Below are positions 1-46,865 of a stretch of DNA of 46,865 nt, piece after piece. Where the stretch lies: assembly GCA_948469065.1 (NCBI GenBank), contig CAOKKL010000001.1, forward strand, positions 1-46,865. Direction: 5' to 3'. The stretch is from an uncultured Mycoplasmatota bacterium. GTDB lineage: Bacteria; Bacillota_I; Bacilli_A; RF39; UBA660. Position numbers and translations under genes: made by a program. A model generated the notes under the pieces. It saw only the letters and a program-made list of their open reading frames with translations, ran no database searches and had not been told where the DNA came from. The stretch's first letter is position 1. Each line of letters starts with the position of its first letter.

Positions 1-22
1 ATTTACTCGTTCTTAATTTTAA

Positions 23-250
23 GTATGCTTCAGAACCAAAAATGAAATTATTATTTTTTCTTATTTATTAGAAAATAAAAATCGTATTACTTCTCGAGAC
101 GAACTTATGACAATACTTTGGAATAGTAATGAATATATAAACGATAATGCTTTAACTGTAAATATTAGTAGACTTCGAAATAAATTAAAAGAAGCTGGAA
201 TTGAAAATGCAATTGAGACAAGAAAAGGACTTGGCTATATTCTCTTATGA
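23..250 (+). CDS. OmpR/PhoB-family response regulator, C-terminal winged-helix part (BceR-like). It runs off the window edge, and its frame is interrupted near the start.
   Basis: Frame 2 reads ...TKNEIILFSYLLENKNRITSRDELMTILWNSNEYINDNALTVNISRLRNKLKEAGIENAIETRKGLGYILL*, a typical trans_reg_C domain. Its stop overlaps the kinase start (ATGA at 247-250). In-frame stops occur at 14-16 and 20-22. Confidence 0.6.
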   Translation, partial: VCFRTKNEIIIFSYLLENKNRITSRDELMTILWNSNEYINDNALTVNISRLRNKLKEAGIENAIETRKGLGYILL

Positions 251-1263
251 GTTGGAAATCCTTTTTAAAAGATAAACTATTTTTTCTTTTTCTTTTTTTC
301 TTTTTCCTGATTATTTTAATTTTATTATTAAGAGCGTTTCATGTTTCAAAAGAATTAATTTATGCTCTATTTATTCTATCCCTTGGTTTCTTTTTTCTTT
401 CTTATTTCTATGAATTTTATCGAAAAAAATCTTTTTACCAACAACTATTTTTTCAAATAAAAGAATTGGATCAAAGTTATTTTATTTTAGAAGTAATTCA
501 AGAACCAAGTTTTTTAGAAGGAAAATTGTTATATGAAGCACTTTATGATATTAACAAATCAATGATAGAAAATATAAAAAAATATGAACTTCAAACGAAA
601 GACTTTCAAGAATATATTGAAATGTGGATCCATGAAATAAAAATTCCTCTGGCCTCTTTAGAATTATTAATTCATAATCAAAAAGAAATTATTCATAAAA
701 AAATTAAAAAGCAATTAACTAAAATAGAAAACGATGTTGAGAAAGTTTTGTATTATACTCGTCAAGAATTTGCTGAAAATGATTTTTTTATTAAAGAAAA
801 TAATTTAGAACAAATTGTTAAGGTAGTAGCTTTAAAAAATAAAGACAGTCTATTAGAATATAAAATAGATTTTTCTACCAAATATCTAAATGTTAAAATT
901 AATACGGATTCAAAATGGCTTATATTTATTTTAAACCAGATTATTAATAATAGTATTAAATATCGAAAAGAAGTAAATTCCAAAATAACTTTGTCTTTCG
1001 AACAAGAGAAAAATAGGGGATGTCTTATCATTTTAGATAATGGTAAAGGGATTCCAAAACAAGATTTAAATCGTGTGTTTCAAAAAACATTTACAGGTGA
1101 AAATGGTCGAGTTGGAGAAAAATCAACGGGAATGGGTCTTTATATTGTAAAAAAATTATGTGATAAATTAGGACATGAAATTAAAATTTCTTCGAAAGAA
1201 AATCAATTTACAGAAGTACGAATTTATTTTTATCAAAATCATTATTATGATGTTTTAAAATAA
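247..1263 (+). CDS. Intramembrane-sensing histidine kinase (BceS-like)
   Basis: It has two N-terminal TM helices with almost no extracellular loop. The H-box is MWIHEIKIPLASL. The HATPase motifs are NQIINNSIKY (N box), DNGKGI (G1) and GMGLYIV (G2). Confidence 0.85.
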   Translation: MSWKSFLKDKLFFLFLFFFFLIILILLLRAFHVSKELIYALFILSLGFFFLSYFYEFYRKKSFYQQLFFQIKELDQSYFILEVIQEPSFLEGKLLYEALYDINKSMIENIKKYELQTKDFQEYIEMWIHEIKIPLASLELLIHNQKEIIHKKIKKQLTKIENDVEKVLYYTRQEFAENDFFIKENNLEQIVKVVALKNKDSLLEYKIDFSTKYLNVKINTDSKWLIFILNQIINNSIKYRKEVNSKITLSFEQEKNRGCLIILDNGKGIPKQDLNRVFQKTFTGENGRVGEKSTGMGLYIVKKLCDKLGHEIKISSKENQFTEVRIYFYQNHYYDVLK

Positions 1264-1281
1264 CCTTACATTTTTGTAAGG
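1264..1281. promoter_or_regulatory. Inverted repeat CCTTACA-TTTT-TGTAAGG. It is a candidate BceR-type binding box (TNACA-N4-TGTAA) and doubles as the terminator hairpin of the kinase gene.
   Basis: A perfect 7-bp inverted repeat with a 4-nt spacer is followed by TTTTT and an extra TGTAAG half-site at 1286-1291. It lies 72 bp upstream of the ABC ATPase start. Confidence 0.45.
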
Positions 1282-1352
1282 TTTTTGTAAGATAAAAATT
1301 AGGACAAAACATATTTTTTTCTTTATAATAAAATTTAGAAAGGAAGAAAAAG

Positions 1353-2117
1353 ATGAAAATATTAAAAGTTTTAAATATTGAAAAATATTATGGAAATAAA
1401 TCTAGTCTTACAAAAGCATTAAATGATATTTGTTTTGAAGTAGAAAAAGGAGAATTTGTTGCTATTATGGGAGCAAGTGGAAGCGGAAAGACAACTCTTT
1501 TAAATTGTTTGTCTACGATTGATAAGGTAACAAGTGGAACAATTCTTGTTGGAGACAAAGATATTACAAAATTAAAAGGAAAAGAATTAAATCGATTTCG
1601 TAGAGAAGAATTAGGATTTATTTTTCAAGATTTTAATTTATTGGATACTTTAACTGCTTATGAAAATATAGCTCTTGCGTTGACAATTCAAGCTATAAAA
1701 GGAAAAGAATTAGAAAAAAGAATTGAAAAAATTAGTCAAGAATTAAATATTGTAGATATTTTAAAAAAATATCCTTATCAATTAAGTGGAGGCCAAAAAC
1801 AGCGGGTTGCTGCTGCAAGAGCTATGATTACGGAACCTAAAATAATATTAGCAGATGAACCAACTGGAGCCTTAGATTCGAAATCAGCTAAAATGCTTTT
1901 AGAAAAATTAGATTATTTAAATCAAGAGCGAAAAGCAACTATTTTAATGGTTACTCATGATGCTTTTACTGCTTCCTATACCAATCGTGTTATTTTTATA
2001 AAAGACGGAAAAATCTTCCATGAAATTTATCGAGGTGAATCTTCTAGGAAAGAATTTTTTGATAAAATTATTGATGTAGTAACCTTATTAGGCGGTGATT
2101 ATTCCGATGCTTTGTAA
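1353..2117 (+). CDS. ABC transporter ATP-binding protein (BceA/MacB-type)
   Basis: Walker A GASGSGKTT, signature LSGGQKQRVAAARA, Walker B ILADEPTGALD, and an H-loop in VTHD. The RBS GAAAGGAAG lies upstream. Confidence 0.9.
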   Translation: MKILKVLNIEKYYGNKSSLTKALNDICFEVEKGEFVAIMGASGSGKTTLLNCLSTIDKVTSGTILVGDKDITKLKGKELNRFRREELGFIFQDFNLLDTLTAYENIALALTIQAIKGKELEKRIEKISQELNIVDILKKYPYQLSGGQKQRVAAARAMITEPKIILADEPTGALDSKSAKMLLEKLDYLNQERKATILMVTHDAFTASYTNRVIFIKDGKIFHEIYRGESSRKEFFDKIIDVVTLLGGDYSDAL

Positions 2118-4170
2118 ATTATCTTTTAAAAATATTCAAAAAAGTTTTAAAGATTATGCCATTTATTTTTTTACTTTAATATTAGGAGTTTCGATTTTTT
2201 ATATTTTTAATGCTTTAGATAGTCAAACGGTAATGTTAAATATTTCTTCTTCTACCGCTGAGATTGTTAAACTTATGATCGAATTATTAGGAGCTGTTAG
2301 TATTTTTATCTCTTTTATTTTAGGATTTTTGATAATTTATGCTAGCCGTTTTTTAATCAAAAGAAGAAAAAAAGAATTTGGAATTTATCTTACATTGGGA
2401 ATGAGTAAACGAAAAATTTCTATGATATTATTTATGGAAACATTATTCATTGGGATGATTTCTCTTGCAATTGGACTTATTTTAGGTATTTTATTATCGC
2501 AGTTTATGAGTATTTTTGTAGCCAATTTATTTGAAGCCGATCTAACCCGATTTACGTTTATTTTTTCAAAAACGGCTATGATGAAAACACTAATTTATTT
2601 TGGTTTAATGTATCTTTTTGTAATGATATTCAATACCATTAATATAACGAAATGCAAATTAATTGATTTATTACATGCAAGTAAAAAATCAGAAAGAATT
2701 CATTTAAAAAATCCAGTGATTTGTACCATCATTTTTCTCATTTCGATTAGTTTTTTAACTTATGCTTATTATTCTGTAACTGTTGGAGTCGAAAAATTAT
2801 TAAATTTTCAAGATATTTTAACTCCAATCGTGATTGGGTGTATCTCTACTTTTTTCTTATTCTGGTCGCTTTCAGGATTGTTAGTCAAAATTGTTACCAA
2901 AATGAAAAAAATTTATTTTCATGGTTTGAATAGTTTTACGATAAAACAAGTAAGTAGCAAAATCAATACTACAGTATTTTCCATGACTTTAATTTCTTTA
3001 ATGCTATTTGTAACCATATGTGTATTATCTTCGGCATTGTCACTTAAAAATTCGATGACATCGAACTTAAAAACCTTAGCTCCTGTCGATATCGAATTAG
3101 AAAAAAGAAGAAATCTTACTTTAAAAGAAATAGAAAATCAGTGGAATCTAAATCAAAATATGATAGAGGATTCTACCATTTCTTTGGAAGAAACTTTAAA
3201 AAAATTCGAAATTGATTATAAAAATATATTTGAAGATACCATTTTATTTTCTGTTTATAACGATCAAATAACTTTAAAAGATACGCTAGGTACTTATTAT
3301 GAAGAAGCCAAAAGAAATTATCCTTACTTAAGAGATACTTTTAAAGAAGATATGATTCGTTTAAGTGATTATAATGCAGTTGCTCAACTATTTGGTCTTT
3401 CTCAATATACTTTAAATGAAAATGAATATATATTAATATCAGATTATGAAACTATGATTCCGCTTCGAAATGAAGCCCTAAAAAGAAATACATCATTGAC
3501 AATATTGGGAAAAAACTATTTTCCGAAATATTCAGAATGTCAGGATGGATTCATTCATATTTCAAGTAATCATATCAACATGGGAATTTTTATTGTTCCA
3601 GATAATGCTGTTAATGATCATTTAATTGATAAAGAAATTTGGCTTGCTAATTATAAAAATGCTAAAGAAAAAGAAGAAAAACAAAAAATAGAAGATGTTA
3701 TTTTAAATATAGAAAAGCATCCTTATATAAAAAATACAAGTTTAAATATTACAACAAAAATTGCTTTATATGAAGCGAGTATCGGACTTGGAGCCCTTGT
3801 TACATTCATTGGTCTTTATATTGGAATTATATTCTTAATTAGTAGTGCAGCCATACTTGCTTTAAAAGAGTTGTCGGAGAGTAGTGATAATATAGAACGT
3901 TTTCAAATGTTACGAAAAATTGGAGTTGACGAAAAAATGATTCATCAAGCTTTATTTTATCAGATTGGCATATTCTTTTTATTTCCTCTTATCATCGCAA
4001 TGATTCATTCTATTTTTGGTATTTCATTTTGCAATTATATATTAGAAACAATTGGCAATGAAAAATTATTAGAATCTATTATTATGACTTCCATCTTTTT
4101 AGTTATCATTTATGGTGGATATTTTCTAATCACTTATATTTGTAGTAAAAATATAATCAAAGAAAAGTAA
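2095..4170 (+). CDS. FtsX-family ABC permease with a large extracellular domain (BceB-like)
   Basis: The protein is 691 aa. It has about 4 TM helices, then a ~200-aa hydrophilic loop (residues ~330-560), then more TM helices, which is the BceB architecture. The start could instead be ATG 2107 (MLCKLSFKN...). Confidence 0.85.
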   Translation: MIIPMLCKLSFKNIQKSFKDYAIYFFTLILGVSIFYIFNALDSQTVMLNISSSTAEIVKLMIELLGAVSIFISFILGFLIIYASRFLIKRRKKEFGIYLTLGMSKRKISMILFMETLFIGMISLAIGLILGILLSQFMSIFVANLFEADLTRFTFIFSKTAMMKTLIYFGLMYLFVMIFNTINITKCKLIDLLHASKKSERIHLKNPVICTIIFLISISFLTYAYYSVTVGVEKLLNFQDILTPIVIGCISTFFLFWSLSGLLVKIVTKMKKIYFHGLNSFTIKQVSSKINTTVFSMTLISLMLFVTICVLSSALSLKNSMTSNLKTLAPVDIELEKRRNLTLKEIENQWNLNQNMIEDSTISLEETLKKFEIDYKNIFEDTILFSVYNDQITLKDTLGTYYEEAKRNYPYLRDTFKEDMIRLSDYNAVAQLFGLSQYTLNENEYILISDYETMIPLRNEALKRNTSLTILGKNYFPKYSECQDGFIHISSNHINMGIFIVPDNAVNDHLIDKEIWLANYKNAKEKEEKQKIEDVILNIEKHPYIKNTSLNITTKIALYEASIGLGALVTFIGLYIGIIFLISSAAILALKELSESSDNIERFQMLRKIGVDEKMIHQALFYQIGIFFLFPLIIAMIHSIFGISFCNYILETIGNEKLLESIIMTSIFLVIIYGGYFLITYICSKNIIKEK

Positions 4171-4205
4171 GACTTTTTTATTCAGCAAAATAAAGTTTTT
4201 AAACT

Positions 4206-4229
4206 AAATTCCTCTTTTGGAATTTTTTT
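4206..4229 (+). terminator. Rho-independent terminator after the ABC permease
   Basis: AAATTCC-tctttt-GGAATTT followed by a T-run. Confidence 0.6.
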
Positions 4230-4256
4230 AAATTTTAAATTAACCAGATTATCTTT

Positions 4257-4274
4257 TCTTACAATTTTGTAAGA
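4257..4274. promoter_or_regulatory. Second BceR-type box, TCTTACA-ATTT-TGTAAGA, upstream of the lipid operon
   Basis: It is a perfect 7-bp inverted repeat with a 4-nt spacer and the same TTACA-N4-TGTAA core as 1264-1281. It lies about 30 bp upstream of a TATGAT -10-like hexamer and 62 bp upstream of ATG 4336. Confidence 0.45.
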
Positions 4275-4335
4275 AGGTTTTATTTTATTAAATCTTTTCT
4301 TAACTTATGATAAAATAAAAAAGAAGGGATGAATT

Positions 4336-5385
4336 ATGACAAAACAAAAAAAATATTTACTTTCCATTGGCTTGTTTTTACTTTTATTTGGAATTACTTT
4401 TTTTTATATCTTTTCGAATTATTCGGTAACAGATTTTATAGAAACATTAAAAAGATGTAATCCCATTTTTATAGGATTCGCTTTTTTATGTGTTTTAGCA
4501 TATTTAGGGATGAATTGTATTTTTTTAAAAAAAATATTTCATTTGTTTGAAACAAAAATTTCTTGGATACAGGCTTTAGGTTATACCTGTACTGAAATTT
4601 ATTTTTCGGCCGTAACGCCTTCTAGTACTGGAGGTCAACCCATTGAATTAATTTATATGGCTCGAGATCATATTCCTTATCGAAAAAGTACAATCGTGGT
4701 ATTAATTAATACCATTTTATATAAATTAGCAATCGTTCTTTTAGGAGTTGTCAGTATTCTTTGTTTTCCAAATTTATTATTAAATCATGGAATTTTATTT
4801 AATACTTTGATGTTAATTGGAATGGGATTAAATATTTTTGTCATTTTATTTTTTAGTCTTTTGGTTTTTTCTAAAAAAATTCCCAATCGTTTGATTCATT
4901 TCTTTTTGAAAGTACTCATTAAATTACATATTGTGAAAAAAGAAAAAGAAGTAGAAAAAAAACAAGAAATGGAAAATGCTTTAAAAGACTATCAAAAATG
5001 TTCAGAATTAACCAAAAAAAATCCCAAACTATTTTTAAAATTATTTTCTCTTATTTTACTTCAGCGAATTTTTTTATTTAGTATTAGTTTTTTGATTTAT
5101 CGAGCATTTGGTTTGAATGAATATTCTTTCTTACCCCTTGTAGCACTTCAAATTGGAGTAAATCAAGCAATTGATTCCGTTCCATTTCCAGGAGGTGTTA
5201 TGGTAGGAGAAGGTTTAACTTATCAAATTAATACTATGATTTTTGGAAGTACTTTCGCTTTATCGTCTATGCTTTTGGTAAGAGGAATTAGTTTTTATTT
5301 TTTAATTTTATTTAGTAGTTTCGTATATTTGTGTTATCATATAAGTGGAGTGAGAAAGGAAAAACAACATGATAGGAGTTTATAA
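4336..5385 (+). CDS. Membrane protein with a lysylphosphatidylglycerol-synthase TM-region (MprF flippase-like / UPF0104) domain. No aminoacyl-transferase domain is present.
   Basis: It has about 8 TM helices, the motif TPSSTGGQPIELIYM typical of the LPG_synthase_TM family, and the RBS AAGAAGGGA. Confidence 0.7.
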   Translation: MTKQKKYLLSIGLFLLLFGITFFYIFSNYSVTDFIETLKRCNPIFIGFAFLCVLAYLGMNCIFLKKIFHLFETKISWIQALGYTCTEIYFSAVTPSSTGGQPIELIYMARDHIPYRKSTIVVLINTILYKLAIVLLGVVSILCFPNLLLNHGILFNTLMLIGMGLNIFVILFFSLLVFSKKIPNRLIHFFLKVLIKLHIVKKEKEVEKKQEMENALKDYQKCSELTKKNPKLFLKLFSLILLQRIFLFSISFLIYRAFGLNEYSFLPLVALQIGVNQAIDSVPFPGGVMVGEGLTYQINTMIFGSTFALSSMLLVRGISFYFLILFSSFVYLCYHISGVRKEKQHDRSL

Positions 5386-5992
5386 TTATACTGTTTTATT
5401 TACCCTTTTTGGAACAATTTCGGGAGTAGTAGGAATTAGAGAAGCAAGTTTGGGAAATATATCTGGAGCAATGTTTTGTTTATTATTATGCGGTTTTTTT
5501 GATATGTTTGATGGATGTATTGCAAGAACAAAAAAAGATAGAACCGAATTTGAGATTAAATATGGAATTCAATTAGATTCTTTATCGGATGTAATATGTT
5601 TTGGAGCTCTTCCAACTGTAATTACATTAGAAATAACCAAAAGCTTAGGATTCTTTCAAATATTTAGTATTTTTTATCTTGTAGCTGCTATTTCTCGACT
5701 TACTTTTTTCAACGTAGAAGAAGAATTAAGAAGAAAAAAAGAAAATACAAGCCGAAAAACATATTCTGGAATTCCTGTTACCGTGGCTGCACTAATATTA
5801 CCTATATTATATCTTTTAAAAGATTTTACTAAGAATTCTTTTCCCCTTGTTTTTTTAATTGGAGTTTTAATTTATGGAATGTTGCAAATTTCTAAACTAA
5901 AAGTACCACATTTAAATAGGAAAGGATTAATCATATGTCTTCTAATCGGCCTTTGCATCATAGGGATATATCTTTTACTACAATTCCTATAA
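5369..5992 (+). CDS. pssA: CDP-diacylglycerol--serine O-phosphatidyltransferase (CDP-alcohol phosphatidyltransferase family)
   Basis: The motif DMFDGCIAR...G(x)3D(x)3D (GIQLDSLSD) is present, the protein is polytopic, and its start overlaps the upstream gene. Confidence 0.8.
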   Translation: MIGVYNYTVLFTLFGTISGVVGIREASLGNISGAMFCLLLCGFFDMFDGCIARTKKDRTEFEIKYGIQLDSLSDVICFGALPTVITLEITKSLGFFQIFSIFYLVAAISRLTFFNVEEELRRKKENTSRKTYSGIPVTVAALILPILYLLKDFTKNSFPLVFLIGVLIYGMLQISKLKVPHLNRKGLIICLLIGLCIIGIYLLLQFL

Positions 5993-6813
5993 ATAATAAA
6001 GAAACTTTTTTATTACGATTTTTATATCATACAAAAATAGGAAGAATTTTTTTGTATTTTTTTATTCAACCTTTATTTTCAAAATTAATCGGTTCTTTTT
6101 TGAATACAAGAATCTCTATTCTACTGATAAAACCATTTGTAAAAAAGAATAAGATTGATTTAACTAGATTTCAAAAGCAAAAATATACTTCTTTCAATGA
6201 TTTTTTTTGTCGTCGATTAAAATATACAAAAATTTTATCGGATAAAACACAGTTTTTGTCTCCTTGTGATGGGAAATTGTCAATCTATAAAATAAAAAAG
6301 AATTTAACTTTTCAAATAAAGCATTCTATTTATTCTTTAAAAACCTTATTACAAGATGAAGAATTAGCAAATCTTTATCAAAATGGAATTTGTCTTATTT
6401 TTCGTTTAACTCCTGATGATTATCATCGCTATCATTTTATCGATGATGGAGAAATTCTTGTGCAAAAGAAAATTTCTGGAGTATTACACACAGTACGTCC
6501 GATTGCCATGGAACAATTTTCTATATTTCATGAAAATACAAGAGAAATTACGAAAATGAAAACGGCAAACTTTGGAATCGTTACCCAAATTGAAGTTGGG
6601 GCATTAATGGTTGGCAAAATTCAAAACCAGAAAAAAAGAAATTTTAAAAAAGGAGAAGAGAAAGGTACTTTTTTATTTGGAGGATCTACTATCATTTTAT
6701 TAATGGAGGAAAATAAAGTAGAAATGAATCCTATTTTATTAAAAAATACAAAGCAAAATTTAGAAACACAAATATACTATCAAAATTTCATTGGTAATAG
6801 CAAAAAGATTTAA
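5935..6813 (+). CDS. psd: Phosphatidylserine decarboxylase proenzyme
   Basis: LTPDDYHRYHF and the C-terminal FGGSTIILL (G-S-T self-cleavage motif) are present. The N-terminus overlaps pssA by 58 nt, so the true start is uncertain. Confidence 0.85.
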   Translation: MSSNRPLHHRDISFTTIPINNKETFLLRFLYHTKIGRIFLYFFIQPLFSKLIGSFLNTRISILLIKPFVKKNKIDLTRFQKQKYTSFNDFFCRRLKYTKILSDKTQFLSPCDGKLSIYKIKKNLTFQIKHSIYSLKTLLQDEELANLYQNGICLIFRLTPDDYHRYHFIDDGEILVQKKISGVLHTVRPIAMEQFSIFHENTREITKMKTANFGIVTQIEVGALMVGKIQNQKKRNFKKGEEKGTFLFGGSTIILLMEENKVEMNPILLKNTKQNLETQIYYQNFIGNSKKI

Positions 6814-6864
6814 GATATAATAAGTTAAGTTGAAAAGAAAATTCGTAAGTAAATAAATGCAAAG

Positions 6865-6899
6865 AAATACCATAATAATAAAAAGATTGGTATTTTTTT
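6865..6899 (+). terminator. Rho-independent terminator of the lipid operon
   Basis: AAATACCA-15 nt-TGGTATTT followed by TTTT. Confidence 0.55.
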
Positions 6900-7092
6900 A
6901 TTGCCAAAATAGTAAAAATATAATATTTCGTCGAGGAAATCCAAGTCATCAAGTGGCAGAAAATTTTCAAGAAAAAGAAGTGGCAGAAAATTTTGAATGT
7001 AAACATTCTCGCCCTCGTACTATGTAAGATTAATCTATACTTTAAAGTAATGTGTAAATATAAATAATTTTTTTAAAACAAAAATTATAAAA

Positions 7093-7119
7093 CTAGCATT
7101 TTTAATTGACAAGTGCTAG
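7093..7119. promoter_or_regulatory. CIRCE operator 1 (HrcA binding site), overlapping the -35 element
   Basis: CTAGCATTT-N9-AAGTGCTAG, compared with the consensus TTAGCACTC-N9-GAGTGCTAA. Confidence 0.7.
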
Positions 7120-7133
7120 TTTTTTAGTATAAT
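7106..7133 (+). promoter_or_regulatory. SigA-type promoter of the hrcA-dnaK operon
   Basis: TTGACA (7106-7111), a 16-nt spacer, then TATAAT (7128-7133). Confidence 0.7.
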
Positions 7134-7137
7134 GATA

Positions 7138-7164
7138 TTAGCACTTGAATATAATAGGTGCTAG
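7138..7164. promoter_or_regulatory. CIRCE operator 2, between the -10 element and the RBS
   Basis: TTAGCACTT-N9-AGGTGCTAG. The RBS AGGAGG (7163-7168) follows. Confidence 0.8.
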
Positions 7165-7173
7165 GAGGTTCGA

Positions 7174-8187
7174 ATGGAGGAACGTCAACAAAAATTATTA
7201 AAAGAAATCGTCGAATCATACATTAAAACGGTAAAACCAGTTGGAAGTAAATCGTTATGTGAAAAGTTTAAATGTTCTAGTGCAACAATACGAAATGAAA
7301 TGGCAGAATTGGAAGATTTAGGACTTTTAGAAAAAAATCATATTTCTTCAGGTAGAATTCCTAGTGAAAAAGGATATCGTTATTATGTTGAAAATTTAAT
7401 GAAACCGAAAGAACTTACTGGAGAAGATGTTTTAAAATTACAAACGATTTTTTCGAATCGAGATTTAGTGTTATCAGATACTATTAATAAATGTGTTGAA
7501 ATTATTAGTGAAATTACAAATTATACTAGTGTCGTATTAGGAAAAAAATCGAAAGTAAGTGCTTTGCAACAAGTAAATATCATTCCACTGAATGCTGGAA
7601 AAATTGTAGCATTGGTTTGTACTGATCAAGGATTTGTGCAAAATAGACAATTTACGATTCCGGAACATGTAAAAATGGAAGAATTGGTAAAAACTAGTGA
7701 AATTATTAATAAAATGCTGATTGGTACACCAATTGATGAAGTAAGTGAACGTTTAGAATATGACATCAAACCAATTATTAGTAAACGAATTGAACAATAT
7801 GAGTCGGTTTATCATATTTTTATGGAAGCTTTTCAAAATTTTGCTTCGAATGTTCAAGAAAATAATATTCATTTAAGTGGAAAATACAAATTAATTGAAA
7901 AACCAGAATATGATAATGTTGAAGAAATTAGAAAAATAGCTTCCAAATTTGAAGATGATGATTTAATTAAAAAAATTGAAGAGAAAAAAGATTTTAAAGG
8001 AATTAATATTTATATTGGCGAAGAAAATGAATTTGATCCAAATGTAACCGTGATTAAAACAACATATCATTATCATGGGGAAGAAGGAACCATTGCTATC
8101 ATTGGTCCAAAAAGAATGGAATATGACCGAGTTGTAGGACTTCTTTCTTATATCAATGAAAATTTAAATGAAGAAGGTGATTTATAA
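7174..8187 (+). CDS. hrcA: Heat-inducible transcription repressor HrcA
   Basis: The N-terminus reads QQKLLKEIVESYIKTVKPVGSKSL...SSATIRNEMAELEDLGLLEKNHISSGRIPSEKGYRYYV. The gene sits first in the grpE-dnaK operon behind the CIRCE sites. Confidence 0.95.
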   Translation: MEERQQKLLKEIVESYIKTVKPVGSKSLCEKFKCSSATIRNEMAELEDLGLLEKNHISSGRIPSEKGYRYYVENLMKPKELTGEDVLKLQTIFSNRDLVLSDTINKCVEIISEITNYTSVVLGKKSKVSALQQVNIIPLNAGKIVALVCTDQGFVQNRQFTIPEHVKMEELVKTSEIINKMLIGTPIDEVSERLEYDIKPIISKRIEQYESVYHIFMEAFQNFASNVQENNIHLSGKYKLIEKPEYDNVEEIRKIASKFEDDDLIKKIEEKKDFKGINIYIGEENEFDPNVTVIKTTYHYHGEEGTIAIIGPKRMEYDRVVGLLSYINENLNEEGDL

Positions 8188-8751
8188 ATGGATGAAACAG
8201 TAGAAAAAGTTGAAGTATTAGAACAAACAAATGAAGAAAAGAAACAAAAAGAACTTCCAAAAAAGAAAGAAAAAAAAAACAAAAAAAGTAAAGAAATAAT
8301 AGAACTTGAAAAGTTAAAAGAAGAAAATGCGTTTTTAAATGACAAATTATTAAGAATCAATGCAGAAATGCAAAACATGAAACGTCGAAATAATGAAGAA
8401 ATAAGTAGATTGATGAAATACGATGGTGAAAATTTTATCAAAAAATTACTACCTATTATTGATAATTTTGAAAGAGCAATTAATATGGATGATACCAACT
8501 TAGAAGATGAAGTTAGTAAATTCTTAAGCGGATTTAAAATGATATATAGTAATTTAAAAACGATTCTAGACGAATTTGAAATCAAAGAAATAGATAGTCT
8601 TGGAAAAATTTTTGATTCTTCTTGTATGGAAGCTGTATTAACAGAACATAAAGATGGAATTGAAAAAAATATAGTATTAGATGTCCTTCAAAAAGGATAT
8701 TTATATAAAGATAAAATTATAAGACCAGCTATGGTCAAAGTAAGTGAATAA
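8188..8751 (+). CDS. grpE: Nucleotide exchange factor GrpE
   Basis: It has a Lys/Glu-rich N-terminus, the segment NMKRR..EE......G...F.KKLLPIIDNFERA, and a position between hrcA and dnaK. Confidence 0.93.
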   Translation: MDETVEKVEVLEQTNEEKKQKELPKKKEKKNKKSKEIIELEKLKEENAFLNDKLLRINAEMQNMKRRNNEEISRLMKYDGENFIKKLLPIIDNFERAINMDDTNLEDEVSKFLSGFKMIYSNLKTILDEFEIKEIDSLGKIFDSSCMEAVLTEHKDGIEKNIVLDVLQKGYLYKDKIIRPAMVKVSE

Positions 8752-8761
8752 AGAAAGGTGA

Positions 8762-10588
<1,827 letters not shown>

Positions 10589-10633
10589 TAAGAGAGAAGA
10601 AAATTCTCTCTTCCTTAAGTTAGGAAAATAGAA

Positions 10634-12001
10634 ATGAAAAGACAACAAATTAAAGAAATTTTAGAACAATTATTATCTACAGGTGGAGATTTTGCAGAAG
10701 TTTTTTTAGAGGAAAAGCAAGTGAAATCATTTAACTTTATTGACCAAATGTTAGAAAAAGTATCCATGTTTCATGTTAATGGATATGGTCTTCGTTTAGC
10801 AAAAAAGGAAAATACTTATTATGCCTCTTCTAATGATTTTCGGAAAAAAAAGATCGAACAAATTATTTCGGAATTAAGAAAAAATGTTAATGATAAATCA
10901 ATTTATAAAAATATTTCATTAAAAAGAAGAAAAGATTATAAAAAAGAACAAATTTCTTCTTTTACGGATGAAGAAATTAAAACAAAGTTGAAACAATTAG
11001 ATGAAAAGATAAGAAAAAAAGAAGATAGAATTAGTCAAGTAAATCTTATCGTAGAAAATACAATTCAAAATGTAACAATTGCAAATCATACGGGTTTGTA
11101 TGTAAAAGAATATCGAGTATTGAGTCGCTTTTCAATCATTCTGTATTTAAAAGATCAAGAAAAATCTTCTCGAATTTCTTTTAGTAAAGGTGCTTCTTCT
11201 AATTTAGATTTTTTAAATACTATTGATTTTGACAAAGAAATTGATTGTTTAATCAAACAAGGTTTAGACAAATTGTATGCAAAACCATGTATTGGAAAAG
11301 AAATGCCTGTTATAATAGCACCTGGATTTGGAGCTGTTATATTTCATGAAGCATGTGGTCATGCCATGGAAGCTTCTAGTGTAGCCGAAAATTCTTCCGT
11401 CTTAGCGCAAGAACTAAATCATAAAATTGCCACTGATAAAGTTACTATTATTGATGATGGTAGCTTAAAAGATGAATGGGGAAGTAGTTTTATTGACGAT
11501 GAAGGAAAACCAACCCAAAAAAATATTTTAATAGAAAATGGTGTTTTAAAAAGATTTTTAATTGATGAATTAAATAATCGTAAAATGAAACAAACTACAA
11601 CGGGTTCTGGGAGAAGAGAAAGTTATTTATATGCTCCTACTTCTCGCATGAATAATACCTATTTAAAAGCTGGAAACAATACATTTGAACAAATGATTCA
11701 AGATATCAAATTAGGATTATATGCTGTAAAAATGGGTGGAGGGTCAGTTGCTACCGAAACGGGCGAATTTAATTTTGGAGTTGATTTGGGCTATATGATA
11801 AGAGATGGCAAAATTGCAGAATGTGTTACTTCTGCTAGTTTAATTGGTAATACAAAAGAAATATTACAAGAAGTAGAAATGGTCGGAAATGATTTTTCAC
11901 TTGGTACAGGATACTGTGGTTCTATTAGTGGTAGTGTCCCAGTAACGGTAGGTCAGCCAACCATTAAAATTGGTAAAATTTTAGTAGGTGGTGAAAAATG
12001 A
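10634..12001 (+). CDS. tldD: TldD-family metalloprotease
   Basis: HEACGH (HExxxH) lies in FHEACGHAME, and the C-terminal GxC motif occurs in LGTGYCGSISGSVPV. The fold is PmbA_TldD-like. Confidence 0.8.
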   Translation: MKRQQIKEILEQLLSTGGDFAEVFLEEKQVKSFNFIDQMLEKVSMFHVNGYGLRLAKKENTYYASSNDFRKKKIEQIISELRKNVNDKSIYKNISLKRRKDYKKEQISSFTDEEIKTKLKQLDEKIRKKEDRISQVNLIVENTIQNVTIANHTGLYVKEYRVLSRFSIILYLKDQEKSSRISFSKGASSNLDFLNTIDFDKEIDCLIKQGLDKLYAKPCIGKEMPVIIAPGFGAVIFHEACGHAMEASSVAENSSVLAQELNHKIATDKVTIIDDGSLKDEWGSSFIDDEGKPTQKNILIENGVLKRFLIDELNNRKMKQTTTGSGRRESYLYAPTSRMNNTYLKAGNNTFEQMIQDIKLGLYAVKMGGGSVATETGEFNFGVDLGYMIRDGKIAECVTSASLIGNTKEILQEVEMVGNDFSLGTGYCGSISGSVPVTVGQPTIKIGKILVGGEK

Positions 12002-13260
12002 AACAGAAAATCATCGAATTAGGAAAAAAAGCTAAAATTGATATCGAAATATTTGAAAAGACCCAAGAAAAAGTTGATATTAATACCATGAATGGGAAAG
12101 AAAAATTATTTCAAATTACAAATGTTACTTCATACCGAATTAAAGCCATCAAAAATGAAATTTCTATTGAATATATGACTGATAATTTAAAAAATCCAAA
12201 TTTAATCATTGATAATATTCAAAATATTTTTAAATTACAAGAAAATAAAAATAAAAATTTTCTTTGTCAAGGAAACTTAAAACATAAATTAGAACAAAAA
12301 GAAACATTAGATTATAATAAAATAAAACAAGATTTTTTGAATTTAATTGATTTAAAAAAAGAGTATCCTTTAATTTTAAATATTGAGACCACTTATTCCC
12401 ATTATATCAACCGATATGGGATTAATAATAAAGAATGCAGTTTAACGGATGAAACTTATTATCATGAGTATGGAGTAGCGATTACAATTGAAAAAATGGA
12501 TAAGAAAAAAGTATCGTTTATTAATTTTTATTCCGAAAATTATGACTTTAAATCCTTTTATCATTATGTTCGAGAAAAATTAGAATATTTAATTATAAAA
12601 CTAAATGGTGATAATTGTACCACAAAAAAATATAATATTATCTTAAAAAATAATGCTGTGGCACTTATTTTAAATACTTTTGCAAATTCTTTTCAAAGTA
12701 AAGAAATGGAACAAAATGTATCTATTCTTTCTGGAAAAAGAACTCAAAAAATATTTGGCGATAAAATAACAATCGTCGAAGACCCTAAAAATGGAATTGA
12801 AAAACGTTATTTTGATACCGAAGGAACCATTACTTATGAAAAAGAACTTGTAAAAAATGGAATATTTCAATTGGAAATTAATAATTTAGAATATGCAACG
12901 AAACAGAATGTAAAAGCAACGGGAAATGCTTATGGAGTCAACAATTTATATATAAAATCGGGCGATAATTCCGAACAGGAATTAATTCAAAAGCTTAATA
13001 ATGGTATTATTATTGATGAAATTTATGGATTACATTCTGGAATTGATAAAAAAAATGGAACCATTTCTCTTCATGCGGAAGGACTTGTTGTAGAAAATGG
13101 AAAAATAACAAACGGATTAGAAATGATAATATTATCTACCAATTTTTTTGAGTTGTTTTCAAATGTAATGGAAATAGGAAAAGAATATTCGCATAATTTA
13201 TTATGTGTTTCAGCCCCTTCTTTATTATTAAAAAATATAACAATTGTAGGAAAGAAGTGA
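11998..13260 (+). CDS. pmbA: PmbA/TldE-family protein (TldD partner)
   Basis: It is translationally coupled to tldD (ATGA overlap). It is of similar size and has no HExxxH motif. The C-terminal segment IDEIYGLHSGIDKKNGTISL is typical of the PmbA/TldD fold. Confidence 0.7.
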   Translation: MKQKIIELGKKAKIDIEIFEKTQEKVDINTMNGKEKLFQITNVTSYRIKAIKNEISIEYMTDNLKNPNLIIDNIQNIFKLQENKNKNFLCQGNLKHKLEQKETLDYNKIKQDFLNLIDLKKEYPLILNIETTYSHYINRYGINNKECSLTDETYYHEYGVAITIEKMDKKKVSFINFYSENYDFKSFYHYVREKLEYLIIKLNGDNCTTKKYNIILKNNAVALILNTFANSFQSKEMEQNVSILSGKRTQKIFGDKITIVEDPKNGIEKRYFDTEGTITYEKELVKNGIFQLEINNLEYATKQNVKATGNAYGVNNLYIKSGDNSEQELIQKLNNGIIIDEIYGLHSGIDKKNGTISLHAEGLVVENGKITNGLEMIILSTNFFELFSNVMEIGKEYSHNLLCVSAPSLLLKNITIVGKK

Positions 13261-13265
13261 AATAA

Positions 13266-14381
13266 ATGGAAAAAAAAGATTATTATGAAGTCTTAGGTGT
13301 TTCAAAATCTGCAACCGATGAAGAAATTAAACGATCATTTCGAAAATTAGCAAAACAATATCATCCTGATGTTAATAAAGAGCCAGGTGCAGAAGAAAAG
13401 TTTAAAGAAATTGGAGAAGCATATTCTGTTTTATCTGACCCCGAAAAAAGACGTCAATATGATCAGTTTGGACATGCAGCCTTCCAAAATGGTGGCGGAG
13501 GATTCTCTGGATTTAATGCTGAGGATTTTGATTTAGGAAGTATTTTTGATGATTTATTTGGAGGAGGATTCTCTGGATTTAGTAGTTTTGGAGGTTCATC
13601 TAGAAGAAATGCCAATCGACCTCAAAAAGGAAGAGACCGTCTAATAAGACTTGATTTATCTTTTCTAGAAGCTGTAAAAGGATGTAAAAAAGATATTCAA
13701 CTAGAATTAGACGAAATTTGTGAAAAATGTAATGGTGTTGGTGGATTTGGTGAAAAAATTTGTAAAACTTGTGACGGAAAAGGACGAGTAATTGAAGAAC
13801 AACGTAGTTTATTTGGTATTTTTCAAACAGAAACTACTTGTTCTACATGTGGAGGAAAAGGAAAAACTTACGAAGAAAAATGTAATTTATGTCGTGGATC
13901 TGGTCATATTAAAAAGAAAAAAGAAATTGAAATAACCATTCCAGAAGGAGTAGACAATGGCTATCAATTAAAAATTTCTGGAAAAGGTGAAGCTGGATAT
14001 CATGGTGGCCCAAATGGCGATATTTATATCGAATTTAAAGTTGGAAAAAGTCCTATTTTTGAAAGAGAAGAAGAAGATTTATTCCTTGAAGTACCAATTA
14101 CTTTTACAACGGCAGCTTTGGGAGGAAAAGTAGAAATTCCAACCATTGATAGTAATGTTATATTAGATGTTAAAGCAGGAACTCAAAGCGGTAGCAAAGT
14201 AAAATTAAAAGGAAAAGGTGTGAAAGTAGCCAATTCTTTACGCAAAGGGGATTTATATGTCATTTTTCATGTGATTACTCCAACAAAATTATCAAGAGAA
14301 CAAAAGAGATTGTTGGAAGAATTAGATAAGACAAATTTAGAAAATGACAGTGAAATAAAAAGCTTCAAAAAATATTTATAG
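13266..14381 (+). CDS. dnaJ: Co-chaperone DnaJ
   Basis: The J domain carries HPD (YHPDVN). A G/F-rich linker and four CxxCxGxG zinc-finger repeats follow. Confidence 0.97.
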
Positions 14382-14438
14382 TTATGTGAAAAACATAGCT
14401 ATTTTTTTATATATTCATCCTATGAGAATGGATAAAAA

Positions 14439-14467
14439 TTGACAAAAATTGCACAAAATCATATACT
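14439..14467 (+). promoter_or_regulatory. SigA-type promoter
   Basis: TTGACA, a 17-nt spacer, then TATACT. It sits downstream of the dnaJ terminator hairpin (about 14381-14412). Confidence 0.4.
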
Positions 14468-14491
14468 TATAATAATTGAGGATTTGATGAT

Positions 14492-15733
14492 ATGCAAAAA
14501 AAATATAAAATTACCTTATTTGTTTTAATATTACTTTTAATTGGAACCATTTCTTGTTTTATTCATTATTCTTTTCATAAAAGTAGTAATGCTATTAATG
14601 AATATGCAGAGGTGTTTGTAGAAGAAAACTTATCCTTTAACTTTTTAGAAGGAAAAGAAATTGAGACCAAAGAAAAAGAAAAAATATATCACTTTTCCAT
14701 TATTAATACTTCCAATGAACCTACTTATTACAGTATAAATTTAGAACGTACCAATTCTAAAAATGCAGAATACGAACTTTTTAGTGATCAAGAAAACTTT
14801 CAAAGTATTCAAAAAAATTATCCCAATGGTCATGATGAAATTATCAAATCGATGGAAATTCAAGGAAATACTACACATAGTTATACTTTAAAAATTAAAA
14901 ATAAAGAGCAAGAAAAAGTCATTGGTACGATTGCTATCCAAATTGAAAAAGACATGAATAATTTTGCAAATGTTATTTTAAAAAATAATGAGGTACATGG
15001 ATCTGCTCAAACGATAGTTGGAGAAAATGCTGCAGTTACAGAAGAAGGATTAATTGAAAGTACCGACGACGATGGAAAAAGTTATTATTTTCGTGGAAAA
15101 ACAGAAAATAATTATGTTTCTTTTGCAAATCTATTATGGCGAATTGTAAAAGTAAATGGAGATGGTACAGTAAAATTGGTTTTGAATCAATTAATTAATA
15201 ATAGTACACAATTTTATGCCCAAGATAGCAATTATAATTTATCATTTCAAGAAGCAAATATTTTAAATATTTTAAAAGTTTGGTATCAAAGTAATTTAGA
15301 AAATTATGATTCTTTTATAGCTAATAGTAAGTTTTGTTCCGATACTTCTTATGATGAAAATGGATTTCTCACACTAACAAGAATTTATACCAATCACAAT
15401 GCTATATTTGAATGTTTAATAGAACCTACTTCTTCTAAAATTGGTTTACTATCGGCAGATGAAGTGGCATTAGCAGGAGGCAGTAATCACTCACCAAATA
15501 CCGAATATTATTTATATAATTCTGAAATTAATACAAGTTGGTGGACATTAAGTCCTGCTAAAAACAATCATGGGAATTTTTACTACATTGAAACGGATCA
15601 AAATGGAGAGATGAATGAAGGCACTCTTGGCACCTTGTTTCGGGGAAATCGACCTGTCATCAATTTAATCAAAAAAACAACTGTAACGGGAGTTGGAACC
15701 AAAGAAGACCCATATGTCGTCAATAATCCGTAA
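14492..15733 (+). CDS. Membrane-anchored extracellular protein of unknown function
   Basis: It has an N-terminal TM anchor (ITLFVLILLLIGTISCFI). Motifs YYFRGKTENNYVSFANLLWRIVKVNGDGTVKLVL, WWTLSP and RPVINL recur in uncharacterised secreted Firmicute proteins. Confidence 0.6.
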   Translation: MQKKYKITLFVLILLLIGTISCFIHYSFHKSSNAINEYAEVFVEENLSFNFLEGKEIETKEKEKIYHFSIINTSNEPTYYSINLERTNSKNAEYELFSDQENFQSIQKNYPNGHDEIIKSMEIQGNTTHSYTLKIKNKEQEKVIGTIAIQIEKDMNNFANVILKNNEVHGSAQTIVGENAAVTEEGLIESTDDDGKSYYFRGKTENNYVSFANLLWRIVKVNGDGTVKLVLNQLINNSTQFYAQDSNYNLSFQEANILNILKVWYQSNLENYDSFIANSKFCSDTSYDENGFLTLTRIYTNHNAIFECLIEPTSSKIGLLSADEVALAGGSNHSPNTEYYLYNSEINTSWWTLSPAKNNHGNFYYIETDQNGEMNEGTLGTLFRGNRPVINLIKKTTVTGVGTKEDPYVVNNP

Positions 15734-15811
15734 AAAGAACGATTTTTCGTTCTTTTTCTTTACATAATTTATGGAAATTACTATAATAATAACAAAAGGA
15801 GGAGGAATACA

Positions 15812-16300
15812 ATGCAATTTTTAAAAGATATTATTTCATTTTTTCATACCTTATCTTTAATTGATTACATCTTGTATTTTTCCGTTCTTACTTTAATTGT
15901 ATTAGTGATATCTTTAATTTATATTTTAAAAAATAATGAAGAAGAAGAAATTTTAAAAAAACCAGTTCAAAATGAGATAGAGGATGAAATTGATTTAAAA
16001 AATATTGTAAATACCATTGATGAAAAACCGAAACCTATCATTGATATGACGGAGTATGAAAATGAACAAGAAGAAAAAGCTATTATTAGTTATGAAGAAT
16101 TATTAAAAACGGCTCCGATTCCGATTCAATATGAAGAAGAACAATTAATTGATAATGAAGTACAAGTGAAAAAAATCAATTTGGATAAATTATCCAATAG
16201 TTCTCTTGAAGAAAATAAAGTTGAAATTAAGTCAACAGCTTATTATCATGAAGAAGAATTTTTAAAAACACTAAAGCAATTAAGTGAACTTTTAAATTAA
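15812..16300 (+). CDS. Membrane-anchored acidic protein, unknown function
   Basis: There is an N-terminal TM helix, a Glu-rich remainder, and the RBS AGGAGGAGG. Confidence 0.55.
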   Translation: MQFLKDIISFFHTLSLIDYILYFSVLTLIVLVISLIYILKNNEEEEILKKPVQNEIEDEIDLKNIVNTIDEKPKPIIDMTEYENEQEEKAIISYEELLKTAPIPIQYEEEQLIDNEVQVKKINLDKLSNSSLEENKVEIKSTAYYHEEEFLKTLKQLSELLN

Positions 16301-16351
16301 ATTTTAAAAAGTTCTTTTTTATTGTATAATAGAAAAATTGGAGGGATTTTT

Positions 16352-17638
16352 ATGACATTTTCCATCATAACTTTAGGTTGTAAGGTCAATTTATATGAAA
16401 GTGAAATGATGAAAGAAAAATTAGAAAAAGCTGGTTTTTTATTTCAAGAAGAAAAAAGTGATATTACCATTATTAATACTTGTACAGTAACGAATATGGC
16501 GGATAAAAAATCTCAAAAAACCGTTCGACATATGAAAAAAAATAACCCCAAGACAATCTTAGTAGTTGCTGGTTGCAGTAGTGAAAATAAAACAAAGGAA
16601 TACCAGTCGATGGGGATTGATATCTTAATTGGGAATCATGATAAAAGTAAAATTGTATTACTAATTGAACAATATTTAAAAGAAAAAAAAGTCATGGTTC
16701 AAATTGATAAAACTAGGAACTTACCATTTGAACCAATGGAAATTGAAAAATTTACGACACATACAAGAGCTTTTTTAAAAATTCAAGATGGATGTAATAA
16801 TTTTTGTAGTTATTGTATAATTCCTTATGTTAGAGGTTCACTTCGTTCGAAACCAATGAATGATGTCTTAAAAGAAGCCACTTCTTTTGTTAAAAATGGC
16901 CATCAAGAAATTGTTCTTACTGGAATCAATACAGGAGCATATGGATATGGACTTTCTTACGATTTAACCGATTTAATTCATGAATTAAGTAAAATAGAAT
17001 CTTTAAAAAGAATTCGTATTTCTTCGATTGAAATAACAGAATTAAATGCTAAATTTTTAAATGAATTACAAAATAATTCCAAAATATGTGATCATTTACA
17101 TATTCCCCTTCAAGCTGGTAGTGATGAAATATTAAAAAAGATGAATCGAAAATACAATTTAAAGGAATTTGAATTAAAACTAAATGAAATAAGAACAATA
17201 AGACCTTTCATTAATATTACAACAGATGTTATCGTAGGTCATCCATTTGAAACGGAAGAACTTTTTCAAAAAACATTAGAAACAGTAAAGAAATTTAAAT
17301 TTAGTAAAGTTCATGCTTTTCCATACTCCAAAAGAGATGGAACCGCATCAGCTTTGATGCAAGAACAAGTTACAGAAGAAATGAAAAAAGAACGAAATCG
17401 AAAATTGATTGCTTTATCTAATACTTTAGAACAAGAATATGCCAAACAATTTTTAAATCAAACAATGGATGTTTTAATCGAAGAAGTTAAAAATGGAAAT
17501 GCCATTGGACATACAACTAATTATTTGAAAGTAAAAGTGGAAGAAAAATTACTACCTAATCATATGGAAAAAATTTTATTACAAAAGTTTGAGGGCATGG
17601 AAATCATTGGTTCAAAAAAGACAATGGTACAACTTTAA
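16352..17638 (+). CDS. mtaB: tRNA (N6-threonylcarbamoyladenosine) methylthiotransferase MtaB (radical SAM, MiaB-like)
   Basis: It begins with the UPF0004 domain (TLGCKVNLYESE). The radical-SAM motif is CNNFCSYCIIP, and a TRAM-like C-terminus follows. I chose the ATG behind RBS GGAGGG rather than TTG 16322. Confidence 0.85.
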   Translation: MTFSIITLGCKVNLYESEMMKEKLEKAGFLFQEEKSDITIINTCTVTNMADKKSQKTVRHMKKNNPKTILVVAGCSSENKTKEYQSMGIDILIGNHDKSKIVLLIEQYLKEKKVMVQIDKTRNLPFEPMEIEKFTTHTRAFLKIQDGCNNFCSYCIIPYVRGSLRSKPMNDVLKEATSFVKNGHQEIVLTGINTGAYGYGLSYDLTDLIHELSKIESLKRIRISSIEITELNAKFLNELQNNSKICDHLHIPLQAGSDEILKKMNRKYNLKEFELKLNEIRTIRPFINITTDVIVGHPFETEELFQKTLETVKKFKFSKVHAFPYSKRDGTASALMQEQVTEEMKKERNRKLIALSNTLEQEYAKQFLNQTMDVLIEEVKNGNAIGHTTNYLKVKVEEKLLPNHMEKILLQKFEGMEIIGSKKTMVQL

Positions 17639-17690
17639 AAAAAGATATATTTTTTAAAGAAATCTGGTATAATAAAAAGAGGTGAAGGGT

Positions 17691-18086
17691 ATGTTTTCAA
17701 AGTGTGATTTTAAAATATTAGAATTGAACGATAATTTTAATTTTATGGGAATTGTAAAATTAAATGATTCCTTATTAAAAAAAGCTAATTTTATCCAACC
17801 AATTTTTCGGAATACAAGTCCATTAATCATTCAAAAAGTTGGTAAAAAAGATTATCATCAATATGATGAATTTATTATCACTTCCTTAAATGATTATTAC
17901 AATAGAATGAGTTCTGCAAGTCAAAAAGATCGGGAAATGATGTTATTAAATTATAATCGACTATATGAATCTTGGACCAAATTAAATCAAGCAAAATCGA
18001 ATCAAGATTTCTCTAATTTAGACGAGCAATATGATTCATTATCTTATCAATTATATTTATTAGGATATAAAATGTCGAAAAATTAA
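17691..18086 (+). CDS. Hypothetical protein
   Basis: The ORF has RBS AGAGGTGAAGGG and an extended -10 (TGGTATAAT) at 17665-17673. I recognised no motif. Confidence 0.45.
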   Translation: MFSKCDFKILELNDNFNFMGIVKLNDSLLKKANFIQPIFRNTSPLIIQKVGKKDYHQYDEFIITSLNDYYNRMSSASQKDREMMLLNYNRLYESWTKLNQAKSNQDFSNLDEQYDSLSYQLYLLGYKMSKN

Positions 18087-18145
18087 AGGCGAAAAAACTT
18101 TCGCTTTTTTTTATTTTTTGATAAAATGAATGAGGTGAAGTATCC

Positions 18146-20359
18146 ATGCATTACATCAAAGGAAAAATAAGACAAACGATTTATAAAAGTGAAAATGGTT
18201 TTTTTGTAGGGACTTTTAAAATAAAAGAAACCGACGACGAAGAATTAAAAGAATTTTTAAATAAAACAATAACGATTACAGGAACATTTGTTGATATAAA
18301 TACAGAAGATACTTTTATTCTTTTTGGGGAATATTTAAAACATGAACGCTATGGATATCAATATCAAGTCATAAAATTTGAAAAAGAGATTCCAACTGGT
18401 ACCGAGGCCATAATTGAATTTTTAAGTAGTCCTTTAATCAAAGGATGTGGAGAAAAAACGGCCATTAAAATTGTTGAAACCTTTAAGGAGGAATCTTTAA
18501 CAAAAATAAAAGAAAATATGGCTAATTTATATATTGTTCCTGGCATGACAGAAAAAAAAGCCAGTAAAATTTATGCATCTGTATTAGCATATTCTAGTAG
18601 TGACGATTTAATTTTAGAATTAAAAAATCTAGGATTTAGTGTCAATGAAGCTACCAAAATAATCAATCGTTTTAAAGATAAAACGAAAACTTATTTAAAT
18701 GAAAATATTTATTTATTCCAAGAAATCATTGATTTTAATAAAATTGATGAAATCTTTAAAAAAAATAATGACATTGATAATCCAATTCGCGTAAAAGCTT
18801 GTATTATTGAGTGTATGAAAAGATTAAGCGACACCACTGGAGATATTTATTATTTTAAAGAAGACATTCATTCTGGATTAAAAAATTGGTTTCAGATTTT
18901 TCTAGATATTGATAGTTTTGAAAGTTATTTGAATGAATTAGAATCGAAGTTTGAAATCATTCAAAAAGAAAATAAAATTTATTTAGAAGAAAATTATGAA
19001 ATGGAACATAAAATTGCGGAACATTTATTTCAAATAGCAATGTGTCCTAAAAAAACATATAAAAAATTAGATGAAAAATTAGAAAGTTTAGAAGAAAACT
19101 CTTCTGTCCATTATAATTTAGAGCAAAAAAAAGCTATCAAAAAGGCTTTAAAAGAACGAATTACTATTATATCCGGGGGACCAGGAACTGGAAAAACAAC
19201 TATTGTAAATGCAATCGTAAAACTATATATTAGCTTATTTCATTTAACTCCTATTGAAACTTATACCTCAATTGCTCTTTTGGCTCCAACTGGAAGAGCG
19301 AGTAAAAAATTAGCAATGAGTACAGGACTTCCTGCTATGACGATTCACCGTTATTTAAAGTGGAATAAAGATTCCAACGAGTTTTTAGTCAATCATCAAA
19401 ATAAAAATCAACATCGATTAATTATTGTGGATGAAGTAAGTATGATTGATACTTTTTTACTGAACCATTTGTTAGAAGGAATAGAATCTAACATTCAAAT
19501 TATTTTTGTTGGAGATACTTTCCAACTGCCAAGTGTCGGAGCAGGACTCATTTTAAATGATTTAGTAGAAAGTGAGTTATTTTCATATTGTCCATTAAAT
19601 AAAATTTATCGTCAAAGTGAAAATTCTTATATTCCTTTTTTAGCAAAAGAAATTAAAGAGCAAACTATTAATGAAAATTTTATGGAAAAAACAGATGACT
19701 ACAATTTTTTCCCTTGTCAAAATAAAAGTATTAAAGAAATTATTTATCATATATGCGAAAAATCGCTAGAAAAAGGATTAAAGGTAGATGACGTTCAAAT
19801 ACTTGCTCCTATGTATAAAGGAGAAAATGGCATTGATAATTTAAATATTATTTTACAAAATTTGTTTAATCCAAAATCAAAAGAAAAAAAAGAAATTCAA
19901 GTAGGAGAATATATTTATCGAGAAAATGATAAAGTTTTACAACTAATGAATAATCCAGATTGTAATGTATATAATGGAGATATTGGTTATATTAAATCCA
20001 TCGAAGAAATAAAATCCAAGGGACGAAAAAAAGAACAAATTACCATTGATTTTGATGGAAATTATGTTGTTTATTCGAAAGAAGATTTGTTTCACATTAA
20101 ACATGCTTATGCTATGACCATTCATAAAAGCCAAGGAAGTGAATTCCCTCATGTTATCCTTCCTATTAGTAAAAATTATTACAAAATGCTTTATAATAAA
20201 TTGATTTATACAGGAGTTTCTAGAGCTAAAAAAAGTTTAATGATTGTGGGAGAACCCACGGCATTTTTACAAGGAATCCAAAATGATTATTCCATGAATC
20301 GAAAAACGACTTTAAAAGAAATATTACTGGAAAAATTTAGAATCTTAGATGGAGTATAA
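18146..20359 (+). CDS. recD2: ATP-dependent RecD2-like SF1 DNA helicase
   Basis: Walker A GGPGTGKTT, Walker B LIIVDEVSMID, and the C-terminal motifs AMTIHKSQGSEF and YTGVSRAK are present. Confidence 0.88.
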   Translation: MHYIKGKIRQTIYKSENGFFVGTFKIKETDDEELKEFLNKTITITGTFVDINTEDTFILFGEYLKHERYGYQYQVIKFEKEIPTGTEAIIEFLSSPLIKGCGEKTAIKIVETFKEESLTKIKENMANLYIVPGMTEKKASKIYASVLAYSSSDDLILELKNLGFSVNEATKIINRFKDKTKTYLNENIYLFQEIIDFNKIDEIFKKNNDIDNPIRVKACIIECMKRLSDTTGDIYYFKEDIHSGLKNWFQIFLDIDSFESYLNELESKFEIIQKENKIYLEENYEMEHKIAEHLFQIAMCPKKTYKKLDEKLESLEENSSVHYNLEQKKAIKKALKERITIISGGPGTGKTTIVNAIVKLYISLFHLTPIETYTSIALLAPTGRASKKLAMSTGLPAMTIHRYLKWNKDSNEFLVNHQNKNQHRLIIVDEVSMIDTFLLNHLLEGIESNIQIIFVGDTFQLPSVGAGLILNDLVESELFSYCPLNKIYRQSENSYIPFLAKEIKEQTINENFMEKTDDYNFFPCQNKSIKEIIYHICEKSLEKGLKVDDVQILAPMYKGENGIDNLNIILQNLFNPKSKEKKEIQVGEYIYRENDKVLQLMNNPDCNVYNGDIGYIKSIEEIKSKGRKKEQITIDFDGNYVVYSKEDLFHIKHAYAMTIHKSQGSEFPHVILPISKNYYKMLYNKLIYTGVSRAKKSLMIVGEPTAFLQGIQNDYSMNRKTTLKEILLEKFRILDGV

Positions 20360-20402
20360 AGAACTAATTTCTACTCATATTAAGAATGTGAGGTGGAAAG
20401 GT

Positions 20403-20579
20403 ATGAAACATTTTAAAAATATGTTATTTCTCTCTGCGTTATCCATGATGGGTGGAGCTGCTTTAGCAACTTATACATTAACAAATACGAATACGAAAAA
20501 AAAAGCAGACAAATTATTGAATACCGCAATGGATGAAGCAGAAGAATCAATTCAAAAAATGAAAAAGAAAATGAAATAA
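20403..20579 (+). CDS. Small membrane-anchored protein (YtxH-like)
   Basis: RBS GAGGTGGAAAGG, one TM helix (MLFLSALSMMGGAALATY) and a charged helical tail. Confidence 0.4.
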   Translation: MKHFKNMLFLSALSMMGGAALATYTLTNTNTKKKADKLLNTAMDEAEESIQKMKKKMK

Positions 20580-20757
20580 TGTCTTAAAGACATTTTAGAC
20601 TATTGACAAAAAATTTTGCTAATAGTCTTTTTTCTTATAAAGAAAAAAGACTGTAATAAGAAATGTAAGAACGATTTAAAAAATGGTCACTTGAGTTCTT
20701 ACTTTTTTCATGCTTTTTTTTAAAGTATGTTATAATACGATGAAAAAGGAGAAAATC

Positions 20758-21586
20758 ATGGAAAAATATTATTCTCTAATAAATAACTTTGAATTAAAAT
20801 TTATTGGATTTGTATGGTATATTTATTATGATAAAAATTCAGATAGTTATTTTAAAGTATTAAAAAAAATAAATCCCGATTCCATAAAAACTTATCAGTC
20901 TATTTTATTATCTTTAAAGGAAAAAGCAGAACACATGAAGAGTATCCCTAAAATTTTAAATATCTTCTCTTTTGATGACTTTTTTGCTTATCAAATGGAA
21001 AAAAGATCGGGAATTCCGCTTCATGAATACATGATATATCAATCCTCACCTTTAGAAACTTTTTATCAAATTAACAAAATCTTGATACCAATCATACAAG
21101 AAGCAAATGAATACAATATGGTATTAAAAGATTTCATTACTTATGGAAATATTTTTATATGATAGAAACAAAAATCAATTTAGAATAATTGATTTAGATA
21201 GCATACAAATTAATAATGAAACCGATCATAGTGTGAAAAGCAATATCTATTATTCAAGTATTTATCAGCTTTTATTAAAATCAACAAAATATAAAATAGA
21301 AAGCACAAAATTTTGGAAACCATCTTTTAATATTTTTTTATTTTATGAATTATTTTTAAACCTTATTTTTTGTGAAACTTTCTTCTTTCCACAAACTTTG
21401 ACTCAAGAATTACCTATTTTATTTCGAGAAATATTAGAACGATGTGGTATACCAGAAAGTAATCCAGTTTACCATAAAATTTTAGATTTAGCGGATCCTT
21501 TTGTTTTAAATACATTGGATTTAAACGATTTTAAAAAATTAGCATCTGAAAAATTTGATTTTACTCGAAAACGAATTATTTTATAA
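20758..21586 (+). pseudogene. Kinase-like (CotS/APH-fold-like) gene split by a 1-nt frameshift in a T5 run
   Basis: ORF 20758-21162 ends ...LKDFITYGNIFI*. ORF 21143-21586 starts MEIFLYDRNKNQFRIIDLD. Removing one T from 21152-21156 gives a continuous DFITYGNILYDRNKNQFRIIDLD, which resembles a catalytic-loop and DFG-like motif. Confidence 0.5.
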
Positions 21587-21670
21587 ATTTTCTTGGTCAA
21601 AAAACAAATAATTTCATATAGCGATTTACGAAAGAATAAGATACATGATATAATACTCGTTGGTGGAAGT

Positions 21671-24211
21671 ATGAAACGAAATGAAGTAAATTATAATGAT
21701 TTAAGTCCAATGATGAAACAATATATCGATATTAAAAAGGATTATCCAAATGAATTATTGTTTTATCGTGTTGGAGATTTTTATGAACTATTTTTTGAAG
21801 ATGGAGAAATTGCTAGTAGAGAATTAGAATTAACGCTCACCGGCAAAAATGCTGGATTATCAGAACGAGTTCCAATGTGTGGCGTTCCTTTTCATTCTGT
21901 GAATCCTTATATAGAAAAATTGGTAAGCAAAGGATATAAAGTTGCTATCTGTGAACAATTAGAAGACTCTAAGGATAGCAAAAGTATGGTAAAAAGAGGA
22001 GTAATACAAGTTGTAAGTAAAGGGACTGTTATTGAATCAGGATTTTTAAATGAATTTGATAATCATTATATTGCCAGTATTTTAGATTTTTCATATCTTT
22101 ATGTCATTTGTTATGCCGATATTAGTACAGGTTCTTTATCTGTTATGTCCATACCTCATCAAAAAGAAAAATTATTGAGTGAAATCTTAAATTTAGGAAT
22201 TTTAGAAGTGATTTTAAAAGATAATTTCGATGTTGAATTGATTGGGCTTTTAAAAGGAAATTATGGAATTGAAGTATCTATTAGTGAAAATATTTTAGAA
22301 AATCAATATCAAAATCTTTATGAAAACTTAGAAGATGAACATTTAAAAGAAAGTGTCAGACATTTAATTTATTATTTAGTTGTTCGAGAATTAAAAGATT
22401 TATCACATATGAATCCAGCCAAACAAATATTTTTAGATGATTATTTAGAAATGGATGTTCATACTGTCAGAAATTTAGAACTAATAGAGACATTGCGTTT
22501 AAAAGAAAGAACTTACTCTTTATTATGGTTAATTGATAAATGTAAAACGAGTATGGGAAGTAGAAAATTAAAACAATGGCTGATGAATCCTTTAAAAGAT
22601 AAAAATTTAATTATGGATCGTTATAATAAAATCGATATATTTCATAACGAATTTATATTAAAAGATAAATTAAGAAATGCTTTATATAAAGTTTATGATA
22701 TTGAAAGAATTTGTGGAAAATTAACTTGTGGAAATTTAAATGCCCGAGATTTTCTTCAATTAAAAAATAGTTTAGGTACACTTCCAGAAATTAAAGAAAT
22801 TTGTGAAGAATTGAAATTTGATTATCCTCTGAATACTCATCCCGAAATATATGATTTATTAGAACGTGCTATTTATGAAAATCCTCCTGTAACCATAAAA
22901 GAAGGCTATTTAATTAAAACGGGATACAATGAAGAATTGGATGAATTAAAAGAAGTAAGAAGTGGTGGTAAAACATTTATTGCTGACTTTGAAGCAAAAT
23001 TAAAAGAAACAACTGGCATTAAAACACTAAAAGTTGGATATAATAAAGTATTCGGTTATTATATCGAAGTATCAAAAGGACAAGTGAGTCAAGTATCGGA
23101 TGAATTACACTGGGAAAGAAGACAAACATTAACCAATTGTGAAAGATACATTAGTCCAGAATTAAAAGAAAAAGAAGCACTCATTTTAAATGCCGAAGAA
23201 AAAATTATTGAATTAGAATATCAATTATTTTTAGAAGTAAAACAATATATCAAAGAAAAATTGTTATCTCTTTTGGATACTGCAGAAATTTTGAGTGAAT
23301 TAGATGCCCTATGTTCTTTGTCTGTATGTGCAGAAGAATATCATTTTGTAAGACCTGAATTAAATGAAGAACATCATATTGAAATCAAAGCAGGAAGACA
23401 TCCTGTTGTTGAAAAAGTTAGCAATCAAGAATATGTAAACAATGATTGTATTATGGATAAAAGCATAAATACTCTTTTAATTACAGGACCAAATATGAGT
23501 GGAAAAAGCACTTATATGAGGCAATTAGCAATTATTATTATACTTGCTCAAATGGGGTCTTTTGTTCCAGCAAGTTATGCAAATTTACCGATTATTGATA
23601 AAATTTTTACAAGAATTGGAGCAAGTGATGATTTAGTCAGTGGAGAATCTACATTTATGGTAGAAATGAAAGAAGCCAAAAATGCGATTTGTAATGCCAC
23701 GATAAACAGTTTAATTTTATTTGATGAATTAGGTAGAGGAACTGCTACGTATGACGGCATGAGTCTTGCCCAAGCCATATTAGAATATATTAGTAAAAAT
23801 ATTCAATGTAAGACTTTATTTTCCACACATTATCATGAATTAACTGGATTAGAAAGAAACTTCTCCAATATTAAAAATATTCATGTAAGTGCAAAAGAAG
23901 AAAATGGAAGCATTACTTTTCTTCATAAAATAAAGTCAGGAGCAGTCGATAAAAGTTATGGAATTCATGTAGCTTCTCTTGCTGGAATGCCAAAGAGTTT
24001 ACTTAATCGTGCCAATGAAATTTTAAATTATTATGAACAAGAAAGTAAAAAGAAAAAACAAACGGATGAAGATACCATTCAACTTGTTATGAATTTTGAA
24101 GAAGAAAAGAAAACCGATGATTTAAGAGAATACTTAAATCAAATAGAACCGCTTCGTGTAACACCTATGGAAGCATTAAATATTCTATATGAATTAAAAC
24201 AAAAAATTTAA
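21671..24211 (+). CDS. mutS: DNA mismatch repair protein MutS
   Basis: The N-terminus TPMMKQY-like (LSPMMKQYIDIKK...FYRVGDFYELF), Walker A GPNMSGKST and DELGRGT are present. I chose the ATG behind GGTGGAAG rather than TTG 21593. Confidence 0.95.
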   Translation: MKRNEVNYNDLSPMMKQYIDIKKDYPNELLFYRVGDFYELFFEDGEIASRELELTLTGKNAGLSERVPMCGVPFHSVNPYIEKLVSKGYKVAICEQLEDSKDSKSMVKRGVIQVVSKGTVIESGFLNEFDNHYIASILDFSYLYVICYADISTGSLSVMSIPHQKEKLLSEILNLGILEVILKDNFDVELIGLLKGNYGIEVSISENILENQYQNLYENLEDEHLKESVRHLIYYLVVRELKDLSHMNPAKQIFLDDYLEMDVHTVRNLELIETLRLKERTYSLLWLIDKCKTSMGSRKLKQWLMNPLKDKNLIMDRYNKIDIFHNEFILKDKLRNALYKVYDIERICGKLTCGNLNARDFLQLKNSLGTLPEIKEICEELKFDYPLNTHPEIYDLLERAIYENPPVTIKEGYLIKTGYNEELDELKEVRSGGKTFIADFEAKLKETTGIKTLKVGYNKVFGYYIEVSKGQVSQVSDELHWERRQTLTNCERYISPELKEKEALILNAEEKIIELEYQLFLEVKQYIKEKLLSLLDTAEILSELDALCSLSVCAEEYHFVRPELNEEHHIEIKAGRHPVVEKVSNQEYVNNDCIMDKSINTLLITGPNMSGKSTYMRQLAIIIILAQMGSFVPASYANLPIIDKIFTRIGASDDLVSGESTFMVEMKEAKNAICNATINSLILFDELGRGTATYDGMSLAQAILEYISKNIQCKTLFSTHYHELTGLERNFSNIKNIHVSAKEENGSITFLHKIKSGAVDKSYGIHVASLAGMPKSLLNRANEILNYYEQESKKKKQTDEDTIQLVMNFEEEKKTDDLREYLNQIEPLRVTPMEALNILYELKQKI

Positions 24212-24229
24212 ATGTAAAGGAGAAAAATT

Positions 24230-24742
24230 ATGGATATGCAAAAAAAGATTCAATTGGTAGAAGATTTATTTTATCTCTTTCAAAAGTATACCGATGTCAA
24301 ACAAAGAAAAGAAATCGTTATTATTTTATTAACTGAATATCATGAAATTCTTAATACTTATTTTTCTGATAAAGTAAACAAAGCCGATTTTAAAAAATTA
24401 GAAGAACAAGTGAAAAAAAATATGATTTTAGAGTCTGTCGTTTGTGGATTTCAGGAAGATGGGGAACCTGTTTATGAATCAAGATATATTTTAGTTAATA
24501 GAAATCAAGCTACCGATGAACAAAAAAAAGAAAAGAAAAAAAGAATCCGATTATTTAATGATACTTTAATTCTTTTAGAAGAAGCGAAAAAAAGAAAAGC
24601 TTCAGATTATAAAAAATTAAAAGAACATTTTCTAACTTCTTTTTTAGAAGAATTAAAACAAGCAAAAAATCGATGGATTATAGAACATCTTGCTATTAAA
24701 AAAGAAATTCATAAAAGAACAAGGAAAAACGATGAAATCTAA
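24230..24742 (+). CDS. Hypothetical charged protein
   Basis: The ORF has RBS AAGGAGAAA. I recognised no motif. Confidence 0.45.
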   Translation: MDMQKKIQLVEDLFYLFQKYTDVKQRKEIVIILLTEYHEILNTYFSDKVNKADFKKLEEQVKKNMILESVVCGFQEDGEPVYESRYILVNRNQATDEQKKEKKKRIRLFNDTLILLEEAKKRKASDYKKLKEHFLTSFLEELKQAKNRWIIEHLAIKKEIHKRTRKNDEI

Positions 24743-24812
24743 AATGAAAACAGAATAACAATCGACTTGTAGGTTGTTTTTCTTTTTGTTATAATGAGTT
24801 AGGTGAAGAAAA

Positions 24813-25208
24813 ATGACATTGTCTCGAAGTGAACTTAGAAAAAAATGTATGATTATTTTGTATCAAATTGATCTTTATGAAACATTAAAAACGCCATATA
24901 AAATAGAGCAAGTAATAAAAGAAAATATCGAAATTGAAAATGAATTTGGAAAAGAAATTGTCTATGGAGTAATTACACATCAAAAAGAAATTGATGAAAT
25001 AGCCAATCAATATGTGAAAGATTGGACAATTGATCGAATTGATAAAACAGGAGCTGCGATTCTTAGAATGGGAATTTATGAATTAAAATATACTGATACT
25101 CCTCCGGTTGTAGTAATTAATGAAGCCATTGAATTAGCTAAAAAATATAGTGATGAACCAGTAAGAAAAATGATCAATGCCGTATTAGACAAAATGATAA
25201 AAGAATAA
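24813..25208 (+). CDS. nusB: Transcription antitermination factor NusB
   Basis: [15 protein letters not shown]..., R(I)[15 protein letters not shown] and [11 protein letters not shown] are present. Confidence 0.9.
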
Positions 25209-25217
25209 GAGGAAAGC

Positions 25218-26561
25218 ATGGAAAAAAATTATATTAAAGTTAGTGCATTAAATCAATATATTAAACTATTGATGGATGATAATTCCTTTCTTCATAAAAT
25301 ATATTTAAAAGGAGAAATATCGAATTTTAAAAATCATATGAGTGGACATTTATATTTTACTTTAAAAGATGAAGAATCTAGAGTCAGCGCTGTTATGTTT
25401 AAAAGTAATACTTATGAATTAAAGTTTACTCCAGAAGATGGAAAAAAAGTATTAGTAGAAGGAAGAGTATCTTGTTATCCAGCTCAAGGAACTTATCAAA
25501 TATATGTAGAAAAAATGGAAGAAGATGGATTAGGAAATCTTTATATTCTTTATGAAAAATTAAAAAGAAAATTGGAATTAGAGGGACTTTTTGATGTTCA
25601 ACAAAAAAAAGCAATTCCCAAATATCCTAGTAGAATTGGGATTATTACGGCACCTACTGGAGCTGCAATTCGAGACATTTTGAGTACCATTAAAAGAAGA
25701 TATCCAATTTGTGAGACAATTTTATTTCCATCCTTGGTTCAAGGAAAAGCTGCAGCACCAGATATTGTAAAACAAATTAATAGAGCTCAAAATTATCCAA
25801 TTGATATCTTAATTGTTGGACGTGGAGGGGGTTCCATTGAAGATTTATGGGCATTTAATGAAGAAAGTGTAGCGAGGGCTATTTTTGAGTCTAAAATTCC
25901 TATTATAAGTGCAGTTGGACATGAAATTGATTATACTATTTCTGATTATGTTGCGGACTTTCGAGCACCCACTCCAACGGGAGCAGCAGAATTATCGGTC
26001 CCCACTATACTAGAAGTTCGAAATTTAATCGATCAAAGTGCCATTCGAATCAAAAATTCGTTAAAGAAAAAGATTGAATTAGAAGAACATAACTTAAAAA
26101 AATTACAAGAATCTTATTTATTAAAAAATCCAACTATGATTTATGAAACAAAAATGCAAAAATTAGATTTTATCAATGAAGAATTACAACATTGGTTTGA
26201 AAAATATTTAGAAAATAAAAAGAACAAAATCATACAATTAGAAACTTTATATGTATTAAAAAATCCTTTGTTTATTTTTCAAAATAAACAAGAAAAAATA
26301 AACTATTATCAAAATGAATGCAATCATTTGATTCATAGAATTTTAGAAAAATATCAACATCAATTTGAATTTACTATTAATACTTTAAAATTAGTTAATC
26401 CATTAAATATTTTAGATAAAGGTTATTCTTTTGTTAAAAAAGATAATCAAATTATTAAAAATAGTAATGATTTAAAAGAAAATGATATTATTTTTATTCA
26501 AATGAGAGAAGGAAATGTAGAAGCTACTGTTAAGGAGGTAAATTATGGAAAAAACATTTGA
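25218..26561 (+). CDS. xseA: Exodeoxyribonuclease VII large subunit
   Basis: An OB fold (VSALNQYIKLLMD...GEISNFK.H.SGHLYFTLKD) is followed by GRGGGSIEDLWAFNEE. Confidence 0.93.
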   Translation: MEKNYIKVSALNQYIKLLMDDNSFLHKIYLKGEISNFKNHMSGHLYFTLKDEESRVSAVMFKSNTYELKFTPEDGKKVLVEGRVSCYPAQGTYQIYVEKMEEDGLGNLYILYEKLKRKLELEGLFDVQQKKAIPKYPSRIGIITAPTGAAIRDILSTIKRRYPICETILFPSLVQGKAAAPDIVKQINRAQNYPIDILIVGRGGGSIEDLWAFNEESVARAIFESKIPIISAVGHEIDYTISDYVADFRAPTPTGAAELSVPTILEVRNLIDQSAIRIKNSLKKKIELEEHNLKKLQESYLLKNPTMIYETKMQKLDFINEELQHWFEKYLENKKNKIIQLETLYVLKNPLFIFQNKQEKINYYQNECNHLIHRILEKYQHQFEFTINTLKLVNPLNILDKGYSFVKKDNQIIKNSNDLKENDIIFIQMREGNVEATVKEVNYGKNI

Positions 26562-26778
26562 AACAGCTTTAAAAGAATTAGAGCAAATAGTAAAAGAATT
26601 AGAAAGTGGCAATATTGAATTAGAAAAAGCAATTGAAAAATACACGGAAGCGATGAAATTAGTGAAAATTTGTAATGAAAAATTAAATCATGCTACAGAT
26701 TCTGTTAATAAAATATTACAAGAAAATGGAGAATTAAAAGATTTTGAAATTCAAGAAGAAGAAAAATGCGAAAATTAA
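26545..26778 (+). CDS. xseB: Exodeoxyribonuclease VII small subunit
   Basis: FETALKELEQIVKELESGNIELEKAIEKY is present, and the gene overlaps xseA. Confidence 0.88.
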   Translation: MEKTFETALKELEQIVKELESGNIELEKAIEKYTEAMKLVKICNEKLNHATDSVNKILQENGELKDFEIQEEEKCEN

Positions 26779-26865
26779 AAATATAATGACAAGTATTGGG
26801 ATTATCCAACTATTGTCATTTTTTTTTACGCTACTTTATCCATACTAGAAATGTGAGGTGAGAAA

Positions 26866-27846
26866 GTGAAAAAGAAATTATTACTATTTTTATTGAATCT
26901 TTGTATTTTCTTATCACCTGTTATGGTTTGGGCTTATTCGGATCAAATTATAGTAGGTGGAGATAATATAGGAATTCATATTGATTCAAAAGGTATCATT
27001 GTCATTGGTTTTTATAAAGTAGATGGTGAATATCAAAAAGGTAATCCAGAAATTAGAGTTGGAGATTTTATTACCAAAGTAAACAAAAAAGAAGTTTCTT
27101 CCATTGAAGAATTAACAAATGCTATTGATAAGTATTTAGATGAAAATAAAATTATATTAACAATAAAAAGAGAAGAGAAAACATTTGAAACAGAATTAAC
27201 TTTAAAAAATATTGATGGAATATATAAAACTGGACTCTATGTAAAAGATGGAATAAGTGGAATTGGAACATTAACCTATATTGACCCTGGTACTAAAATA
27301 TTTGGAACATTAGGTCATGAAATCTTAGAAAGTTCTTCTAATAAGAGAATTGAAGTAAAAACTGGTACTATATTTGATAGTGAAGTATCCAAAATTATTA
27401 AAAGTTCAGACGGTACGGTAGGAGAAAAGAATGCCAATTTAAACTTTAATCACATTTATGGAAAAATAAAGAAAAATACTTTATATGGTGTGTTTGGAGA
27501 TTATACAGCAGATATTCCAAATGGAAAAATATTTCAAGTTGGTAAGCCAGAAGAAATTACAACAGGACCAGCTACTATTTATACGGTTTTAACAGATAAT
27601 AAAATTGGTGAATACAACATAGAAATTACGAATATTAATAATTCAGCGAATATTAAAAACATTACGTTTGAAATAACGGATGAGCGTTTATTAAATGAAA
27701 CAGGAGGCGTTATTCAAGGTATGAGTGGAAGTCCTATCATTCAAAATGGTAAAATAGTAGGAGCAGTAACTCATGCGATTGTCGATAATGTAAAAAATGG
27801 TTATGGAATCTTTATCACAACCATGTTAAAAGAAGGCGAAAGTTAA
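26866..27846 (+). CDS. spoIVB: SpoIVB-like S55 signalling serine peptidase
   Basis: It has a signal/TM segment, a PDZ-like region (GDFITKVNKKEV) and the catalytic segment GGVIQGMSGSPIIQNGKIVGAVTHAIV. The start codon is GTG. Confidence 0.8.
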   Translation: MKKKLLLFLLNLCIFLSPVMVWAYSDQIIVGGDNIGIHIDSKGIIVIGFYKVDGEYQKGNPEIRVGDFITKVNKKEVSSIEELTNAIDKYLDENKIILTIKREEKTFETELTLKNIDGIYKTGLYVKDGISGIGTLTYIDPGTKIFGTLGHEILESSSNKRIEVKTGTIFDSEVSKIIKSSDGTVGEKNANLNFNHIYGKIKKNTLYGVFGDYTADIPNGKIFQVGKPEEITTGPATIYTVLTDNKIGEYNIEITNINNSANIKNITFEITDERLLNETGGVIQGMSGSPIIQNGKIVGAVTHAIVDNVKNGYGIFITTMLKEGES

Positions 27847-27945
27847 GCCTTTTTTTTGTTAATTTTTTGTCTAGCTTTTTCTAATGAAATAAATTTGTTT
27901 GACAATTTGAAAAAACATTTTTAAGATTAAAATAGAGGTGAAAGC

Positions 27946-29112
27946 ATGTATTGTGAAAACTGTGGTAAAAAAATAGATGACGATGCAATTTTTTGTGAAC
28001 ATTGTGGAACAAGATTAAAAGAATCAAAGAATAAATTAGAAAAGCAACTTCCCAAAGAATTATCTCGTGAAAATAAAACTATTATCGTGATAATCATTAT
28101 CATTGGTTTTGTATTTTTATTTTTCTTAGAACTAAAATTTTTTAATTCACCAGATAATGCTATTCATAATTATTTGAAAAATTGGGAAAATAAAAACTAT
28201 GATAATATTTTGGAAAGCTTAAATATAAGTGACTCAAAATTTACCAGTACAGATGTTTTTTCGAAAGTATATCCAGATTTAAATGAGTTTAATATTATAG
28301 ACTTCAAAGTATCTGGATGTGAAGTACAAAAAAATAAGAATAAAGCAATTTGTCATATTACTTATACAACAGATAAAAAAGGAATTTCTTATGAAAAAGA
28401 TTATATATTAGAAAAAAAAGAGAAGAATCGATTATTTTTATTTACAAATTGGGAAGTGATTCAATCTGACTTTAAAGTTACAAATGATTTTCTTTTATAT
28501 ACTCCGACTGGGTCTCAAATCTATCTTATGAATCAGAACTTAGAAGAATATCAAATCAAAGAAGAAATGAAAAAAGGCTATGATTGTTACAAAATTCCTA
28601 GCATTTTTCAAGGAATTTATCCTTTAAAAGTAGTCTTAGAAAATGGTATGTCGTTGGAAAAAAATATTAGTATTACAAATAAAGATTATACTTACAAGTT
28701 TAATTTAAAAGACGCTTCTCAAGAATTGATAAATGAATTAGAAAATTTAGGAAAAGAAGTAGTGGAAACGATTTATCAGGGAATTATGAAAAAAGAAAAT
28801 TTTGAATCTTTAAAAAGCAATTATAAAATAGAAGAAATAAAAAATACTTACGAATTGTTAAAAAAAGATTTGGAAGAATCAGGATTGACAAAATTTGAAA
28901 TCAATGAAATAAAAATTACGAATATGGAAATGACGGAAGATAATAACCTTTCTTTATCTTTTCGTATGAACTATCGTTATGATTTAAAAGATGGAGAAAA
29001 ATTACATTCAGGAGAAAGTAATGATTCCTTTTACATTACATTAAAAAATTTAGAAACAAAAGAAATATTAAAGTTAGAAAGTCTAGTAACTTATTTTTCA
29101 AAAAAATATTAG
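27946..29112 (+). CDS. Zinc-ribbon / single-TM protein with an extracellular domain
   Basis: The N-terminus is CENCG...CEHCG, followed by one TM helix (TIIVIIIIIGFVFLFF). Confidence 0.6.
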   Translation: MYCENCGKKIDDDAIFCEHCGTRLKESKNKLEKQLPKELSRENKTIIVIIIIIGFVFLFFLELKFFNSPDNAIHNYLKNWENKNYDNILESLNISDSKFTSTDVFSKVYPDLNEFNIIDFKVSGCEVQKNKNKAICHITYTTDKKGISYEKDYILEKKEKNRLFLFTNWEVIQSDFKVTNDFLLYTPTGSQIYLMNQNLEEYQIKEEMKKGYDCYKIPSIFQGIYPLKVVLENGMSLEKNISITNKDYTYKFNLKDASQELINELENLGKEVVETIYQGIMKKENFESLKSNYKIEEIKNTYELLKKDLEESGLTKFEINEIKITNMEMTEDNNLSLSFRMNYRYDLKDGEKLHSGESNDSFYITLKNLETKEILKLESLVTYFSKKY

Positions 29113-29122
29113 AGGTGAAAAA

Positions 29123-29869
29123 ATGGCAAAATTTTGTAAATATTGTGGAAAAGAATTAAATCCAAAAGAGGAATGTGATTGTGTAAAAAAGCAAGTTGAA
29201 AAAAAAGAATTTGAAAAAGCGAAAGAAACGATTAAATTAGAAGTAACCAATACTTCGAAAAAATATGTCCAAAAAACAATTGATCTTTGTAAAAATATGC
29301 TTGTAAATCCAAAAGAAACCGTAAAAATTTTTTTAAAGGAAGAAGATTTTAATTTCACTATCATCATTCTTTCTCTTACAAGTATTATTTTAGCATTCTG
29401 TGCAATTTCTTTTATCAAAGGTATCTATGCTTTGACCACTGAAACTTTAAATATGAAAAATATTTATACGGGAATGAATTATATTTGGCATTTTAGTTAT
29501 TTTAAAATATTGTGTTGTATTATCTTAGGAATCATTTTTAGTTATATTATTTTAGCCGTTGTTTTTCAATTAGGTTTTGAAAGGATTTGTAAAAATCAAG
29601 TAGGTTTTAAAAAAACATTATCTATTCTTTCGATTAGTATGATTGAACCAACTTTCATTGGCATTATAAGTGTATTTTTCTCTATATTTTCCTATAAATT
29701 ATCTATTTTATTAATACTTTATGGTTTACTTTTATTAATACTAAATCTTTATCAAAATTATAAAATTGGTGGAGAAATCGATACCATTACATACAATCGT
29801 TTATTTGCTATATTAATTATTATTTTTTCATTTTTAGCAATTTATTTAATCCCAAATTTATTTTTATAA
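29123..29869 (+). CDS. Zinc-ribbon polytopic membrane protein
   Basis: The N-terminus is CKYCG...CDC, followed by about 5 TM helices. Confidence 0.6.
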   Translation: MAKFCKYCGKELNPKEECDCVKKQVEKKEFEKAKETIKLEVTNTSKKYVQKTIDLCKNMLVNPKETVKIFLKEEDFNFTIIILSLTSIILAFCAISFIKGIYALTTETLNMKNIYTGMNYIWHFSYFKILCCIILGIIFSYIILAVVFQLGFERICKNQVGFKKTLSILSISMIEPTFIGIISVFFSIFSYKLSILLILYGLLLLILNLYQNYKIGGEIDTITYNRLFAILIIIFSFLAIYLIPNLFL

Positions 29870-29957
29870 GGACTTTTCTAAGTCTTTTTTAATTCATAAA
29901 AAAAGACTGTATAGGTTACAGGCTTAAAGGCTAAAATTACCAAAATTAAAGCATATA

Positions 29958-30053
29958 TTAAGCAATTGCATAGCTAACAATGGTAGCAATCACGCTTCCT
30001 AACATAATTAAAACCATTATCCATGTTGCAATCTTTCTTGCTTTTTTACTCAT
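29958..30053 (-). CDS. Unannotated 31-aa membrane mini-protein (DUF4044-like)
   Basis: Reading the minus strand gives RBS AGAGGTGA, 6 nt, then ATG. The product is MSKKARKIATWIMVLIMLGSVIATIVSYAIA*. It is the only minus-strand gene I called in the 32.7-kb plus-strand block left of dif. Confidence 0.4.
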   Translation of the reverse strand: MSKKARKIATWIMVLIMLGSVIATIVSYAIA

Positions 30054-30130
30054 TTTGTTCACCTCTTATTTGACAAAAATAATTTATCATAAATAAATTA
30101 CTTTGTAAATATAATTCACTAGGTGAGAAA

Positions 30131-30709
30131 ATGAAAAAAATATGGACAAGCTTATTAAAACATAAAAATCTGTGGATCTTTTTATTAATTATCTTAGCAT
30201 TTGGATTTGCTGTGGGAATTTACTTTGGAATTTTATCTCGCAATTCTTTTCAAAATACTATTTCAAATTATGCATTAAGCCTTACTAGTAATGCCACTCA
30301 TTTTAGTATTTCTCATTTTGCTGTTTTTTCCATTTTACTAATTTCATCCTTTTTTTTAATTGGAATTCCTCTTGCTATTGGGTATTTATTCTATGAAGGG
30401 ATTTGTTTTGGATTTTGTCTTGCTTTATTTATCATAAATTATCAATGGAATGGCTTTTTATACATGTTAATTTTCTTTTTATTGACAAGATTATTTTTTC
30501 TTTTAATATTTGGTCTTTTTCTTTCGAAAATTATAAGAATAGGAAAAAGTATTATTAAATGGGTCCTTTATAAAAAAAATCAAAAAGATTATATTTTCCA
30601 TATCACTTTAAATTGCATTTTATTAATCTTAATTTTATTATGTTATGATTTATTTTTTGACTTAATTGGAATTCAATTAGTTCGATATTTTGGATTTTTA
30701 TTAAACTAG
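30131..30709 (+). CDS. Polytopic membrane protein, SpoIIM-like (DUF95)
   Basis: The protein is 192 aa with about 5 TM helices. Its size and topology match stage II sporulation protein M. This assignment is from recollection only. Confidence 0.4.
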   Translation: MKKIWTSLLKHKNLWIFLLIILAFGFAVGIYFGILSRNSFQNTISNYALSLTSNATHFSISHFAVFSILLISSFFLIGIPLAIGYLFYEGICFGFCLALFIINYQWNGFLYMLIFFLLTRLFFLLIFGLFLSKIIRIGKSIIKWVLYKKNQKDYIFHITLNCILLILILLCYDLFFDLIGIQLVRYFGFLLN

Positions 30710-30755
30710 ATTCGTGCGATTGTTTTTGATATAATACCTTTAGGAAGTGACTTCT

Positions 30756-31865
30756 ATGGAAAAAGTAATTGTGGGAATTTCTGGTGGGGTAGATAGTGCT
30801 GTATCAGCTTATTTATTAAAAAAAGAAGGCTATGAGGTAGAAGGCCTTTTTATGCGTAATTGGGATGCTACTTTAAATAATGATATTTCTGGCAATCCAA
30901 CATTGAATCATGATATTTGTCCCCAAGAACAAGATTATAATGACGCTTTGGAATTATGTAAAATGTTAAAGATACCTCTTCATCGCGTCGATTTTATTAA
31001 AGAATATTGGGATTATGTCTTTACCTATTTTTTAAATGAGCTAAAAAAGGGGAGAACACCAAATCCTGATTTGTTATGTAATAAGTATATTAAATTTGAT
31101 TTATTTAAAAAAGAAGCTAAAAAATTAGGTGCAGAAAAGATTGCAACGGGACATTATGCAAGAATTGAAAATACAAAATTATTAAAAGGTATCGATTCTA
31201 ATAAAGATCAAACTTATTTTTTAGCCCAATTATCTAAAGAACAATTAGAAGATGTACTTTTTCCAATTGGAGATTTAACGAAACCAGAAGTACGAAAAAT
31301 TGCAGAAGAACAAAATTTAAACGTTGCTAAGAAAAAAGATTCTACAGGAATCTGTTTTATTGGAGAAAGACATTATCAAGATTTTATTCAAAATTATTTA
31401 AAACCGAATCCTGGAGATATTATTAATGTGGAAACGAATGAAATCATAGGAACTCATAATGGACTTATGAATTATACAATAGGTCAAAGAAAAAATGTAG
31501 GACTTTCAGGAGATGAAAAAAGACATTATGTTTGTGGTAAAAATGTCGAAAAGAATATTTTATACGTTGCGTTTGGAAGTCATAATGAATATCTTATTAG
31601 TACCGAATGTATCTTAGAATCTGTTAACTTAATTAGTACTGTAAAGCCTACTTTTTGTACCGCAAAATTTCGTTATCGAGGAAATGATTATCCAGTTCAA
31701 TTAGAGTATTTAGATAATGGTGAAATGAAAGTACTTTACCCAGAAGGGGTAAAAGCGGTAACTCCTGGTCAGTTTTGTGTTCTTTATTTAAAAGAGGAAT
31801 GTATTGGTAGTGGAATTATTAAAAATGTGGGAAAAAATGGCAAAAATTTATGGTATTTATCTTAA
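30756..31865 (+). CDS. mnmA: tRNA-specific 2-thiouridylase MnmA
   Basis: The PP-loop GISGGVDSAV, NPD..CN and KDQTYFL are present. Confidence 0.93.
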   Translation: MEKVIVGISGGVDSAVSAYLLKKEGYEVEGLFMRNWDATLNNDISGNPTLNHDICPQEQDYNDALELCKMLKIPLHRVDFIKEYWDYVFTYFLNELKKGRTPNPDLLCNKYIKFDLFKKEAKKLGAEKIATGHYARIENTKLLKGIDSNKDQTYFLAQLSKEQLEDVLFPIGDLTKPEVRKIAEEQNLNVAKKKDSTGICFIGERHYQDFIQNYLKPNPGDIINVETNEIIGTHNGLMNYTIGQRKNVGLSGDEKRHYVCGKNVEKNILYVAFGSHNEYLISTECILESVNLISTVKPTFCTAKFRYRGNDYPVQLEYLDNGEMKVLYPEGVKAVTPGQFCVLYLKEECIGSGIIKNVGKNGKNLWYLS

Positions 31866-31901
31866 AAATTCATTTTTTTTAACATTTACATCTCTTTACA
31901 C

Positions 31902-31929
31902 TTGACAAAAAAGTGTTAAATGCTATAAT
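31902..31929 (+). promoter_or_regulatory. SigA-type promoter with an extended -10
   Basis: TTGACA, a 16-nt spacer ending in TGC, then TATAAT (TGcTATAAT). Confidence 0.5.
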
Positions 31930-31962
31930 TATCATGTAAATAATAAGAGGGTAGGTAAAAAA

Positions 31963-32739
31963 ATGAACAGATTAAACGAATTATTACAAGAATTAGGAAT
32001 ATCAAAAGTACGTCTAGCTAAGTATTTAGGAGTATCTAGACAAATGGTTTATAATTATTTAGAGCTAGATGATATTAATAAATGGCCAAAAGAAAAAAAA
32101 TTGTTACTTTTTAAACTTTTAGAAATTGATGATGGAGAAGAAGGAACAATTAGTGGAATTAAAGTAACTACTGATTATTTAATGAGTGTAGAAAATCGTT
32201 TGAATCAAGGAGTAAAAAATAGTTCTGATTTAGATAGTTATTTTGATTTAAAAGGGCTTAACAAAGAAGATCAAACTCTTTTAGCAGATATCACATATCT
32301 TTTAAAAGAAAAATTATTAGATGATAGTAAGCATGATGAAAATCGCTATGCTGCACTGTATTTATATCATATGTTACAATCGATTGATAACGTTCCAGAA
32401 ATTAAATATATTTTTGGATATATGTCAAAAACAACAGGATTTACGGATCCAGAAGAATATAAATTTCAAGAAGATAAACAATTTATATTTGAAGGAATTT
32501 TATATTCTGCTCTAACATTATATAATAACGGAGGAGCAAGTCGAAGTAAATTAGCAGAGAGCCATCGACGTTTTGTTCAAGAAATAGAACAAAAAAATGA
32601 AGAAAAATTAACTCGTACTCAACAATTAAATACTATAAAAGTTCAAGCATTAAAAGAATTAAACTATACACAACTTAATGATACTAATGCCTCAGAGGTT
32701 TTAGAAAAAATGGCAGAGATTGAATCAAGAAAAGTTTAA
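31963..32739 (+). CDS. Helix-turn-helix (Xre-like N-terminus) protein of unknown function. It is the last gene before dif.
   Basis: The N-terminus LGISKVRLAKYLGVSRQMVYNYL is an HTH. A terminator hairpin AGAAAAGT-N8-ACTTTTCT plus a T-run lies at 32728-32756. Confidence 0.6.
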   Translation: MNRLNELLQELGISKVRLAKYLGVSRQMVYNYLELDDINKWPKEKKLLLFKLLEIDDGEEGTISGIKVTTDYLMSVENRLNQGVKNSSDLDSYFDLKGLNKEDQTLLADITYLLKEKLLDDSKHDENRYAALYLYHMLQSIDNVPEIKYIFGYMSKTTGFTDPEEYKFQEDKQFIFEGILYSALTLYNNGGASRSKLAESHRRFVQEIEQKNEEKLTRTQQLNTIKVQALKELNYTQLNDTNASEVLEKMAEIESRKV

Positions 32740-32809
32740 AAATACTTTTCTTTTTTATTACAAAAGAATTAATATTCCATATATTATAAATAATTTTTGG
32801 AGAAATTCA

Positions 32810-32837
32810 ATTTAACATAATGTATATTATGTTAACT
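32810..32837. other. dif: Chromosomal dif site (XerC/D recombination site), forming the left junction of the prophage
   Basis: The site is ATTTAACATAA-TGTATA-TTATGTTAACT. E. coli dif is GGTGCGCATAA-TGTATA-TTATGTTAAAT, and 20 nt are contiguous and identical. B. subtilis dif has the right arm TTATGTAAACT. Confidence 0.75.
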
Positions 32838-33422
32838 CTTTAATATATTGAATTCCAATCAACTTCTGTATGATATCTTTTACTACAGATATCTGCATTA
32901 TGTTCTTTTACTACATCTCTTAAATAACTGTAATATCTTATAAAATAGTTCCATATGCCATTTTGATTTGCATATTTTCCAACTTGTGACATTTTTACAT
33001 AATCTCCTTGTGAATGTATATATTCTTGTATACTCATTGCATGCTCACCACCTGGTATCTCATCTGTTACCAATTCTTTAAAACGTTTTAACAATTTATC
33101 TGAATTACTTTTTACATCTTCTACATCATATTGGTATTTATTATCATCTTTGAAATGAATCAAATATTTTAATGAACCGTTAAAACTCTTTTTAATGGGT
33201 TCTATCATGTTTTCTGCAACCCCTACTCTCTTTGATAGGGCAGATATGGTACATGCTGTTTTGAGCTTTATAACAAAGTGATAGTGTGCTTTCTTTAGTT
33301 CTCCTTCTTCTGTAACATCCTTATATAGATTACTTCCTTTTGTTCCAATAGATTAAACATTTGATTATCAAATTTTTCATCATCTTCATAAATTACACAT
33401 AAATAATTATAATTTCTTTTTT
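32825..33422. repeat. 598-bp direct repeat, copy A
   Basis: By my base-by-base reading it is identical to 38789-39386. It holds rep from codon 3 to the stop, plus 15 nt extending into the XerD arm. Confidence 0.93.
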
Positions 33423-33429
33423 CATTCAT
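32840..33429 (-). pseudogene. rep: Rolling-circle replication initiator, pMV158 RepB-like (Rep_2/HUH). This is the full-length copy, with an apparent -1 frame break.
   Basis: The ATG at 33429 follows RBS AGAGGAAAAG. Frame 0 reads MNEKRNYNYLCVIYEDDEKFDNQMFNLLEQKEVIYI.. and stops at 33295-33297. The -1 frame continues ...KDVTEEGELKKAHYHFVIKL (HUH) ...SLKYLIHFKDD (catalytic Tyr region) to 32840. Confidence 0.7.
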
Positions 33430-33468
33430 AAAACTTTTCCTCTCTTACATGAATTACATAAATTACAT

Positions 33469-33506
33469 ATAAATTGCATTATAGACGTAGCCCTTATGCA
33501 ATTTAT
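33469..33506 (-). promoter_or_regulatory. Candidate double-strand origin (dso) hairpin with a nick-site-like loop
   Basis: The stem is 11 bp, ATAAATTGCAT / ATGCAATTTAT, with a 16-nt loop. The minus-strand loop reads AAGGGCTACGTCTATA, which resembles the pMV158 nick region TACTACGAC. Iterons AATTACATA x2 and AATTGCAT lie at 33452-33479. Confidence 0.45.
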
Positions 33507-33615
33507 GACCTATACCATAATAATCACTTCCTTAATCACTAACGCGCTATCGCTTGTTGTACTTGTTAAAGCTCATAAACTAAAGTTTAATCGCTCTAAC
33601 AAGTTTCAATTAAAT

Positions 33616-33885
33616 CTAATTCCCTAAAAAATGTCCGATTACTTTCATCATTGCATCTTTGATTACGGAAAATCCATGCCATGAAATCACGAGTGAAATT
33701 AAGGCTACTACTACTGGTACATAAAAGAAATAAGATAAAAATGATATACCACCTTGTAACATGGTTGAAATCGTTGTTAAAACACTTGATATTTCACTAG
33801 GAAAGCTAGGTATTAATCCACCTAATATGGCAGAAATTACTCCTAATATATATAAAACTGCTTTTAAGAGTAAATATAATATCAC
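33616..33885 (-). CDS. Small 3-TM membrane protein (pVI-like minor coat/assembly candidate)
   Basis: The protein is 89 aa and almost entirely hydrophobic. It has a GTGA overlap with the upstream pIII-like gene. Confidence 0.55.
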   Translation of the reverse strand: MILYLLLKAVLYILGVISAILGGLIPSFPSEISSVLTTISTMLQGGISFLSYFFYVPVVVALISLVISWHGFSVIKDAMMKVIGHFLGN

Positions 33886-35174
33886 GGGTTATCCCTCCTA
33901 ATCTCATAAGAATCTTTTGATGTTTGAACACTATCATTTTTACTTAAAATACTAAAGAACTTCGCTGCTGCAAAATTGATGAATAAGCAAACTAACACAA
34001 TAGAAGTAACTGTTCTTATCGTTTCAATATGAGTCGATAAAATTACATTATCATTTAAACAAATTAACTGATTTTCCCAAAACGTCACTGAATCAAACAT
34101 GGAAGTTGCTCCTACTGTAAACTCTGGAAATTCAATACAGCCATTCGCATTTACTAGCCCTAATAAGCTTGTAAAAATAGTAATAAAGAAATTAATACTT
34201 TCTCCTACAAATCCAAAGTTTTCTGATAAATCTTTTGAATCATTGATGATTTCATATAATTGATTATCTGTGGGTACAAAGAGTGCTTTTAATGCCTCAA
34301 TTAATAAATTAACTAACTTTGACGGTAACTCTATAATTCCAGTAAAAATTCCTTTTAGCTTACACAGTAATCCGCAACTTTCACTTGAGGTATCACTACT
34401 ATTAGATGTTATGGAATTATTTAAATTGTCTAAACGATTATTAGTTTGTTGTTGATTTTTATTCATCGTATCTGTTTGATTAATAATTGCTGAAGAAATT
34501 GTATTAGAAGAATTATCACTTTTCTCTAGTGCGAAATATCTTCCAATTCCAACGGTAGTATCCCCTATTGCAAAGCCAGAAGAAGATGTAATATTAAAAA
34601 TAACAGCTGTAATATAATGAACGTCTCTTTGTAAAGGACAAGATACCGTTAAAATTCCAGAACCAATATTTCCAATAAATTGACATGGTAACATAGGGCC
34701 ATCTTGTTTTATAAATACGCTCGCTGAAAGAATTTTTTCATCAAATTGCATCGATTCTAAAATTGAACTACAACCGCCAAAAAGTGAACCAAAATGATTA
34801 AAAGGACCTTCACCCTCATAATATCCATCTTCATCAAGAATTATTAAATCGTTTTTACATGTTGTATTTAAAGAAACCGGATCAGAAGAAATATAAATAG
34901 GAGCTTCAAAAAAAAGATTAAAATAAACATAATCTGCATCAAAATCATAATCAATTCGAGTTGTTGGTTTAAATCCATTTCTAATAGAACTTATTCTAAC
35001 ATATTGTTGACTTTTATAAGTATTAGTTCCATTATCAAAAGTTAAAGCATGGTCACTCCATGTTCCGTCCATAACCCATTGTTTGGTATCATAATAGTAA
35101 TAATCTCCTGCACTTACATTTTGAATAAATAAAAAACCGCATATTATGATTAATAAATAAAATATCTTTTTCAT
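33882..35174 (-). CDS. Secreted 430-aa protein with a low-complexity linker and a C-terminal membrane anchor (pIII-like adsorption/minor coat candidate)
   Basis: The signal peptide is MKKIFYLLIIICGFLFIQNVSA. An N/S/T/Q-rich linker (SDNSSNTISSAIINQTDTMNKNQQQTNNRLDNLNNSITSNSSDTSSES) is followed by C-terminal TM helices. Confidence 0.6.
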   Translation of the reverse strand: MKKIFYLLIIICGFLFIQNVSAGDYYYYDTKQWVMDGTWSDHALTFDNGTNTYKSQQYVRISSIRNGFKPTTRIDYDFDADYVYFNLFFEAPIYISSDPVSLNTTCKNDLIILDEDGYYEGEGPFNHFGSLFGGCSSILESMQFDEKILSASVFIKQDGPMLPCQFIGNIGSGILTVSCPLQRDVHYITAVIFNITSSSGFAIGDTTVGIGRYFALEKSDNSSNTISSAIINQTDTMNKNQQQTNNRLDNLNNSITSNSSDTSSESCGLLCKLKGIFTGIIELPSKLVNLLIEALKALFVPTDNQLYEIINDSKDLSENFGFVGESINFFITIFTSLLGLVNANGCIEFPEFTVGATSMFDSVTFWENQLICLNDNVILSTHIETIRTVTSIVLVCLFINFAAAKFFSILSKNDSVQTSKDSYEIRRDNP

Positions 35175-35701
35175 AATCCAAATATTCTACAAACAATATA
35201 TAAGAATAGAAATATAAATAATCCGATTGAAATAGATATCAATATCATTAAAAATATATCTTTCTTTTTTGACTTCGCATAATAAAATGAATTTATTATC
35301 TTTAACTCACTATCATTTATTTTCACAAAAGTATAATCATTATAAGTATTATATTTATATAGCTCATCACATGTTGCTGTTGTATTACTAGCATTGGTTA
35401 CATCAAATTCTTTATTTGTTAGACATAAGTAATAATCTGTGTAAGTACTATATCCACTTTTGATATAATTTGATGATATTAAGTAATGATTATAATTACT
35501 TCGTTCATATATATCTTGTAAAGTAATGAGTGTACTTTCATTAATTGTTCGCAAATTATCATTGATTGTCATCGCTTTCGCGCAACGACTTGCGGCTAAA
35601 CCGATGACAACAAATACAATGATGTATCCCAATATGCGAAACAAAGAATGATAAATACTGGAAACTAAATCATGCATCATTTTATTTAATATACTTTTCA
35701 T
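35171..35701 (-). CDS. Bitopic membrane protein (N- and C-terminal TM). It may supply the membrane part of the assembly machinery.
   Basis: TM helices are at RILGYIIVFVVIGLAA and IFLMILISISIGLFIFLFLYIV. The gene overlaps both neighbours. Confidence 0.5.
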   Translation of the reverse strand: MKSILNKMMHDLVSSIYHSLFRILGYIIVFVVIGLAASRCAKAMTINDNLRTINESTLITLQDIYERSNYNHYLISSNYIKSGYSTYTDYYLCLTNKEFDVTNASNTTATCDELYKYNTYNDYTFVKINDSELKIINSFYYAKSKKKDIFLMILISISIGLFIFLFLYIVCRIFGL

Positions 35702-36410
35702 ATTGTTTATAAATCCCTTCTATTTTATCTTCTTTTAATGGTGTCCAAAATGGACTATCTTTTCCAAAATCAATTATTTGGTCCGTATCATACATTTGAT
35801 AATGTATTTTCCTTTTATGTGTATAAAAGCAACCAAATGCTTTCTTTCCTACTAATTCCTCTCTTTGCTTTTCGAAATCTCGAAAAACAACACAATGAGT
35901 TAAAAAATGTAAATAAGTATTACACGTAATAATCGTATTAATCTGTTCTCTCATTACTAATTGTAATCTTGAGAATACTTGACTTGTTAAAATGAATACT
36001 CTTTGCTGTTTTCGATTCTGTGAAATTACTTGAAACATATTGACATCTGCATTTTTACTTTCTAATGAGTTAAATAAAATATGTGCCTCATCAATCAAAA
36101 ATATGGTCGGTTTATTATAATTAAAGAATAACTGATAATATTTTTCAAAACGTATAATATTTTCTTTTGGTATATTTTTTAGTATATTTGTATTAATATT
36201 TACATTTGTTACCAAATAAACATCTTTCCAATCTTGATAAATATTATTAATCAGTCTTACTGCTGAAATAGTTTTTCCACTACCCTGCTTTCCACAGAAA
36301 CAATATACTCCATGATATGGAAATCTTGTTTTATTCCATTCATGCAAATATTTTAAATGTGTTGGAAGCTCAAATAAATTGACTTCTCCTTTTAAATCTT
36401 TTCTACGCAC
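35682..36410 (-). CDS. Zot / pI-like phage assembly P-loop ATPase
   Basis: Walker A is CGKQGSGKT, Walker B is TIFLIDEAH, and SQNRKQQRVFILTSQ resembles the Zot-family R-H...Q segment. The start is GTG, preceded by GGAGTGA. Confidence 0.78.
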   Translation of the reverse strand: MRRKDLKGEVNLFELPTHLKYLHEWNKTRFPYHGVYCFCGKQGSGKTISAVRLINNIYQDWKDVYLVTNVNINTNILKNIPKENIIRFEKYYQLFFNYNKPTIFLIDEAHILFNSLESKNADVNMFQVISQNRKQQRVFILTSQVFSRLQLVMREQINTIITCNTYLHFLTHCVVFRDFEKQREELVGKKAFGCFYTHKRKIHYQMYDTDQIIDFGKDSPFWTPLKEDKIEGIYKQYEKYIK

Positions 36411-36538
36411 TCATCATCACTCCAAAAATCTTTATCAATACATTTGATTTTTTCTTCTAAGTCTTTCATTTCTTTTAGAAGTTTCATAGCTTGATAATTA
36501 CAAAAAAGACCCATGATAATCAATAAAAAATTATTCAT
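36392..36538 (-). CDS. 48-aa mini-protein (one N-terminal hydrophobic segment)
   Basis: The product is MNNFLLIIMGLFCNYQAMKLLKEMKDLEEKIKCIDKDFWSDDECVEKI*, with RBS AGGTGAG. It overlaps the Zot-like gene start. It is not in the ORF track because it is under 60 aa. Confidence 0.35.
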   Translation of the reverse strand: MNNFLLIIMGLFCNYQAMKLLKEMKDLEEKIKCIDKDFWSDDECVEKI

Positions 36539-36542
36539 CTAC

Positions 36543-36701
36543 TCACCTACTTCCAATATGTAATCCTTTTCCCGTAAAAGATGAGATTACCATATTAATT
36601 AACATTACTATCACGGATATAGTAAGTGCCAACAATCCTGATGTTACTAAAATTGGTTTTATCGATTCAAAATAAGCTAAATATAGATTTGTTATATCCA
36701 T
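36543..36701 (-). CDS. 52-aa single-TM mini-protein (pVII/pIX-like candidate)
   Basis: The product is MDITNLYLAYFESIKPILVTSGLLALTISVIVMLINMVISSFTGKGLHIGSR*, with RBS AAAGGGGTGA. Confidence 0.4.
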   Translation of the reverse strand: MDITNLYLAYFESIKPILVTSGLLALTISVIVMLINMVISSFTGKGLHIGSR

Positions 36702-36712
36702 TTAATCACCCC

Positions 36713-36751
36713 TTTAAAAAAAAATAAAAGGGGAAACCTAAGTTTCCCCTA
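36713..36751 (-). terminator. Strong rho-independent terminator immediately after the major coat gene
   Basis: The minus strand reads AGGGGAAAC-ttag-GTTTCCCCT followed by TTTTATTTTTTTTT. Confidence 0.75.
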
Positions 36752-36753
36752 GG

Positions 36754-36978
36754 CTAAACATGAAAACCATGTCCAGCAAAAGCACTTTGTAACATGGCAA
36801 TACCTTTTCTTGCTCCCCAATAGAACAAATAAAGTGTCAAACATGCTGCAATTACGATACCCAATACAGCAGCAATATTGGCAACGGTTAAGTTGTCAGT
36901 AAAAATTGCTAATACTGATTGAATACCACTTTTAACTGTATCAAAGTTAAAAGTAATTGTGGATGCTGTATCCGACAT
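36754..36978 (-). CDS. Major coat protein candidate (pVIII-like)
   Basis: The protein is 74 aa with an acidic/polar N-terminus and a TM helix IAAVLGIVIAACLTLYLFYWG, followed by ARKG. The RBS is AAGGGGG. It has the highest local G+C, and a terminator follows it, as in inoviruses. Confidence 0.6.
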   Translation of the reverse strand: MSDTASTITFNFDTVKSGIQSVLAIFTDNLTVANIAAVLGIVIAACLTLYLFYWGARKGIAMLQSAFAGHGFHV

Positions 36979-37098
36979 AAATAAACCCCCTTTTTTTTAT
37001 TCCTTTTTCCTTCATAGAAAGGAGATGAGAAAGCCAAGCACTAACACTTTCCTGGTATGATGAACCGTTTTCGTTTAATTCAATTTAAACGCACTTTG

Positions 37099-37356
37099 CT
37101 ATTTCCACCACTGTCGATGGTTTCTTTTTATATAAATCACTTTTTTCTTTTTTCCATACTTTAAGCGATTTATAGTCTTTTCTAATATTTGGATCACAAT
37201 TTCTTTCTTACTTTTCTTTTGATAAATAAGTGGTAATATTGCAATCAATTCTTCGTTAAATCCATTTACATATTCAATATTGGCATTCCAAGGAATATAA
37301 CCAATTCTAGTTTTAAAACATTTATGATTGTGACTATACCAAATCGATAATACCAT
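37099..37356 (-). CDS. Hypothetical basic 85-aa phage protein
   Basis: The ORF lies within the operon and overlaps the upstream gene by 23 nt. Confidence 0.4.
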   Translation of the reverse strand: MVLSIWYSHNHKCFKTRIGYIPWNANIEYVNGFNEELIAILPLIYQKKSKKEIVIQILEKTINRLKYGKKKKVIYIKRNHRQWWK

Positions 37357-37633
37357 TTTTGGTTACAATCTGTGTTAATTGTACAAATGGTTTTAACGGA
37401 TTTCTTGGATTATCTTTTGTTTCGATAATTCCAGTTATATTTTGTTGAATAATGTCTTCTGGAATTTTGTCCCATACATCAAACCCAGTAAAGAACATCG
37501 GTGCAACAATCGAACCTTTTATCTTATCCGATTTTGCCATTTTATCCGTTAGAACATAATCAACTCTTGTATAAGGTTCTTTTCCTTTTGGACTACACTT
37601 AGTAACCGTTAAAATTCTCATTTTTAATTCCAT
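37334..37633 (-). CDS. Hypothetical 99-aa phage protein. The ssDNA-binding (pV-like) role is suggested only by its size and position.
   Basis: RBS AAGGGGTGA. The gene sits in the early part of the operon. I recognised no motif. Confidence 0.4.
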   Translation of the reverse strand: MELKMRILTVTKCSPKGKEPYTRVDYVLTDKMAKSDKIKGSIVAPMFFTGFDVWDKIPEDIIQQNITGIIETKDNPRNPLKPFVQLTQIVTKNGIIDLV

Positions 37634-37812
37634 TTTCTTTCACCCCTTTCATCATAAATTTCAACTTTCATTTCTTGGATTCCTATTTCAATAAACTCTA
37701 TCAAAGACCTAATAAGACTATCTTTTCCATTTGTAATAATTTCATCACAATGTCCAGTTTCTAATTGAAACCATATTTTATATTTTTTCATTTCTCTTCC
37801 TCTCTTAGCCAT
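37624..37812 (-). CDS. Hypothetical 62-aa phage protein
   Basis: The ORF is translationally coupled to its neighbours. Confidence 0.4.
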   Translation of the reverse strand: MAKRGREMKKYKIWFQLETGHCDEIITNGKDSLIRSLIEFIEIGIQEMKVEIYDERGERKWN

Positions 37813-37895
37813 ATATGGCCATGTTCTTTTGTTTTTTCCATGTCTAAATAAAGACCACCTTTTTCATATAGGTAATATAAGTTCTCTATTGTCAT
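37788..37895 (-). CDS. 35-aa mini-ORF
   Basis: The product is MTIENLYYLYEKGGLYLDMEKTKEHGHIWLREEEK*. It is preceded by AGGAGATGTCAGA and has an ATGA overlap with the upstream mini-ORF. Confidence 0.3.
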   Translation of the reverse strand: MTIENLYYLYEKGGLYLDMEKTKEHGHIWLREEEK

Positions 37896-38038
37896 TCTGA
37901 CATCTCCTCTATTTGAGAATTAATAATTCTTATTGTTTTCATAATTGCCTCCGAATAAGAATAGTAATTTTTTTCTAAGCTTTTCGTTAAATATTTGATT
38001 AAGCCTGATTTTAACTTTTCTAGTTCTGTTTTTGTCAT
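37892..38038 (-). CDS. 48-aa mini-ORF, the first gene of the leftward phage operon
   Basis: The product is MTKTELEKLKSGLIKYLTKSLEKNYYSYSEAIMKTIRIINSQIEEMSE*. Its initiation region, AGGAGATGTCAGAATGACAA, is identical to that of the next ORF. Confidence 0.3.
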   Translation of the reverse strand: MTKTELEKLKSGLIKYLTKSLEKNYYSYSEAIMKTIRIINSQIEEMSE

Positions 38039-38055
38039 TCTGACATCTCCTTTTT

Positions 38056-38119
38056 ACAACTTATCTGTTGTTAAATTAATATTACAACACATCTGTTCAA
38101 TTGTCAACACTTTTGTTGT
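38056..38119. promoter_or_regulatory. Three operator-like 16-bp palindromes in the divergent switch region
   Basis: ACAAC-TTATCT-GTTGT (38056-38071), ACAAC-ACATCT-GTTCA (38084-38099) and TCAAC-ACTTTT-GTTGT (38104-38119). Confidence 0.45.
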
Positions 38120-38161
38120 AAAATATCGTATAAAATTTATATAAAAGAAATGAGGTGAATT

Positions 38162-38389
38162 ATGTATTATACTCAAAGATTACAATGGATAAGAGATTGT
38201 AAAAATATAACACAAAAACAAATAGCTGACGCTTTAGAAATAAAACAACAACAATATGCAAGATATGAAAAAGGTATAAACATAATGCCCATTACTTATT
38301 TACCAAAGATATGTAAATTTTTAAACGTGTCATCTGATTATATATTGGGATTAACAGATGAAATGAAAGAATTAAAAAAAGAAGACTAA
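38162..38389 (+). CDS. Xre-family HTH repressor (phage lysogeny/immunity regulator candidate)
   Basis: ITQKQIADALEIKQQQYARYEKG is an HTH_3 motif. The RBS is GAGGTGA. The gene is divergent from the structural operon. Hairpin GAAGACT-aatc-AGTCTTC lies at 38378-38395. Confidence 0.8.
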   Translation: MYYTQRLQWIRDCKNITQKQIADALEIKQQQYARYEKGINIMPITYLPKICKFLNVSSDYILGLTDEMKELKKED

Positions 38390-38475
38390 TCAGTCTTCTC
38401 TATAAATCTTTAGTTAAGCCGTAAGGTATCATTATAATCACCGATAATTATAGACGTAGGATTGGAGGTGAAATA

Positions 38476-38607
38476 ATGAGTAAAATTTTATCAAGTTTTA
38501 AAAATATTGTAATAGATTGTATACTAATCTATGCAGTCTTTGCATTATTTATTGGCTTTGATAAAGCTAATGAACTAGTTATGAATATCATTAACATGTT
38601 CATTTAA
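38476..38607 (+). CDS. 43-aa hydrophobic mini-ORF
   Basis: RBS GGAGGTGA. The product is MSKILSSFKNIVIDCILIYAVFALFIGFDKANELVMNIINMFI*. Confidence 0.3.
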   Translation: MSKILSSFKNIVIDCILIYAVFALFIGFDKANELVMNIINMFI

Positions 38608-38629
38608 GCCTTACGGCTTAATTAAGGAC

Positions 38630-38761
38630 TTATTCGTCCCAAAATTCTTCATCTAAATCACTAATTTTCAAGTTACCAATAATTTTATTATTTTTATCTA
38701 TTTTATCATTAATTTTATAAACACTATATCCTAATGTACATATTAATAAAAAATTTATCAC
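38630..38761 (-). CDS. 43-aa mini-ORF downstream of rep on the phage circle
   Basis: RBS GAAAGGAGA with a GTG start. The product is VINFLLICTLGYSVYKINDKIDKNNKIIGNLKISDLDEEFWDE*. It converges on hairpin TTAAGCC-ttac-GGCTTAA (38604-38621). Confidence 0.3.
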   Translation of the reverse strand: MINFLLICTLGYSVYKINDKIDKNNKIIGNLKISDLDEEFWDE

Positions 38762-38773
38762 TGTATTATCTCC

Positions 38774-38801
38774 TTTCACTTTTTCTTTTATTATGTTAAC
38801 T
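38774..38801. other. attP-like degenerate dif-type site at the unit-to-unit junction
   Basis: The site is TTTCACTTTTT-CTTTTA-TTATGTTAACT. Its right (XerD-type) arm is identical to that of the dif at 32810-32837, while the left arm and central region diverge. Identity between the two loci begins at the last two bases (TA) of the central region. Confidence 0.5.
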
Positions 38802-39386
38802 CTTTAATATATTGAATTCCAATCAACTTCTGTATGATATCTTTTACTACAGATATCTGCATTATGTTCTTTTACTACATCTCTTAAATAACTGTAATAT
38901 CTTATAAAATAGTTCCATATGCCATTTTGATTTGCATATTTTCCAACTTGTGACATTTTTACATAATCTCCTTGTGAATGTATATATTCTTGTATACTCA
39001 TTGCATGCTCACCACCTGGTATCTCATCTGTTACCAATTCTTTAAAACGTTTTAACAATTTATCTGAATTACTTTTTACATCTTCTACATCATATTGGTA
39101 TTTATTATCATCTTTGAAATGAATCAAATATTTTAATGAACCGTTAAAACTCTTTTTAATGGGTTCTATCATGTTTTCTGCAACCCCTACTCTCTTTGAT
39201 AGGGCAGATATGGTACATGCTGTTTTGAGCTTTATAACAAAGTGATAGTGTGCTTTCTTTAGTTCTCCTTCTTCTGTAACATCCTTATATAGATTACTTC
39301 CTTTTGTTCCAATAGATTAAACATTTGATTATCAAATTTTTCATCATCTTCATAAATTACACATAAATAATTATAATTTCTTTTTT
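38789..39386. repeat. 598-bp direct repeat, copy B
   Basis: It is identical to 32825-33422, with an offset of 5,964 bp. Confidence 0.93.
38804..39386 (-). pseudogene. rep: Second rep copy, lacking the start codon and promoter/origin
   Basis: It has the same sequence as copy A from codon 3 onward. Upstream it abuts the TAA stop of ORF 39385-39666 instead of the rep ATG. Confidence 0.7.
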
Positions 39387-39666
39387 ATTTAAATAAAATT
39401 TTATTAAAATTTACTTTATTTGCAATGTTATCTTTCGTACTTCTGATTCCTTGTGAATACATATCTATATAAAGATTATTTGAATCAATTTTTCCAGTTT
39501 TCACAATATAGTAATCAGAATACTGTTCTATAACTACTTCAATATGATCATCAAAATTCAAAATATAATAATTTTTGTTGAAGCTATATTGTAGCCAACA
39601 TGATATAAAATTAACTATAATAATTAACATAAAAATGATAATAAGTTGATATAAAAAATGAATCAA
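39385..39666 (-). CDS. Hypothetical 93-aa membrane-anchored protein
   Basis: It has an N-terminal TM helix (LIIIFMLIIIVNFISCW). Two of the three bases of its stop codon lie inside repeat copy B. Confidence 0.4.
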   Translation of the reverse strand: MIHFLYQLIIIFMLIIIVNFISCWLQYSFNKNYYILNFDDHIEVVIEQYSDYYIVKTGKIDSNNLYIDMYSQGIRSTKDNIANKVNFNKILFK

Positions 39667-39750
39667 ATAAGACGATATAGAAAAATTTAGATTAGACGCA
39701 TTGTCTTTCTTTTGCCCAATACTAAATATATATAAACATATAAATACTAT

Positions 39751-40170
39751 TTATAAAGTTTCGATAAATAATAATGTTATTGTTTTAAAATCATTTAATA
39801 TTACAAATAAAAAAATATAAATACTAAAAATAATGATTGTTAAATATATACAATTTTTCGAAAGAATCTTCGTTTTCTTTTTTCTTATTTTGCACCAAAC
39901 ATAAGAACATATTTGAATAATAGATTTTGTAAATAAAGTACATATTAAAAATACAAAATAAAGAAGCAATATAGAATAAATATTAAATTCAACTCGAAAT
40001 AAAGAATAATCAACTTGAAAATAAATACTTTTTAAATAATTTTGTAAACATTGTGATACACTAATTGCTGCTGTAAAAAAAGTAAAAAATATTGCAATTA
40101 ATTGCACAATAGTTGAAATGTTATTTTTTATTTTCTTCCATATCAATATATATAATTCTTTTTCTTGCAT
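39751..40170 (-). CDS. Hypothetical 139-aa polytopic membrane protein
   Basis: It has about 4 TM helices, is very AT-rich, and has RBS GGTGAG. Confidence 0.4.
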   Translation of the reverse strand: MQEKELYILIWKKIKNNISTIVQLIAIFFTFFTAAISVSQCLQNYLKSIYFQVDYSLFRVEFNIYSILLLYFVFLICTLFTKSIIQICSYVWCKIRKKKTKILSKNCIYLTIIIFSIYIFLFVILNDFKTITLLFIETL

Positions 40171-40211
40171 TTTAAACTCACCACGTTAATATTAACAAAA
40201 TGGATATTATA

Positions 40212-40967
40212 TTACAATATGAAATGATTTAAGATGATGAGCCCTACTCCTACTCCAAGTCCAAGCCAAATAAATTTATTTTCTTTATATTTTAATGCTT
40301 CTGGAAATAGTTTTTGAATAGAGAGAGTAATCATAATTCCTGCAACAAATAACAATACAATACTAATTAACGTGTTTGTAATATATTTTGATAAAAATAA
40401 AAATGCGAGAAAAGCTCCGAATGGTTCGGCTAATCCAGAAAGAAAAGTCTTTAAAATAGCGTCTTTTTTACTATTTGTTGCATAATATATGGGAACTGCA
40501 ATACTTATTCCTTCTGGAATATTGTGAAGCATAATAGCTATACCTAACTTTATTCCTAAATTCATATCTTGATAAGCACTCATAAATGTTGCAATTCCTT
40601 CTGGCAAATTATGAAGCATTAAGGCAAGCATAGATAAAATTCCTAATTTATATAAATTTTTTTGTGTAAGTGATTTTGCATTTATTTTTTGATTAAGCCA
40701 ATAAATCAAAATAATTCCAATTAAAAAAGAAAAACAACAAAGAAATATTCCTTTTGCTAGTTTGTAGTCGGTAATAATGTAAAACGTAGACTCAGGTATT
40801 AATTCTGTTATAGATACTCCAATCATAATTGCTAAAGACAAACTTAAACTAAAAGTAATAAATTTATTAATATTTTCTTTCTTCCAATGAAAAAATATAA
40901 CAAGTGCTCCTATTACTGTAGATAAACCAGCTATGGTTGAAACAAGAAATGCTCCTAATACATTCAT
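40212..40967 (-). CDS. zupT: ZIP-family zinc transporter ZupT
   Basis: HNLPEGIATF and HNIPEGISIAVP motifs are present, with 8 TM helices. Confidence 0.85.
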   Translation of the reverse strand: MNVLGAFLVSTIAGLSTVIGALVIFFHWKKENINKFITFSLSLSLAIMIGVSITELIPESTFYIITDYKLAKGIFLCCFSFLIGIILIYWLNQKINAKSLTQKNLYKLGILSMLALMLHNLPEGIATFMSAYQDMNLGIKLGIAIMLHNIPEGISIAVPIYYATNSKKDAILKTFLSGLAEPFGAFLAFLFLSKYITNTLISIVLLFVAGIMITLSIQKLFPEALKYKENKFIWLGLGVGVGLIILNHFIL

Positions 40968-41081
40968 ACTCTCACCTACTACATTCTATGAATCTATTAT
41001 CTAATTTATTTCATTTCATTTATTTTTTAGGTTTAAATAAATGAATTATGATAATACTAAGTGAATAAGGAGGAAATAAAT

Positions 41082-41273
41082 ATGACACAAAAAGAATTAC
41101 TTTATATGGAAGATGCCATTGGACATGAACAAAATTTAGTTTCTTTATTAGAAGACTTTAGTAATAATGTTCAAGATAAGAATTTAGCATCTTTTTTAAA
41201 AAAACTTTCCAAAAAGCATATGGGGATGGAAAAAAAATTAATGGATGTAATGGAGGGTATCATTAATGAATGA
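41082..41273 (+). CDS. Small helical protein paired with a CotF-like protein
   Basis: RBS AAGGAGG. The gene overlaps the next gene (ATGA-type). The pair resembles two-gene coat-F-like cassettes. Confidence 0.45.
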   Translation: MTQKELLYMEDAIGHEQNLVSLLEDFSNNVQDKNLASFLKKLSKKHMGMEKKLMDVMEGIINE

Positions 41274-41511
41274 TAAACAAATAATGGAAAATGTCTTACT
41301 TCTTTTAAAAGGAACAGCCGAAGTATATGTTCATGGTACAGAAGAAGCAAGCAATAAAAAAATCCATTCAATTTTAAAAAGTAGTTTAGAAGAAATATTA
41401 AAAATGCAATTTGAAGTTTATTTAAAAATGACAGAATGTGGATGGTATAAAATTAAAAATATTGATAATAAAACAATTCTAAAAACAATGCAAAAATTAA
41501 AAAGTAACTAA
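41266..41511 (+). CDS. Spore coat protein F-like (Coat_F domain)
   Basis: MNDKQIMENVLLLLKG...EASNKKIHSILKSSLEEILKMQFEVYLKMTECGWYKI is the Coat_F pattern. A terminator AGTAACT-N6-AGTTACT plus a T-run follows. Confidence 0.6.
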   Translation: MNDKQIMENVLLLLKGTAEVYVHGTEEASNKKIHSILKSSLEEILKMQFEVYLKMTECGWYKIKNIDNKTILKTMQKLKSN

Positions 41512-41634
41512 ACTCAGTTACTTTTTTTAATAACGAATGTTATTTAATCAAAGCCAATAATTACCACTCAAAATTAAAATTTTAAAGAATGAAGAAAAAG
41601 AATCCTCACATAATAATAGTGGGAGGTAAAGAAA

Positions 41635-41778
41635 ATGAGTAGAAATAATCAAAATCAAAACAATGCTCGTAATAACAATAACAGATCTAATAATACAAAT
41701 AGTAGAAATTCTAGAAATGAAAAAAATAACAATAATTCTAGAAATAGTAGATCTAATAAAAACGAACAAAGTCGTTAA
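41635..41778 (+). CDS. Unannotated 47-aa Asn/Arg/Ser-rich mini-protein
   Basis: RBS GGGAGGTAAAG is followed 4 nt later by ATG. The product is MSRNNQNQNNARNNNNRSNNTNSRNSRNEKNNNNSRNSRSNKNEQSR*. The ORF track shows only an antisense ORF here. Confidence 0.4.
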   Translation: MSRNNQNQNNARNNNNRSNNTNSRNSRNEKNNNNSRNSRSNKNEQSR

Positions 41779-41811
41779 TAGTTATGAGTAAAATAAAAAA
41801 AGAAGAAAGAT

Positions 41812-42723
41812 TTAATTTTCTTCTTTTTTATTGCGAGGATGATAATCGTAATCTTTTTTTATTTTTTCATTTGATACGTGGGTATAAATTTGAGTTGTCG
41901 AAATATCACTATGTCCTAATAATTCTTGAACAACTCTTAAGTTTGCACCATTATTTAATAAATGAGTAGCAAAAGAATGACGTAATACATGTGGAGAAAC
42001 GTCTTTTTTAATATTCTTCTCATTACAAAGTGATTTTAATAGTTTAAAAAAGCCTTGACGAGATAGTTTTCCTTTACGATTATTAATAAAAAAATAATCA
42101 GAAGAGGAATTCTTCAAAAGTTTTGAACGATATTCTTCATAATAAAGAATAAGATATTTTTTAGAAATATTATTGATTGGAATTATCCTTGTTTTATTCC
42201 CTTTTCCAAGAACATGAACAAAATCTTCTTGAAAATCAATGTCTTGTATTTTTAAGTTTATTAATTCACTAATACGCATTCCTGTCGCATATAAAAGTTC
42301 TAACATAGCTTTATTTCGATAATCGTAAGAACTGCGAAGTTCTATATTTAAAAGAGTATCCACTTCACTAATTGATAAATATTTGGGAAGTTTTTTTGGA
42401 ATTTTTGGTCTTAGAATAAAATCACATGGATTTTCTTTTAAAATCCCCTCTTCGATTAAAAATTGATAATATGATTTTAAAACGGTTAAATAATGAGTTT
42501 TTGTGGTTGCATTTTTTTCTTCTAGTGTTTTTAAAAATTCTTCTAATATTTTAGCTGTACAAGTAATTGAAGTTTTTTTAACTTTATCTAAATAATTTTT
42601 AAAAATAAGTAAATTATAATAGTAAGATGAAATTGTATTTTTCGATAATTTGCGCTCAAATTGTAAATAATTTAAATATTGAATCATTTTTGATTCTAAT
42701 AAATCATTTTGAACATCTTTCAT
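41812..42723 (-). CDS. xerD: XerC/XerD-family tyrosine recombinase
   Basis: The N-terminal SAM-like domain reads (I)QYLNYLQFERKLSKNTISSYYYNL. The catalytic segments are ...ATGMRISEL..., HVLRHSFATHLL and LGHSDISTTQIYTHV. I chose start ATG 42723, behind AGGAAG. Confidence 0.85.
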   Translation of the reverse strand: MKDVQNDLLESKMIQYLNYLQFERKLSKNTISSYYYNLLIFKNYLDKVKKTSITCTAKILEEFLKTLEEKNATTKTHYLTVLKSYYQFLIEEGILKENPCDFILRPKIPKKLPKYLSISEVDTLLNIELRSSYDYRNKAMLELLYATGMRISELINLKIQDIDFQEDFVHVLGKGNKTRIIPINNISKKYLILYYEEYRSKLLKNSSSDYFFINNRKGKLSRQGFFKLLKSLCNEKNIKKDVSPHVLRHSFATHLLNNGANLRVVQELLGHSDISTTQIYTHVSNEKIKKDYDYHPRNKKEEN

Positions 42724-42810
42724 GTAAATCTTCCTTTTTCTTTTATTATAAAAAATGCTTGCTACTTTCGTCAAATAAAATGGTGTGTTATAATGAATAA
42801 GGTGACAAAT

Positions 42811-44013
42811 ATGGAACTTTTAGCAAATAAAATAAGACCTCAAAAATTATCGGATATTATTGGCCAAACACATATCATTGGAGAAGATAAAGTTCTTTCA
42901 AATTTAGTACGTAATAAAAAAATTTTTTCAATTATTTTGTATGGAAAACCTGGGATTGGAAAAACTTCGATTGCCAATGCTATAGTAAATGAACTAAAAG
43001 TACCACATCGTTTTTTAAATGCTACAATTAATAATAAGCAAGATTTTGATATTGTTATTGAAGAAGCGAAAATGTATGGGGAAATGATTGTAATTATTGA
43101 TGAAATTCATCGAATGAATAAGGATAAACAAGATATATTACTTCCACATTTAGAATCTGGACTTATTATTTTAATTGGTTTAACAACTTCGAATCCTTAT
43201 CATAAAATTAATCCAGCGATCCGAAGCAGAGTTCAAATATTTGAATTGCATGAATTATCTTTGGAGGAAATGAAATTAGGGATTCAAAAAGCATGTAAAG
43301 AATTGGATGAAATTGCAATTTCGGATGATGCTATTGAATATATAGCGGTTTCTTCTTCTGGAGATGTTCGTAGTGCTCTAAACTTATTAGAAGTGGCTTA
43401 TTACTCTTCCAAAGATAAAAAAGTTACATTAGAACATTTAACATCAATTGAATCAAAACCCGTATTCTTTCATGATAAAAATGAAGATGGTCATTATGAT
43501 GTCTTATCTGCATTTCAAAAATCTATTCGTGGAAGTGATGTGGATGCGTCTTTACACTATCTTGCAAGACTAATTGAATCTGGTGATTTAGACAGTATTT
43601 ATAGAAGAATGAGTGTTATCGCATATGAAGACATTGGCCTTGCAAATCCATCCATTGGTCCAAAAGTAATGGCAGCTATCTCTGCATCCGAATTAATAGG
43701 ACTTCCAGAAGCTAGAATCCCTTTAGGAGTAGTAGTTACAGAAATGGCTTTATCCCCTAAAAGTAATAGTGGACATATTGCTTTAGATGAAGCAATTAAT
43801 GATATTAAAAAAGGAAGTACAGGGAATGTTCCTGATCATATAAAAACATCCAGTAAAACTTATTTATATCCTCATAATTATCCGCGCGATTATGTGAAAC
43901 AAGAATACTTGCCCAAAGGATTAAAAGGAAAAAAATATTATCAAATGAAAAACAATAAATATGAAGCAAATTTAAATCATTTGTGGAAAGAAATGAAAGG
44001 TGAAGAAAAATGA
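42811..44013 (+). CDS. rarA: Replication-associated recombination protein A (RarA/MgsA AAA+ ATPase)
   Basis: LANKIRPQKLSDIIGQ, Walker A GKPGIGKTS, Walker B IIDEIHR and the MgsA C-terminus (HYDVLSAFQKSIRGSD.DA.LHYLARL) are present. An extended -10 at 42786-42794 rules out the longer ORF-track start. Confidence 0.9.
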   Translation: MELLANKIRPQKLSDIIGQTHIIGEDKVLSNLVRNKKIFSIILYGKPGIGKTSIANAIVNELKVPHRFLNATINNKQDFDIVIEEAKMYGEMIVIIDEIHRMNKDKQDILLPHLESGLIILIGLTTSNPYHKINPAIRSRVQIFELHELSLEEMKLGIQKACKELDEIAISDDAIEYIAVSSSGDVRSALNLLEVAYYSSKDKKVTLEHLTSIESKPVFFHDKNEDGHYDVLSAFQKSIRGSDVDASLHYLARLIESGDLDSIYRRMSVIAYEDIGLANPSIGPKVMAAISASELIGLPEARIPLGVVVTEMALSPKSNSGHIALDEAINDIKKGSTGNVPDHIKTSSKTYLYPHNYPRDYVKQEYLPKGLKGKKYYQMKNNKYEANLNHLWKEMKGEEK

Positions 44014-44975
44014 AAATTGCAATTATTGGTACAGGAGTTTATAGTACTGCTCTAACTTATCATTTACAAAAAGTAAAAGAAAATAATATTTGTTTATGGA
44101 CTGAAAATTTAAAATTAGCTCAAAAATTTCAAAAAAAGCAAAAATTTGATTTTTTATCGAAAGATATTGTTTTTAATGATAATGTTCGATTATCGACTAG
44201 TTTAGAAGAAACTCTTAAAGAAGCAGATATTTTATTTATTTTAGTAGGAAGTAAATATTATGAAAATACCATTGAAAATATCAAACCTTTTTATGATAAA
44301 AAAATACCTATTTTTGTTGGAACCAAAGGAATGAATTTAGAAAAATGTGCTTTTTTTTCAGATATTACTCGAAAGCAATTAAAATGCCATTCTTATTCTT
44401 ATTTTGCTGGTCCTACTTTTGCAAAAGATTTAACAACCGAAGATAATTTTGCTTTTACAGTGGCAGGTTCTAATAAATTAGGATATGTAAAATTTAAAAC
44501 TTTATGGCCTTCAAATATAAAATTCGAATTTACGAGTGATTTATATGGCTTAGAAATTATGTCGGTTTTAAAAAATATTTATGCAATTGGAAGTGGAATT
44601 ATAAGAGGATTAGATTGTTCTGAGAGTACTTACTACACTTTTATCACTGATATTATTAAAGAAATTAAAAGCATTATAAAAAAATGCAATGGATATGAAG
44701 AAACTATGTTAAGTTATGGTGGAATTGGCGATTTTTTACTAACTTCTCATAGCAAAAAAAGCAGAAATTATACGCTTGGTAAAATGATTGGAACAAAAAA
44801 TGAAACAAAAGAAATAGAGGAATATAAAAATAATACAACGATCGAAGGATTAGAAAGTTTAAGTAATATTGAAAACTTTATTAAAAAAATGAAGTTAACA
44901 AATTCTATTCTTGAAAAAATTTATTTCATAGTTATTCAAGGTCAAAGTCCATTGATTCTAGAGCAAAAAAAATAA
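44010..44975 (+). CDS. gpsA: NAD(P)H-dependent glycerol-3-phosphate dehydrogenase-like
   Basis: MKIAIIGTGVYSTAL is a Rossmann motif. GPTFAKDL and LKNIYAIGSGI are also present. The sequence is divergent from typical GpsA. Confidence 0.7.
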   Translation: MKIAIIGTGVYSTALTYHLQKVKENNICLWTENLKLAQKFQKKQKFDFLSKDIVFNDNVRLSTSLEETLKEADILFILVGSKYYENTIENIKPFYDKKIPIFVGTKGMNLEKCAFFSDITRKQLKCHSYSYFAGPTFAKDLTTEDNFAFTVAGSNKLGYVKFKTLWPSNIKFEFTSDLYGLEIMSVLKNIYAIGSGIIRGLDCSESTYYTFITDIIKEIKSIIKKCNGYEETMLSYGGIGDFLLTSHSKKSRNYTLGKMIGTKNETKEIEEYKNNTTIEGLESLSNIENFIKKMKLTNSILEKIYFIVIQGQSPLILEQKK

Positions 44976-44978
44976 GTG

Positions 44979-45662
44979 TCATTTGTAAGACACTTTTTTT
45001 AAGCATTCATTTATAACATAACTGGCCATCATACTTCCAGCACTCATTGGTACTGAACATATGCTTCCTAATGGACATTTTATCGGAGTTTCCAAACTAC
45101 ATACTACTTTTGTATCTAAGTATTTGATATGTTCTTTTTTTAATAAATTTCGAAGTTTTTTTGCAAGAGGATCATTTTTAGTTTGAGATAATTTACAAAT
45201 TTTTAGCATTTCAGGATGAAGTCGATTTCCTGTTCCCATACAAGATAATACTGGAATATGCTCATCTTTTGCTTTAATTATTAAACTTTTTTTTACAAGA
45301 ATATCATCGCAAGCATCTAAAATAAAATCGAATTTTAAAAGATTAAAATCCAAAACTGCTTCTCCAGTTAATTTTTGTTGAAGAATCAAAATATGACAAT
45401 TTGGATTAATTTTTTTCGCTCTTTTTTTGGCTTCTTTCACTTTTGCATGATTGATATTCTTTTGTGTTGCAATTACTTGTCGATTTAAATTACTTGTTTC
45501 AATGATATCACAATCAATGATTGTAATGTTTTCAATGCCACTACGAACCAAGGCTTCCAAAGCATATCCCCCTACTCCTCCTACTCCAATTAATAAAATA
45601 TTTAATTTTTGCAATTTTTGAAAATTTTCTTCTCCAATTACGCGAATAATTCGATCAAACAC
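44979..45662 (-). CDS. tcdA: tRNA threonylcarbamoyladenosine dehydratase (TcdA, ThiF/MoeB family)
   Basis: LLIGVGGVGGYALEALVRSGI..ITIIDCD.IETSNLNRQ is present. I chose start GTG 45662, behind GGAAG, because the ORF-track N-terminal extension (to 45737) runs through the upstream structured RNA and its terminator. Confidence 0.8.
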   Translation of the reverse strand: MFDRIIRVIGEENFQKLQKLNILLIGVGGVGGYALEALVRSGIENITIIDCDIIETSNLNRQVIATQKNINHAKVKEAKKRAKKINPNCHILILQQKLTGEAVLDFNLLKFDFILDACDDILVKKSLIIKAKDEHIPVLSCMGTGNRLHPEMLKICKLSQTKNDPLAKKLRNLLKKEHIKYLDTKVVCSLETPIKCPLGSICSVPMSAGSMMASYVINECLKKVSYK

Positions 45663-45677
45663 AAAATCACTTCCAAG

Positions 45678-45846
45678 AAAAAAACCAAAGGTTGCTAGTG
45701 TGATAAAAGCCCGCTCACTCGCAGGTGGGTATCTCATCTATGCTTTAGGATCCTAATTCACTTAATGGATTAGTATTCTACACCACATAGGGTTCTGATT
45801 CCCAATTATCACCATAGTCGGTTTTATGTAACTAACTACCTTTGGT
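45678..45846 (-). ncRNA. ssrS: Structured ~165-nt RNA, probable 6S RNA (SsrS)
   Basis: It has its own promoter. The 5' ACCAAAGGU pairs with the 3' ACCUUUGGU, extending into an irregular closing stem about 28 bp long (positions 1-28 with 134-163). A U7 tail follows. Local G+C is elevated. Its position next to tcdA (yrvM) matches my recollection of B. subtilis bsrA. Confidence 0.5.
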
Positions 45847-45852
45847 ATAAAT

Positions 45853-45881
45853 ATTATAACATTCACTGGGCGACTAGACAA
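45853..45881 (-). promoter_or_regulatory. SigA-type promoter of the structured RNA
   Basis: On the minus strand: TTGTCT, a 17-nt spacer, then TATAAT. The RNA 5' end lies about 7 nt downstream. Confidence 0.45.
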
Positions 45882-45902
45882 GTGAAATTTTTCAGATAAA
45901 AA

Positions 45903-46811
45903 TTATTTTTTATAACGAATATTAATATCTACATCACCTTTTATTCCACTAATTACCCCATCACTACAAAGTTGCCAATATTCATAATCGCCTGTATAAT
46001 TTGTTTCTTTGGTATAATGAGCAAGCCATGTTTTATAGCTTGTAGGATACCATATTTGTTCTAAGTATGATTTACTACTATATAACATTCCTTCGTAACC
46101 AGCATTATTTATAACTTTTAAAAAGGCTTCCGACATATCAGATAATCCAAATAAACTTAAATGAAATTCATTGTAAAAAGACCAGTTTTCCCAGTCAAAA
46201 GCAATGGGTAAATCAACATCATAATCTTTAATTTGTTCTAAAACCCATTTGGCATCTTGCTCGGCTCTTAGAGTGCTATTTGCATAAGAATAATAATAAA
46301 TACCAACAGGAATTCCTACTTCATTTGCATTTGTAATATTTTGTATAAATTTTTTATCTAAAATATATTCTCCATCAATACCACTACTTGTACCTACACG
46401 TAAGATAACAAATTCAACGCCAGCATTTTTTAAAGCTTGATAATCCACATCACCTTGCCAATGAGAAATATCTAATCCCACTTCGGTGTTTTCGTTTTTA
46501 TAATTTTTTACAACTTCTAAAAAATCTGTACTTGTTTTTGGAGGATTTTGATTCGAAGAATTTTCGCCATTTGTTTTTTCTATAATATTTAATTTGAAAT
46601 GACGTCTTGTTTCATTTCCACTTGAGTCTTTGGCTACAAATTCCAAAGGATATTCTCCAATGGTATTCATATCATAAATTCCTTCTATAGAACAATTTGG
46701 ATACGCATCATAATTATCTGCACACATTATCTTATTTAAAAAATCATCGGAAGAACCTTGAACCATTGTATATTGTGTTTTTATCCAAACAATGGGTGGT
46801 TCTTTATCCAC
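45903..46811 (-). CDS. GH25 muramidase (lysozyme) with an N-terminal Ig-like domain
   Basis: GLDISHWQGDVDYQALKNAGVEFVILRVG, IPVGIYYYS and FDWE are present. The N-terminal ~80 aa resemble an Ig-like (DUF5011-type) domain. The start is GTG and no signal peptide is visible. Confidence 0.8.
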   Translation of the reverse strand: MDKEPPIVWIKTQYTMVQGSSDDFLNKIMCADNYDAYPNCSIEGIYDMNTIGEYPLEFVAKDSSGNETRRHFKLNIIEKTNGENSSNQNPPKTSTDFLEVVKNYKNENTEVGLDISHWQGDVDYQALKNAGVEFVILRVGTSSGIDGEYILDKKFIQNITNANEVGIPVGIYYYSYANSTLRAEQDAKWVLEQIKDYDVDLPIAFDWENWSFYNEFHLSLFGLSDMSEAFLKVINNAGYEGMLYSSKSYLEQIWYPTSYKTWLAHYTKETNYTGDYEYWQLCSDGVISGIKGDVDINIRYKK

Positions 46812-46865
46812 TACTTATATTTTAAATTTATATTTTAATTTAATATTATCTTAATTTTTAAAATT

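Follow-up and report, generated by a model that had tools for sequence, protein, structure and literature searches.

The window, a 46,865-nt stretch of genomic DNA, belongs to a low-GC gut bacterium, uncultured and placed in the Erysipelotrichaceae / 'Bacilli bacterium' MAG group, and it carries a compact phage-like element at positions 32810-39386 (Table 1). The original prediction had read this span as a single genome, whereas it holds 1.1 copies of a 5,964-bp element, i.e. one full unit and a 5'-truncated second copy of its rep gene. An exact 598-bp direct repeat, whose copies are spaced by 5,964 bp, begins with the last 2 nt of the central region of a dif site, in agreement with the predicted 5,964-bp unit starting inside dif. 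The predicted minus-strand ORFs are all present, with overlapping or abutting ends, and encode proteins of 48, 35, 62, 99, (85), 74, 52, 48, 242, 176, 430 and 89 aa, followed by rep. The host had been called a spore-former, a label that fits its SpoIVB and CotF genes (precomputed Pfam annotation) and depends on those genes only.

Table 1. Features of the element and its chromosomal surroundings, in window coordinates.
Feature	Position	Strand	Basis or description
Host dif = left prophage junction	32810-32837	+	ATTTAACATAA-TGTATA-TTATGTTAACT, 28-mer
Repeat copy 1	32825-33422	.	2 nt of central region, XerD-type arm, rep minus first 7 nt
rep, RepB/pMV158-type HUH initiator	32840-33429	-	Three-frame translation, comparison with L001
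Putative double-strand origin	33445-33506	-	Hairpin and iterons just upstream of rep
Long imperfect hairpin, then conserved motif ACAAGCGATAGCGCG	33557-33609	-	Fold and conservation
89-aa multi-TM protein, pVI-like minor virion or membrane protein	33616-33885	-	Hydrophobic segments
430-aa secreted protein, pIII-like adsorption candidate	33882-35174	-	Signal peptide, N/S/T-rich linker, C-terminal hydrophobic segments
176-aa protein, TM at N- and C-terminus	35171-35701	-	Hydrophobicity
Zot/pI-like morphogenesis ATPase, 242 aa	35682-36410	-	Walker A GKQGSGKT, Walker B FLIDEAH
48-aa small protein	36392-36538	-	Short hydrophobic stretch at N-terminus
52-aa single-TM coat-like protein	36543-36701	-	Acidic N-terminus, basic C-terminus
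Intrinsic terminator	36729-36750	-	9 pairs, 5 GC, then T-run; 3 nt past 74-aa ORF
74-aa single-TM protein	36754-36978	-	TM residues 35-53, then basic patch
85-aa very basic protein, 18 K+R	37099-37356	-	ORF list
99-aa protein, predicted OB-like beta-barrel	37334-37633	-	AF2 model, pLDDT 85.6
Three small early ORFs (62, 35, 48 aa)	37624-38038	-	Variable module, absent from relatives
Promoter-like site TTGACA-17-TAATAT	38079-38107	-	Consensus match only; before minus-strand operon, divergent from xre
Xre/Cro-type HTH repressor candidate, 75 aa	38162-38389	+	PF01381 (HTH_3) 45.1 bits; PHROG 8
Two small ORFs	38476-38779	.	43 aa on + (one TM), 49 aa on -; between xre and attP-type site
attP-type junction, unit 1/truncated copy	38774-38801	+	TTTCACTTTTT-CTTTTA-TTATGTTAACT
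Repeat copy 2	38789-39386	-	5'-truncated rep, without start codon, without origin
Host XerD-like tyrosine recombinase	41812-42723	-	NCBIfam and Pfam profiles, synteny

The inovirus identity proposed in the original prediction is upheld by the Zot/pI-like ATPase, which carries both predicted motifs, matches Pfam PF05707 with 34.6 bits (GA 20.3), has 122 homologues at E<=1e-10, and shares 74% identity with the Zot annotated in bajarodino virus 33, which GenBank lists as a circular Inovirus genome. Genomes of this kind are the closest annotated relatives of the element and share its gene order, and dN/dS values of 0.03-0.14 show strong purifying selection on the structural genes. Hydrophobic-segment analysis reproduced the predicted transmembrane pattern of the encoded proteins, and the terminator expected after the 74-aa ORF was found. 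The 74-aa gene is the most conserved of the element (81-95% identity in relatives, dN/dS 0.03-0.12), and its product is the best candidate for the major coat protein; a phage-database search returned bajarodino 33 as its sole match, and no family in Pfam or PHROG matched it. The coat-like 52-aa protein is 53-77% identical in relatives, and the 176-aa protein, 31-53% identical to proteins at the same position in relatives, may supply the membrane part missing from the short Zot ATPase. The 430-aa protein, which had no match in Pfam or PHROG, varies in its N-terminal part, and its last ~150 aa are conserved throughout the relatives. The 89-aa protein, also lacking a family match, has two to three hydrophobic segments (83-87% identity across relatives, dN/dS 0.07-0.12).

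Upstream in the operon, the 85-aa protein recurs among relatives in L036 only. Foldseek comparison of the 99-aa model gave SSB-type OB folds as top PDB matches, but at E>=0.04 and TM 0.4-0.5, and no PDB entry matched the sequence; the modeled fold makes this protein a candidate ssDNA-binding protein. Across the coat, adsorption and ssDNA-binding candidates, no family or fold match reached significance. The divergent Xre repressor candidate was recovered as predicted, with a hairpin terminator (38378-38401) after it, and the 5,964-bp unit holds no recombinase domain by Pfam and PHROG family searches, as had also been claimed.

The initiator had been called a HUH Rep, and its type is clear from contig L001 (99.7% identical), in which Rep is intact (199 aa) and matches PF01719 with 70.4 bits. 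In the window, however, a 10-bp deletion at 33319/33320, overlooked in the original prediction, disrupts the frame, removes the HDQD motif and leaves ORF pieces at 33295-33429 and 32840-33208, with the HUH motif HYHFV in the downstream frame. The identical deletion is present in the second rep copy (39283/39284), and judging from this lesion the copy of the element in this assembly is probably replication-defective. The putative origin includes a hairpin (33469-33506; DNA fold z = -3.8) with an 11-bp stem, ATAAATTGCAT/ATGCAATTTAT, and a 16-nt loop, AAGGGCTACGTCTATA, in which the motif CTACGTC (33484-33490) was compared with the pMV158 nick sequence; the direct repeats ATGTAATT (33452-33468) lie between hairpin and rep. 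Every relative with Rep_OBD keeps this arrangement, and in L035 and L036 the stem and the iterons have changed in a compensatory way. At the corresponding position, bajarodino virus 33 carries TACTACGAC within a GC hairpin. The long hairpin further upstream, with its conserved motif, could serve as a packaging signal or minus-strand origin.

The dif site consists of an XerC-type arm (32810-20), a central region (32821-26) and an XerD-type arm (32827-37), and a search of the window that allowed up to three mismatches found the 28-mer nowhere else, with 0 occurrences expected in shuffles. The XerD arm of E. coli dif, TTATGTTAAAT, differs by 1 nt from that of the window, and both arms are named by analogy with the E. 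coli site (PMC2731167). All 31 large ORFs left of dif lie on the plus strand, gene orientation switches at the site, and in five genomes the GC skew passes from positive to zero or negative at this locus. The Xer-type gene singled out in the original prediction, 2.4 kb beyond the right end of the span, is XerD-like: it scores 330.8 bits against NF001399 (cut-off 279) and 328.6 against TIGR02225 (cut-off 329.6), and has the Pfam domains Phage_integrase and SAM_1. It is the only Xer gene visible, and it is syntenic with dif in every relative examined.

Where the full unit meets the truncated copy, the attP-type junction shares with dif only 'TA' and the perfect XerD-type arm, its left arm being degenerate, a property that the original prediction had not picked up; equivalent far sites with a degenerate left arm occur in L029, L033, L034 and L037. 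As read from these sites, attP would lie immediately 3' of rep, and would comprise a perfect XerD-type arm, 1-8 matching inner bases and a degenerate left arm; retention of the XerD-type arm alone suggests an exchange on the XerD side.

At the right end of the array the second rep copy, likewise unnoticed before, stops 7 nt inside the rep start and adjoins a chromosomal gene for a 261-aa membrane protein at its stop codon, a junction that is identical in the independent assemblies L001 and L022. No dif-like site is present at position 39386, and the structure is thus not a clean attL-prophage-attR. The extra 598 bp would be what is left of an older or tandem copy after a deletion running outwards from the 5' end of rep.

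Related mosaic prophages occupy the same dif locus in at least five other species (L029, L033, L034, L036, L037), and the same or a near-identical dif lies there in L028, L029, L033, L034 and L036. Direct repeats of 21-23 bp flank the prophages of L033 and L034 and correspond to the whole dif central region plus the XerD-type arm, and the 16-bp repeat in L037 comprises this arm and only the last base of the central region. The comparison with sister genomes that the original prediction had called for revealed two related species (nine contigs, L043-L051) in which the dif at this locus is empty. Integration of the predicted IMEX type is in keeping with this mixture of occupied and empty sites, with the canonical dif, and with the switch in skew and gene orientation. 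Sibling phages encode a tyrosine integrase exactly at the position of attP, and one of them (L035) adjoins tRNA-Leu. As to extrachromosomal forms, L030 is a 6,561-bp MAG contig whose 130-bp terminal overlap makes it one L029 unit of 6,431 bp, and the circular virome genome bajarodino 41 lacks an integrase and matches the XerD arm, in the same orientation, downstream of rep. A dif-rep remnant in the sister MAG L028 is inverted relative to its flanks, an inversion that the Xer integration model does not explain.

We consider it likely that the element is a temperate inovirus-type prophage which, having no recombinase of its own, integrates at the host dif by means of host Xer (IMEX). XerD cleaves at the boundary of central region and XerD arm; in both the window and L037 the host central region is kept with dif and the phage central region at the far site, so we infer that the crossover took place at this boundary. 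XerD-catalyzed strand exchange, with the junction resolved through replication or a second exchange, would yield the order chromosome, complete regenerated dif, rep, remainder of the phage, degenerate arm/phage central region/XerD-type arm, chromosome. In the integrated state the Xre repressor would keep the minus-strand operon off, and excision would be the reverse Xer reaction, after which Rep could nick the conserved hairpin loop (GGGCTACG/TC) and start rolling-circle replication. The ssDNA would probably be coated by the OB-fold 99-aa protein, and the Zot ATPase and the 176-aa membrane protein would extrude a filament composed of the 74-aa (and 52-aa) coat proteins, the 430-aa adsorption protein and the 89-aa protein.

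A different route of entry, in which RecA recombined the rep of an incoming circular phage with a rep remnant beside dif and no Xer reaction took place between dif and attP, would lead to the same final structure; a perfect 598-bp repeat does flank the unit, and the sister species L028 has precisely dif and a rep remnant without a phage body. We nonetheless hold this route to be rather unlikely, since the att repeats of L033, L034 and L037 match the dif core and lack the length that RecA needs, and since the rep remnant itself requires an earlier integration at dif.

Vertical inheritance of a decaying or domesticated prophage, fixed near the terminus, would trace the shared position to common descent instead of repeated Xer integration. 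It would accommodate the broken rep of the window, the common locus and orientation in the window, L029, L033, L034 and L036, and the similar between-species divergence of phage and host proteins (Zot 81-84%, mnmA 79-84%), which may reflect some vertical inheritance. As a full account it is improbable, given that the dif-site prophages are mosaics with unrelated early modules (p99, p62, p35 and p48b have no matches in L029, L033 and L034), distinct adsorption proteins of 342 to 557 aa, and another Rep family in L037. In addition, L043-L051, with a flanking 258-aa protein 83-87% identical to that of the window, have a phage-free dif, and the more distant L037 (66%) has an occupied one. Free circular relatives in viromes, the purifying selection, and the intact rep of other strains likewise speak against it.

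It is very improbable that assembly created the 1.1-unit structure or made the rep copies identical, through a repeat node used twice or a free circle mis-threaded into the chromosome: the rep copies are identical within an assembly while differing between assemblies by 3 SNPs and the 10-bp indel, and in Logan the unitigs are interrupted about 30 nt in from the ends of the repeat, but the 258aa-dif-rep and rep'-261aa-ZIP junctions were recovered from independent samples and assemblers (L001, L016, L022), and other species have analogous integrated structures on contigs of 75-174 kb. Equally remote is the idea that the element bears Zot but builds no filament itself, being a rolling-circle plasmid or a phage satellite, as the plasmid pMV158-type Rep, the coat, adsorption and ssDNA-binding candidates without family matches, and a 2026 preprint reading a Zot-bearing element of a murine Anaeroplasmataceae MAG as a satellite might suggest, in the face of a full inovirus-like gene order, in which small single-TM proteins are conserved, a pIII-like protein is encoded and the coat candidate is followed by a terminator, and of synteny with circular virome genomes deposited as Inovirus.

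The temperate inovirus-type prophage favored here resembles bajarodino 33, 41, 39 and 23 in its set of Zot, membrane protein, large secreted protein, ~90-aa protein and Rep; bajarodino 23 has a divergent repressor as well, and the ~89-aa and 74-aa genes are conserved in bajarodino 33. The latter also has a RepB-type initiator, and the combination stressed in the original prediction is nothing out of the ordinary for this phage group. Hijacking of host Xer recombinases is known from the cholera phages, and the dif prophages in sister species indicate that it probably also occurs in Gram-positive gut bacteria.

The 5,964-bp unit has the hallmarks of an inovirus, and the tightly packed minus-strand ORFs and divergent Xre gene of the original prediction were all present in our ORF analysis. 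Inoviruses (Tubulavirales) were recognized by a genome of ~4.5–12 kb whose genes overlap in an operon on one strand, and all structural and replication genes of the unit lie, with overlaps, on its minus strand. One of the products had been read as a Zot-like ATPase, and the proposed profile search placed this 242-aa protein above the Pfam cut-off for Zot (PF05707, 34.6 bits against a GA of 20.3), with Walker motifs GKQGSGKT and FLIDEAH. Major coat proteins were sought among products of 30–90 aa with one transmembrane (TM) helix and a basic C-terminus, features that both the 74-aa and the 52-aa protein display, each with a single TM segment by hydrophobicity; a search for coat-family or fold matches to these two candidates found none. 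The 74-aa gene is the most conserved of the element and is followed after 3 nt by a terminator with a 9-bp stem. Hydrophobicity also places TM segments at both ends of the 176-aa protein, two to three TM segments in the 89-aa protein, and a signal peptide plus C-terminal hydrophobic segments in the 430-aa protein, whose conservation across relatives is limited to the C-terminal ~150 aa, the pattern that would be expected of a receptor-binding adsorption protein. The small ORFs and the 176-aa and 430-aa proteins gave zero matches in PHROGs and Pfam. Apart from Zot, Rep_OBD and HTH, no Pfam domains occur in the unit, its other ORFs being shorter than 100 aa or membrane/secreted, and no recombinase domain was detected within it using Pfam and PHROGs, in line with the claim that the element lacks an integrase. 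An AF2 model of the 99-aa protein (pLDDT 85.6) has a six-stranded beta structure, which is matched best in the PDB by ssDNA-binding proteins of the OB fold (PrgE, mitochondrial SSB, SsbA/B, PriB); because these matches have E values of at least 0.04 and TM scores of 0.4–0.5, an ssDNA-binding role is only suggested by the model. Sequence searches of the PDB with the 99-aa protein and with Rep gave no match. Most relatives have other genes in place of the early region, which encodes proteins of 99, 85, 62, 35 and 48 aa, and the structural module is under purifying selection, with dN/dS values of 0.03–0.14 across relatives at saturated dS.

The window is one entire contig of 46,865 bp (G+C ~26%), in which an exact direct repeat of 598 bp recurs at a spacing of 5,964 bp (see table). 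Its left copy starts within a 28-bp dif site and takes in the final two bases of the central region, as would follow from the claim that the element begins inside a canonical dif; this 28-mer has no second occurrence in the window when up to three mismatches are allowed and was recovered in 0 of 100 shuffles. The right copy begins within a junction that combines a perfect XerD-type arm with a degenerate left arm, and which has only "TA" and the XerD-type arm in common with dif. It ends 7 nt inside the start of rep, directly against the stop codon of a membrane-protein gene of the chromosome, and this end lacks any dif-like site. Since the second copy stops inside rep without such a site, the span 32810–39386 comprises one complete unit and a 5'-truncated rep, so that its description as one compact genome holds for the exact 5,964-bp unit but not for the full span. 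The stop codon of the neighboring 261-aa gene spans the phage-chromosome junction. In the window, substitutions at 39714–39752 break this gene into two ORFs of 93 and 139 aa; in relatives the protein is poorly conserved (40–42%) or absent, and it had zero matches in Pfam and PHROGs.

Features of the attachment locus and of related sites (window coordinates unless another contig is named)
Feature	Location	Strand	Description
258-aa protein gene	31963–32739	+	N-terminal HTH; adjoins dif
dif	32810–32837		28 bp; ATTTAACATAA-TGTATA-TTATGTTAACT
Direct repeat, left copy	32825–33422		598 bp
Origin hairpin	33469–33506	-	Upstream of rep; 11-bp stem, loop AAGGGCTACGTCTATA
Long hairpin, then ACAAGCGATAGCGCG	33557–33609	-	Between 89-aa gene and origin
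Second copy of origin-loop motif	38446–38459	-	CCTACGTCTATAAT; between xre and 43-aa ORF
attP-type junction	38774–38801		TTTCACTTTTT-CTTTTA-TTATGTTAACT
Direct repeat, right copy	38789–39386		598 bp
261-aa membrane-protein gene	39385–40170	-	Beside truncated rep; single ORF in L001
XerD-like gene	41812–42723	-	2.4 kb right of span
dif-rep cassette, L028	6463–7090		Inverted relative to both flanking genes
Occupied site, L029 (NCBI "Bacilli bacterium" MAG)			415-bp repeat including rep remnant, window-like
Methyltransferase gene, L029	7172–7603		Dam-type, N6-adenine; just after attP-type site
Occupied site, L033 (JGI)			dif directly 3' of rep; far site with degenerate left arm, same central region and perfect XerD-type arm; no more than 21 bp of direct repeat
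Occupied site, L034 (JGI)			Site structure as L033; direct repeat 23 bp
Occupied site, L036 (Logan)			dif right after rep on contig
Occupied site, L037–L039 (more distant host)			Rep family PF23343, different from window; 16-bp repeat (last central base + XerD-type arm + 4 nt); dif and far-site central regions differ
Empty site, L043–L047			ATTTCATATAA TATATA TTATGTTAACT
Empty site, L048–L051			258aa - ATTTCGCTTAA TATATA TTATGTTAACT - ZIP
Variable islet, L043	10347–10957		190-aa membrane protein
Variable islet, L046	8615–9279		41-aa and 141-aa ORFs
Bounding repeat, L056	within 1088–1124 and 6823–6859		29 bp; 9 nt + XerC-type arm + central region + TTA
dif at rep end, L056			ACTTCCTATAA TTAATA TTATGTTAACT
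XerD-arm match, bajarodino 41	3976–4003	-	TTATGTAAACT; ~90 nt after rep

Several properties of the locus mark it as the host dif. Between its right arm, TTATGTTAACT, and the XerD arm of E. coli, TTATGTTAAAT within GGTGCGCATAATGTATATTATGTTAAAT (PMC2731167), there is a single base difference. All large ORFs to its left (31/31) lie on the plus strand, and the GC skew is +0.18 left of dif and, to the right, -0.00 up to the end of the window and -0.19 past that end; the skew also changes sign at dif in four other genomes. The predicted host Xer-type gene proved to be XerD-like, and such a gene is linked to dif, ~2–9 kb apart, in every genome examined (L020, L028, L029, L033, L034, L037, L043–L049). 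By analogy, this arrangement recalls xerS/difSL and xerH/difH, in which the recombinase gene is linked to its site. The XerD-type arm is invariant in L028, L029, L033, L034, L036 and L043–L051, with the left arm and central region variable, and is slightly different (TTATGTAAACC) in the more distant host L037. This pattern agrees with what holds for dif sites in general, where the XerD site is better conserved (PMC2731167). The arms form a 10/11 inverted repeat in the window species and 7–8/11 in phage-free relatives; a single-recombinase Xer system, considered on account of the near-palindromic arms, is weakened by the clearly different left arms of those relatives. The 258-aa protein encoded next to dif has between-species amino acid identities of 83–93%, versus 75–84% for mnmA or RarA. 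Homologues occur in L028, L029, L033, L034, L036, L037, L043–L051 and L056, and the gene lies beside dif or the prophage even in the L056 host, where identity is 47%. No family assignment was found among ~5,600 homologues, and the protein may be a terminus- or dif-associated DNA-binding protein.

Sister genomes with an empty dif, which the original prediction had proposed to look for, were found in two related species (nine contigs), and a search with the phage proteins in five of the nine (L043, L044, L046, L048, L049) detected none. Beyond the XerD-type arm, two strains of one phage-free species differ in a short stretch (L043 vs L046, see table), which suggests that other small variable islets accumulate on this side of dif.

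The element is thus integrated at dif without a recombinase of its own, and has a dif-like attP and dif-core repeats at the prophage ends, all of which are traits of integrative mobile elements exploiting Xer (IMEX). The left arm of attP is degenerate in the window, L029, L033, L034 and L037, and the prophages in L033, L034 and L037 are bounded by repeats of 16–23 bp that consist of part or all of the central region and the XerD arm. In the window and in L037, homology between attP and dif is confined to 1–2 nt beside the XerD arm, and the prophage junctions read C-cen-D (host central region kept) and C'-cen'-D (phage central region kept). With dif as C-cen-D and attP as C'-cen'-D, these junctions would place the crossover at or within 1–2 nt of the boundary between the central region and the XerD arm, the point of XerD cleavage. 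An XerC-side exchange of the kind made by CTXphi and VGJphi would have swapped the central regions, which in these two cases are unswapped; the central regions of dif and the far site are identical in L029, L033 and L034, so these prophages are uninformative on the place of crossover. From the end-points we therefore infer an XerD-side crossover, with integration and excision presumably carried out by the host Xer recombinases, but it is possible that the same end-points arose through decay of the far site after integration. A CTX-type folded attP was rejected, as no inverted XerD-arm-like copy (up to one mismatch) lies inside the unit.

Replication would be of the rolling-circle type. In the window, rep is split across two frames, its N-terminal piece running into a stop and the HUH motif HYHFV lying in another frame. 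A 99.7%-identical contig with the same chromosomal context (L001; ENA ERZ14863997) is longer by 10 bases at both 33319/33320 and 39283/39284 and encodes an intact 199-aa Rep, which matches PF01719 (Rep_OBD, RepB/pMV158 type) with 70.4 bits and has the motifs HDQD, HYHFV and YLIH; the Rep' frame is likewise open in L022, an independent sample. The proposed pMV158-RepB-like initiator is accordingly seen in the intact allele, but its gene is frameshifted in the window. Upstream of rep, a hairpin is followed by ATGTAATT direct repeats (iterons), and this block is kept in every relative with a Rep_OBD initiator, stem and iterons having changed in concert in L035 and L036. The loop reads GGGCTACGTCTA; at the corresponding position bajarodino virus 33 has TACTACGAC, in a hairpin rich in GC. 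In the double-strand origin of pMV158, iterons lie close to a hairpin whose loop contains the nick site, and the hairpin loop and iterons next to rep match such a replicon, with the loop holding a putative nick site. The truncated second copy is without this origin. Another copy of the loop motif, near xre, was rejected as a second origin or terminus since it is absent from relatives. A further long hairpin and motif, kept in the window, L033, L034 and L036, is a candidate packaging signal or minus-strand origin.

The state of this particular copy can be read in more than one way. The window and L001 each have two rep copies of identical sequence, but that sequence is not the same in the two assemblies, reflecting either gene conversion or an assembly node that was used twice. 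Should the 10-bp deletion be real, the prophage in the window would be unable to replicate autonomously. A remnant next to a full copy fits a tandem lysogen, most of whose older copy has since been lost, and fits equally a new integration, by Xer or RecA, beside an old remnant such as that of L028. This sister-species contig (uncultured Erysipelotrichaceae MAG CAOJNP010000002.1; 85–92% nucleotide identity) carries only dif and an N-truncated rep (96% amino acid identity to Rep), without a phage body. The remnant boundary in L028 was rejected as a Rep nick-site junction, as both sides of the putative nick are kept. Its dif-rep cassette is inverted, unlike in all other genomes compared, through either a real inversion at the terminus or MAG misassembly. 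Detecting a circular junction of this phage in silico was set aside, as the circle junction is identical to the internal junction of the 1.1-mer, and k=31 unitigs cannot phase the 598-bp repeat. An episomal form, or else a graph cycle, is hinted at by L030, a MAG contig of 6,561 bp with ends that overlap by 130 bp, so that precisely one L029 unit (6,431 bp) remains. Together with the circular virome genomes of relatives, L030 gives indirect support for a further inovirus trait, circular ssDNA that would be packaged in a filament and extruded without lysis.

A tblastn search against GenBank phages matched only Inovirus records, the best being bajarodino virus 33 (PQ006162.1; circular, 6,660 bp, rodent faeces), with identities of 74% for its annotated Zot, 87% for the 89-aa and 81% for the 74-aa protein; more distant circular virome genomes have the same gene order and no integrase. 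Zot relatives form ~86 clusters at 53–99% identity in a large protein database, and IMG/VR holds 114 more distant ones, retrieved with an alignment query where a single Zot protein had given nothing; its only close contig (75%) does not show the att site. A genome-contig scan with the 25-nt dif core, a query too specific for a broad survey, returned L028 as sole genome, and exact-pattern scans of metagenome_contigs (attP junction, origin hairpin) and viral_contigs (hairpin) returned zero, but are uninformative because they also missed the hairpin-bearing JGI contigs L033 and L034. L029 and L030–L032 encode a Dam-type methyltransferase (PF05869, 107 bits), a cargo gene that the window phage is without.

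The position directly after rep appears to be a point of exchange. In bajarodino virus 33 and L035, whose Zot proteins are 74–80% identical to that of the window phage, the place of the dif-like attP is taken by a tyrosine integrase, and L035 adjoins tRNA-Leu. L056 (IMG/VR UViG_3300006525_000124), a distant relative with 36% identity in Zot, lies beside a homologue of the 258-aa host gene and has a full classical Firmicutes-type dif at its rep end; judging by its bounding repeat, it would be TLCphi-like, with a C-arm-type attP, and thus a second type among Gram-positive inoviruses. The circular, integrase-less virome genome of bajarodino 41 (L040, PQ006142.1) contains an exact match to the XerD arm, oriented as in the window, but since this overlaps a perfect TTGACA-17-TATAAT promoter it could be coincidental. 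We tentatively propose, as a possibility that we hold to be somewhat short of probable, that gut Bacillota inoviruses form a previously undescribed IMEX class, whose attP is essentially a lone XerD-binding arm (the part of dif most conserved across hosts) used in an XerD-side strand exchange mirroring TLCphi, and in one lineage of which three modules have been swapped just downstream of rep: the XerD-arm attP, an XerC-arm attP (L056), and an own tyrosine integrase targeting a tRNA.

Firmicutes inoviruses have already been catalogued by genome mining (Roux et al. 2019, PMC6813254); these uncultivated phages, also in IMG/VR, resemble the element in their pI-like ATPase and in having small TM proteins as coat candidates, and the text of that paper makes no mention of dif or Xer. 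Xer-exploiting filamentous phages are well known in Proteobacteria, and the IMEX reviewed in PMC5357621 come from Proteobacteria such as Vibrio, Neisseria and Enterobacter. Our full-text literature search found neither dif-integrated inoviruses nor IMEX reported from Firmicutes/Bacillota, and no earlier description of bajarodino or of Erysipelotrichaceae inoviruses. GenBank and IMG/VR already contain close relatives of the element; that a Bacillota inovirus clade uses dif, the XerD-arm-only attP, and the swapping of attP types and integrase at one position appear undescribed in the literature searched. It appears that an entire clade of filamentous phages hijacks Xer in uncultured Bacillota associated with rodents and the gut, with an attachment site that keeps only the XerD-type arm, and this accounts for "integrase-less" inovirus prophages labelled non-canonical by att-site pipelines. 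Sibling phages in which an integrase is exchanged for a dif-like site offer a natural comparison, and a possible test system for Xer activation outside FtsK-controlled dimer resolution in Gram-positives; the 17–23-bp core could also be a landing site for engineering such bacteria. An established principle is extended rather than overturned, through key steps that are inferred, and its relevance is to specialists in Xer and filamentous phages.

The original prediction saw the IMEX signature of CTXphi and VGJphi, and this stands with respect to dif, the missing recombinase and the dif-like attP, but not with respect to the attP types of those two phages. Like CTXphi, the element is a filamentous phage at dif that would use the host Xer recombinases, and tandem or partial arrays at dif are common to both; unlike CTXphi, it has no inverted pair of dif-like half-sites foldable into a forked ssDNA attP, and its truncated second copy is without an origin, so that rolling-circle production from the array in the CTXphi style is impossible here. 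VGJphi-type phages, which also include Xanthomonas Cf/phiLf and Yersinia CUS-1/Ypf, are likewise small, integrase-less inoviruses with a double-stranded dif-like attP and regenerate a functional dif at one end. Their attP has both Xer arms, with central homology on the XerC side and XerC catalysis, whereas the window element keeps the XerD-type arm, has a degenerate XerC-type arm, and has its homology on the XerD side; it also differs in its RepB/pMV158-type initiator and in its Gram-positive-type Bacillota host, as opposed to Proteobacteria. Bajarodino virus 33 and L035-type phages share the structural module of the element (Zot 74–80%, 89-aa 83–87%, 74-aa 81%), have their genes in the same order and likewise combine a RepB-type Rep with a nick-site hairpin, but differ in having a tyrosine integrase directly after rep instead of a dif-like attP. 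The TLCphi satellite phage and the gonococcal genetic island (GGI) resemble the element in having one good and one divergent attP arm and a first or only exchange that would be made by XerD, but in them the XerC arm and central region are kept and it is the XerD arm that diverges (PMC5357621). The window element is in this respect their mirror image, keeping the XerD arm beside a divergent XerC arm, whereas L056, its distant Gram-positive relative, does have a TLC-like C-arm attP.

Follow-up and report, generated by a model that had tools for sequence, protein, structure and literature searches.

Our analysis of a 46,865-nucleotide stretch of DNA (hereafter, the window) indicates that the 28 bp at positions 32810-32837 are very probably the chromosomal dif site of the host, used as an attachment site by an integrase-less, inovirus-like element and lying at a probable replichore junction. 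[quoted passage not shown] The first-pass annotation had called the site a canonical dif, and that identification is now supported by its 11-6-11 architecture, its paired inner positions, its similarity to reference sites, its conserved synteny and its invariant right arm, as well as by phage-free sites in at least two lineages and by the inovirus-like element attached at the site itself. A dif site is to be expected on every circular bacterial chromosome. The site is a sound but ordinary annotation, and the phage side is a modestly interesting lead. The parts of the site are as follows.

32810-32837, plus strand: dif site, the 28-mer ATTTAACATAATGTATATTATGTTAACT, that is, ATTTAACATAA-TGTATA-TTATGTTAACT
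32810-32820, plus strand: left arm, in the XerC-type position, ATTTAACATAA
32821-32826, plus strand: central region, TGTATA
32827-32837, plus strand: right arm, XerD-type, TTATGTTAACT

Similarity to experimentally defined dif sites was strongest in the XerD arm. The E. coli site, GGTGCGCATAATGTATATTATGTTAAAT, as read from the MG1655 record, is the same as the seed sequence of Kono 2011 (PMC3025954) and includes the 20-mer CATAATGTATATTATGTTAA; the window site is identical to it at 22 of 28 positions, with 10 of 11 in the right arm, and the 20 contiguous identical nucleotides claimed at first reading were borne out against that record. Compared with the B. subtilis seed, ACTTCCTAGAATATATATTATGTAAACT (Kono 2011, PMC3025954), 21 of 28 positions are identical, and the right arm again matches at 10 of 11, just as had been stated. 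The arms had further been described as a perfect 10-bp inverted repeat, which stands only in part. Specifically, a perfect 10-bp repeat does exist (TTAACATAAT at 32812-32821 and ATTATGTTAA at 32826-32835), but each of its halves takes in a base of the centre, thus comprising nine arm bases and one central base, and the 11-bp arms themselves pair at 10 of 11 positions (32811 and 32836 being unpaired). The complementary inner palindrome that serves as a criterion in Kono 2011 (positions 7-12 and 17-22; PMC3025954) is complete, with six of six pairs complementary within the 11-6-11 arrangement.

The 28-mer is the sole match at three or fewer mismatches in the 46.9 kb searched, and 100 dinucleotide-preserving shuffles returned none. 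A stretch at 40190-40217 was considered as a degenerate second dif and rejected, as it carries 8 mismatches and chance gives about 13 matches per shuffle at nine or fewer. The exact 24-nt core was found in 1 of 185,579 GTDB species representatives, and the sequence as such is therefore specific to the clade. Further, a metagenome scan with a 22-nt core returned L031 and L032 only, unrelated organisms without similarity to the window, and hence no extra strains.

To compare the locus across relatives, we collected homologues of the 258-aa protein encoded immediately to the left of the site (about 5,600 homologue-bearing contigs) and compared the contigs of chosen lineages, using these landmarks in the window.

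31963-32739, plus strand: gene for a 258-aa HTH protein, which closes the plus-strand block and is conserved as the gene to the left of dif
40212-40967, minus strand: ZIP-family zinc transporter gene, one of the conserved genes on the right-hand side of dif
41812-42774, minus strand: XerD-like tyrosine recombinase gene (303 aa in public gene calls)

An 11-6-11 site occurs in seven related lineages between the 258-aa HTH gene and a block comprising zupT, the xerD-like gene and rarA, as a single copy in each 18-21-kb locus. The sites of these relatives, with what lies beside them, are listed here.

L011/L033: GTTTAACATAA-TGTATA-TTATGTTAACT, in inverted orientation beside a rep remnant; a prophage occurs in L034
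L037: ATTTAACATAA-TATATC-TTATGTTAACT, followed by a related inovirus prophage and then a rep remnant of about 401 bp
L047/L049: ATTTCATATAA-TATATA-TTATGTTAACT, phage genes absent beside the site
L048: ATTTCGTATAA-TATATA-TTATGTTAACT, phage genes absent beside the site
L050: ATTTCCGATAA-TGTATG-TTATGTTAACT, separated from the 258-aa gene by an ORF of 179 aa without an identified function
L041/L052-54: ATTTCGCTTAA-TATATA-TTATGTTAACT, phage genes absent beside the site

The right arm, TTATGTTAACT, is identical in all lineages compared, while the left arm and centre vary. This is the pattern of conservation seen in XerCD dif sites, in which the XerD-side arm stays constant and the left arm and centre drift (consistent with Kono 2011). 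The window site shares with XerCD/dif of E. coli, and of B. subtilis with its recombinases CodV and RipX, a length of 28 bp, the 11-6-11 layout, the inner palindrome and a near-identical XerD arm, and here as there conservation across relatives is highest in the arm on the XerD side. It differs in that the left arm of the window species has drifted until it mirrors the right arm almost exactly. Judged by the series of left arms in the relatives, this near-palindromic left arm looks like the end of a course of drift and not like a different kind of site.

One might suppose instead that the 28-mer is carried by a phage or plasmid, as an att site, a rep terminator or an origin that travels with rep, and is no host dif at all. 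In the window species (the window, L003, L006 and L021) and its two closest relatives (L011/L033 and L037), the 3' end of rep, whether gene or remnant, does always lie directly beside the site, and in the sister species represented by L011/L033 the site and its rep remnant have been flipped as a unit with respect to the genes around them. In opposition to this, the full 11-6-11 site occupies the same point of synteny with rep and phage genes absent nearby in at least two of the seven lineages (L041/L052 and L047-49), a position thus conserved independently of mobile DNA. Further, the left arm is missing both from the junction of the inserted element (38774-38801) and from the free circular genome of bajarodino virus 28, which have the right arm and only some of the centre. 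Because phage-free sites exist and the phage junction lacks the left arm, ownership of the 28-mer by the phage is largely refuted, and we regard it as scarcely tenable; an invariant right arm beside a drifting left arm likewise argues for a host dif.

The site also falls where the genes change direction. In the left flank (247-32739), 31 of 31 ORFs of at least 76 aa lie on the plus strand and comprise chromosomal core genes, namely those for a histidine kinase, an ABC transporter, phospholipid synthesis, hrcA-grpE-dnaK, tldD/pmbA and dnaJ, together with a MiaB-like enzyme, recD2, mutS, nusB, xseAB, spoIVB and mnmA. The unbroken plus-strand run previously described, save for one mini-ORF of 31 aa, is thereby recovered, the mini-ORF appearing on the minus strand in independent gene calls. 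To the right of the inserted DNA follow, in order, a split gene for a 261-aa membrane protein, zupT, two CotF-like genes and the XerD-like gene, and beyond the latter rarA, gpsA and thiF. The last ORF of the window (45903-46811) runs past its end. With L012 we added 10 kb to the right flank, bringing the span inspected to about 56 kb in all; the extension supplied seven more minus-strand genes past the window and the rest of a GH25 gene cut by the window end. Over the resulting 16 kb to the right of the inserted DNA, 12 genes are on the minus strand versus 5 on the plus strand, their orientation being mixed at first, as had been noted for the DNA downstream of the prophage, and then uniformly minus over the last 10 kb. 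The switch of coding strand proposed for this site holds after the extension, and the convergent layout of genes around the site is repeated in related lineages, in line with other XerCD/dif sites placed at a convergence of gene orientation.

GC skew might have been expected to furnish independent evidence of a terminus. In this region of about 26% GC, it is +0.18 on the left versus -0.18 over 45.7-55.7 kb. We rejected this flip as independent evidence, as skew tracks the coding strand: when measured on the coding strand, it is +0.18 for the left genes, +0.15 for the minus-strand genes on the right and +0.18 for the plus-strand genes on the right, and plus and minus genes of the right flank have the same coding-strand skew both at third positions and at all positions. 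Skew thus adds nothing beyond gene orientation. This observation lends something to the alternative that the strand switch is local, reflecting operon layout or the prophage, and that dif lies away from the terminus with no replichore junction here, as do the stretch from 40 to 45 kb, where plus genes and positive skew prevail, and the span inspected of about 56 kb. That alternative is nevertheless very unlikely, given a uniform plus orientation for 32.7 kb on the left versus a uniform minus orientation over the last 10 kb on the right, the same convergent layout in related lineages, and a survey of 641 genomes in which dif positions and skew shift points are strongly correlated (PMC3025954). 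Kono 2011 places dif near the point where replication forks meet, and not necessarily at it (PMC3025954). A replichore junction at the site is therefore well supported, though not proven, by the switch of orientation and its conservation in relatives. Together, the dif site and the probable junction offer an anchor for assembling and orienting genomes of this uncultured gut Erysipelotrichaceae clade.

The DNA inserted at the site has the hallmarks of a filamentous phage. Its main features are these.

32825-38788, minus strand: integrated element of inovirus-like type, equal to a single repeat unit (5,964 bp), with its genes on the minus strand
32840-33429, minus strand: rep gene with a Rep_OBD / HUH rolling-circle initiator domain (PF01719, 24.0 bits, just under the cut-off)
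33882-35174, minus strand: gene for a 430-aa secreted protein with a C-terminal membrane anchor
35682-36410, minus strand: Zot / pI-type morphogenesis ATPase (PF05707 Zot, 34.6 bits versus a cut-off of 20.3)
36754-36978, minus strand: gene for a 74-aa candidate major coat protein, with one hydrophobic helix followed by basic residues
38162-38389, plus strand: Xre-type HTH repressor (phrog_8, 4.4e-16), divergent from the structural genes

The Zot/pI ATPase is a hallmark gene of inoviruses, and it is joined here by small membrane proteins (ORFs of 52-89 aa) and a rolling-circle rep in a genome within the range of about 5-8 kb, the combination expected of Inoviridae / Tubulavirales. The rep gene directly abuts the right arm of dif, and its distant matches are Rep proteins of RCR plasmids; it is frameshifted in the window by a 10-bp deletion and intact in L021 (199 aa). 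The 430-aa secreted protein had no family match among PHROGs, Pfam and NCBIfam profiles, and its position and topology suggest that it is a pIII-like adsorption protein. The candidate coat gene had no family match among PHROGs and shares 82% nucleotide identity with its counterpart in the L037 prophage. Among the ORFs of the element, searches of PHROGs and Pfam returned no integrase or recombinase. An IMG/VR search with Zot found no relative, and one with Rep found distant relatives only, at 30% identity.

The limits of the element are set by a long repeat, as follows.

32825-33422, unstranded: direct repeat copy 1, 598 bp, running through the final two bases of the dif centre, the right arm and almost all of rep
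38789-39386, unstranded: direct repeat copy 2, a rep-bearing remnant that adjoins dif in element-free strains
38774-38801, plus strand: hybrid junction, equal to the attP of the element, TTTCACTTTTT-CTTTTA-TTATGTTAACT

The two copies are identical at 598 of 598 positions and spaced 5,964 bp apart, so that the prophage is bounded by a perfect 598-bp direct repeat and not by a short att duplication. The boundary at 32825 had been placed inside the 6-bp centre, correctly, as it is the fifth base of 32821-32826. After insertion, an intact dif lies on the left and a crippled hybrid with the phage centre CTTTTA on the right; in the hybrid, the right arm is perfect, the centre matches dif in its last 2 bp only and the left arm is absent (4 of 11). 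The element is thus flanked by dif (32810-32837) and the hybrid (38774-38801), with neither integrase nor transposase of its own, and the junction deduced for its circular form, CACTTTTTCTTT joined to TATTATGTTAACT (also written TTTCACTTTTTCTTT joined to TATTATGTTAACT), gives a free form with a dif-like attP consisting of the right arm and 2 bp of centre. A search of the element and of folds of the junction DNA for a CTX-like folded single-strand attP found no second inverted half-site and no supporting hairpin. The sequence ATTTAAATAA at the remnant boundary (39387), considered as a relic arm, is not significant in such AT-rich DNA.

Public contigs encoding exactly the 258-aa protein of the window revealed how this arrangement varies. 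In L003, which is 99.4% identical, position 32824 is joined straight to 38789, giving dif, one 598-bp copy and then the right flank; L003 is therefore without exactly one unit of the element. L006 has the same layout and the same join, with an intact 176-aa rep gene. The element is present in the same layout in the independently assembled L021, where the repeat measures 608 bp as opposed to 598 because the window and L003 share the 10-bp deletion in rep. Seven Logan contigs stop exactly 30 nt past 32825, as expected of a branch at that position in a k=31 assembly graph, and L022 measures 5,426 bp, the sum of the 5,366-bp unique part and twice 30 nt. The element is therefore polymorphic among near-identical strains, and the 598-bp rep-bearing segment is the remnant of an earlier copy that stays beside dif. 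The 10-bp deletion frameshifts rep in both repeat copies of the window, and each of the two rep alleles, deleted and intact, is found in strains that have the element and in strains that lack it, and the two copies within any one strain always share an allele. This concordance fits either ongoing recombination between the copies or assembly collapse. L037 has the same layout of prophage plus remnant, with a repeat of about 401 bp.

These observations bear on whether Xer recombination is involved at all. It is possible, rather than probable, that dif is real and that the 5,964-bp element enters and leaves by RecA-dependent homologous recombination with the 598-bp remnant, Xer being uninvolved. 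Given a repeat that is 100% identical, any crossover inside it gives the observed product; the remnant does exist without the element in L003 and L006; the occurrence of both rep alleles with and without the element, and of one allele in both copies, fits repeated recombination or gene conversion; and the prophage-plus-remnant layout of L037, with its repeat of about 401 bp, is of a piece with this. However, the remnant itself was once joined to the left arm of the host at the edge between centre and right arm. Further, free relatives of the element keep a perfect right arm beside rep, which is sensible only if Xer is used, and the centre of the L037 attP is the same as that of its host (TATATC), as expected for an exchange mediated by Xer. 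The identity of the repeat copies may also be partly an assembly effect in short-read metagenomes.

The free relatives in question are circular Inoviridae from rodent faeces, found among GenBank phage records, to which the element has 68-77% nucleotide identity over parts. Specifically, they are the bajarodino viruses PQ006156, PQ006158 and PQ006162, which are similar over the rep, zot and coat region and share the gene order of the window element, but are known as free circular genomes with no host assigned. Bajarodino virus 28 (PQ006156.1; circular, 4,902 nt) carries TTTCTAAGCAC-TGTATG-TTATGTTAACT overlapping the rep stop codon, that is, the same arrangement of rep stop, right arm and centre as in the window element. 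In this half-dif, the right arm is perfect, the centre matches TGTATA at 5 of 6 positions and the left arm is absent; the centre differs from that of the window element (TGTATG versus CTTTTA), and centre and right arm together are identical to those of the L050 dif. Bajarodino virus 33, in contrast, has its own integrase and lacks the half-dif. A half-dif in the integrase-less relative and none in the integrase-bearing one is the expected signature of an IMEX family. The half-dif attP would thereby tie host-less faecal inoviruses to a probable host clade. Our literature search found no paper on bajarodino viruses or on IMEXs in Firmicutes.

Which recombinases would act at the site is suggested by the gene at 41812-42774. 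Its product matches Phage_integrase at 178.9 bits and the XerD model TIGR02225 at 328.6 bits versus a cut-off of 329.6, with XerC at 291.9 versus 335; it passes the archaeal XerA model (242 bits versus 220) and falls far below the cut-off of the XerS model. Neither xerC nor ftsK was found in the window, where a single Xer gene is visible. All related lineages examined have the XerD-like gene about 1-6 kb from dif; in the window the distance is about 3 kb after subtraction of the 5,964-bp element. This sets the clade apart from classical XerCD systems, in which the xer genes are unlinked and lie far from dif (PMC1914069).

Such linkage raises an alternative in which a single recombinase, the nearby XerD-like protein, acts on both arms, as in XerH/difH, XerS/difSL and archaeal XerA/dif. 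These systems likewise have the recombinase gene linked to the site, and the near-palindromic arms of the window, 10 of 11 positions complementary and both XerD-like in look, together with the linkage throughout all lineages examined and the XerA score, would suit them. Nevertheless, the window has a canonical 28-bp dif as opposed to the 31-bp difSL or difH, its recombinase gene lies at least 1 kb from the site and not adjacent to it, and among NCBIfam equivalogs the recombinase matches XerD best (328.6 bits). Clearly asymmetric left arms (ATTTCGCTTAA and ATTTCCGATAA), typical of sites served by two recombinases, also occur in relatives that share the right arm and the linked xer gene. We thus consider a single recombinase unlikely. 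The recombinase set may be XerC and XerD, or the dif-linked XerD-like protein alone.

Under a conventional dif with its Xer machinery, recombinases of the XerC/XerD family would bind the two 11-bp arms and exchange strands at the edges of the TGTATA centre, an exchange that would serve to resolve chromosome dimers. In the founding integration of the phage, strands would have been exchanged where the centre borders the XerD-type right arm, leaving the phage centre in the hybrid and the host centre in dif, and the resulting Holliday junction would have been resolved by replication or by a second exchange. The phage attP shares only the right arm and the adjoining TA with dif. The insertion leaves a putatively functional dif, and dimer resolution should therefore be unaffected. 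With a repeat of 598 bp, the crossover of the present element could lie anywhere within it; as read from the junctions, it is only the older event, the first joining of phage DNA to the left arm of the host, that can be placed at the right-hand edge of the centre. Either Xer or homologous recombination within the 598 bp may have brought in the present copy, the product being the same for both.

Comparison with the IMEX phages of Vibrio and Xanthomonas (CTXphi, VGJphi and the TLCphi satellite) highlights both a common strategy and several departures from it. As in those phages, dif is occupied by a small inovirus-like element that has no integrase, insertion regenerates one functional (here, predicted) dif and leaves one hybrid, and presence varies among strains; further, the element is arrayed with a partial or older copy, as in the CTX-RS1 and TLC-CTX arrays. 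First among the differences, the host here is a gut bacterium of the Gram-positive-lineage Erysipelotrichaceae, which would extend Xer-exploiting filamentous phages to that group. Second, the attP of the window element keeps the XerD-type arm and adjacent centre bases, the other arm being absent. It is in this respect the mirror image of the TLCphi attP, which has no proper XerD arm, and of attP sites of the Xanthomonas/VGJ type, which have an XerC-side core. Third, in contrast to CTXphi, the window element offers no folded single-strand attP, and its rep is of the Rep_OBD, RCR-plasmid-like type.

It is possible, rather than probable, that these gut inoviruses of Erysipelotrichaceae are the first described IMEXs of their lineage, with an attP made up of only the XerD-type arm and neighbouring centre bases. 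If this were so, several consequences would follow. An attP limited to the XerD arm would imply either strand exchange on the side of XerD or the action of one Xer encoded near dif; in any case, this attP design and the dif-linked xer gene provide leads on the control of Xer recombination outside Proteobacteria. TLCphi requires the activator XafT, and a phage-encoded activator might be needed here as well. The combination of a full prophage with a rep remnant, as in the window, L021 and L037, would supply a second copy of rep and origin, through which a prophage that could not otherwise excise might escape by replication, as in CTX-RS1 arrays. Finally, repeated cycles of this kind might explain the inverted block of dif and rep in the sister species. 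A contig of that species, L011, a 65-kb piece of a metagenome-assembled genome labelled uncultured Erysipelotrichaceae, is the nearest genome record to the window.

Our results revealed that, in all of the related lineages examined, a gene for a XerD-like recombinase is retained on the right side of dif, at a distance of approximately 1-6 kb and adjoining rarA. Specifically, it was located at the following positions:

Window 41812-42774, XerD-like recombinase gene
L041:12147-13013, XerD-like recombinase gene
L047:12702-13583, XerD-like recombinase gene
L052:12771-13652, XerD-like recombinase gene
L050:16251-17144, XerD-like recombinase gene

This arrangement deviates from classical XerCD systems, where the xerCD genes are unlinked to dif (PMC1914069). 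Between the CotF-like genes and xer, the window also holds a 47-aa ORF (41635-41778; MSRNNQNQNNARNNNNRSNN...) composed nearly entirely of Asn, Arg, and Ser, and a gene call for this ORF is present in several related contigs.

In the sister species, dif and the adjacent rep remnant are inverted as a single block relative to the flanking genes (L011:6461-7070; L033:10859-11455), giving the order 258-aa gene, rep remnant, dif; the 258-aa protein is 93% identical to that of the window. The prophage insertion in L034, also of the sister species, has the same inverted orientation as this block. Further, rep is frameshifted by a 10-bp deletion (CTGGTCATGT) in both repeat copies of the window (33313/33314 and 39277/39278) and in the single copy of the near-identical strain L003, while the undeleted form was found in both copies of strain L021, in strain L006, and in L011. 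Because the deleted and intact alleles were each seen both with and without the prophage, their distribution suggests either exchange between the repeat copies or assembly collapse.

Related inoviruses were identified beyond this species. Bajarodino virus 28 (PQ006156.1), a circular inovirus from deer-mouse faeces with no assigned host, carries a half-dif attP (1400-1440) whose centre and right arm equal the dif of L050, which points to Erysipelotrichaceae as its putative host. Its relative, bajarodino virus 33 (PQ006162.1), has an integrase in place of the half-dif. In another species, a related inovirus prophage (L037:10971-17833) comprises 6.4 kb followed by a repeat of approximately 401 bp with the 3' part of rep, and its attP centre, TATATC, is that of the host dif. 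The end of this prophage also holds a small gene with a Dam domain.

Sites centred on TGTATA with perfectly palindromic arms also occur in two unrelated metagenome contigs:

L031:4419-4446, arms TCGTAACATAA...TTATGTTACGA
L032:1668-1695, arms TTATAACATAA...TTATGTTATAA

These are probably the dif sites of other taxa; the L031 site is flanked by convergent gene blocks. Within the window, a weak dif-like 28-mer at 40190-40217 (TATTAACAAAA-TGGATA-TTATATTACAA, 8 mismatches), positioned exactly between a split membrane-protein gene and zupT, was rejected as a second dif, given that such a match is within the range expected by chance in this AT-rich DNA. The membrane-protein gene, which occupies the interval between the rep remnant and zupT (39385-40170), is split into ORFs of 93 and 139 aa in the window and of 113 and 152 aa in L011 and L033, and is an unsplit 261-aa ORF in L003 and L021.

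Finally, across the window extended with the right-flank contig L012 (1-55737), sense-strand GC skew was approximately +0.15 to +0.18 for genes of either orientation, and third-codon-position skew was only approximately +0.06. GC skew thus follows the coding strand in this genome, and skew plots for the clade are mostly a readout of gene orientation. Elsewhere in the window, a tldD/pmbA metallopeptidase pair (10634-13260) separates dnaK from dnaJ and so breaks up the heat-shock operon hrcA-grpE-dnaK-dnaJ (8768-14381).
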